This document shows positions 1 through 40,250 of a stretch of 40,250 nt of DNA, piece after piece. Each line of letters opens with the position of its first letter. Positions within the stretch are counted from its first letter, which is position 1. A program made the translations under genes and the position numbers. Below the pieces are notes generated by a model. The model was not told the origin of the DNA. It was given only the letters and a program-made list of their open reading frames with translations, and did no database searches. Source of the DNA: a virus (Duplodnaviria; Caudoviricetes); the IMG/VR virus record IMGVR_UViG_3300024284_000010, positions 1-40,250 of that record; one strand, 5' to 3'.

Positions 1-116
1 TGTAAAGTATATGCTAGATTGATATATCGATCAATTTGGGTGTCTGGCATCTGAGCAGGGCTATATCGGGCTGTCATGCGTCTTACGGTATTGCGCATTT
101 CAAGTAATTGCACCAT
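1..116 (-). CDS. 5' part of putative head-tail adaptor gene (continues across the circular junction into 40241..39326; 343 aa in total)
   Basis: ATG at 116 follows AAGGA. It reads MVQLLEMRNTVRRMTARYSPAQMPDTQIDRYINLAYTL and joins in frame to HFPEQFKNLK at the window end through the 9-nt terminal overlap. Confidence 0.75.
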   Translation of the reverse strand, partial: MVQLLEMRNTVRRMTARYSPAQMPDTQIDRYINLAYTL

Positions 117-125
117 GATATTTCC

Positions 126-554
126 TTACATGCCATTTATAGGGTTACTAGGCGTACCATTATTATAGATAACACCTTCAAAAGAATCCTGATTCCCATA
201 TGGCAGAGGTAAGGGTGGTAGGAACTTGCCACTGGAATCTGGAATTACACTAGGAGGTGTAAACGCCGATGGTAAAGGATTCGGATAAGAAAATACATTA
301 AAATTCATTGAATCCAAATCTAAAGTTAACGTATTTAACGTTACCGCAATTACCTGCACATTGACAAGATTCAAATTTACCATACCAAACTGAGTAGGAA
401 TTAAGAAACGCACCTTAACACCTGCCGAATATCCATGATCGTCAACCGTAGTAACAACGCAAGGATTTGCATTTGTCACCGATGCAATCGTCTGACAACG
501 CAAATTCTCCTGAACTTGAACTTGGCTATATCCCGGATAATAAGTGACTGTCAT
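126..554 (-). CDS. Putative virion protein with E1-FCCH-like beta domain
   Basis: Motif IASVTNANPCVVTTVDDHGYSAGVKVRF resembles FCCH-like repeats of phage structural proteins; lies in the structural operon. Confidence 0.55.
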   Translation of the reverse strand: MTVTYYPGYSQVQVQENLRCQTIASVTNANPCVVTTVDDHGYSAGVKVRFLIPTQFGMVNLNLVNVQVIAVTLNTLTLDLDSMNFNVFSYPNPLPSAFTPPSVIPDSSGKFLPPLPLPYGNQDSFEGVIYNNGTPSNPINGM

Positions 555-580
555 GTAAAACCGTTTTACAAATATTTAAA

Positions 581-1150
581 TTAAAAATTAAGTGGAACAA
601 ACGCGTATTTCTTGTCGCTTTTATCTACACTATCAATCTGACTATGTCCATCATCCGGACCTTCTTTCTGTATATGCTTTGGAGTATAATAATGTTCATT
701 AATTTGCTCCATAAAACCACGCTTGATCGTATAAACTTTTCCGTCTTGAAACGTAGTCCAAGCAGCAACATCGCCAGGGTTTTTATCATATGCCAACTTA
801 GCAGATTGCCCTTTTGACCTTAGATTATGAAATCTACCTGTTATCATTTGATTATCATGAGCTTTCTGAGCTTCAATCTTTGCAGCCAAAGCTTTTCTTT
901 CAACTGATATCCCTAAATGCTTATCCATGATAACTTTTTCATCTGAGCTGAGCTCACGATTAGGTCTTTCAGTATAAACATATTTATCTGATTGAGCTTT
1001 CTTTTCAGCTATTTCGCATCGAGTTTTTTCTAACTCAATTCGAGCCAAATCAATTTCAGTCTGTAAATCTTCTAATACTGCTGCATCTGTCATATGAACC
1101 TCTATTGTTTCATTATTTTGTACAGTTTTAATTTTTTTTTGTCTTGCCAT
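581..1150 (-). CDS. Hypothetical protein with N-terminal coiled coil (head module)
   Basis: 189-aa ORF co-oriented in the late operon; no recognisable motif. Confidence 0.6.
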   Translation of the reverse strand: MARQKKIKTVQNNETIEVHMTDAAVLEDLQTEIDLARIELEKTRCEIAEKKAQSDKYVYTERPNRELSSDEKVIMDKHLGISVERKALAAKIEAQKAHDNQMITGRFHNLRSKGQSAKLAYDKNPGDVAAWTTFQDGKVYTIKRGFMEQINEHYYTPKHIQKEGPDDGHSQIDSVDKSDKKYAFVPLNF

Positions 1151-1153
1151 ATT

Positions 1154-1693
1154 TTACCTTTTGGTCACATTGTAACCATATTCATTCAAGAATTCTATGT
1201 AAAATTTTATGCGATCTTCTACTCGTTGGCCTGCACAATGCTTAGTAGACCATAATTCTAAATTCTCTATTCGATTATCATCTCGTATGCCATTGATATG
1301 ATGAATCGTTTCCCCTTTACGAATAGGTCTTCCTAAATGTTCGCTCATTACCCAAATATGTTCTTTTATTCTATGATCTTTTCTAGCGTTTGGGTGTCCT
1401 TTTCGTGAAATTATAGCATATCCGTTACCATCATAATGTCTACAAGTTAAACTAGTTTTTCTAGCATCTCCCACTTTTAAATCTAAAGGTATACCATATT
1501 TTTTTCTTTGCTTTATTAACTGTCTTTTTTTCTCTATTTCATAAAGGACAAGATTGTTTTTATACCTTTCTCTTGTTTTTCTGTTTTGACATATTTTGCA
1601 ATATGAATTGTAACCAGCTTTATGTCTGCTACATTTATGAAATTGACTTGTTTCTTTTTCTTCTTTACACAAACGACATATTTTTAAATTCAT
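1154..1693 (-). CDS. Free-standing HNH homing endonuclease with N-terminal Cys zinc finger
   Basis: CRLC...CKIC zinc finger and EHIWVMSEHLGRPIRKGETIHHINGIRDDNRIENLEL HNH motif. Start set at ATG 1693 behind GAGAGG. Confidence 0.9.
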   Translation of the reverse strand: MNLKICRLCKEEKETSQFHKCSRHKAGYNSYCKICQNRKTRERYKNNLVLYEIEKKRQLIKQRKKYGIPLDLKVGDARKTSLTCRHYDGNGYAIISRKGHPNARKDHRIKEHIWVMSEHLGRPIRKGETIHHINGIRDDNRIENLELWSTKHCAGQRVEDRIKFYIEFLNEYGYNVTKR

Positions 1694-1736
1694 GGTAACC
1701 TCTCTTTTCAGAAAGGTTACCACATATGGTATTAAA

Positions 1737-2846
1737 CTACAATGACATTTCTACTGTCGTCGCTTCCCAATACCAGGCCGACACTTCACCATCGATGATA
1801 CCACCAACGGTTGCCGAGTTCGTGCCATCGCCTGCACCAACCAATATGCCTCTAGAACCTAGATTTTGACGTGCAAAACCTAAGATATTCTGATTTGCGT
1901 ACGGTAATGGCGAAGGTGTGACCCCGATTAACTGGTTTGTATTGCCTTCCCCTTGTGGTACCATAATTGGTAAAGATTGAGGATACTGCGCGGCTAACAA
2001 TGAAACAAATGCAGTATATGCAGTTGAATCAACGTTCGCAAAAGTCACTGTCTGAGTACCTACAGCATTGTTAACAGCAGAAACAGTAAACTGTAAAGGT
2101 AAACCATTTTGAGTGCTAACAAGTTGCTGCATCCCATACGCCACAGGAATCTGGAACCTTACAACATCACCAATTTGATAATTCTGCTGAACCAGTGTAG
2201 TAACCACCATTGGGTTAGCTAAAGTGATAGCAGCAATTACTCTATTTTGAGGATAATATAAGGCTGAATCCATAACGGCAAAATTTCCAATCTTATAGAC
2301 CGAGCCAACGCTTGTTAAAGCATTAGTTGAGTCTAATAAAGTTGTAAATGTGTTTGTGCCGTTAGTAGCCGTAACAGTCATGATAAGTCCGCCCAATTGT
2401 GGCGCAGATGTCATGTTAACAATTCTAACAGTATCCCCGACTTGGTAGCCGTGGTTAGTAGAAGTTGTAAAGACTGTTGTTACTGGAGGACCTGCATTTG
2501 TGGTAAATCCAGTAATAGAAAAAGTAGCCCCTTGGCTATAAATTGAGCTATCATAAAGACTAAATCCATTGATAGTCATTTTGCCATTTTCATAAGGTGC
2601 AATTGTACCTGCTACAGTACCATTCATTTTGATGATACCAGTATTAGAAGCCATATAAGAAGGTAGAAAAAGACCTTCTACAATCTTATCAGAAGTCAAA
2701 GAACCAGAAACACCAAGTGCAGTTTGACCCGAATAAGTCAAATTCCAAATTTGGAATTTAGAAATTTGATTCGGAATAGGTATATAATGAGGTGTAGATG
2801 CAACGTTTTTAAATGTTCCATTTACAATCTGTGTTGAGCCAGCCAT
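1737..2846 (-). CDS. Virion structural/capsid-associated protein with FCCH-like repeats
   Basis: Immediately downstream of the MCP; AGGAGG RBS before ATG 2846; repeats such as TTSTNHGYQVGDTVRI and AAITLANPMVVTT...YQIGDVVRF. Confidence 0.6.
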   Translation of the reverse strand: MAGSTQIVNGTFKNVASTPHYIPIPNQISKFQIWNLTYSGQTALGVSGSLTSDKIVEGLFLPSYMASNTGIIKMNGTVAGTIAPYENGKMTINGFSLYDSSIYSQGATFSITGFTTNAGPPVTTVFTTSTNHGYQVGDTVRIVNMTSAPQLGGLIMTVTATNGTNTFTTLLDSTNALTSVGSVYKIGNFAVMDSALYYPQNRVIAAITLANPMVVTTLVQQNYQIGDVVRFQIPVAYGMQQLVSTQNGLPLQFTVSAVNNAVGTQTVTFANVDSTAYTAFVSLLAAQYPQSLPIMVPQGEGNTNQLIGVTPSPLPYANQNILGFARQNLGSRGILVGAGDGTNSATVGGIIDGEVSAWYWEATTVEMSL

Positions 2847-2857
2847 ATTCAACCCTC

Positions 2858-4653
2858 CTATAATGCTACTTGAAGCGTGCAACGTAAGTTGACGATCCAA
2901 GATGTGTTAGTGATGTTGAATACTTGAGCCATTTTCCAACCTGCTGTTTGGTAAAGACGCAATCTTGGCGACGCAATTTCTGGCGGCGCGTAGATGAATT
3001 GAGCGGAATAACCGTCCAAGTCCACCATGTCATATGACTCTTGCCCTGGGATAAAGATGTTATAAACATCCTGACCATTTGCAGAAGCCGCAACGCTGAT
3101 AGAACCAACTGAAGACAGCAAGAAACGGATGTTTCTAATTGTTCCCCATTCGGCTTGAAGCAAGTTTGCAGTATTTGCATACTGAGCCACGTTCTGGAAG
3201 CCTACCATTTGGTCTAAGTCAGCACTAAGGTTAGTGTGAGTTAAGCCAAAGAAGCAAGTTCTTACAGGTGCTGTACCGAATTTGTCTTCGCCTTCAATCA
3301 AGTCCATAATGAATTGCGCGTTGGCAGTTCTTAACAAACGAACGGCTTTAGAGCAATCCAGAGGGCTGATATTAGTAGGATTATCGCCATTTGTGCCCGC
3401 TGTGCAATTTATAGGCGGTGCACCCGCTTCCATCATACTTCTAGCAAGCTGATCTTCTGTTTCACGAAGTGACTGCCCAAGTGTGCTCACAGCACTATTT
3501 AGGACAGGATCTTCGTTGATCAACATTCATATCTGTTACTTAATGACCTAATTTTCATTAGGCGCATAGCTCATTTCTGGCTATGTCTATATGTTTCCAT
3601 ATAGCTCAGAGTACCGCTTCACCTTTCGGTGCCTACCCGCTTTACTCGTTCACGCTGGACAATAATTTCGTTTCATGTTACAATAACGTCAAACACTCAT
3701 AAACATAGGAGTTTTATGACTAATACCCGTCTTTCTAAATACACCAGAAAAGAATATTCCCCGACCCATCTTGCATATTTTGCAGGGATTGTAGATGGTG
3801 AAGGTTGTATTCATATTGGTTACTACTTTAATAAAACCCAAAATCGAAGCGTCTACCATTCTCTTATACAAATTACAAGTACAGATATATGCTTGATAGA
3901 CTGGATTACAAATATATTTGGGGGTAATTCCTCTGTTTATACTGACGCTCAAACACCTAAAAACTCCACTCTCAAACCTTATAGTTGGAAAGCAAGCGGA
4001 GAAAGACTGACACATCTTTGTGAATTGCTTATTCCTTATGCCATCATAAAGAAAGACCAACTCCAAATAATGCTTGAGTTTAGAAGAACTTTTCAGGATC
4101 AACATGAACCTAAAAAGGGACAACAAGGGATTCAACCAATAACTCAGGAGCTTATTGATTATCGCCATAGTCTTCTTGTTAAACTTAGAAGTCTTCATTG
4201 TCGTAAAGGTGTCCATAAAACTGTTACTATTCCTTGCGCCTTGTCTTCTTCGCCTTAACGCGGTCAGAGTTCCAAGTCAATTAGGGCTGGTTTATAGCAG
4301 GCAATGTTACCTACCTGCTCTTGAAGGATAATGTAAGAACCATCATATTCTTACACCTTCAAGAAGATTGGCATGGCTTATGCAGCTAGTAACCAATCTA
4401 TTCTTGCATCAATGTCAAGGGCTGTCAGCTGTTGCGCTGGAGGGTCTACAATTCCATTACCCAAAGGTATTGGAGCGGTTAGCAAGTTCTGATAACGTCT
4501 ACGTCTCAGAATATCGCCAGCTTGTTGGTCCATACTTATAGGGTAGCCCATAGTCGTATGAATCAAGTCTGGCATAGGACGAGCAAGTAACTTCATGGAC
4601 AACTGTTGTTGTACCGCTGGAGGCAAAATGCTTGTAGTTGTGGGACCTGACAT
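2858..4653 (-). CDS. Major capsid protein (N4-gp56-like), three exons: join(4653..4392, 4343..4313, 3527..2858), 320 aa
   Basis: Exons of 262+31+670 nt give 963 nt in one open frame reading ...LTALDIDARIDW-YGSYIILQEQV-MLINEDPVLN...EGEDKFGTAPVR..., as expected for N4-gp56-type capsids. Follows portal and scaffold. Confidence 0.9.
3656..3684 (+). promoter_or_regulatory. Sigma70-type promoter for the LAGLIDADG gene
   Basis: TGGACA-N17-TACAAT with TG extended -10, 31 nt upstream of the ATG. Confidence 0.55.
3716..4258 (+). CDS. Intron-encoded single-motif LAGLIDADG homing endonuclease, antisense to the intron
   Basis: LAYFAGIVDGEGCI motif and LLIPYAIIKKDQ; AGGAG RBS before ATG 3716; inserted in the P6 region. 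Confidence 0.9.
   Translation: MTNTRLSKYTRKEYSPTHLAYFAGIVDGEGCIHIGYYFNKTQNRSVYHSLIQITSTDICLIDWITNIFGGNSSVYTDAQTPKNSTLKPYSWKASGERLTHLCELLIPYAIIKKDQLQIMLEFRRTFQDQHEPKKGQQGIQPITQELIDYRHSLLVKLRSLHCRKGVHKTVTIPCALSSSP
4344..4391 (-). ncRNA. 48-nt core-less group-I-like mini-intron in the MCP gene
   Basis: Follows an exon U and ends in G; P1 AGAUUGGU/GCCAAUCU; P10 AGCCAU/AUGGUU; two in-frame UAA codons; removal recreates the UAU (Tyr) codon. Confidence 0.8.
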
Positions 4654-4698
4654 AATCTTAACCTTACGTTAAGACGAAGCCAACCATGTAAAGCCGTT

Positions 4699-5430
4699 TT
4701 ACTTGCGAGAAGCTGCAAGAGTTTCTTTCCAAAGAGTATTCTTTTGCTCTTTAGACATACGTGAATTGGATAGAGCTGCCGCAGTTGATACAGCCTCAGA
4801 GCGAACCCCTAAGCTCCCTAACTTCGGCTTTCCTTCCTTTTCATCCACTCTCTTTTGCTCTTGAGAAATAGGTTTATCTTTCGACGCTATTGCAGCCTTA
4901 TCAGCCTGATAACGTGCATCTTTTTTGATGAGATTGTACACCTTTCTCAAAGGATTAACAGCTTTCTCGACAGCCTCACGGTTGTCTTCGTCACTTTTGA
5001 TATATTTTTCAATATTTTCAGCTGTGACGACGTCCTTAAAATCAGCGAACTCTTGAGCAGTCTCTAGGATTTGAAGCTTTTGATCCTTTTCAGCTAGTTT
5101 GCGCTCGTAGTCCGACATTTTCTTATTCATCGTACTAAAAGCTTTAACAAGTTTCTTCCCATCGGGGAATTCTTCTTGTTCTAGCTGTCTATAATCATAG
5201 TCTTCTTCCTGTGGTTGTTGATTAACTTGCTGCTGCCGTTGCAACGACTGCGCTTGCTGATCCTTGTACCACTTTAGTTCCTGCTCCGATTGCCACGCTT
5301 TTCTATCGGAGTCTTCTTTAGCTTTCCTAAGCTCTGCGAAACTCTCTTTAGGAGTCTTTGCATTGCTTTCATGGTTGTCTTCAGCCTGGTCAGCCACGTC
5401 AGGAATTTGGGCTTGTTCTGTTAAACTCAT
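4699..5430 (-). CDS. Capsid scaffolding protein
   Basis: Charged coiled-coil 243-aa protein directly upstream of the MCP; AAGGA RBS. Confidence 0.75.
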   Translation of the reverse strand: MSLTEQAQIPDVADQAEDNHESNAKTPKESFAELRKAKEDSDRKAWQSEQELKWYKDQQAQSLQRQQQVNQQPQEEDYDYRQLEQEEFPDGKKLVKAFSTMNKKMSDYERKLAEKDQKLQILETAQEFADFKDVVTAENIEKYIKSDEDNREAVEKAVNPLRKVYNLIKKDARYQADKAAIASKDKPISQEQKRVDEKEGKPKLGSLGVRSEAVSTAAALSNSRMSKEQKNTLWKETLAASRK

Positions 5431-5557
5431 GTGTTTCCTTTGAGATGGCGAATTCTCTGTTGCGCCGAAACCGCGTCAATGTGATACTGACGTGATATTA
5501 GGTCAAGATATATTTAAAATTACAATTTGCTGCAAGTTAAAAATTTAAGGATGTTGA

Positions 5558-5746
5558 ATGAGTGATGATTTAGAAGAAATAGTTTACATGATGGCTGTTG
5601 AGAAAACAGTCAATTTGATATTTAATATAGAGATGGCATTAAATTTTTTTAATGATAATAAAATAAAGCCTGATGAAGCTGTAGTCAAAGCTTTAGGGCC
5701 ATTGATAAGTGAATTGGATAAGTGGATTAAGCAATCTTCCCATTGA
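5558..5746 (+). CDS. Small hypothetical protein, opposite strand
   Basis: AAGGA RBS, 62 aa, mostly intergenic. Confidence 0.55.
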   Translation: MSDDLEEIVYMMAVEKTVNLIFNIEMALNFFNDNKIKPDEAVVKALGPLISELDKWIKQSSH

Positions 5747-6149
5747 TGGAATAGTCTTCGATCCTTTCGAGCTTATCATTGCAATAATTTCGAAGCATTC
5801 TTACATGTTCTTTATCGAATTTTTCTGGATTTGCTAGGATGTAATTTAGCGTTTCTTTCTTTGGAATGGCGTATTCAAATTTTACTTTATCATAATTTGT
5901 AACTGACCATAAAAGCATATCCTCATCTTGATATGGGCTTGGACGCGTTACACGGATAATTGCAGGACGCAGGACTAATTTTCCAGAAGTATTATTTTTG
6001 TAATAGAGAATCCATATGTAATATTTACGAAGATCAAATCCTTTCTTCATACACATTTCGTATTGCTCTTGAACACATTGATCAAGATAATTCTTAATCT
6101 TTGGCATTGCAGATTGTAGAATTTCGCCAACTTCGGGAGTATAAGTCAT
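5727..6149 (-). CDS. Hypothetical protein
   Basis: 140-aa ORF in the head module. Confidence 0.65.
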   Translation of the reverse strand: MTYTPEVGEILQSAMPKIKNYLDQCVQEQYEMCMKKGFDLRKYYIWILYYKNNTSGKLVLRPAIIRVTRPSPYQDEDMLLWSVTNYDKVKFEYAIPKKETLNYILANPEKFDKEHVRMLRNYCNDKLERIEDYSINGKIA

Positions 6150-6434
6150 TAAAAAACCTTATAATTTTCTGGATTTAAAAGGTCTATCATAATAACTAAA
6201 AGAGGATATAAATCTTTACTATGTATATATTCATCTAAATCTTTTCTTTTATTAAATTCTTCTAATAGAATTTTCAAACCTAAGGGAATTTTTTTTTCTT
6301 CCATTATCTCACCATCTTTGCGCCACCGTTAATCGATCTATTGCTATGCACTGATCCTTGCTTAGGCTTGCTTACATAGCCGGATTGTGGCTTATGAAGA
6401 TTCGGAAGCTTCTTTATCTTTGGGGGAATCATTG

Positions 6435-6590
6435 TCATTTCATTTTCCGATGCAATTTCATAGCCATTTTATCAGCGGCATTATCTCTTTTAGCTTCTTG
6501 TTTATATTCTTTAGCAGATGGCTTATAATCCTTTCCATGCTTTGCTTCACGTGCTTTCTTTTCTTTTTCCATTGTCGTTAATTTAGCCAT
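6435..6590 (-). CDS. Small Lys-rich protein (51 aa, not in ORF track)
   Basis: MAKLTTMEKEKKAREAKHGKDYK...; tightly packed with neighbouring small ORFs. Confidence 0.5.
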   Translation of the reverse strand: MAKLTTMEKEKKAREAKHGKDYKPSAKEYKQEAKRDNAADKMAMKLHRKMK

Positions 6591-6591
6591 A

Positions 6592-6762
6592 TTATTTTTC
6601 CCCTGAATTTTGTTTCTGTTTCTTAGCTTGCGGACTAAATGAATTAGACATCTGCAAAGGTGGCTTTCCAGTATTGCGATATCTATCTTGCTTAGTGCTT
6701 AGTTCTTTACTATTAGGCACACTAGGCTTGCTTTGCTCTGGGATTATCTTTATTCCGGCCAT
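6592..6762 (-). CDS. Small basic protein (56 aa, not in ORF track)
   Basis: MAGIKIIPEQSKPS...; AAAGGA RBS; stop lies 1 nt before the next start. Confidence 0.5.
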   Translation of the reverse strand: MAGIKIIPEQSKPSVPNSKELSTKQDRYRNTGKPPLQMSNSFSPQAKKQKQNSGEK

Positions 6763-6941
6763 ATTAATTTCCTTTATAGGCTTTTTCTAGGGCTTCAAGG
6801 ACTTTCTTGATGTCTGTTGTTGGCATTAATATTTTCCACCCAATGTGTTATAATTAGACTTATAACATAAAAAAACGGAGCTGTACTTATTGAGGTGTTC
6901 CTATGTTTTAAATAGGCTCATTTTTGCCTAGGCCCCGAAAA

Positions 6942-7151
6942 TTATTTATTAGCCATCTTTTCGCGTGTATAAGGCTTATGAGCCAATGATCTATCATCAT
7001 GCCCATCAATCTTTTTTCTTACTTGCTCATAAGAATTAGATGCGCCTGCTGGTGGCTTAGGATCAACATTTTCTTTAATTGGTGAATAATGCGCTCCGGT
7101 ATTACCCTTTCCAGATCCACCACTAGATGTATTTTTATAACTACTGCCCAT
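6942..7151 (-). CDS. Small hypothetical protein
   Basis: Overlaps the portal stop; AAGGGG RBS. Confidence 0.6.
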   Translation of the reverse strand: MGSSYKNTSSGGSGKGNTGAHYSPIKENVDPKPPAGASNSYEQVRKKIDGHDDRSLAHKPYTREKMANK

Positions 7152-9180
7152 TTGAAACCCCTTTAGGTTGTGACATTGCTATTTCCTTGTCATCTTGCCT
7201 TTTTTGAATATTTTCTATCAATGAAAATACCTTAACAAAATTTTCAATATGCATTGATTCTACTTCTTTTGCAGCTTTTACTTTATCAAGCATTGTAGAA
7301 GCTTTCTGATGCTCTGACTCATTGTATTTAGTCAACAATGAAACTTGCTCAAGATGACCCTTTTGTGTGCGTTCTTCAGCAAGTGCTCGATCGCTCATTG
7401 CTTTTGATTGTAGAGATTCATTTACAATCTGCTGATTCTGCATCTGAAGTTCCGCCATTTTCTGCTCTTGCTGCTGCTGACCTTCTTGAGTCTTCTGTAT
7501 GGCTTCAATAAGCTTATCCTTGTCTTGAATGGTAAGATCACTAAGCAACTGATCTGGCGGAATAGGCAGACCATCTTTCCAAAGACTATATTTTTGAAGA
7601 TAAGCAAGTTGTTTCGTAGTAGCTGTAAGAGGAGCATTTGTAACCACCGCATCGTATCTTTGAAATGATTTATCACGAAATTCATTTGTTGGTTCTTCCT
7701 CAATCATTCGCTTAATCTTGCCCAATGTATAATTTTTCTGAATAAGAGCCCAATGAAGGCGTCCAGCATTCCGTTGGCTAAGATCCAAGTTATCAAAAAG
7801 CTCTTGGAGGGTTGTAAGGGCCGCACCTTGGCGAAGTTGCTCTGTAATCCCCACATCACTATCTTCCGCTTGTCCCAAAAGTTCTGGTGTAACCCCGGCA
7901 TTTGATTGTATATCCTCTTTAAGGAATTGAGTCGCCTGATAGTTTGCAGGATTAATATTTGCGCCTGGTTTGTCATTGATTTTATTTAATCCACCTTTCT
8001 TAAAGAACCTTACCTTTCCAGGTCCCACTTTGAAAGCATCCGAGTCGTCAATGAGTGCGTCTTCTTCAACATCGACGCCAGAAAACTGAGCAGCGAGAAG
8101 GTCCAATTCAAGTTGTTTCCTGTAATTATAAAGATATTGACTATCTCGAATATTCCTAATGATGCCTTGATAACGAAACGCATAATTATTATTAGCAAGG
8201 TCGTGATACCCCACAAAAGGAGTAAAGGGATACATGTCAACGCCAAGAGGATTAGGACCATCATAAAAACAGGTATTGTTGACAATAATCGCAAGGTGTA
8301 CGGTTGGTACTTTTTCTTTGACAACTACAATATGCGGATATTGCGCTTTAAGTCTTTCCATTTCATCTTTATTAAAGTCTACTTCTGTACTCTCATAGGT
8401 TTCAGGATCAACAATGAATGTTCCCATGCGTTCAGTCAAATACCAATATTCATCATAGGCCAGCCACCCTTTACGCCTAATATTATATTGTTGAGGCATA
8501 AAAGTAAACTTAGTATCAAAATAAGCCTGATCATTAAGCATATCAATATCTTTCTCACGACCAGGCAACAACTGCTTTACTTGCTCCTTATGAAGATATT
8601 TCCTTGTACGTATAAATTGGCAATCACTTAAGTCCATTTCACGCCAAAATGCATCCATCATTATCATATCGGCACTAAAACACTCAGTTCTTAGGTCTCC
8701 GCAAATAGGATCACGTCTATAATCTATCCATGAATGCATTAAGCTTAATCCAGTGATACCAGCAGCCTCTTTAAAGCATGAGCTAATTGTATTATATGTA
8801 TCATCATTGGAATAAGCTGATTGCAAAGCCTTAGTTCCTTGAGATGCTGTCTGAGCACTAGAACCATGAACTGGCAGCATTTGAGTTGCTTTCCGATGCT
8901 GACGCTGCCTACCGCACACCATATTGACTACGGGCATACTATTGTTAAATACAAACTTTTGATGCTCGTAGGAAAGACCTGAATACATATTTAAATAACG
9001 CTGGTCTCCAAGATAAACTTTTCTATCAATCAATTGTTCATAATGAAATAATTGCCAAGGGCTAAGATTCTGTTGATATCTGCTATCTGCTTCAGCTACT
9101 ATATCTCGCTTACCATCTTGGTAGTATGTATTATATATGTTCGGAACAACTTGCGATCTTTCGAGCATTCCACTGGACAT
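7141..9180 (-). CDS. Portal protein (P22-like)
   Basis: 679 aa; YLGDQR, FNNSMPVVNMVCGRQRQ, YPFTPFVGY, GIIRNIRDSQYLYN motifs and a Gln-rich coiled-coil C-terminus; lies between TerL and scaffold. Confidence 0.88.
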   Translation of the reverse strand: MSSGMLERSQVVPNIYNTYYQDGKRDIVAEADSRYQQNLSPWQLFHYEQLIDRKVYLGDQRYLNMYSGLSYEHQKFVFNNSMPVVNMVCGRQRQHRKATQMLPVHGSSAQTASQGTKALQSAYSNDDTYNTISSCFKEAAGITGLSLMHSWIDYRRDPICGDLRTECFSADMIMMDAFWREMDLSDCQFIRTRKYLHKEQVKQLLPGREKDIDMLNDQAYFDTKFTFMPQQYNIRRKGWLAYDEYWYLTERMGTFIVDPETYESTEVDFNKDEMERLKAQYPHIVVVKEKVPTVHLAIIVNNTCFYDGPNPLGVDMYPFTPFVGYHDLANNNYAFRYQGIIRNIRDSQYLYNYRKQLELDLLAAQFSGVDVEEDALIDDSDAFKVGPGKVRFFKKGGLNKINDKPGANINPANYQATQFLKEDIQSNAGVTPELLGQAEDSDVGITEQLRQGAALTTLQELFDNLDLSQRNAGRLHWALIQKNYTLGKIKRMIEEEPTNEFRDKSFQRYDAVVTNAPLTATTKQLAYLQKYSLWKDGLPIPPDQLLSDLTIQDKDKLIEAIQKTQEGQQQQEQKMAELQMQNQQIVNESLQSKAMSDRALAEERTQKGHLEQVSLLTKYNESEHQKASTMLDKVKAAKEVESMHIENFVKVFSLIENIQKRQDDKEIAMSQPKGVSNGQ

Positions 9181-9238
9181 GTTATACCTATATTAAAACT
9201 TTTATATATACCATACAGGCAAAGAGGATTAAAGAGAA

Positions 9239-9466
9239 ATGGATGACACAATACAAGAAATTTGGACTCAAGATCTTATTGATATGGAGAATGAAACGAA
9301 AGAATATATTAAAACTTTGAAAGAAGTCTATAAACATTTAGACAATCTAAAATATGAATGTAGTGCGCGAGAGTATACTTTGGACGAAGATGAAATGTCT
9401 TGGATATTCTATTGCCGAGATACTATTTGGCTAACACTTAAAAAATTTGGGAAAGAAAATGGATGA
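9239..9466 (+). CDS. Hypothetical protein
   Basis: 75-aa ORF, acidic. Confidence 0.55.
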   Translation: MDDTIQEIWTQDLIDMENETKEYIKTLKEVYKHLDNLKYECSAREYTLDEDEMSWIFYCRDTIWLTLKKFGKENG

Positions 9467-9668
9467 AGAAAACAAACCGCATCCTTGGGGTGAATTCCTA
9501 AAAGCAAGAATGAATGCAATCTTATGGATGAAAGAGAAAATGAATCAAGATGATAAAACAATTGCTAAAGATTTATCTATGGATGAAATACAGGTTTATG
9601 CGATTAGGACCTGGGCAGAAAAAGAAAGAGAATTACAGACTGAAGGACTTGAACCTTCCCGTCCGTAA
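9459..9668 (+). CDS. Small HTH-like protein
   Basis: DDKTIAKDLSMDEIQVYAI resembles a helix-turn-helix; overlaps the preceding stop. Confidence 0.5.
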   Translation: MDEENKPHPWGEFLKARMNAILWMKEKMNQDDKTIAKDLSMDEIQVYAIRTWAEKERELQTEGLEPSRP

Positions 9669-9709
9669 TGATTTTTAGTCATTACCATGCTGTACCGTGG
9701 CTAGACTGT
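9634..9709 (-). tRNA. tRNA-like element (degenerate, anticodon AAA, Phe-like)
   Basis: Perfect T arm GAAGG-TTCAAGT-CCTTC; anticodon arm AATGA-CTAAAAA-TCATT; acceptor ACAGTCT/AGTCTGT with one mismatch; irregular D arm; no encoded CCA. Confidence 0.5.
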
Positions 9710-10063
9710 TTATTTTTTGAAATCTAATTTATTGTATTTTCTACGATTTTCTTCTTTAGTGAGATATTGAAGATTAGAAAGACAATGTTTACCGCCTTTA
9801 GAGACAGGTATAATATGATCTACTTCGTATCCCTGAGGACAATTCTTATAAAATCTTCCTATTAAACTTCTTTCCTCCCAACTTACTTCATACTTTTTTA
9901 TTCTACTTCTTCTTTTATAATCCCCTAATCTTTTAGCAAAAATCCCTTTACTTGTATTAAAATATTTCTTTAGAAGACCGTTGTAATGGGCTTTATTATC
10001 AATATCTTTATATAGATCTTGAGCACGTTTAATGAATTCTAAAAAGTCTTCTTGATTATTCAT
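9710..10063 (-). CDS. HNH endonuclease
   Basis: YEVDHIIPVSKGGKHCLSNLQYLTKEENRRK. Confidence 0.9.
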   Translation of the reverse strand: MNNQEDFLEFIKRAQDLYKDIDNKAHYNGLLKKYFNTSKGIFAKRLGDYKRRSRIKKYEVSWEERSLIGRFYKNCPQGYEVDHIIPVSKGGKHCLSNLQYLTKEENRRKYNKLDFKK

Positions 10064-10069
10064 AGTTTT

Positions 10070-10097
10070 ACGTCTGATAATTTACATTATGTTGGCA
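10070..10097 (+). other. dif-like XerC/XerD site (candidate attP or dimer-resolution site)
   Basis: ACGTCTGATAA-TTTACA-TTATGTTGGCA has the 11-6-11 layout of E. coli dif (GGTGCGCATAA-TGTATA-TTATGTTAAAT); intergenic. Confidence 0.6.
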
Positions 10098-10171
10098 GTT
10101 TAAATTAGTTGGGCTTTGTTACATACTTTGAGATATGGTATTTTAATTTTATCAACATATAAATCCAAAGA

Positions 10172-10375
10172 TTATATAGTTTCATTTGGCGCTTCTGGTA
10201 ATGGCATCCAATGAGTTACCCCAACGCATGCATATCCACGATCATCATTCCAACATGTCCCTTCAATACCCCAGTGAGAAGCAATTTTAAAATTTGTTAA
10301 TGATAAATATTTTTCAAATACAAGAACATCTGTATTAGGTTCAGGCAATTTATCGCTGCATTTTATCCAAGTCAT
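10172..10375 (-). CDS. DUF551-like phage protein
   Basis: WIKCSDKLPE...VTHWMPLPEAP signature. Confidence 0.85.
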   Translation of the reverse strand: MTWIKCSDKLPEPNTDVLVFEKYLSLTNFKIASHWGIEGTCWNDDRGYACVGVTHWMPLPEAPNETI

Positions 10376-10518
10376 CGTTTTACCCTTAAATATTTAGCAA
10401 TCTCATTAGCTGTCTGCCAACTTAGCTTCCACTTCCTTTGCATCAGCGGAATAGATAAATGTTTGTAGATTATATAGTATGTCTGGATTTCATGCAGCAG
10501 GTCTTTTGAGACGTTCAT
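10372..10518 (-). CDS. 48-aa FtsK-gamma-like HTH mini-protein (not in ORF track)
   Basis: MNVSKDLLHEIQTYYIIYKHLSIPLMQRKWKLSWQTANEIAKYLRVKR; coupled by TAATG to terL and by ATGA to the DUF551 gene. Confidence 0.55.
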   Translation of the reverse strand: MNVSKDLLHEIQTYYIIYKHLSIPLMQRKWKLSWQTANEIAKYLRVKR

Positions 10519-11873
10519 TATCTCCCCATAAATGGCGGTTGCTGTCCCAATGGAGGCTTTGGCTTCTGGCCATAGGGTGTTTGAGCCTTGAGCCTATCTA
10601 AACTTTCCTTGCTCATTGATCCAGGACCTCTACCAAATTGAATGCGTGCATTAGCCATATACCTAATTGAGTCTGCTGCGTGACTAGTCCAATCATGTAG
10701 GGGCGACTCACTATAGCAGTTTTGTTTTTCATTATATTTTTTGTGGTAGTTTTCCAGACACTTGATTAAATGGCTACACTTTTTTTCGTCTATAAATACG
10801 GTGCTAAGCATAGATCTCGTGGATTCAATACCCACTGAGACATCTGCTTCTCTTTCCAGAATAGTTGCCTTAATTCCTTGCTCATAAGCAACGTCTTGTA
10901 ATGTACGCCCGGTTTGAATAGAACCAGATCCGGCGTCATGCGGCATATAATGAGTGCCGTATACATAGGGTTTGCTTTGTATAAGCTTTGCATAATGCGC
11001 TATCCCTTCTCCTTGAGCTTCGTAGAAATCAATAATACGGAGTTCACCACCAATTTCTTGCCAGAACGTGATTGATGTACTGTCTCCATAACCAATGTCC
11101 CACGCGGTGTGCACAGGACTGCGGGTTTCGTATGACACATTACAAATTCTTCCTTCTGTTCTTGCTTTTTCAATAAGTCTTCCATAATATGATCCTTCTA
11201 CACCACGGTTAAAGCTGCAATAAAATTCTTGTTGTATATGTTCCTCGGATACGCCTTCATCGCGCATCTTCTGAATTTCTTCTTCTGTCAATACATCCGT
11301 TTCATTAATAGGTAATACTTCGCAGAACCAATCTTTTGACTTCTTAGCCATTGTCATTAAGTCGTAAAAATGATTCTTCCCGCGAGGAGTTGATATAAAC
11401 AAAGCATAACCTTTATTAACATCAAGGATAGGGCGCAAATAATCCCAGGCAGCGGGGGACTGTATAGCATACTCGGAGAATATAATAATCTTCGGATTAG
11501 ACCCCACCAAACTATCAATGTTATCAGATCCAATAAGCTGATATAGGGATCCATTTGTAAGCCTTATTTTCATTTCATGACCGTTCTTGGACTCGATACA
11601 CTCTTTGGGGATGTAATCTAGAATGCGTTGTCCATCATTCGTGGAAGAATCCCAAATGACTTTTTTCGCTTGAGAGTATGTAGGAAGAATATGAAAGGCA
11701 GTCCAGCCTGGATTAAGCAGCAATTGAAGTATACACCAATTAAAAGCAGTAACATCTTTACCGCCGCGTCTATGAACGACCCATACAGCACGCTTAGTAC
11801 CGCTATTTAGAGCTTTGATTATCGATATTTGATATGGGCGAGGTTGAAACTTCAATTCCACTTGCAAGGCCAT
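10518..11873 (-). CDS. terL: Terminase large subunit
   Basis: PRPYQ, HRRGGKD Walker A, IIIFSEYA Walker B, FISTPRG, AWDIG nuclease motif, HDWTSHAADSIRY. Confidence 0.95.
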   Translation of the reverse strand: MALQVELKFQPRPYQISIIKALNSGTKRAVWVVHRRGGKDVTAFNWCILQLLLNPGWTAFHILPTYSQAKKVIWDSSTNDGQRILDYIPKECIESKNGHEMKIRLTNGSLYQLIGSDNIDSLVGSNPKIIIFSEYAIQSPAAWDYLRPILDVNKGYALFISTPRGKNHFYDLMTMAKKSKDWFCEVLPINETDVLTEEEIQKMRDEGVSEEHIQQEFYCSFNRGVEGSYYGRLIEKARTEGRICNVSYETRSPVHTAWDIGYGDSTSITFWQEIGGELRIIDFYEAQGEGIAHYAKLIQSKPYVYGTHYMPHDAGSGSIQTGRTLQDVAYEQGIKATILEREADVSVGIESTRSMLSTVFIDEKKCSHLIKCLENYHKKYNEKQNCYSESPLHDWTSHAADSIRYMANARIQFGRGPGSMSKESLDRLKAQTPYGQKPKPPLGQQPPFMGR

Positions 11874-12246
11874 TCGATTTTACCTCTACGACGATTTTTT
11901 GAGCATTATTCTGATTAGATAATGATGGGTCACTTTGTTTTAATCTACATTTACCTAACCATATTAAAAGTGTATTATCTCCGGATAAAGCTTTAGCAAA
12001 TTGAACTTCTCTTAGAATAGAATCGCCTTTTGCTTTCTTTTCTTGCGAATATTCTGAAAAAAGCACTCCGTTATCTTTCCAACATCTATCATAAAGATTT
12101 GGAGGTTTAATACCTAGGCGAGCTGCTATTTCTGTTCCAGAGCAATCAGCTTGCAATAATTCATCCACATATGCCCATGAAATATCAGTAGGAGGTCTAC
12201 CTCTATTTTCTCGTTCAGGAATAGGATAAGAAGGAGCGCAAGTCAT
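11803..12246 (-). CDS. terS: Terminase small subunit
   Basis: GRPP, HTH (EIAARLGIKP) and GDNTLLIWLGK motif; directly upstream of terL. Confidence 0.85.
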   Translation of the reverse strand: MTCAPSYPIPERENRGRPPTDISWAYVDELLQADCSGTEIAARLGIKPPNLYDRCWKDNGVLFSEYSQEKKAKGDSILREVQFAKALSGDNTLLIWLGKCRLKQSDPSLSNQNNAQKIVVEVKSNGLASGIEVSTSPISNIDNQSSK

Positions 12247-12299
12247 ATATAATCCTTTTTAGGATAGTTATAACCTATTTATTTAAATTGTCAATGGTT

Positions 12300-12650
12300 T
12301 CATAGTTCATCCCTATATATTTCGATTAACTCTCGCAAAATCTGCAATAATTTTTCTCTAGGGGGCAATTTAGTTCCTCCTAAATCTAATGTATTTGCTT
12401 TTCTTCCAGATTCTAAAGACATTACATTGACTATAGAAAGGGTACAAGAATATTGTATATTGTCCGGTATGTTTAGGAAATCCTTATGTTCAAAGATGAA
12501 CAAGGCTTCGCTGGCGGCACATCCAAGCATTGTTAAGCAGAAGTTTATTTTGTCATCATCGGTTTTTAGAGTTTTTTTAAGACTATCTTCAATTTGTTTC
12601 ATTTTATCTTTCATCAGAAATTTTCCTAAACTTTTCAAACATTTCATCAA
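12300..12650 (-). CDS. Hypothetical protein
   Basis: 116-aa ORF; start uncertain. Confidence 0.5.
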   Translation of the reverse strand: MMKCLKSLGKFLMKDKMKQIEDSLKKTLKTDDDKINFCLTMLGCAASEALFIFEHKDFLNIPDNIQYSCTLSIVNVMSLESGRKANTLDLGGTKLPPREKLLQILRELIEIYRDEL

Positions 12651-12915
12651 TGGAATCGACTAAGTCTTTCATGGTTATATTTGAAGAGTCCTTATTAGAT
12701 AAACTCAAAGTCAATAAATCAAATATATCAAATTTTAATTCTTTATATTCATCGTTATCCCAATTCATTCGTATATTCCTTTTACAAATAAAATTATTGA
12801 TATACTATATATGATTATTTATTCTTTACTCATAAAAATTCCTATTGCGCGTTAAATTCCAATACTTTAGCATATTTAAATTTATGCGTAAATTTAAAAG
12901 AAAAATAGGTATGTT

Positions 12916-13125
12916 ATGGCTATTGTTTACCAGTTAGATTTTTTTGAGCAGCCAGAAACTAGCATATTAAAAGCAGAAATTGCCAGACTAGAAGATAAAC
13001 TTGACAGACAAAGAAAGAGTCAATTTGCTAAAATTGGAGCCCAAGAAAAAAGAATAACTCAATTAGAAGAAGATATGGAAATCCTAAAGAGAAATATTTG
13101 TACGTCATATAAGGCGCAGTATTAA
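12916..13125 (+). CDS. Small coiled-coil protein with N-terminal QLDFF motif
   Basis: AGGT RBS, heptad pattern, downstream hairpin. Confidence 0.6.
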   Translation: MAIVYQLDFFEQPETSILKAEIARLEDKLDRQRKSQFAKIGAQEKRITQLEEDMEILKRNICTSYKAQY

Positions 13126-13161
13126 AAGCAAGCTGCCGGAAGACAGCCTGCATTTTATTCA

Positions 13162-13830
13162 TTAACTTACTTGAAGAGCAAAAAGAGTCGATGAAGCCAT
13201 AGGAACCACTAAATCAGAATGAAATGAAACAAGATTTACTGGAGAAGTTGAAACACTTCTAAGTTTCAACATATCGCCTGCTTTAACATCAATAATGACA
13301 GTACATGAAAGAGAAATACTATCATCATCTGGTGATTGAGTAAAACCTGCTTCCGCACTTCCTGAAACAAAATTTCCATTTAAATATAGTCCCATTCCAA
13401 AAGATGGAACTGGAGAAGGAAATGGTGCTTCAAGATGTCCATCTACAGAATAACCAATTTGATAAGTACCAGCTTTTAAGAACTTCACTTCACCGGAAAC
13501 ATTTGATTGTGAAATATCAAAATCTGGCGCAGTAATAGCATTTGCACTTGGGAATTTGCAATAATCTAATGCGCCTCCAGAAGCAGTTAAATGTTGATCA
13601 ATTTGAGAATATAGATTGAAATATGCTTTTGATCCTACTTGGGAACAATCGCAATCTTTACCAGGGTCACCTTTAGGACCTTGGAGACCTTGCGGCCCTT
13701 GAACACCCGAAGGACCCATAATTCCTTGAGGACCTGATTGACCTTGAACACCTTGAGGGCCTTGCAAACCTGCTGGACCTTGAGGACCTTGAAGACAACA
13801 AGGCATATGATACATTTCTTCTTTACACAT
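13162..13830 (-). CDS. Collagen-like protein with BclA/C1q-like C-terminal domain
   Basis: About 14 consecutive G-X-Y triplets flanked by Cys, then a beta-rich domain ([22 protein letters not shown]); GGAG RBS before ATG 13830. Confidence 0.8.
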
Positions 13831-13961
13831 ATAAAAACTCCAACAAAAATATTTTTGAATTACTCCACTGCGCAATTGCTATTAAAGTGAAATTCCTCTG
13901 GATATCTTGGCTGACTGAGCAGTTATGATTATTTTAAAAAAATAGGATTATTTTTTCAAAT

Positions 13962-14210
13962 TTATTCGCATTTGCATTTCTCAAAAGTATCAAACCATTC
14001 TTTGAAGCAGGCTTCATTTTCGCATTGGTCGATCCATGATTGCAAAACTTCATATGCTTGGTTGAAGGAATATTTTTTCAAATAACCTTCTTCAAATCGA
14101 GCAAGTTTGCATGTGCAAGCTTTGTTAAGTTTTCCAACATATTGAGTTTTCAATATTGATTTATATACATTTGGTGGTGTTTTTGTCATAATGCCCATTA
14201 TTTCGTTCAA
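13962..14210 (-). CDS. Hypothetical protein
   Basis: 82-aa ORF in the leftward operon. Confidence 0.45.
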   Translation of the reverse strand: MNEIMGIMTKTPPNVYKSILKTQYVGKLNKACTCKLARFEEGYLKKYSFNQAYEVLQSWIDQCENEACFKEWFDTFEKCKCE

Positions 14211-14314
14211 ATTTTTTCTTCATAAGTTTGGCTATTCTTTTTTGAGAAGGTTTTTTCACAGAAATACCAAACTTTGAAGTCATGGACTTTCCTCCACTGA
14301 CGCAATTTTTCATA

Positions 14315-14902
14315 TCACCAACTTATTTCAATTTTAACATAATACTTTTTAGATTTTACTTGATCATATTGGAATGTAAAACCTTTATTTGAATCTGCCA
14401 AGCCAGGTCTATGGTCTCCAGTGATTTCGGCAGACACACAATCAACTAAATTCTTGAATGACATAGGCAAGTTGTCATGCTTATCAATTTCTTTTTTTGC
14501 ATATCGAATGCATTTTATTGTGCATGGCAATGTTATTATTTGTCGATAAGGAATCATCGCAAATATAACTGCTCGCTTTTGCTCTTTATGGCGAGCATGG
14601 CGTTTTTGCCAAGGCTCGCACATATTAGGGCTTTGAGTTCGCAAAGGCAAAGTTAGAATAAGTTGCCTATTTGCTAAAATTGCCCCAAATTCCAAAGAAG
14701 GCTCAGGATCGATTTTTTTAGGTGCCTTGGGTGATTTTGCATTTGAAACGCGCTGGCTCAACCTTGGTGCCAAAGAAATCGATTTAGAGCCATCGGCGAT
14801 CAACTTTACAAACTCAAAACGGAAGACCGTCGTTTGCTGCCACCTCATTCGATCTTTGGATAAATGGCACATCGGAACGAGGTAAATCAGTTTGCTTTCC
14901 AC
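14315..14902 (-). CDS. RusA-like Holliday junction resolvase (start uncertain)
   Basis: LTLPLRTQSPN, IDKHDNL..SFKNLVD, ADSN...YDQ...VKIEI pattern. Confidence 0.65.
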   Translation of the reverse strand: MESKLIYLVPMCHLSKDRMRWQQTTVFRFEFVKLIADGSKSISLAPRLSQRVSNAKSPKAPKKIDPEPSLEFGAILANRQLILTLPLRTQSPNMCEPWQKRHARHKEQKRAVIFAMIPYRQIITLPCTIKCIRYAKKEIDKHDNLPMSFKNLVDCVSAEITGDHRPGLADSNKGFTFQYDQVKSKKYYVKIEISW

Positions 14903-15167
14903 GCAGCTTGTCTTCGCAAACCTTGATAAAATCCTTGAACTTCTGGTCTTCTTTCTTGGAGTCCATTGAGAAACCTTCGTAGTATTCTTTGGAAGTTCCT
15001 TCGCCTACAACGCCAAAACTTGGACTAGACCAGTAAGTCCCGCCATCTTTCATTTGTTTCTTGCCATAGCAAACATTGTATTTTCCATCTACTGATAGCA
15101 CTGCAATGGCTTTTGTATATGGATCATTTGGGAATTCTTCGAATTTTACTAGCTCTATATTGCTCAT
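14814..15167 (-). CDS. SSB/SpoVG-like single-stranded nucleic acid-binding protein
   Basis: KDGGTYWSSPS beta motif and an SSB-type C-terminal tail NDGLPF. Confidence 0.55.
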   Translation of the reverse strand: MSNIELVKFEEFPNDPYTKAIAVLSVDGKYNVCYGKKQMKDGGTYWSSPSFGVVGEGTSKEYYEGFSMDSKKEDQKFKDFIKVCEDKLRGKQTDLPRSDVPFIQRSNEVAANDGLPF

Positions 15168-15183
15168 TTTATAACCTTATATT

Positions 15184-15540
15184 TTATTTTTCATCATCGC
15201 CTATTTGCACTATTCCGTTATTAGTCCATAAAGTTAAATCTTCGTCTTTATTTCCATACCAATATTCAAATGGATCCAATTTATTTAATTCTTGTTGTTT
15301 TTCTAGCTTTTCTGCCATATCAATCATTTTAGAATTTAAATTCTTGAGAGCATCTATCATGCATTCCTCAACAGAATTTCCCTTTCCTAAAAAATATCCT
15401 AAACCTTCACGGGTATTATATTTATTATCTGAATAATCAAAAAATATATAATATAAACCATCAGAATTGTAAATGCCTATTTTATCGTTAAAATTTTTTG
15501 TTTGTTTGTGTTTTAATTTTATTGCATTGTATTTTTTCAT
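15184..15540 (-). CDS. Hypothetical protein
   Basis: 118-aa ORF; ATGA overlap with the upstream ORF. Confidence 0.55.
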   Translation of the reverse strand: MKKYNAIKLKHKQTKNFNDKIGIYNSDGLYYIFFDYSDNKYNTREGLGYFLGKGNSVEECMIDALKNLNSKMIDMAEKLEKQQELNKLDPFEYWYGNKDEDLTLWTNNGIVQIGDDEK

Positions 15541-15734
15541 TCTTTTCCTTCAATCTCTTTTTTTTGTTTTTGAAAATCGTGTATTTTTTCTGCTTCCTTT
15601 TTCAGCCATTGATCAGGGTATTTAAGTTCTTCAGCTTTTTTATTTCTCTTAGTAAAGGCAATTAAAGCTTGTTCAACAGCAAGTCCAGAAGTAGATTTAT
15701 ACGCTAAAAATATAGCTGACTCACTAAATGGCAT
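15537..15734 (-). CDS. Probable C-terminal part of the replication initiator (frameshifted)
   Basis: Frame stays open upstream to the C10 tract at 15819-15828. Confidence 0.55.
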   Translation of the reverse strand: MPFSESAIFLAYKSTSGLAVEQALIAFTKRNKKAEELKYPDQWLKKEAEKIHDFQKQKKEIEGKE

Positions 15735-15763
15735 TTTGAATTCTTTAGATTTTTCGATAACTT

Positions 15764-16336
15764 TTAAAATTCCTTTATCAAACTCCCTCTCCTCCCCCCT
15801 TTTTGAATTGGGGGTATTGGGGGGGGGGAGTTATTCTTAATAGGGTTCTTATTCATGGGTTCTTTATTGTAGCTCTGTGTGACCTCACCCTCAGGTCTGT
15901 GTGATCTCACCCCTGAGGTCTGTGTGATCTTAGGTGAGTTCTTTCTGATCCTAGGTGAGATCTGTGTGATCTGACCTATATTTTTTTGAAAAATATCATT
16001 ATTATCCGCCCAAATATTAGTGAGAATGATTTCATTAGTATCCCAATCACCAGATTCGGTTAATCGATTTGTTTTTTGAAGAAGAGGTTTTTTCAGAATT
16101 TTGTTTTCCTCAGCTAAAGAATTCAAAGTTCTCTTTAATGATGGAACACTTAACCCTGACATTTCCGCTAACTTTGCATAAGATTTGGTGCATGAACCTT
16201 TTTCTCCCGCGCATTCTTTGATAGCCCAATAAACGGAACGTTCAAAAGCTGTTAAACCAATTCTAGATAATATATTTTGTAGTAAAGTAAAGTATTTATG
16301 ATCGTTATTTTGATCTGTAATAGAAATATCAGACAT
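15764..16336 (-). CDS. HTH replication initiator (lambda O-like organisation)
   Basis: Winged HTH (KSYAKLAEMSGLSVPSLKRTLNSL) and internal iterons; GAGG RBS. Confidence 0.8.
   Translation of the reverse strand: MSDISITDQNNDHKYFTLLQNILSRIGLTAFERSVYWAIKECAGEKGSCTKSYAKLAEMSGLSVPSLKRTLNSLAEENKILKKPLLQKTNRLTESGDWDTNEIILTNIWADNNDIFQKNIGQITQISPRIRKNSPKITQTSGVRSHRPEGEVTQSYNKEPMNKNPIKNNSPPPIPPIQKGGRRGSLIKEF
15874..15972. repeat. Iterons (putative replication origin)
   Basis: TCTGTGTGA(T/C)CT at 15874, 15896, 15919 and 15961 plus a degenerate copy at 15940; spacing 21-23 bp. Confidence 0.85.
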
Positions 16337-16419
16337 AGAACCTCATAACAATGTTGCATTTTATTGCATGAGATGCTAAAGTGGAGTTACTAGATTCACA
16401 CTTACACCTCATGGTGTCC

Positions 16420-16450
16420 CAAAGGCTCGGACGGCTAATCCGGGCCTTTG
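16420..16450 (+). terminator. GC hairpin, probable terminator of a short antisense transcript
   Basis: CAAAGGCTCGGA-CGGCTAA-TCCGGGCCTTTG followed by TCACTTTT. Confidence 0.5.
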
Positions 16451-16772
16451 TCACTTTTACTCTATACACATTCTTAATTGATTTCCAGCATAATATCACA
16501 GGCAACCTCCTAATGAAATTAGTGTTGCCTATTGCTAAAAATCATAGAATTATGCAAATATTTCTACCGCATACGTTCCGTTTGTGGGCGCATCCATAAA
16601 CGGGATGGGCCCTTTTTTATGCAACACTAAGTATATTTTGAAATATGCTATTCGAGTCATTAGACATCCCGTATTGTTTAAATTTTATTACCATATAGGT
16701 CAAGTTTTAATGTTCAAAGCTGCAATCAAAGAATTTAAGTATACATGGCGGCATGATCGCACTTTTCGGTGG

Positions 16773-17030
16773 TTACTTTACCTTTTTTTCCTTGGTGCTA
16801 TTCCGATGATGTACTTCATGGGAATCATCACTTTCGCTGGGTAACCAGTCATAAACGGTAACTTTTCCGTTTGTAAATTTTTCAATTCCAATAGCCGTTT
16901 TCAATGTGGGTAAATATTCATCCACTAGTAGATGGCTCAGGGTAGCGTAGGAAATGCCTACTTCATCACAAAGAGCCCCTTTTTTTATTCTTTTTCCTTC
17001 TGGGGAGTCAAAAAATTCTGTTATTTTCAT
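16773..17030 (-). CDS. Cro/XRE-like HTH regulator
   Basis: KGALCDEVGISYATLSHL...PTLKTAIGIEKFTNGKVTVYDW. Confidence 0.85.
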   Translation of the reverse strand: MKITEFFDSPEGKRIKKGALCDEVGISYATLSHLLVDEYLPTLKTAIGIEKFTNGKVTVYDWLPSESDDSHEVHHRNSTKEKKVK

Positions 17031-17049
17031 ACTTTTTTCTCGTTTTAGG

Positions 17050-17118
17050 TTGACTTAATTTTAGGTTTCGTTTAATATATTCATTAAATAACGTAACTTT
17101 TTTGAGGTTTTAAGTCAA
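17050..17118. promoter_or_regulatory. Opposing sigma70-type promoter pair for leftward and rightward early operons
   Basis: Plus strand TTGACT(17050)-N17-TAATAT; minus strand TTGACT(17118)-N17-TACGTT; repeated TTT(A/GA)GGTT boxes. Confidence 0.6.
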
Positions 17119-17159
17119 GGGTTGCGTTTCAGTAGACAAAAACAAAAAAAGAGTGGTAT

Positions 17160-17378
17160 ATGGAAATACTAAATTTAAACTTAACGGGGGAATTTATGCG
17201 AAACGGAAATGACACTATTATATTTATGCAACAGATGATCCAAGATTTAGAATTGATTGCTGCGGAACCCAAGCATTATGGCAGCGAAGTAGCGCATAAA
17301 TTGGAAAATTTGTCTTATGAAATGTATCGAAATGTAAGTGAGCTACAAAGCTTGATTTACATGTATGGCGACATTTGA
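17160..17378 (+). CDS. Early hypothetical protein (start possibly 17196)
   Basis: First ORF of the rightward operon; GGGGG RBS before ATG 17196. Confidence 0.55.
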   Translation: MEILNLNLTGEFMRNGNDTIIFMQQMIQDLELIAAEPKHYGSEVAHKLENLSYEMYRNVSELQSLIYMYGDI

Positions 17379-17379
17379 C

Positions 17380-17526
17380 ATGTCAGATGAAGGATTTGAC
17401 ATAGACATAAGCGATACGCTCACAGAAGAGGAATTAGAGGACTTCCGTGAGCTTCGCTATCAAGAACAATATTGCGCTCAACTTTCAAGTGAAAGTTTGG
17501 GCCTGTGGGATAGGGATTTCTTTTAG
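17380..17526 (+). CDS. 48-aa highly acidic peptide (not in ORF track)
   Basis: MSDEGFDIDISDTLTEEELEDFRELRYQEQYCAQLSSESLGLWDRDFF; starts 1 nt after the previous stop. Confidence 0.5.
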   Translation: MSDEGFDIDISDTLTEEELEDFRELRYQEQYCAQLSSESLGLWDRDFF

Positions 17527-17833
17527 GAGTTACATATGAGCTTTGAAAACAAAGTTAAAGAATTATTGAAAAAATATGATCATATCACATCGGACGACTG
17601 GAAAATGATTTGCTTTGCTCTATTTCTGGAATACCAAGATGAAGATAGTTTAAATGAATTGTGTAAGGGAATATATGCGAAAAAAACATGAGAGATGCTT
17701 GCAACATCTCCCATGAAAGAACAAATGAACCATACTCTTAACAAATAAGAAAGTCTCTCTATGGAGGGCAATTGAAAACCGTTTCAATCACTTGGCAGAA
17801 TAATACAAAAAATAAAAATAAAGGCAAGAAAAA

Positions 17834-18637
17834 ATGACAAATACAGAAAATTTACCAGCTATAAATTCAACGTTATTACCTGCGGCCCAAGAATTTCAAA
17901 TGTTCCAGACTATTGCAAATTCTGCTAAGAAATCTGGGCTATATGGAGGAGATGAACATAAGATATTTATGATATTGCTTTCTGCTAGGGAGTTGGGGGT
18001 TAGCCCAATGTTGGCATTGAATGGGGGTCTTTGGAACATTCAGGGAAAGGTTGAAATATCAGCTAGGCTTATGAATAGTCTTATCCGAAGAGCTGGGCAT
18101 ACTATGCAGATTACAAGCACTCGCACTGAGTGTACAATTGTAGGCATGAGAGCCGACACTAAGGAAGTTCATACCGAAATTTTTACTTTAGAAATGGCAG
18201 AACGTGCCGGTATTGCTAAAGGCAATGTATGGCAGAAGTATGCCGAAGATATGCTTTATGCTAGATGCATGTCCAGGCTTGCTAGACGATTGTTTCCTGA
18301 TGTAATTGGAACTTCATACGTAGAAGGAGAACTGCGCGAACCTAGAGACAATAGAGAAGAATTGCAACCTATGCCATATGAAGAAGTAACTACCAATGAA
18401 GTACCAATTCCTATCAATTCGGTAACTGCACCTCCAGAAAAAAATCTTGCTATTAATCAGGAGCAAATTGATACTCTTGCGTCTTACATGCCTAAAATAA
18501 CACAAAAATGCAAATACAACTTTTTTGATTTCTTTGGTATTAAAGATGAGTCCGAATTACATAAAATCCCGGCAGATAAATATAAAGGTACTATTAATAG
18601 TTTTGATTTAAATATTGCTTCACAAGTGGCTTCATAA
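17834..18637 (+). CDS. RecT-like single-strand annealing protein
   Basis: ARELGVSPMLAL...IQGK, AERAGI...NVWQKYAEDMLYARCMSRLARRLFPDVI; adjacent to an exonuclease. Confidence 0.8.
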   Translation: MTNTENLPAINSTLLPAAQEFQMFQTIANSAKKSGLYGGDEHKIFMILLSARELGVSPMLALNGGLWNIQGKVEISARLMNSLIRRAGHTMQITSTRTECTIVGMRADTKEVHTEIFTLEMAERAGIAKGNVWQKYAEDMLYARCMSRLARRLFPDVIGTSYVEGELREPRDNREELQPMPYEEVTTNEVPIPINSVTAPPEKNLAINQEQIDTLASYMPKITQKCKYNFFDFFGIKDESELHKIPADKYKGTINSFDLNIASQVAS

Positions 18638-19254
18638 TGAAAATAATAGAATTCGAAGGCGGTCAGGGTTCTGAATCCTGGCTGCAATGGCGTAGATCAA
18701 AGGTAACTGCGACAGATGCAGGAATTATTCTTGGCCTTAACAAATTTAAGGATATGCACCAACTATGGCAAGAGAAAATGGGATTCATTAATCCTGAGCC
18801 ACCATCGGAAGCCATGAAGCGTGGTAGCCTTTTGGAAAATGAGGCCAGAGAATTATTAAGTGAAAAAACAGGAATTGATTTTCAGCCTGCCGTTATAGAA
18901 AGTAGTAAGTTTTATTGGATGGGTGCTTCACTTGATGGCATTAACTATGAAAAAAAAGTTATTTGTGAAATTAAATGTATGAAATTAAGCAAACACATGA
19001 ATGTTTCATTTGACACATTAGATCCATGTCATTTTTCACAAATGCAACATTCTTTAGCTTGTTCATGTTTCAACCTAGCATATTTTGGAAGTTATCATCC
19101 AGATGCAGAAGAAAAACTAAAAATAATTTATGTACCTGCATATTTAGAATATCAAAAAAATATGATTGAAAAGGAAGAGGAATTCTACTTCGAGACTATG
19201 TGCAATATGCAGCCGACTAGAGAAAGTTTTAAATTTAAAGAAAAGGTTAGATAA
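18637..19254 (+). CDS. YqaJ/lambda-exonuclease family protein
   Basis: QGSESWLQWRR, TATDA, MKRGSLLENEAR, ASLDG, CEIKC, QMQH motifs. Confidence 0.92.
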   Translation: MKIIEFEGGQGSESWLQWRRSKVTATDAGIILGLNKFKDMHQLWQEKMGFINPEPPSEAMKRGSLLENEARELLSEKTGIDFQPAVIESSKFYWMGASLDGINYEKKVICEIKCMKLSKHMNVSFDTLDPCHFSQMQHSLACSCFNLAYFGSYHPDAEEKLKIIYVPAYLEYQKNMIEKEEEFYFETMCNMQPTRESFKFKEKVR

Positions 19255-19479
19255 ATGAGTATAGATGAAAATAAATTAGCTTTTGAATTAGGTAGATGGA
19301 CTAATAAAATAGATATTATGTATTTAGAGGTACAAAAAGTTCTAAAAAATATAGAGGAGAATTCAATTTTATCGGAAAACTCCATAGAAATTCTAAAGTT
19401 GTTATCAAATGATTTATTTGAATTCCCAATACGTTTTGATCTTGATGATCTTTTTCCACAAATATATGAATCAGAATAA
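19255..19479 (+). CDS. Hypothetical protein
   Basis: Abuts the exonuclease stop; followed by hairpin CGCGAGAA...TTCTCGCG. Confidence 0.55.
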   Translation: MSIDENKLAFELGRWTNKIDIMYLEVQKVLKNIEENSILSENSIEILKLLSNDLFEFPIRFDLDDLFPQIYESE

Positions 19480-19619
19480 ATAAAAACGCGCGAGAACCAT
19501 GCTAACTAATTCTCGCGGCAGCACGATTGCTGAAGATTTATCTTTTGAAATTACCTAGCATAAAGCCAAAGAGATAACAGCCAATGCCAAATATAAAGCA
19601 TACATATATTGCATAATTG

Positions 19620-19895
19620 TCATCCATTTTTAATTCTTTGTTGGGCGATTTCGAAGTACTCTAGTTCTTTTTCTATGCCTATAAAATTTATGCCTAGTTC
19701 TTTACAAGCCATACCAGTTGTTCCCGATCCCATGAAGGGATCTAAACATATTGGATTTCCTGGAGGAGCTAGAAGCTTTAGGATGTATTTTAGTAGACTT
19801 AACGGCTTTACCGTAGGATGTATATTTTTTATTTCAACAAAATACTCCTTATATTTCTCAGGAATCCTATTGAACTGCTCTTTTGATATCTTCAT
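19620..19895 (-). CDS. DNA methyltransferase (N6/N4, beta class), C-terminal fragment
   Basis: HPTVKP and SAM-binding LDPFMGSGTT, FIGIEKELEYFEIAQQRI. Confidence 0.85.
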   Translation of the reverse strand: MKISKEQFNRIPEKYKEYFVEIKNIHPTVKPLSLLKYILKLLAPPGNPICLDPFMGSGTTGMACKELGINFIGIEKELEYFEIAQQRIKNG

Positions 19896-20583
19896 AAACC
19901 TTTTCCAAATCCTCTTTAATCTGTCTGTCAGTTATTCTTAGAACATAATATCCGCATTTATTAAAATAGGCGTCTTGAGATTCATCTAATCGCTTTCTTT
20001 TTGGTTTTTCATGCCAATATTCGCCATCCCATTGAATTATTAATTTAACATCATCAATCAACACATCTACCAAGAATTTATTAAACATAAAAACCTGTTC
20101 TTGAAACGACACTTTCAATTCCTGAAGAATTTCACGTCCTTTAATTTCTAGTTTATTCAAACCCTTTTTCGATTGTTGAGACAAATTACCCAATACTGCT
20201 ATTTCCGTTAATCTTTGTTTATCTTTCAAACGACAATCTGTGCTGCAATAAGTAGGGTTAGCTTGAGTGGTTCTAGATTTACTCCATTTGAAATTGCAAT
20301 GACAAATTTTACAGACATAAGAAACTTTACTTTTTCCTTGAAAATTGTTGTGGCAATCCATTGAACAAAAGTTTTTTTCTCTTATCTGACCTGATGGCTT
20401 ATAACATTCTGCTTTACACCATTCACATTTAATAAATTTCCCAGTCTTATTATTAGGTCTTTCTGAAGAATTTCTATAGCAGACTAAAGAACAATATTTA
20501 GTATTTCCACTGTTCCTTCTCAAAGATACAATTTTTTTGCATCCAATACATTCAAATTCTCTTATTTTATACATATTCTTCAT
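19867..20583 (-). CDS. Zinc-finger repeat + DUF559/Vsr-like endonuclease inserted in the methyltransferase
   Basis: Three CxxC...YCS/FCS repeats; FLVDVLI...IQWDGEYWH...QDAYFNKCGYYVLRI. Confidence 0.85.
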   Translation of the reverse strand: MKNMYKIREFECIGCKKIVSLRRNSGNTKYCSLVCYRNSSERPNNKTGKFIKCEWCKAECYKPSGQIREKNFCSMDCHNNFQGKSKVSYVCKICHCNFKWSKSRTTQANPTYCSTDCRLKDKQRLTEIAVLGNLSQQSKKGLNKLEIKGREILQELKVSFQEQVFMFNKFLVDVLIDDVKLIIQWDGEYWHEKPKRKRLDESQDAYFNKCGYYVLRITDRQIKEDLEKVYEDIKRAVQ

Positions 20584-20590
20584 GTATAAA

Positions 20591-20619
20591 AGTATATCAT
20601 AAAATCAATTGGTTAGCAA
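20591..20619 (-). promoter_or_regulatory. Promoter giving a probably leaderless endonuclease mRNA
   Basis: TTGCTA-N17-TATACT with TG extension; 7 nt separate the -10 box from the ATG; no SD. Confidence 0.6.
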
Positions 20620-21378
20620 TGAAAATATCTCATCTTGAATATGTTTTGGAGTGTTTTCTTTTAAGTAATATCCCTCAAGCCCTTTATTCCTTTCCGCGCT
20701 GGAAGCTTTGGCACAATAAAAAAATCTTGATTGTTCATCTTGGTCAACCACTTTAAAAAATCTTGAGGCTCCTCCTGAATCGGCTTCATATTTTCTTAAT
20801 CCAGAAATAGGATTTAAACCCGAAAAAGTTTTACCTTTCTGAGATTTAGAATGCTTATCACCTGATCCACTTTTTAAAATCCCCGTCATTTCATCTAATT
20901 GCTCAGAGCTAAATTCATCTAGGATTATGTTTGCTGGCCATCTTTTACCTTCAATCCGACATTCTTCAATATTTAATCTAGGATTAGGACCTGGTTTTCT
21001 AGCTAAAATAATTGGCTCATATGCAGGTTTTAAACAACCTTTACTTTTAGGGAATCCTTGCCCATGCAACCACATAATTACATCACGTAGATCAAAACCT
21101 GCGCATTCTAATGCATGCATTAATTTATGATGTGTTCTTGGTGCTCCAAAAGCTGCAAGCATTGATCCAGGCTTACAAATTCGCCAAGCTTGTTGCCAAA
21201 TATCTATATTAGGAGTTCTACTGTCCCAATGTTTACCCATAAAATGCAGGCCATAAGGGGGATCAGTTATTACGAAATCAATAGAATTATCTGGCATTTT
21301 ACGCATTTCTTCTAGACAATCGCCATGAAGCATAGTTTGCGTGCTGATATAATCCATGATGTCCATTTGTTTTTGCAT
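20605..21378 (-). CDS. DNA methyltransferase, N-terminal catalytic fragment
   Basis: LHGDCLEEM, VITDPPY, GQGFPKS, LKPAYEPIILARKP, RWPANIIL, RFFYCAKAS; start set at ATG 21378. Confidence 0.88.
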   Translation of the reverse strand: MQKQMDIMDYISTQTMLHGDCLEEMRKMPDNSIDFVITDPPYGLHFMGKHWDSRTPNIDIWQQAWRICKPGSMLAAFGAPRTHHKLMHALECAGFDLRDVIMWLHGQGFPKSKGCLKPAYEPIILARKPGPNPRLNIEECRIEGKRWPANIILDEFSSEQLDEMTGILKSGSGDKHSKSQKGKTFSGLNPISGLRKYEADSGGASRFFKVVDQDEQSRFFYCAKASSAERNKGLEGYYLKENTPKHIQDEIFSLLTN

Positions 21379-21513
21379 TATTTCTTTTTCTTCTTCATTT
21401 TCATGCCAGCATCGCAAGCTTTGTCCCGCTTTACGTCCATTTTGACTAGCTTGTCCATGCCTTTATCCATTGCTTTTTTTTCTTTTTTAATCGCTTTGTC
21501 CATACAATTTCCT

Positions 21514-21735
21514 TTAATCCTCTATTGATTCTTTAAATCTAGTGTAACTGTCAATGACTCGATCGGCATAATGAAGCCTCGTTAGTAGGTCATCTATCAA
21601 GTTTTCGCGCTCTAGGCAAGTAATATGTTCTCTATCAGTCGACTTCAATGTATCATGCTTTTTGATGCGCATTTGCTTGAACATGCGCCATTTATGCCTA
21701 ATTTGATCGCATGAAAAGCGTTTCCAGTTGATCAT
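21514..21735 (-). CDS. Hypothetical protein
   Basis: 73-aa ORF with AAGG RBS. Confidence 0.5.
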   Translation of the reverse strand: MINWKRFSCDQIRHKWRMFKQMRIKKHDTLKSTDREHITCLERENLIDDLLTRLHYADRVIDSYTRFKESIED

Positions 21736-22179
21736 TTCTTACCTTTTTTGCATTTGTTTCCGTGATAATACAACATCGCTAAAATCGATACGAAAACGAT
21801 TAAAATAAAAAAATAATTAAAAACATCCATTATTTTTCACCAACCTTTTTCGTGTCATTAAGAAAATGGTCTTTGTAGCCTTTCAGGGATATTTCTTTAA
21901 CTTTATATTCTTTTCCATTCCAAAGAAAAACCATATCAACTTTAATCCTTGTCGTTTGAGGAGGATTATAGATTAATGGGATCATTTCTTGCCTTTTTTC
22001 TTAGCTTCAGACTCAGCGATGGCTTTCATTTGTTGAGGATCTTTCACTATAGGACCTTCCTTGCTTCCAGAATGCAATTTTCCTGCATATCCTTCTTTCA
22101 TAACTTTAGCAATTTTTCGTTGCTCTTTACCCTTAGCCATGTTATAACCCTTGTTTAAATTTTAAACAGGATTTTACAT

Positions 22180-22440
22180 ATGAAAATATTTTTAGCTAGC
22201 GGAATCTCACTTTTTTTAACACTTAGCGCTACTTTGACTCCTCAAATAAGCCATGCAACTGTTGAAGATGCTAAAAAATTAGCTGAAGAACAAGTGCTAG
22301 TCCTAGAATTGCATATGGCACATTGCGAAGAAGAAGGATACAATAATGGATTGATTATGGACTACCAATACCATAACGGATATGTCCATGGCGCAAGAGA
22401 TGCTTATCGGAATATGCTAAAGAAGATAGATCAAAATTAG
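22180..22440 (+). CDS. Small exported protein (signal peptide)
   Basis: MK plus hydrophobic stretch ending SHA; AGGA RBS. Confidence 0.6.
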   Translation: MKIFLASGISLFLTLSATLTPQISHATVEDAKKLAEEQVLVLELHMAHCEEEGYNNGLIMDYQYHNGYVHGARDAYRNMLKKIDQN

Positions 22441-23780
22441 CATACTAAGAAGCCTGAAAATGTTGAATCTGTTGCTAAAACATCCACGACTTTTGTTCCG
22501 CCTAAAATGGCAACATTAACTTTACATGTATCTGTTGCAGTCATATCTAAGAGAATACTTCCACATGCTCTTAAATTTGTTCCAACAGTCATTGCAACTC
22601 CCCAATTATAAGAATTTATATTGGTTGTCCTACTTGTTGCGGTAATTGTAACGTTTCCGCTTGTATTAGCTACACCTAAACCGCCTAAACAAGTAGTAAC
22701 ATTAATCTGATATCTACCAGTAACTGGAGCGGTAAATATACCTGTAGATGGGTCATAGTTGGAATTTTGATCGAAAATTTCATTAGCATAAAGAATTGTA
22801 TAATTTGTTCCATCACCTGTTACATCACTCTGAAGGCTTGCAGTAGCTAAAAATGCAGGCTGTAAAGTACTTCTATGAGTTCCAAATCTGTTTACTAAAG
22901 CTACTTGAGTGGTAGTATTTATCGTATTCGATGTTCCGCCAAATGACAATTCGGAATAAGATAGACTTCCTGCACCTGTTATCGCATTTGTATTACTACT
23001 TGAAACAGTACAAAATTGCATTTTTGCAGAAGAGCTTCCAATTGACACTGCCGAAGCTGATCCACTATCAAATCTGCACCATTTACAACTTGATGTTCCT
23101 CCTCCGATTGTCGAAGCAGTGACGTTTTGAGCCACTGTGCTAAATAAAGAATGTTCCCAAGTGATTGCGCCAGTTGATGAAGTAGTAATAGGAAATAAAA
23201 ATCTAGAAAAATAAATATCTAAAATACCTGCCGAACAAGTCGACGCTGTAGTTGATGCGCCAGTATTTGTGAAACTGCTATTTTGAATTTCTAATTTACC
23301 AGATGAAGAATGTGTAAAAAGACCTATTCCTGTAGTACCTAGATCACCATTGCAATTAAAAATATTAATAGATGCTGAAGCATTTGACACACTAAAAGTA
23401 ATCCCAGTGGTATTAGTGCAATTCAAATAACAATTATTAATATTAAGGATAGATGCAGCCGACCCGGTGACGGCGATAAGTGCTGCTGAATTGGTTACAA
23501 GACGTAATCCGCTGATTGTGCTAGTCCCTGCTCCCGTCATCGTCAATGTACCTGTAATCGAGGGTACGTTTAATGTGCCACCTGAAGGCCCAACTATGTT
23601 TATTCCTGGAGTTATCGTTACGTTTTCCGTAACACTATCTCTCAACATAATTGTATCACCTACGGAGCAGGCTGCCATTGCCGACGCCAACGTTACGTGC
23701 GTGCCATTGGCTGCTGATGTTGCAACTATCGCTGCATATTCGCCGTATCGATTTGTGCTTAGTGCATGAGAAAAAGTCAT
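22437..23780 (-). CDS. Tail fibre/spike: beta-helix plus C-terminal C1q-like domain
   Basis: Ser/Thr/Gly-rich repeats; PAFLA...EIFDQNSNYDPSTGIFTAPVTGRYQINV. Confidence 0.75.
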   Translation of the reverse strand: MTFSHALSTNRYGEYAAIVATSAANGTHVTLASAMAACSVGDTIMLRDSVTENVTITPGINIVGPSGGTLNVPSITGTLTMTGAGTSTISGLRLVTNSAALIAVTGSAASILNINNCYLNCTNTTGITFSVSNASASINIFNCNGDLGTTGIGLFTHSSSGKLEIQNSSFTNTGASTTASTCSAGILDIYFSRFLFPITTSSTGAITWEHSLFSTVAQNVTASTIGGGTSSCKWCRFDSGSASAVSIGSSSAKMQFCTVSSSNTNAITGAGSLSYSELSFGGTSNTINTTTQVALVNRFGTHRSTLQPAFLATASLQSDVTGDGTNYTILYANEIFDQNSNYDPSTGIFTAPVTGRYQINVTTCLGGLGVANTSGNVTITATSRTTNINSYNWGVAMTVGTNLRACGSILLDMTATDTCKVNVAILGGTKVVDVLATDSTFSGFLVC

Positions 23781-23793
23781 GTTAAATCCTTTA

Positions 23794-24483
23794 TTAAGCC
23801 ATTACCCAAGTTCCAACAACCGATGTGGCGTACCACGTTAAATCTGCTAAGCGAAATCGTAGGCAAACTGCGTCGCCTATCTGCGTGCTCGTAGCCGTGC
23901 CACCTCCAGAAGTTATTAAAGTCCCTATACGCACAAAATTTGCAGCAGGTGCATCAATGGCAACTAAATTTGCTGTCGTACATATAACTTCTACCAAATC
24001 GCCATCAGCAGCGGGTGAAGGCAAATTCAGAATGATATTTCCACCAGCAGTGATAAAAGATCCAGAATTTACCGTTGCCGTTGAAGTTGCTGGAAAAGCA
24101 GCATAGGGGGGGCTTTTAATTGTAAGAGTATTGAGTGAACCAGTTGTTTTGCTTCCTGATAATCCAAGTATTGAAACGTTGCCAGAAACGTTAGGCACAA
24201 CAGGATTTGTACCATTATCAGGAGTAAATGAGTCAACTGCTGTTCCTCCTCCCGCAAGATCTAAAGTAATATTTGGAGAAGAATAGCCGATTGTAATTGT
24301 ATTATTTGGGGACGTCAATTGACCGACTTTTATATGTCCACCATTATTAGGTCTATCTGAAGTTGTATGACCTATAAATAATTGACCATTTGTTGTCATA
24401 GCTCCGGCTCTAGCCGTTCCATCAAATGACATATTGTCAGCGAATAATATTGTTTCGTCGCCAGTAACGCTGCTTGATCCCAT
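23794..24483 (-). CDS. Tail fibre-associated protein
   Basis: Gly/Thr-rich beta protein in the fibre cluster. Confidence 0.6.
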   Translation of the reverse strand: MGSSSVTGDETILFADNMSFDGTARAGAMTTNGQLFIGHTTSDRPNNGGHIKVGQLTSPNNTITIGYSSPNITLDLAGGGTAVDSFTPDNGTNPVVPNVSGNVSILGLSGSKTTGSLNTLTIKSPPYAAFPATSTATVNSGSFITAGGNIILNLPSPAADGDLVEVICTTANLVAIDAPAANFVRIGTLITSGGGTATSTQIGDAVCLRFRLADLTWYATSVVGTWVMA

Positions 24484-24484
24484 A

Positions 24485-25045
24485 TTATGTCACCTGTCTA
24501 TATGTTAAAACGGCATCCCAATTAATTGTAAGCCCTGCAACGCCTTGAACTCTTAAAAGTACATTATTAGCACCATCAACGATTAAGAAAATATCTGCAG
24601 TTACTAATGCAGCATCTTCAAACGTAGTCGGATATTCTGTTCCGATTTCTGTGGCAATTGATGCTACGCTTTTCATCCCACTATAGAAATCATAAGAAGC
24701 CCCGTCACCTGTAGATTGAACACGCAAGGTAACTGTTCCTTGAATTGAATAAACGAAATTATTTGTAAGAGGAAGTGTAATGATAGTCGTTAATGTCGCG
24801 TCTGTGGTAGTTATTTGATTAGTAGCACGATTTGTAAGAACGACATCAACTTCATTCTGTGTGCCAGTTCCAACAACTCCACCCTTGGTTATGATTCCAT
24901 TATCATTATTTTCTACAGAATCAAAACCATTTATTATAAGAACATTTGCTAGGGGAACCGCTGTTCCGTTTTGAGTATTGAAGCTAGTTGGGATCGCTGG
25001 CGGTATGGGACCCCCAGAAGTCAATGTTTTAGTTATTTGGCTCAA
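24485..25045 (-). CDS. Tail fibre-associated protein
   Basis: TTG start with AGGTGG RBS; SFNTQNGTAVP resembles SFTPDNGTNPVVP of the neighbouring gene. Confidence 0.6.
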   Translation of the reverse strand: MSQITKTLTSGGPIPPAIPTSFNTQNGTAVPLANVLIINGFDSVENNDNGIITKGGVVGTGTQNEVDVVLTNRATNQITTTDATLTTIITLPLTNNFVYSIQGTVTLRVQSTGDGASYDFYSGMKSVASIATEIGTEYPTTFEDAALVTADIFLIVDGANNVLLRVQGVAGLTINWDAVLTYRQVT

Positions 25046-25052
25046 TTTCCAC

Positions 25053-25370
25053 CTACTCTTTCATGTATGTATAAGCAATAGAAAAACTTCCATTAGCTGC
25101 GCCATTTCCATAGAACATCGTTCCCTTTGGAAATGTAGATAAGTCATCGTCCAAAACTAAAGCCTCTGCACCTGCAAAAGTTTTCCATTGAATTAGGGAA
25201 GACCCACCATCAAAAGAAATAGAAAGCACAACTGCGGTTGTGCTTTGATTATCTAGAATAAGTTTAACGGGTGCATGTAAAAGCGTTCCGATTAAAGCCG
25301 AGCTTCCCGTCATTGCCGTTATTAATTCTGGCGCAGGTAAGGAAAGTTGATTATTCCAATACTGTGACAT
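25053..25370 (-). CDS. Small virion protein (putative)
   Basis: 105-aa beta-rich ORF in the tail cluster. Confidence 0.55.
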   Translation of the reverse strand: MSQYWNNQLSLPAPELITAMTGSSALIGTLLHAPVKLILDNQSTTAVVLSISFDGGSSLIQWKTFAGAEALVLDDDLSTFPKGTMFYGNGAANGSFSIAYTYMKE

Positions 25371-25372
25371 AG

Positions 25373-25600
25373 TTACTCGCTTTTTGGTTGTTCTTCTACT
25401 GGCAATTTAGCTAATTCTTGAGCTTGTTTTGCCTGTTCAATTCTACCTAACAGGAACGCATTAATTTGATTATTAGCTTCTACAGCATCAGGAAGCGGTG
25501 AATCAGGAGAACAAGAAAATTCGTAATCTTTTTCGTTAACTTGAACACTTACAATCGATTTCATTTTTAGCATATTGTTTATATCTCCACATGTTTCCAA
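25373..25600 (-). CDS. Hypothetical protein (start likely at MLKMK)
   Basis: Co-oriented ORF with GGAG upstream of an internal ATG. Confidence 0.55.
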   Translation of the reverse strand: METCGDINNMLKMKSIVSVQVNEKDYEFSCSPDSPLPDAVEANNQINAFLLGRIEQAKQAQELAKLPVEEQPKSE

Positions 25601-26091
25601 TTTCTATTTCTTGATATATCGCAGATAGCGCCTCGGCTAACTCCGAATATTTCCCCGATAGTGCGTTGTGGGATCTTTTCTTTCAACATAATCTTTATTT
25701 TTATAACTTCTTCTATAGTAAGTTTTGCAAAGTTGCTTTTTTTTCCTCTTCGTCCTATTCTTCTACCTTTATCAAAAGCATCTTTTGTATTATCTTTAAC
25801 AGTTCCTAAAAAAAGATGATCTATATTTAAACAAGAAGGATTGTCACATGTATGGCAAATTACTTTACCTTCAGGGTATTCGTCTTTTTCTATAAACCAT
25901 ATTAATCTAGTGGAATGAACAAATTTTTTAAAATATTTCATTCTTCCATAACCATCTTTGTCTACGTATCCTATCCATTCCAAACAACCGTTTTTCCAAG
26001 ATACATTAGACTCGATAACTATTTTTATATGATTTTTTATTTCTTCCTGTGTGGCTCTTTTCCAGCAAAATTTAGAACTAAATTTATTCAT
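25579..26091 (-). CDS. Free-standing HNH homing endonuclease with C-terminal HTH
   Basis: GCLEWIG...DGYG, ICHTCDNPSCLNIDHLFLGTVKDN, AKLT...QRTIGEIFGVSRGAI. Confidence 0.92.
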   Translation of the reverse strand: MNKFSSKFCWKRATQEEIKNHIKIVIESNVSWKNGCLEWIGYVDKDGYGRMKYFKKFVHSTRLIWFIEKDEYPEGKVICHTCDNPSCLNIDHLFLGTVKDNTKDAFDKGRRIGRRGKKSNFAKLTIEEVIKIKIMLKEKIPQRTIGEIFGVSRGAICDISRNRNWKHVEI

Positions 26092-26192
26092 AATCCCTCT
26101 AAGATTATTCTCTATTTAAAATATTTAGGAAGGTACTAGAGTTGTACTTTTCGGACCGTCGTCCTATCCTAAACACATTTTATTATATCTTA

Positions 26193-28667
26193 TTATGCAG
26201 CAATTATCCAGAAGTTAATTGTTACATTGCCATTTAGAGCCGCAGCCCCATTATTTTTCAAAGTAACTTCCATTGAGCCTGCGATTCTTTTAACACGCAT
26301 AATAGACATCTGAGCATCGTTCGCACCTTCGTTACAAGCAGTAACAAATAGATTTGAAGCTGTAGTTATAATACTATTTGTAATAGTAAATACTTGTGAG
26401 GCTGCTGAAGCTGTTGTAAACCCTGTAAAAATTGCTGCTCCAACGTTTGTATTGATAGTAGATGCAGCAGTCGGACTTGCTTGTGTATCTCTTACAGGAA
26501 GCAAAGTGGCAAAACCAGCCGAACTAATGTCGACAGATCCTCCGCCTGTAGTAATATCAATACCACCCGCAGCATTAGAAGCACTCAAAACAATTGCGTT
26601 GGCCACAGCTTCTGTTGCTGTGATATTAACACTTGATCCTGTGGCTATGATGTCAATATCTTCACCAGCGGCAGCGCCAGAAGCAAGAATATCAATACCA
26701 CCTGCGGTAGATTCAATTTTAATCGAATCAGCAGCACTTTCAGAAGCAGTAAGGATTACAGAACCGCCAGAAGATGATAAGGTCAAGTCTACCGATGCAC
26801 CGGTTACAGTAAGATTTGAAGCTAAAGAAGCATCTAAAGAAATAGCTCCAGTAGTTAGCACATCAAATCCACCAGTGCTGGAATCAATATCGATACCACC
26901 TCCAGCAGTATTTGCTTCTAGATTGATAGCATTCGAAGTTCCAAGACCTCCGGCAATTGTAATGCCGCCTACATCCGAATGAATGTTTACAGAGGAAACC
27001 GCTGTACCTTGGTCAGCATGCAGATCAATTGTTTCAGTTATACCACCGTTAGCATGTAGATAGATCGCCAGGGCTGCGTTTTCTGTTGATGAAACTAGAA
27101 CGCTACCCAAGACTGAACTTAATGTTAAGTCAGCTCCTGCACCTGTAACAGTAACATTAGAATTTGCTGTTCCGTCAATGCTGAAGGCCACTGCATCAAG
27201 AGTAATTGCTGTTGATAATGAGTTACCGATTGCAACGGTTCCTGTTGATGTGCCTGTATTAATATTAGTATTGCTATTTTGAGATGCGTTTACGTTTGCA
27301 ACACCAAGAAGATTAAAGGTTGTCAGTCCGTCAGCATTACCTAGATTCGCTGTTTTAGTTCCTGTTCCTGTCATTAGGTTTAAAGCCATTGTACCAGCAG
27401 CTCTATTGCCAGAAGCGATGGAAGTTGTATGAGTTCCCGAAGTAACCGTCCCAGATGCGATGTTCGTAAGAACTTGACCTAAAGTCACACCGCCAGTGTT
27501 TACGTTAACTGTTTTAACTGAGTTAGCGTTTGTAGTTGCTCCATCAGGTCCAATATCAATAGTGTCGGTGACAGCTGCCACTACGACAGTTCCACCACCA
27601 ACAGTAATAGTTCTCGAGGCAGCAGGGGCCACATCAACCAAACTTGCTACAGTCAATCTTGGATTGCTACCCATTAATAATTGTGCTGTACTTGTTGTTC
27701 CTGTTCCTGAAAGTATTCTAACTATGCTTGAAGCTCCCGAAGCACCATTGGCAATATCAATCACTTGGGCAGATGCGTTTGCAGCACTACCAATATCAAT
27801 ATCTTGACCAGCGGTTGAAAGACCTAATGTAATAAGACCAGTTTGCGCAACATCTCCAATTGTAATTGTTGTTGTGACAGCACCAGTTAAAAGCATATCA
27901 TTGGTTCCGGCAGTTATGGTAACACCTGTAGCACCAGTATTATTACCAATAGTAATTGTATTAGCTGCCGCATCATCACCAATATGAATATCGTTACCAC
28001 CACCATTAACAAAGAAATCACCTGTACCAACATCAAAAGTAATTGCACCAGCAGCAGCATTTCCGACAGTTGTCGTTCCCGCTCCTACTGTATTTACGGT
28101 GACAGTACCATTGACGGCTAATCCAGAAAGTGTAATTGTTCCTGAAACGGTCAAATCACCTCCTATCGAAGCATCATCTGTAACAACTAAATCATCGCCA
28201 ATGGTTGCATCTCCAACGACAGTTAAATTAGTACCAACTGTCATTGTAGTTGTGGAAGCAATGGAACCAGGTGCAATAAACGTATTAGGAATAGAAAAGA
28301 TAAGTTGTCCGACAGCTGCAGTAACTACAATTTGATTCGAATTAACACCTACTAAGGCAATATTTCCACCAACTGGAGCGACTGTTGTTATGCCATTAGA
28401 AAGAGTATTAAGAACGCCACCGCTATTTGAAACAAGTGTCCAAGATGGTATACCGGAAACATTACCGCCTTGATAGTATAAATTTCCCGAACCAGTCGTA
28501 CCATTAGAATTACGAATATCTAAGCTAGAAAGCCAAAGGTAACCAGCGGAATATTGCTTATCTGTGGTATTGCTTGGATTACGACCTGCGATAACCATTG
28601 GCATTACTGAGCCGCCTTGAGGGGCGTCATTATATTGGAAGGAACTAGGAATCATAGGCGACGTCAT
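26193..28667 (-). CDS. Long tail fibre-like protein (824 aa)
   Basis: Gly/Ala/Thr/Ser-rich with many short internal repeats (GGIDI, AAGEDIDI); GAGG RBS. Confidence 0.75.
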   Translation of the reverse strand: MTSPMIPSSFQYNDAPQGGSVMPMVIAGRNPSNTTDKQYSAGYLWLSSLDIRNSNGTTGSGNLYYQGGNVSGIPSWTLVSNSGGVLNTLSNGITTVAPVGGNIALVGVNSNQIVVTAAVGQLIFSIPNTFIAPGSIASTTTMTVGTNLTVVGDATIGDDLVVTDDASIGGDLTVSGTITLSGLAVNGTVTVNTVGAGTTTVGNAAAGAITFDVGTGDFFVNGGGNDIHIGDDAAANTITIGNNTGATGVTITAGTNDMLLTGAVTTTITIGDVAQTGLITLGLSTAGQDIDIGSAANASAQVIDIANGASGASSIVRILSGTGTTSTAQLLMGSNPRLTVASLVDVAPAASRTITVGGGTVVVAAVTDTIDIGPDGATTNANSVKTVNVNTGGVTLGQVLTNIASGTVTSGTHTTSIASGNRAAGTMALNLMTGTGTKTANLGNADGLTTFNLLGVANVNASQNSNTNINTGTSTGTVAIGNSLSTAITLDAVAFSIDGTANSNVTVTGAGADLTLSSVLGSVLVSSTENAALAIYLHANGGITETIDLHADQGTAVSSVNIHSDVGGITIAGGLGTSNAINLEANTAGGGIDIDSSTGGFDVLTTGAISLDASLASNLTVTGASVDLTLSSSGGSVILTASESAADSIKIESTAGGIDILASGAAAGEDIDIIATGSSVNITATEAVANAIVLSASNAAGGIDITTGGGSVDISSAGFATLLPVRDTQASPTAASTINTNVGAAIFTGFTTASAASQVFTITNSIITTASNLFVTACNEGANDAQMSIMRVKRIAGSMEVTLKNNGAAALNGNVTINFWIIAA

Positions 28668-28764
28668 ATAAACCTCTTTGTTAGATTGACCTCACTATGT
28701 ATAAGTGTAATTAAAGTTTGAAGTATCTCATTTGATCATGATTGCACTCTATGGAAGGTTTCAT

Positions 28765-28971
28765 ATGGAACAAGAATTTTATAGCATTAAAGAAGTCGCG
28801 ATAATATTTGCAGTCCATGAGATCACGATTAGGAGAGCTATTAATAAAGGTTTTTTGAATTCTGTTAGAGTTGGTAATGGAAAGAGAAGCCCATATAGAA
28901 TAAGCAAAAAAGTCATTGCCTTAATCCACGAATCACTGATAAAGTCACTGGCTTCTAAAGCAAAAGGATGA
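28765..28971 (+). CDS. Excisionase-like HTH DNA-binding protein
   Basis: FYSIKEVAIIFAVHEITIRRAINKGFLNSVRVG...YRI. Confidence 0.8.
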   Translation: MEQEFYSIKEVAIIFAVHEITIRRAINKGFLNSVRVGNGKRSPYRISKKVIALIHESLIKSLASKAKG

Positions 28972-28974
28972 ATC

Positions 28975-29184
28975 ATGGAGTGGTTTAAAAAACATACTGA
29001 TACTGTTATAATTTTAACTGGTATTATTTCATCCGTTTTATGGATGAATGTAAAGTTTAATGATATAGATAAAAATTTTTCTAAAATGGAAAAAGAAATA
29101 GCAATCGTAAAAACAGTACTAATTATGCAAAAAATTATGCCTGCTGAATTAGCTTCTATGGATTTAAAAAAAAAGGATTCATAA
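28975..29184 (+). CDS. Small membrane-anchored coiled-coil protein
   Basis: One TM segment (VIILTGIISSVLWM) followed by a heptad repeat. Confidence 0.6.
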   Translation: MEWFKKHTDTVIILTGIISSVLWMNVKFNDIDKNFSKMEKEIAIVKTVLIMQKIMPAELASMDLKKKDS

Positions 29185-29393
29185 TGGATACCTCTAGAAA
29201 AATAGAAGAAATAGAAATTTTTAAATATATCTATGCGCTGATTGCATCTTCAAACATTAATGAACGTGCAAAGAAAGAAATTTTAGAAAAAGTTGATTGG
29301 GAACTTTATTATGCTAAAAGAAATATAGTTCTTTCTCTAGGCGAAGACGAATATAATAGATTATGCGCTATTGAGGAAAGGAATAAGAAATGA
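29184..29393 (+). CDS. Hypothetical protein
   Basis: TAATG coupling with the upstream gene. Confidence 0.6.
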   Translation: MDTSRKIEEIEIFKYIYALIASSNINERAKKEILEKVDWELYYAKRNIVLSLGEDEYNRLCAIEERNKK

Positions 29394-29902
29394 ACATAAA
29401 AAAATCTAGACTAAAAAGAATATGCGGAAAAGATGAAGAAGCAGATTTAGACTATTCAGACGTTGACCCTTGCTATAAAGAGCCAGAAATTCCAGATGAA
29501 CTAGCGAAAACTGATGAAAGAACTTGGATCTCGCTTGGAAATAGGATGTTCCATATTGAAGATGTTCAGTCTATGTATATTCAGGCAAACCATTTAATCA
29601 TTAACTTTGACTATACTGATAAGCAAATTGTTATCCATTTTGGATATGGCGACGAAGGAACAAAAAACGCTAAGATAGTGTTCGAAGCTCTGAGAGAAAT
29701 GTACGGAGCCTATAAAATCAATCTTCCTGAAGATGCCAATCTTTATCCTGATATATTAAAAACTGCCTATGGAGATGAAATAAGAAGAGAAGTCCAATCT
29801 CAGGTGCATTTTGAAACGACTAGATATAAAGAAAGACATAAGAATAAATTAAGAAAAATTACTGATGAATTGACTAATCTTAAGAAAAAAATGGCAGGTT
29901 AA
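29390..29902 (+). CDS. Hypothetical protein
   Basis: ATGA coupling; 170 aa. Confidence 0.65.
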   Translation: MNIKKSRLKRICGKDEEADLDYSDVDPCYKEPEIPDELAKTDERTWISLGNRMFHIEDVQSMYIQANHLIINFDYTDKQIVIHFGYGDEGTKNAKIVFEALREMYGAYKINLPEDANLYPDILKTAYGDEIRREVQSQVHFETTRYKERHKNKLRKITDELTNLKKKMAG

Positions 29903-30298
29903 ATGATTCCCAGTGTAATAATCAATGATGATCATGTGATGATCCCTATATTCCAAACATCGGTTTTTTGTTATCTCAAATGGGAAGATGATGTTGATGT
30001 TGAAACATTTTTAAAATCAATTACAATTAACAATTTTGGTATGTGCTGGGATAACGCCCATGTATGGACTAAAATTTGTGATGCAGAAGAAAAGCCAGAA
30101 GGTGAGTTTTATTTATATGTTTATGATGTCAAATGTTACAAAACAGAGCGAGAATTTCATTTAATTTCATATGGTGAAATTACAGATTTTGAAGATATAA
30201 AAAATTGTGTTTGTTTGCCTTTTAATAGATTAAATTTATTAAAATTTTATAAAGAATATTTGATACCTTTTTCAGGCGCAGATTTCTTTACTGGATAA
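29903..30298 (+). CDS. Hypothetical protein
   Basis: Abuts the upstream stop; 131 aa. Confidence 0.6.
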   Translation: MIPSVIINDDHVMIPIFQTSVFCYLKWEDDVDVETFLKSITINNFGMCWDNAHVWTKICDAEEKPEGEFYLYVYDVKCYKTEREFHLISYGEITDFEDIKNCVCLPFNRLNLLKFYKEYLIPFSGADFFTG

Positions 30299-30384
30299 TT
30301 ACTTCTTTTTCTTCTTAGCCTTCTTTTTTCCATGAGCTTGAAGGAAAAGAAGCAATTTACTTAAAAAATCTTGTTTATCTTTTG

Positions 30385-31701
30385 TCATTTCTTTTTCTTC
30401 TTCTTTTTAGCAGCTTGTACGGCTGGTTCATATGCGCTATAGATTGGCTCGTGAGTTTCTTCGTATTCTTGGCCTTTTCCGCCTCTTTCAGTCTGTAATT
30501 TTCGAATGAGCTTTGATAAAGCTGCACCGATAGGGGATTTTGATCCCGCCTTCCACGCACCGATAAAGTTTTCGCCTGATGTTTTTCTGGTTGAGAGTAT
30601 GTCAGTAAGTAATGCAGCATCTTCAGCAGAGATATTTCCATATTTGTAAAGCTTACCTGTATGAGGCAAAAATTGCAGCGTATTTGTCTCAGGATTATAT
30701 CCAGCCCATTGAACCATGCGAGAAACGTCTTCACCTGTCTCAGATTCGATTCCTTGGATGAGTTCATCATATAGGTCGGCTAACTCTTTTTCTGGCAATG
30801 GCGAGGCTTCTAATTCGTCCTCTTTAACTTTATGTAGTTTTCCATCAATGTCAATTAATGCTTGGCCGTTACGCAATTCTTTTATTTCACCAATGCCCTG
30901 AGGAGATGATACGGATGAACCTTTTTCAATTGTTGGTTTCGACTCATTCAGATCTTTTTCAATTATTGGTTCTGGTTCAGGCTTTGGTTCTTTTGAATAA
31001 GCATCAATATTTGCCAACAATTCAGGATCAATTTTACCACTAACTTTACCTGCTCCGCCTTGCATACCTAAAGTTGCTGCTGCCTGCTCTGGAGTATTCC
31101 CACGCTTAAGTAAGTCGTCAACCTTATCTTTAATGCCTAATTTCTCTAAATATTCTCTAGGATTAATAATTCCTTCAGGTTGCGTAACTTGTTGAGGCTG
31201 TGCTATATTAGGTGCAACTTGATTAACTAAAGGGGGCTGTTGTGAAGAATCTAATAATTGGCCTGCTTGTTGGGGCATTTGTTGTGTGGGCGCCGATGGA
31301 GTGGCGTTTTGAGGCTGCTCAGATGGATTATACATACCTGATTGGCCAGCAATGCCAGGCAACGCTTTCTGAATCGAGGAAGGCAGAGCTCTGGCAAGAG
31401 CTGAGCGAGCAGCAATTCCAGCGATTGGTGCAGCAACAGCAGAAGCTGCAATCTTTAAACCATATTTAGTTCTTTCTGCATCAGCTCGTTTATTAGCAGT
31501 GTGGCGTTCAGTTTCCGTCATGCCTCGTCTATCTTGTTGATCAAAATTCTTAGATAGAAAACCTAGAATTTGCTGAATAGTGTAACCTGCTTTTTGTGCT
31601 TTTTTAATTGGCTTTGACATTTGAGGGATGGACTTAGACAGATAACTTAATATCTCTTCTGGGGCATACCCTTGTTCTAAAGCTTGAAAAAAAGAACTCA
31701 T
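30385..31701 (-). CDS. Putative ejection/internal virion protein with KTSC-like C-terminal domain
   Basis: Q/P-rich linker; VQWAGYNPETNTLQFLPHTGKLYKYGNIS; ends in seven Lys. Confidence 0.55.
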   Translation of the reverse strand: MSSFFQALEQGYAPEEILSYLSKSIPQMSKPIKKAQKAGYTIQQILGFLSKNFDQQDRRGMTETERHTANKRADAERTKYGLKIAASAVAAPIAGIAARSALARALPSSIQKALPGIAGQSGMYNPSEQPQNATPSAPTQQMPQQAGQLLDSSQQPPLVNQVAPNIAQPQQVTQPEGIINPREYLEKLGIKDKVDDLLKRGNTPEQAAATLGMQGGAGKVSGKIDPELLANIDAYSKEPKPEPEPIIEKDLNESKPTIEKGSSVSSPQGIGEIKELRNGQALIDIDGKLHKVKEDELEASPLPEKELADLYDELIQGIESETGEDVSRMVQWAGYNPETNTLQFLPHTGKLYKYGNISAEDAALLTDILSTRKTSGENFIGAWKAGSKSPIGAALSKLIRKLQTERGGKGQEYEETHEPIYSAYEPAVQAAKKKKKKK

Positions 31702-32987
31702 TTGTTGCCTCTGAAAAATGCTGGTAATCTTGATAAATCTCTAAAAATATCAGGCAAAGATTGTGTGGGTGGTTGAGTGTCTATAATTGTAGCTTCGCGC
31801 CCTTGCTCAGAATTTAATTTCAATCCTCTCTTCTCAGCTTCTCTGACGGCAGGACCAATCTGTTGCCAATCATAATCTTTATCCTTCCAAAGTTTTTCCC
31901 TTAAGTTTAACAATGAAGTTTCATTATCAACATTTTTCAAGAAAAAGTCTGTCAATCTATCTTGCATCACTTTAAGTGCTTGTGGATCTTTTTCCCTAGC
32001 TTCTTCATAAGATATAAATGGGTTGTTTTTTGTAGGAGCAAAGTAACTTAATTCTTCGCCTGTTCTCGCTGGAAACACACCTTTAGATAATGAATCTAAT
32101 GCTTTCTCATGTTTTGAAGTTAAAGGATGATAGAGGCTTTCTATCTCAGTCGGAGACACATAATTATCTGCCAAATATGCTCTATCTTCTTGCTCTAAAC
32201 CTAGTTTCTTATTTTCTTGTAAAGAAGGAATTAAAGCATTTAATGCTTTTTCTCGATCTCTACCTAGTAAAGCCTGTCCCATACCAGGTATAAAAGCTGT
32301 TTGAATTTTTTGATCATTAGCTTTTACTTTATTGAAATTCCTAACTCCATTTTGAGCCCATTCAGATGGATTTCTTGGGTCAAGATGGGAATTAACAACC
32401 ATAAATCTAGGTAAATCAGAAGGAGAAACATGAGATTTTAAAGCCGCATCTTCTAAGGCTTCTCTTTGTGCAGTTGCATTTTGATTCTGATTTTGAAGAG
32501 AATTATATCTAATTTGATATGCATTTGGATCGCCAAGTTGCAAAGCATATCTTTTTGATTCCTCTTCCATATCTTTAGGAGTCATTATATTAAAAGGGCT
32601 TGGAGTAGCAAATGTTCCTTCTTGAGGTTGAGTTTGACCTTGATTTCCTTGGGATTGTCCTCCCATTGAAGGAGTTTGATTAGGTTGACCTTGTGGTTGA
32701 TCGCCAAATGCTCTACCAACTTTTGATTGCTGCAAATACTGCTGCCCAAGTCCAGATCTTTCTAGTCCTGGATTCATAGTGTAAGCTTTAGCGAGCGCAG
32801 GAAGTATTTTATTAATATCTCCACCAGCAGCACCAAGAGCCTCTTGAAGTTGGTCAATAGCTCCAAGTCCTTGGCCACGTTGAAATCCTTGCTGAACTGC
32901 ACCTGGTAAAACGCCTTGTAATGCTTTTCCAACATCCTGGCCTATTACGTCAAAAGGTGTTCGTTGATTTGGTAAGATAGAAACCAT
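31698..32987 (-). CDS. Putative ejection/internal virion protein
   Basis: G/Q/A-rich helical N-terminus; position after the pilot-like gene. Confidence 0.55.
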   Translation of the reverse strand: MVSILPNQRTPFDVIGQDVGKALQGVLPGAVQQGFQRGQGLGAIDQLQEALGAAGGDINKILPALAKAYTMNPGLERSGLGQQYLQQSKVGRAFGDQPQGQPNQTPSMGGQSQGNQGQTQPQEGTFATPSPFNIMTPKDMEEESKRYALQLGDPNAYQIRYNSLQNQNQNATAQREALEDAALKSHVSPSDLPRFMVVNSHLDPRNPSEWAQNGVRNFNKVKANDQKIQTAFIPGMGQALLGRDREKALNALIPSLQENKKLGLEQEDRAYLADNYVSPTEIESLYHPLTSKHEKALDSLSKGVFPARTGEELSYFAPTKNNPFISYEEAREKDPQALKVMQDRLTDFFLKNVDNETSLLNLREKLWKDKDYDWQQIGPAVREAEKRGLKLNSEQGREATIIDTQPPTQSLPDIFRDLSRLPAFFRGNK

Positions 32988-33002
32988 TAGTTAAACCTTT
33001 AA

Positions 33003-33704
33003 TTAGTAAGTTCCAGGATATTGGCCTGCATAACCACGTTGCATTGATTGAGGATTTTGGAATCCTCCACCACTTTGAGTATTTCCAGCAGCTTGACCAG
33101 CTTGTTGCCCCCAAATACTTGCAGCACCTTGAGCAAATGGAGCAGCTAAAGAACCAAAACCACCAGAAGTAGGCCCTTGAAATGTGTTTTGAGTGGGCTG
33201 CAAAGCCTGTTGAAGCATTGTTTGCCAGTTCGAAATTGGCTGTTGGGAATATTGAAGCATTTGCGGCACGGCTCCTTGCTGCATCTGTCCTCTTTGAGCT
33301 GATAGATTAGTTGCTAGATTTTGAGCCTCACGACCTAATAAATTTCTAAAACCTGAGCTACCCGTGCTTCCACCGCTGCCCATACTGGCGTACCTGTTAC
33401 CTAGTTCTCCGCCCATTTCCTCAAATTGACGCATCGCAGGTGCCTCAAATTTGTTAAAAAACTCAGGATCATTGAATAAGGAATTAAAAAACTCATTTCC
33501 CTGTTGAAATCCTTGCTGTTGCCCAATATCTTGCTGAGGACCACCTACACCACCTTTAATATTCTGCTGAATCTGGTCAATAATACTTAAAGCACCTTTG
33601 TTATATGTAGAACCTTTTTCAGCTTTATTACCTGTCAAAGCTCCAATACCACTAGAAGCAAGACTAGCCAACATCATCATCATTGCAGGGTCGATCATAA
33701 ACAC
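33003..33704 (-). CDS. Putative DNA pilot/ejection protein
   Basis: Hydrophobic N-terminus, G/Q-rich, as in P22 gp7-like proteins. Confidence 0.6.
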   Translation of the reverse strand: MFMIDPAMMMMLASLASSGIGALTGNKAEKGSTYNKGALSIIDQIQQNIKGGVGGPQQDIGQQQGFQQGNEFFNSLFNDPEFFNKFEAPAMRQFEEMGGELGNRYASMGSGGSTGSSGFRNLLGREAQNLATNLSAQRGQMQQGAVPQMLQYSQQPISNWQTMLQQALQPTQNTFQGPTSGGFGSLAAPFAQGAASIWGQQAGQAAGNTQSGGGFQNPQSMQRGYAGQYPGTY

Positions 33705-33745
33705 CTCGTAATTTTTTCTTTATCGTATCACAAGTTTATTTTATT

Positions 33746-34414
33746 TTATAATTTTTTACGTGCTCTTTTGGCTGCTGACCATAAAACAGCAATTAAACTT
33801 GTTATTTTGTTTCCCCATCTTAAATATTGCTTAGTATCTTGAACCGCTTCGGTTAACTCATAATCAGAAAATTCATTGGCTAATCTTTGCTTATCACGAT
33901 CTGATATCTTGGCAGGCTTTATCATGTGAGGTATTTCTCTTGAAATGGGTACCCCTTTTACTTCCTTAGTACCATTTACAATAGATTCAATAGAAGAACT
34001 CCTCAATACGGGCTCATTTACAGCGCATTCCTCTCGTAAAAAAATAGAAACATCATTTAAATTTAAATAAATTAATTCATCATTTAAGAAATATAAATTA
34101 CTTTGATATCCACGCTTTTTCTTATATATCCACCCCAGATCTTGAAAGATTGCAGTTGCTCGTTTGACTGTAGCTATAGAGCATCCAACAGCATTAGCTA
34201 TCTTAAAAAGACAAGGAAAAACACATTTGAATTTCTTTGAAAACCATTGTAAATAAGCAAAGACTTTCTTTTGAAATTTACTTAATGTTTGATAGGTATT
34301 TAAAAAATCATTAACAAAAATTGAATGAATTGCCAATTTTATTTCACTTTTCAGGCTCTTCTTGTTGACTTTTATTGTGGGGGTTTGGTATATTCTGACC
34401 AGGTTAACGCCCAA
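33746..34414 (-). CDS. HTH protein resembling replication-initiator N-terminal domains (start uncertain)
   Basis: VFPCLFKIANAVGCSIATVKRATAIFQDLGWI...RGYQSNLY winged HTH. Confidence 0.7.
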   Translation of the reverse strand: MGVNLVRIYQTPTIKVNKKSLKSEIKLAIHSIFVNDFLNTYQTLSKFQKKVFAYLQWFSKKFKCVFPCLFKIANAVGCSIATVKRATAIFQDLGWIYKKKRGYQSNLYFLNDELIYLNLNDVSIFLREECAVNEPVLRSSSIESIVNGTKEVKGVPISREIPHMIKPAKISDRDKQRLANEFSDYELTEAVQDTKQYLRWGNKITSLIAVLWSAAKRARKKL

Positions 34415-34502
34415 ATAATCTCTAATCTGCTGTGAGCCTGGTAGTTCGGCAGTAGTTTAGAGATTATTATTTTTATCACATCTTGATAATTTATATCAAT
34501 CC

Positions 34503-35015
34503 TTAGTTTGCCCCATCTCTAACATATTCAATAACTATATATCCATCATATGCCGTCATATCTGCTGTAGTTGTGATAGTTATAGTTAGATCTGTCATTA
34601 CAAAAGTAATTCGAGAATTTCCTTCGCTGAAAAATGAAAAATATTCTCCGTCTCCTGCGCCAACTGCTGTACAAGGTTTAGAAGCTGATGCCCATAAATG
34701 AGTTACACGGAATTGTTCATTAATATTGCTTGGAGATGGTAAAACTAAGAGGCCATTATTAGGATATTGAACAACTCTTTCGACCCATCTAAAACCGTTA
34801 CGAATCTTTCTAGTAGTATCGTAAGACCATTTTTCCCCTGAAAAAGACTCTGAACTCTCTGTGAATCCTCCTATAGTCTTATCGTTAACTACGTCTGCAT
34901 ATTGAGCGAAAGTATCAACAAGAAACGTCTTTAAACGTTCTTGCTCTTCAGGAAAGTTAACCGTAGTCGGAAGGAATGGCGTAAAATCATTTTGAGGATT
35001 AGTTGGAGTTGTCAT
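34503..35015 (-). CDS. Putative tail protein
   Basis: Directly follows the large tail gene. Confidence 0.55.
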   Translation of the reverse strand: MTTPTNPQNDFTPFLPTTVNFPEEQERLKTFLVDTFAQYADVVNDKTIGGFTESSESFSGEKWSYDTTRKIRNGFRWVERVVQYPNNGLLVLPSPSNINEQFRVTHLWASASKPCTAVGAGDGEYFSFFSEGNSRITFVMTDLTITITTTADMTAYDGYIVIEYVRDGAN

Positions 35016-37511
35016 CTAAACAAGCCTCCCACCTGGTCTTACACTCATAACCATATTCAGCAATTGAAAATTTGATCTTGCAATACTATTTACTGCTATC
35101 TGCTCGTCAGTCATGTATAGACTCAGTTGAATCGTTTGAGCCTGAGCATCACAAAATAACCTATATATTGTCTCAGGTCCACCGCCAACTTGATAAGGAT
35201 TTAATGTAGTCAATATGATGTTAGATTGAGGATTATCACTCAAAGGAGTGTTTACAGGCACATCGCTAGAGTCAGCAAGAACATCGCAAGTTAATTGACC
35301 TGAATCCGTAACATCCATATAGAAATCGACTTTGCTTAACCGTGCGCGCTGAGCATTCTTGAAGAAGTTGAAAAACTTTGTGCTTATTCCAATATTGCTA
35401 ATTTTTGCTAATTCACCGCTACTAGCTACATAAACGCCAGTAGTAGCGACTATTGCTAGTCCTTGATCATCGGCATAGGATACAACTCTAATCGCAACAG
35501 CAGACGCCCCAATAGCAGGGTTAAAGTTTAAAATTATAGCTCCAGTAGTGTAATTAATTTGACCTGTCCCTAATGCACTATTTTCGAATAAAGTTCCGTC
35601 TAAGTCTGTATCAAAAAATACTAATGCACCAACATTAATTTGCACCGATCCAGGAATAATTGGCACATATCCAATCGACGTCGTGTAAGTCAATCCTGTA
35701 GCTGTTCCTCCATCAATAGCCTCGAATTCGCTAATAGTGAAAGTATTATCAGTAGTTAAAGCTTTGGATATTTTGAAATTGCGCCCATTAAGAGAAACCC
35801 CGTCATCGCTAGTCGTTCCAACAATTCCAGACAATGTTATCCATGTACCATCAGGAAGATTATTATTAGTCACAGTGAATACGCCTGGATTAGCAGCCGT
35901 CAAAGCCAATATAGTCAAAGAAGGCGCGTTTATTCCCGTCGGTTCTTCCAAAACAAAAACGTAACCTTGCTGATTGCCAGCTACAATAGATTCAAAACCG
36001 CTAGAAGAAACACCACTATTCCAAGAAAGAGTTCCATAGCTTGACCAAGGATCGGTTAACTCTGCCCATGTTTCTCCAGAGCTTGAAGGATAAAAGTATC
36101 CGAAACAAGTAAAGCAATCATCAAAGAATGCCCATGTCTTAGTATCATAATTAAAAACTAGCACTTTATCAGGGAAAGTGCCATCTGGGTTTTCACTGCT
36201 AGGTATCGTCCAGAAATTCAATCTAGTCTTAAAAGTCCTAATGCCTTGAACTCTTGTAAATCCGAAGTTTACTGCTCTAATCTGAAATATTTCATCAGGG
36301 ATTTTTTCATCGAAACGCTGAGTGTCATTACCATCGCTGATAACAATACCACGGTTTCCTATAGCCATCAGTCCTTTGTCAAACGGTATCGTAGATCCCG
36401 TACAGTCACTACCAAGCTCAACATTAACTCTCTCCCAAACGAAGGGATTCTGCGCATTATTAACAAACCGTAATCGCCAAGTGCTACGAGTAAAATAAAC
36501 GACGAGTATATCACGAATAAAAGCAGCACCAACAATAGCTTCGTTAGTAGGCGCATCATTAGCACCACCTTTTCCAAAAAGATCATCACGTGCAGCCCTT
36601 GGTTCAATTCCTTGTCTGTTCGGAAATACAGGTTGAGGAGCTGAATAATATGGAGTTCCTATTTCAGTCCATCGCGCCCTATTAGTATAGGTAAAAACTT
36701 GTGTTGGATTCTCATTTCCTTCCGTGGTGCTAAGAAATACAAGATATCCTCGATAAGGGAATATTAATAAGGCTCCCATAAGAGCATTATTAGGGTCAAT
36801 AGGAGGGTTATAATTAGCCCAGCCAGTACCATTTGATAGAACTCCATAATACCGAATACCGTCTTGATTGGTTACAGAAACCGAGCTATTTAGAGCTATT
36901 CCATTTGCTGTGTAAACACCAAAAGTTAAAGTGCTGATTGTATCCAATGTAAAAGTATTTGCGCCTGTGACAGTAATCGTATCAGAAAGTCCATTGATCT
37001 GAGTCATTCCACTGACGTTTATAAATACAACCGTTTGACCTGTTGTAAATCCATGTGGTGCTATCGTGGTAACTTGAGCTAAAGGAGCTGCTGCATTGGT
37101 AATACCTGATATCGCTGCCCCATGCAATCCAGGCTTATTATTCGTAGCCCAAAAAGCATTAGCATAATTAGCAGTATAGAAAAAGTCATGATCGGTGCCA
37201 CTCCAAACAGTTGGCATTACCGAAGGAAGAACAATGAAATTAGTTCCATTAAATTCATAAGCAGTCGTTAAATCAAATGCTACCAAACTCTGAATATTTA
37301 TACCGAATTGCTCTCGCGTTTTAAGCCCCATTACAGGCGACCCATTAGCGAGTTTGCCTAATAGAGTATATCCGGACCTTTTAACGATTCTACCGCGAAA
37401 TTGATAGGCATTAAGCAGCGTCTCAAACGAATCTTCAGCCGTTGCCCAAGGTTTTGTATTGGTTGTTATACCCTCATTAATCGGACCTATTAGAAATTGC
37501 TGTGTTGTCAT
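35016..37511 (-). CDS. Tail tubular B / P22 gp10-like stabilisation protein with FCCH-like inserts
   Basis: 831 aa; RGRIVKRSGYTLL N-terminal motif, KVLVFNYDTKTWAFF, beta-propeller-like composition. Confidence 0.7.
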   Translation of the reverse strand: MTTQQFLIGPINEGITTNTKPWATAEDSFETLLNAYQFRGRIVKRSGYTLLGKLANGSPVMGLKTREQFGINIQSLVAFDLTTAYEFNGTNFIVLPSVMPTVWSGTDHDFFYTANYANAFWATNNKPGLHGAAISGITNAAAPLAQVTTIAPHGFTTGQTVVFINVSGMTQINGLSDTITVTGANTFTLDTISTLTFGVYTANGIALNSSVSVTNQDGIRYYGVLSNGTGWANYNPPIDPNNALMGALLIFPYRGYLVFLSTTEGNENPTQVFTYTNRARWTEIGTPYYSAPQPVFPNRQGIEPRAARDDLFGKGGANDAPTNEAIVGAAFIRDILVVYFTRSTWRLRFVNNAQNPFVWERVNVELGSDCTGSTIPFDKGLMAIGNRGIVISDGNDTQRFDEKIPDEIFQIRAVNFGFTRVQGIRTFKTRLNFWTIPSSENPDGTFPDKVLVFNYDTKTWAFFDDCFTCFGYFYPSSSGETWAELTDPWSSYGTLSWNSGVSSSGFESIVAGNQQGYVFVLEEPTGINAPSLTILALTAANPGVFTVTNNNLPDGTWITLSGIVGTTSDDGVSLNGRNFKISKALTTDNTFTISEFEAIDGGTATGLTYTTSIGYVPIIPGSVQINVGALVFFDTDLDGTLFENSALGTGQINYTTGAIILNFNPAIGASAVAIRVVSYADDQGLAIVATTGVYVASSGELAKISNIGISTKFFNFFKNAQRARLSKVDFYMDVTDSGQLTCDVLADSSDVPVNTPLSDNPQSNIILTTLNPYQVGGGPETIYRLFCDAQAQTIQLSLYMTDEQIAVNSIARSNFQLLNMVMSVRPGGRLV

Positions 37512-37512
37512 A

Positions 37513-38112
37513 TTACGCGCTCGCTATAACTATCCATGTGAATGAAAAAACACCGATTGCCGTTGATGAAAGTATATCGAATTGAGAATTATTCAAAACA
37601 TTTGTACTAACAGTATTTGGGGTATTACTTTGTATATTATTAGGGAAAGCGATTGCACACCAAATAGCAGTAGGAGCAGGCGATAAAGTCACTGTTCCCG
37701 TTGCTGTCACAGTTCCAAAATAAAGAATATATCCACCAGGTAAAAAACTCTGAAATTGATTGGGTCCTGCAGTGTTAACGGTATTGTAAGTTAATTGCAT
37801 TCCAATATTTAACGCATCCGTTGGATCATTAGGAGTTGGCAAAAACTTCAATATTTGAGAAAATAATTGTGGCTGTGTTCCTGCTTTAGATGAAGCATCT
37901 TTGCAATATAAAGCCACCAAATCATTTACAACTCCCGGATCGCTCGCTTGTTTTTCTAAAATAACTTTTTCATGATCACCCTGATTTTTTGTATTCAATG
38001 CGCTATGATTTAATGCAAAAATAGAAGCAAACTGAGCGAAATTTGTCTGAATTTGTACTTGAGTAGCAGCCGGAGAAGGTTGAGATTGAGGAATAATTGG
38101 CGAATATGTCAT
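37513..38112 (-). CDS. Virion protein, paralog 3 of tandem trio
   Basis: Shared Q..I..NF...F..NH..L...G.H, LY.K, QLF and LPGG.ILYFG motifs. Confidence 0.65.
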   Translation of the reverse strand: MTYSPIIPQSQPSPAATQVQIQTNFAQFASIFALNHSALNTKNQGDHEKVILEKQASDPGVVNDLVALYCKDASSKAGTQPQLFSQILKFLPTPNDPTDALNIGMQLTYNTVNTAGPNQFQSFLPGGYILYFGTVTATGTVTLSPAPTAIWCAIAFPNNIQSNTPNTVSTNVLNNSQFDILSSTAIGVFSFTWIVIASA

Positions 38113-38747
38113 GTTGTATTACCTAAAACTATGTAATAATAAACAATACCTGGACTAAAACTATTTATTCTTGCTTGTAAAGTAGTTATTATCGGAGGTC
38201 GTTCGATTATGAATGAAACATCTGGTGAAATTGTTGGTATTGTACCAGCTGCACAAAAATTAAAAGCCATAATATTTGTACAGATAAAAGGATTTAAGTA
38301 TAATGTTCTACCATTTGTTGCTGAAAAATTAACTCCACCAAAATAAAGTATTAATCCTCCAGGAAGATAAGTAAAAAATCCAAATTGTCCAGGTTGAATA
38401 ACAGGTTGAGTATATATTTGATAGTTCGTTAACTGAACTTCTGTACCTGCTGCACTTCCACCTTGATACCTAAAATAAAGTTGATTAGTAGTTTGATTTA
38501 TCTGGACAAGTTCTTTGCAATATAGAGAATTCTCTCCAACACTTGTTTCTGGACCTTGTGTCTGTTTTAATAATTCAATATTTGTATGATTTCCCGAAGA
38601 AGAAACAGCATCTAAAGAAATATGATTCTTAAGAAATGCATTATATAGTTGTCCAAAATTGCTTAGAAAATCACTTTGAGAAACAGCAAGAAAGTCATTT
38701 GGTTGTGGAATAGATTTATCAAATTGATCTTTTGGCGTTATTGTCAT
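38109..38747 (-). CDS. Virion protein, paralog 2 of tandem trio
   Basis: Same motif set. Confidence 0.65.
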   Translation of the reverse strand: MTITPKDQFDKSIPQPNDFLAVSQSDFLSNFGQLYNAFLKNHISLDAVSSSGNHTNIELLKQTQGPETSVGENSLYCKELVQINQTTNQLYFRYQGGSAAGTEVQLTNYQIYTQPVIQPGQFGFFTYLPGGLILYFGGVNFSATNGRTLYLNPFICTNIMAFNFCAAGTIPTISPDVSFIIERPPIITTLQARINSFSPGIVYYYIVLGNTT

Positions 38748-39322
38748 TAGTTTCCTATCGCTAAGTAATAAATATCTCTGGTTGCGCCAATCTGCACTTG
38801 AAAATTTATATTAAATGATGATCCCGCAATATTTGTTGCTGCTGCTCCACCAACTACTGTACCAGTGAAATCTTTTACTCCTAAACCTACATATCTTAAT
38901 GTTGTTGCAGGACTAACCGTGACCAATGCACCATTTGCAGGATTGGAAATAATTCCAGTGTAAACAACGAAAGGCCCAGCCACAAAACTATATTGAGTTG
39001 CTGCATAAATAGGAGCTGATGAAGTTCCAATACTAGGATACGTCATCTGAATAGGCGTTTGGCTATTATTAGGTCTAAAGAAAAGGTTAGGGATACCAGC
39101 AACTTTCTTGTTATATATAGCAACTTGTGTCGCCGTAGTGGCTGGATCAACTGCTTGTGGTCGCAGAATCAATATGTTGTGTTTTCCTTGAAGATCCTGA
39201 TTGCCAAGAGGTGAATGATTCTTCGCAAACGCATTGAAAATTTCTGTAAAGTTAGCAGCGATTTGTTTTTGAGATATAACTCTTTTGGAGGTTGCCTGTG
39301 GAATTGCGCTATTGAAAGACAT
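38747..39322 (-). CDS. Virion protein, paralog 1 of tandem trio
   Basis: Same motif set. Confidence 0.65.
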   Translation of the reverse strand: MSFNSAIPQATSKRVISQKQIAANFTEIFNAFAKNHSPLGNQDLQGKHNILILRPQAVDPATTATQVAIYNKKVAGIPNLFFRPNNSQTPIQMTYPSIGTSSAPIYAATQYSFVAGPFVVYTGIISNPANGALVTVSPATTLRYVGLGVKDFTGTVVGGAAATNIAGSSFNINFQVQIGATRDIYYLAIGN

Positions 39323-39325
39323 TGA

Positions 39326-40250
39326 TTAGTTCCCCGAATATTCTTGACCAAAGAAATAACCTGCATAAGGTCTCCCAGGTTGACTAAATATAGTCGCTGC
39401 CCTCTGGCTTCCCATTTGTCTTAGTGTGCGTCTCTGTGCCATTTGTAATTGATCCTGATATATAGGCATAAGATAAGCCATACTTTCAGGATCTGGAAAG
39501 TCAGTATAAATAAGCTTTGCAGCTATAGCACAGATAAACAAATACCATTCATCCAACTCAGGTGCATCAGAATTAGCAATCAAGTCGGTCGGCTGCTGAC
39601 TAATTTGAAATTCAACCTGAAATACCTGCTGCGGAACTGGCCTAAATGTTATCTGCTGATTATAAAATATAACATCAGTTGGTCGAGATGACTGATAAGG
39701 CACCACAGAAGCGTATATTGGAGTGTTAGAGGGTATAACCAAAGTGAATGAATACGCACCGGTAACATAGTTCACCAATCCTACAGGAAAATTTGTTGTA
39801 TCAACTAGCAAACCAGTGTTTGTATTAATTTGTGGAGAATCTGAAATAGAGAAACTGTAGCCAGAATCATTGTAACCCGAAATAATTACTGCTGCCTCAG
39901 TAACATTGCCGAAAATATCCTGCTGTGCCCTCAAGAATGGTGTCGATGGTATTGTACCTGTATAAGTAAATAAACTTCCTGTGCCAGTAGATATTTGCTG
40001 ATTTACAGTCAATTTAGGCCATCTATTATAAAAAGTAGATTTATCTTGATAGTACCTTAAAATATAACCTTGACAATATACTGGGGGACTTATTGTAATA
40101 TTACCCGGTGTCTGAGTTACACTTTGCCCCTGGTTATTAGCTGGATTATTTTCGTATAAAAATGGGTATGTGTCAACATTTGGAATAGTAGTAAATACAT
40201 AAGGTTTAGTTAACTTTAAATTCTTGAATTGCTCTGGAAAATGTAAAGTA
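39326..40250 (-). CDS. Putative head-tail adaptor (3' part; starts at 116 across the junction)
   Basis: Frame is open from the window end to the stop at 39326; C-terminal ITFRPVP...ELDEWYLFICAIAAKLIY is typical of podovirus adaptors. Confidence 0.7.
   Translation of the reverse strand, partial: TLHFPEQFKNLKLTKPYVFTTIPNVDTYPFLYENNPANNQGQSVTQTPGNITISPPVYCQGYILRYYQDKSTFYNRWPKLTVNQQISTGTGSLFTYTGTIPSTPFLRAQQDIFGNVTEAAVIISGYNDSGYSFSISDSPQINTNTGLLVDTTNFPVGLVNYVTGAYSFTLVIPSNTPIYASVVPYQSSRPTDVIFYNQQITFRPVPQQVFQVEFQISQQPTDLIANSDAPELDEWYLFICAIAAKLIYTDFPDPESMAYLMPIYQDQLQMAQRRTLRQMGSQRAATIFSQPGRPYAGYFFGQEYSGN

Follow-up and report, generated by a model that had tools for sequence, protein, structure and literature searches.

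How can an essential phage gene be expressed when its reading frame is closed by an insert of only 48 nt, and what would remove that insert? The question is raised by the major capsid protein (MCP) gene of the window, which is the whole stretch of 40,250 nt analyzed here, a phage contig of 40 kb on which terminase-like, portal and capsid genes are found. According to matching records, the protein belongs to the N4-gp56 major capsid protein family. The nearest cultured phages reach an MCP identity of only about 25%, and in the genome collection this capsid clade is matched only by two short contigs (L232, L233), both from one uncultured Legionellaceae MAG. A free-standing HNH endonuclease ORF lies two genes downstream of the capsid gene (window 1154-1723, minus strand; PF13392, E 1.1e-10). 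The capsid gene itself is laid out as follows.

4653-4392, minus strand: MCP exon 1, 262 nt; the closing 8 nt (4399-4392) form the 5' strand of the mini-intron P1 and end in U
4391-4344, minus strand: core-less mini-intron, 48 nt
4343-4313, minus strand: MCP exon 2, 31 nt, encoding YGSYIILQEQV with the end codons split; the closing 7 nt form the 5' strand of the partner P1
4312-3528, minus strand: full group I-type partner intron, 785 nt
3527-2858, minus strand: MCP exon 3, 670 nt

Joined, the three exons encode an MCP of 320 amino acids that reads DW-YGSYIILQEQV-ML. When the 48-nt insert is retained, two in-frame UAA codons are met and translation ends after DWLLAA. A preliminary description of this DNA had reported the broken frame and its repair by removal of the insert, and had added that skipping of exon 2 would shift the frame; the 320-residue product bears out the former and the exon lengths in the window confirm the latter. 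It had also considered that intact homologues might carry 16 extra residues here, or that the insert might be an assembly artefact. Intact MCP homologues are 319-320 amino acids long and read IDWYGTY.ILQEQVML, with no added residues at the insert site. Moreover, the 48-nt insert is neither chance nor an assembly error, because 31 non-redundant genes, the window included, carry an insert of 36-51 nt at this same site. In one DNA run (X1), possibly the source of the sequence, the stretch lies on a single contig with zero differences, and two others (X2 and X3) contain contigs lacking both inserts, which diverge from the window at 4392. Stop-codon read-through was ruled out, since 29 of the 61 inserts of this kind described below are not multiples of three and homologues have no extra residues.

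A recurrent class of inserts with group I splice-site guides

The elements recognized in and around the mini-intron of the window are the following.

4378-4373, minus strand: P10 guide strand, pairing with the first 6 nt of exon 2
4372-4365, minus strand: internal guide sequence (3' strand of P1), of which a G pairs with the exon-1 U
4364-4356, minus strand: tether strand (helix X), pairing with exon 2 at about 4327-4320 and abutting the partner P1
4355-4347, minus strand: helix Y strand, pairing with exon 2 at 4340-4332; the terminal G (4344) lies in the hairpin loop
4392-4378, minus strand: Leu-Leu-Ala-Ala-stop of the unspliced frame (predicted ssrA-like tag), in the P1 loop

The splice-site signals of group I introns that had been read in the insert are all present: an exon-terminal U, a P1 of 8 bp with a U.G pair at the junction, a P10 of 6 bp, and a terminal G. 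The likeness formerly seen between the 3' ends of the mini-intron and the full intron proved superficial. The motif [AG]G[UC]AA[CU]A occurs in 172 of 176 full introns and in none of 61 mini-introns, and the GUAAG of the window mini-intron pairs with exon 2 and varies together with it.

Protein and pattern scans gathered 473 loci, the protein-query scans contributing the best 80 of 405, 245, 610 and 238 matches, chosen on the C-terminal exon. With the window added, a capsid gene was present in 438 of 474 loci; 328 were unique, falling in four clades that are 33-55% identical. Locus L195, the window's own contig, was merged with the window. Spliced alignment divided the inserts into two size classes, 28-79 nt and at least 196 nt, with a few odd calls. 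The short class comprises 61 mini-introns in 58 of the 328 unique genes sampled; these genes are related, and the counts given here are of non-independent events. The mini-introns occupy four sites, named by codon and phase.

Site 88.1: 31 mini-introns
Site 90.0: 27 mini-introns
Site 106.0: 2 mini-introns
Site 116.0: 1 mini-intron

Introns are concentrated in the MCP gene, a hotspot in which more than 20 sites of insertion were counted across loci L004-L470. Two short inserts (L211 at 102.0 and L130 at 317.1) were alignment errors and were excluded from the count, as was a 44-nt insert at codon 101 of L402, which has no P1 or P10 in a gene otherwise free of introns and of core matches.

The unspliced frame stops early in all 61 mini-introns, and their lengths span all three phases. 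P1 has at least 6 bp with the U.G pair at the junction in 61 of 61, and P10 at least 4 bp in 58. The second position of P10 at site 88.1 is G-C in 20 cases and A-U in 11, with no mismatch, and at site 90.0 P10 covaries through four pair types with a single mismatch. Among 30 genes at site 88.1 there are 28 distinct mini-introns, in which all helices are kept by compensatory changes, and the exon 2 peptide is constant over 22 DNA variants. The main spliced aligner carried a small bonus for the U/G boundary; in a control run without it, protein alignment kept the U/...G boundary in 31 of 31 mini-introns at site 88.1. At the phase-0 sites (30 mini-introns) the boundary slides by 1-2 nt under protein alignment alone, because the third codon base is free, and the U/G assignment there rests on the P1/P10 register. 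The alignment of homologous MCP genes proposed earlier thus yields short U/...G inserts with covarying P10 that recur at four sites. No spliced copy of a mini-bearing gene was found among the intron-less loci, of which the closest was 88% identical. The mini-introns are a real and recurrent class under selection. Inserts of 28-79 nt make capsid genes seem broken to annotation pipelines.

The statement that the insert has no room for P3-P8 or a P7 holds for the whole class: at lengths of 28-79 nt, none of the 61 is matched by the core HMMs and none contains a P7-like motif. The mini-intron appears to work as a group I splice substrate, but it fails the core criterion by which group I introns are defined, and so is not itself a group I intron.

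Removal by proteins, that is by a nuclease and a ligase, or skipping of the insert by ribosome hopping, must be weighed at this point. The region is predicted to form long hairpins, and the reading frame meets a stop codon shortly past the junction, a feature shared with the bypassing of T4 gene 60. Bypassing of this type, however, needs matched take-off and landing codons and no split codon, whereas in the window the conserved Tyr codon is split and the 3' end lacks a Trp codon that would match. Removal at site 88.1 joins that split codon, which a hop could not achieve, and the lengths fall in all three phases. In bulge-helix-bulge introns a 4-bp helix is flanked by two 3-nt bulges, one for each junction; the predicted fold has no such element at these positions, where the 5' junction marks the end of a helix and the 3' junction falls within a hairpin loop. 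The U.G wobble, the P10 register and the terminal G are, moreover, specific to group I splicing. Proteins or hopping are accordingly considered very unlikely agents.

The inserts might otherwise be dead remnants in defective genomes, or assembly artefacts, that are never removed. Deletion remnants are made conceivable by full introns found at mini sites, one at 88.1 (L057) and one at 90.0, in tandem with an intron at 98.2 (L137). This explanation is the least probable of those considered, because the diverse mini-introns at 88.1 retain their helices, exon 2 remains in frame and conserved, the pattern recurs at four sites, and the contig of run X1 agrees with the window throughout the stretch.

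The downstream partner intron and the predicted tether helix

The reading that we favor, with a probability of roughly three in four, is that the mini-intron is excised from the capsid mRNA by the tethered ribozyme of the complete intron 31 nt downstream. The helices of this partner intron were annotated by hand.

4302-4296, minus strand: guide
4290-4284/3638-3632, minus strand: P3
4278-4273/4243-4238, minus strand: P4
3649-3643/3613-3608, minus strand: P7
3631-3620, minus strand: P8
3604-3587, minus strand: P9

P1, P10 and the terminal G are present in the partner, and its P7 has the bulge and a G-C pair. HMMs built from 175 other capsid introns match it in nhmmer searches with E values of 4.5e-24 and 6.1e-15, and it is their only core match in the 40-kb window. 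The Rfam model RF00028 has no match in the window, and gives only a weak 26.4 bits for the L057 intron against a gathering score of 50; the partner core is split by a long ORF. Four weak Rfam matches were dismissed as chance. Partners can be compact (198-206 nt in L040 and L019). Introns of 274-350 nt at site 98.2 (L004, L029, L031, L046, L054, L070) have A+T-rich inserts of about 100-150 nt in core loops, possibly small ORFs or decayed endonuclease genes.

A core is found downstream wherever it can be sought. The next intron is complete on the contig for 58 mini-introns, and the core model matches that intron in 58 of 58, which bears on the earlier question whether mini-introns always co-occur with a full group I intron; for the remaining three, the start of the partner is visible. 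In relatives the partner may lie up to 168 nt from the mini-intron, and is therefore not always adjacent. Co-occurrence was counted in 275 genes covered over most of their length, taken from the protein-query samples with the best 80 matches per query. All 33 mini genes in these samples have a full intron downstream, none of the 214 genes lacking a downstream full intron has a mini-intron, and 28 genes of the same coverage have the downstream intron alone. Pattern scans that set no partner requirement also yielded no mini-intron without a partner. In clade A, the mini-intron and the 98.2 intron are gained or lost together, scattered over the MCP tree. The mini-intron takes 21 changes for 22 rows on this tree, and 490 of 500 shuffles are as low; clade A mini-introns are thus no more clustered than shuffles, so the link to the partner is more than shared descent. 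Within clades C and D, by comparison, an intron at 98.2 is frequently present by itself, which indicates that the dependence runs in one direction. Core matches outside the MCP gene, sought in 2.1 Mb of flanks, numbered 19, and every one fell at or within an MCP end or a truncated MCP gene.

The preliminary description had overlooked a second element, a tether helix between the tail of the mini-intron and the downstream exon. The segment 4410-4285 of the window is predicted to fold as three abutting hairpins, formed by the mini P1, the mini tail with exon 2, and the partner P1 (-45.1 kcal/mol, z -4.97; 0 of 200 shuffles equally stable). Helix X at site 88.1 is kept by compensatory changes (at one position C-G 22, A-U 5, G-C 1), and helix Y is formed in 30 of 30 with differing sequences. 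No tail sequence is conserved between mini sites.

In a scan of the first 13 tail bases against up to 300 nt of downstream exon, with the first full intron as target, the best tail helix ended 5-10 nt before the partner 5' splice site in 52 of 58 mini-introns, against 1.25 expected from shuffled tails. Three mini-introns were omitted from this count, one with an extra intron inside exon 2 (L213) and two on contigs that end inside the partner (L196, L150). The same spacing holds in 9 of 10 cases in which the partner is distant (39-168 nt), and the tethers of L221 and L231 covary with a site 168 nt away. Mini-introns at site 90.0 are tethered to partners at six sites: 98.2, 100.2, 103.0, 122.0, 124.0 and 146.0. 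The best helix lies elsewhere in 6 of the 58. For two of these six (L226, L296; site 100.2) the tether, examined by eye, ends 14 nt upstream, beside an extended partner P1 of about 14 nt. In a differently windowed scan, the best 13-nt helix of the window mini-intron lay 268 nt beyond the partner site, and 7 others of 60 were missed.

The duplex energy of the tail averages -15.1 when it pairs with the own exon 2, compared with -10.9 for swapped exons and -8.6 for intron-less alleles, and the full tail of the window mini-intron gives -19.0 with its own exon 2 against means of -9.3 for swapped exons and -10.0 for intron-less alleles. The own exon is best or tied against every intron-less allele in 20 of 30 cases, and among swapped exons in just 14 of 30.

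Three genes have two mini-introns each, at 106.0 (L154, L226) or 116.0 (L158) in addition, and each is tethered to its own downstream full intron. In L213 a further full intron lies 14 nt into the 31-nt exon 2, between mini-intron and partner; the tether can therefore form only after this intron has been spliced out.

These observations bear on where the catalytic core may come from. A freely diffusing excised group I RNA, from the partner or from another core, could remove the mini-intron in trans, the helix between tail and exon merely protecting or presenting the splice sites. Engineered group I ribozymes do excise inserts in trans (PMC4094466), and the loss of a stop tag from the partners, described below, is compatible with partner-first removal. 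A free enzyme, however, would need no tether, and the tether follows the P1 of one partner across six partner sites; in the protein-query samples (best 80 matches per query), moreover, genes lacking a downstream core contain no mini-introns. The tether favors a core acting in cis or still bound over a freely diffusing one, and the trans route appears unlikely.

A mini-intron that excises itself with structure lent by the exon is less likely still than removal by proteins or hopping. The 63-75-nt Phialophora rRNA inserts share P1, P10 and a pairing of mid-intron with 3' exon (PMC3160393), but are drawn there with a P7 of their own and end in U. The present mini-introns have 0 of 61 P7-like motifs, are as short as 28 nt, share no tail between sites and always stand upstream of a full core.

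The covariation of P10 and tail, the downstream intron and the partner-tracking tether thus support the earlier proposal that the mini-intron is a non-autonomous satellite intron using the neighboring core, as far as comparison of sequences can tell. In excision by the tethered partner, base pairing of the tether would hold the mini-intron against the partner intron. The mini P1, the tether hairpin and the partner P1 would follow one another 0-1 nt apart, and then a linker would lead to P3. The standard order in group I introns is P1-P2-P2.1; the hairpins here resemble it, such that either P1 could dock in a single core. Helix Y, near the terminal G, may substitute for P9.0. In engineered precursors a core situated at just one end supports accurate splicing with any duplex beside the terminal G (PMC11417360), and in tandem constructs the second intron used a distal 5' splice site (PMC10136302).

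Stop tag, possible order of removal and likely spread

The peptide at the end of the unspliced frame, likewise overlooked before, may inform on the order of removal. An Ala-Ala-stop ends this frame in 52 of 61 mini-introns but in only 2 of 57 partners; among independent full introns it is found in 63 of the 80 located at or beyond codon 70 and in 0 of the 39 located before it. With Val-Ala included, 56 of 61 mini-introns are covered. The background is low: Ala-Ala precedes 19 of 6968 stops in the wrong frame, and none of 206 real capsid proteins ends in it. The tag of the mini-introns may fall within the P1 loop or the tail, or may be read in a different frame of the exon that follows, and such varied locations suggest selection on the peptide. 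At site 146.0 a control within one site is available, in which the intron of L229, not a partner, is tagged, while those of L221 and L231, which are partners, are untagged. The first in-frame stop lies more than 35 codons in for 7 of 57 partners versus 1 of 80 other introns.

C-terminal Ala-Ala is described as the chief ClpXP determinant of the ssrA tag (PMC7652416), and the protein made from unspliced RNA, ending in Leu-Leu-Ala-Ala, is predicted to be degraded by ClpXP. Early in-frame stops in phage introns are already known (PMC3073962, PMC3984707); no paper on a peptide tag encoded by intron read-through was found in the open-access literature searched. The tag suggests a quality control for truncated capsid protein that is built in, and the fact that partner introns have lost the tag would be a readout of splicing order at the level of sequence. 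Because partners have lost the tag and keep the frame open longer, ribosomes would rarely encounter an unspliced partner once the mini-intron has been removed, and removal would be joint or partner-first. The contrast between mini-introns and partners suggests that both are removed in a coupled manner.

Two orders may be envisaged for such coupled removal. We lean, tentatively and at rather less than even odds, towards a partner-first relay. The partner would self-splice and remain bound to the ligated exons by its guide; its 3'-terminal G-OH would attack the 5' splice site of the mini-intron; exon 1 would then attack at the terminal G of the mini-intron, and partner and mini-intron would be released as one fused RNA. 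Such a relay would explain the tag pattern and why the mini-intron is not stranded. Partner P10 helices are not longer than those of other introns (mean 3.5 versus 3.4 bp), and hence lend it no special support. The second choice, judged only slightly less probable, is removal of the mini-intron first with free GTP, followed by fast self-splicing of the partner.

Mobility may be supplied by the partner as well. Inside the partner intron of the window lies one further ORF.

3629-4258, plus strand: LAGLIDADG-like homing endonuclease ORF, antisense inside the partner (PF00961, E 0.00079, 20.7 bits against a cut-off of 23.1)

An intron endonuclease antisense to the capsid transcript is also seen in many 98.2 introns, and homologues of the window ORF occur in other MCP introns. 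The window endonuclease groups with the enzymes of 98.2 introns that have no mini-intron, so the window mini-intron probably rides along by co-conversion. In other lineages the relation may be closer. At a threshold of 60% or more, the endonuclease of the full intron at 88.1 (L057) falls in one cluster with the enzymes of eight 98.2 partners; the identity is 65-86% in the six pairs listed. An identity of 91% links the enzyme of the 122.0 intron in L222 to that of the 98.2 intron in L118, two genes that have nothing but the mini-intron at 90.0 in common; near-identical enzymes at different sites that have a mini site in common may cut at the site of the mini-intron. Mini-intron and partner likely spread jointly by homing. 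The full introns at the mini sites of L057 and L137 suggest that the upstream core was lost once a tether had formed.

Relation to known systems

To our knowledge, natural group I introns have been treated as self-contained, each carrying the core that excises it. In the capsid genes analyzed here, an essential and highly expressed phage gene appears to depend on one ribozyme for two excisions. If true, this would be a natural multi-substrate splicing ribozyme and a model for introns shedding catalysis onto another RNA. With a compact partner the whole system takes about 300 nt, and programmable excision might be designed simply by following the rule that the tethers obey.

A fuller picture can be drawn, which may well fail in one of its parts and is offered with some reserve: natural satellite introns, composed of guides and a programmable tether, would be removed by relay and fused to the excised intron; they would have arisen at four or more sites, with tethers rewired to new partners, and would mark the cut site of the partner endonuclease in some lineages. 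Were it correct, catalysis and mobility would both be outsourced, and these introns would offer a living model of the split between substrate and enzyme that gave rise to spliceosomal introns. No natural precedent for such core-less introns was found in the open-access literature searched.

The nearest comparison is with the self-splicing group I introns of phage protein genes (RF00028; LittleE capsid gene, PMC3706429; crAss-like MCP, PMC7886860), which likewise have an exon-terminal U in P1, a P10 and a terminal G. Phage group I introns also show an early in-frame stop, several inserts per capsid gene, a short middle exon and a homing endonuclease, here located in the partner; Twort orf142, as described in PMC10136302, has three introns and a 23-nt exon. 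Each of the known phage introns, however, owns a P3-P9 core, whereas the mini-intron has none and pairs with the exon beside the P1 of another intron. Multi-intron phage genes are known (PMC3706429, PMC11878797, PMC7886860), with no core-less member in these accounts.

The small 'degenerate' group I introns PaSSU of Phialophora (63-75 nt, fungal nuclear SSU rDNA; PMC3160393) resemble the mini-introns in being tiny and in having the U.G pair in P1, the P10 and a pairing between mid-intron and 3' exon. The last is represented in the window by helices X and Y; a P7 of its own, a terminal U and a location in rRNA are not found in the window mini-intron. The Phialophora introns lie in rRNA, are drawn with their own P7, have a terminal U, are claimed to be active by themselves, and are described in that source without partner ribozyme, tether or tag.

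In spliceozymes, trans excision-splicing and one-ended cis-splicing ribozymes (PMC4094466, PMC11417360), a core acts on foreign splice sites, as proposed here. These systems are artificial and the ribozyme brings the guide, whereas here the substrate would bring P1, P10 and the tether, and the core would also be that of a functional intron. ORF-less phage introns that undergo collaborative or trans homing (PMC3984707) are comparable in that an element without an endonuclease spreads by means of its neighbor's; as described there, mobility alone is borrowed, while here catalysis would be borrowed too. Finally, the truncated product ends in a hydrophobic residue followed by Ala-Ala, as do ssrA/ClpXP degrons (PMC7652416). 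The ssrA tag is added by tmRNA, whereas the tag of the mini-intron is hard-coded in the read-through frame of the intron itself.
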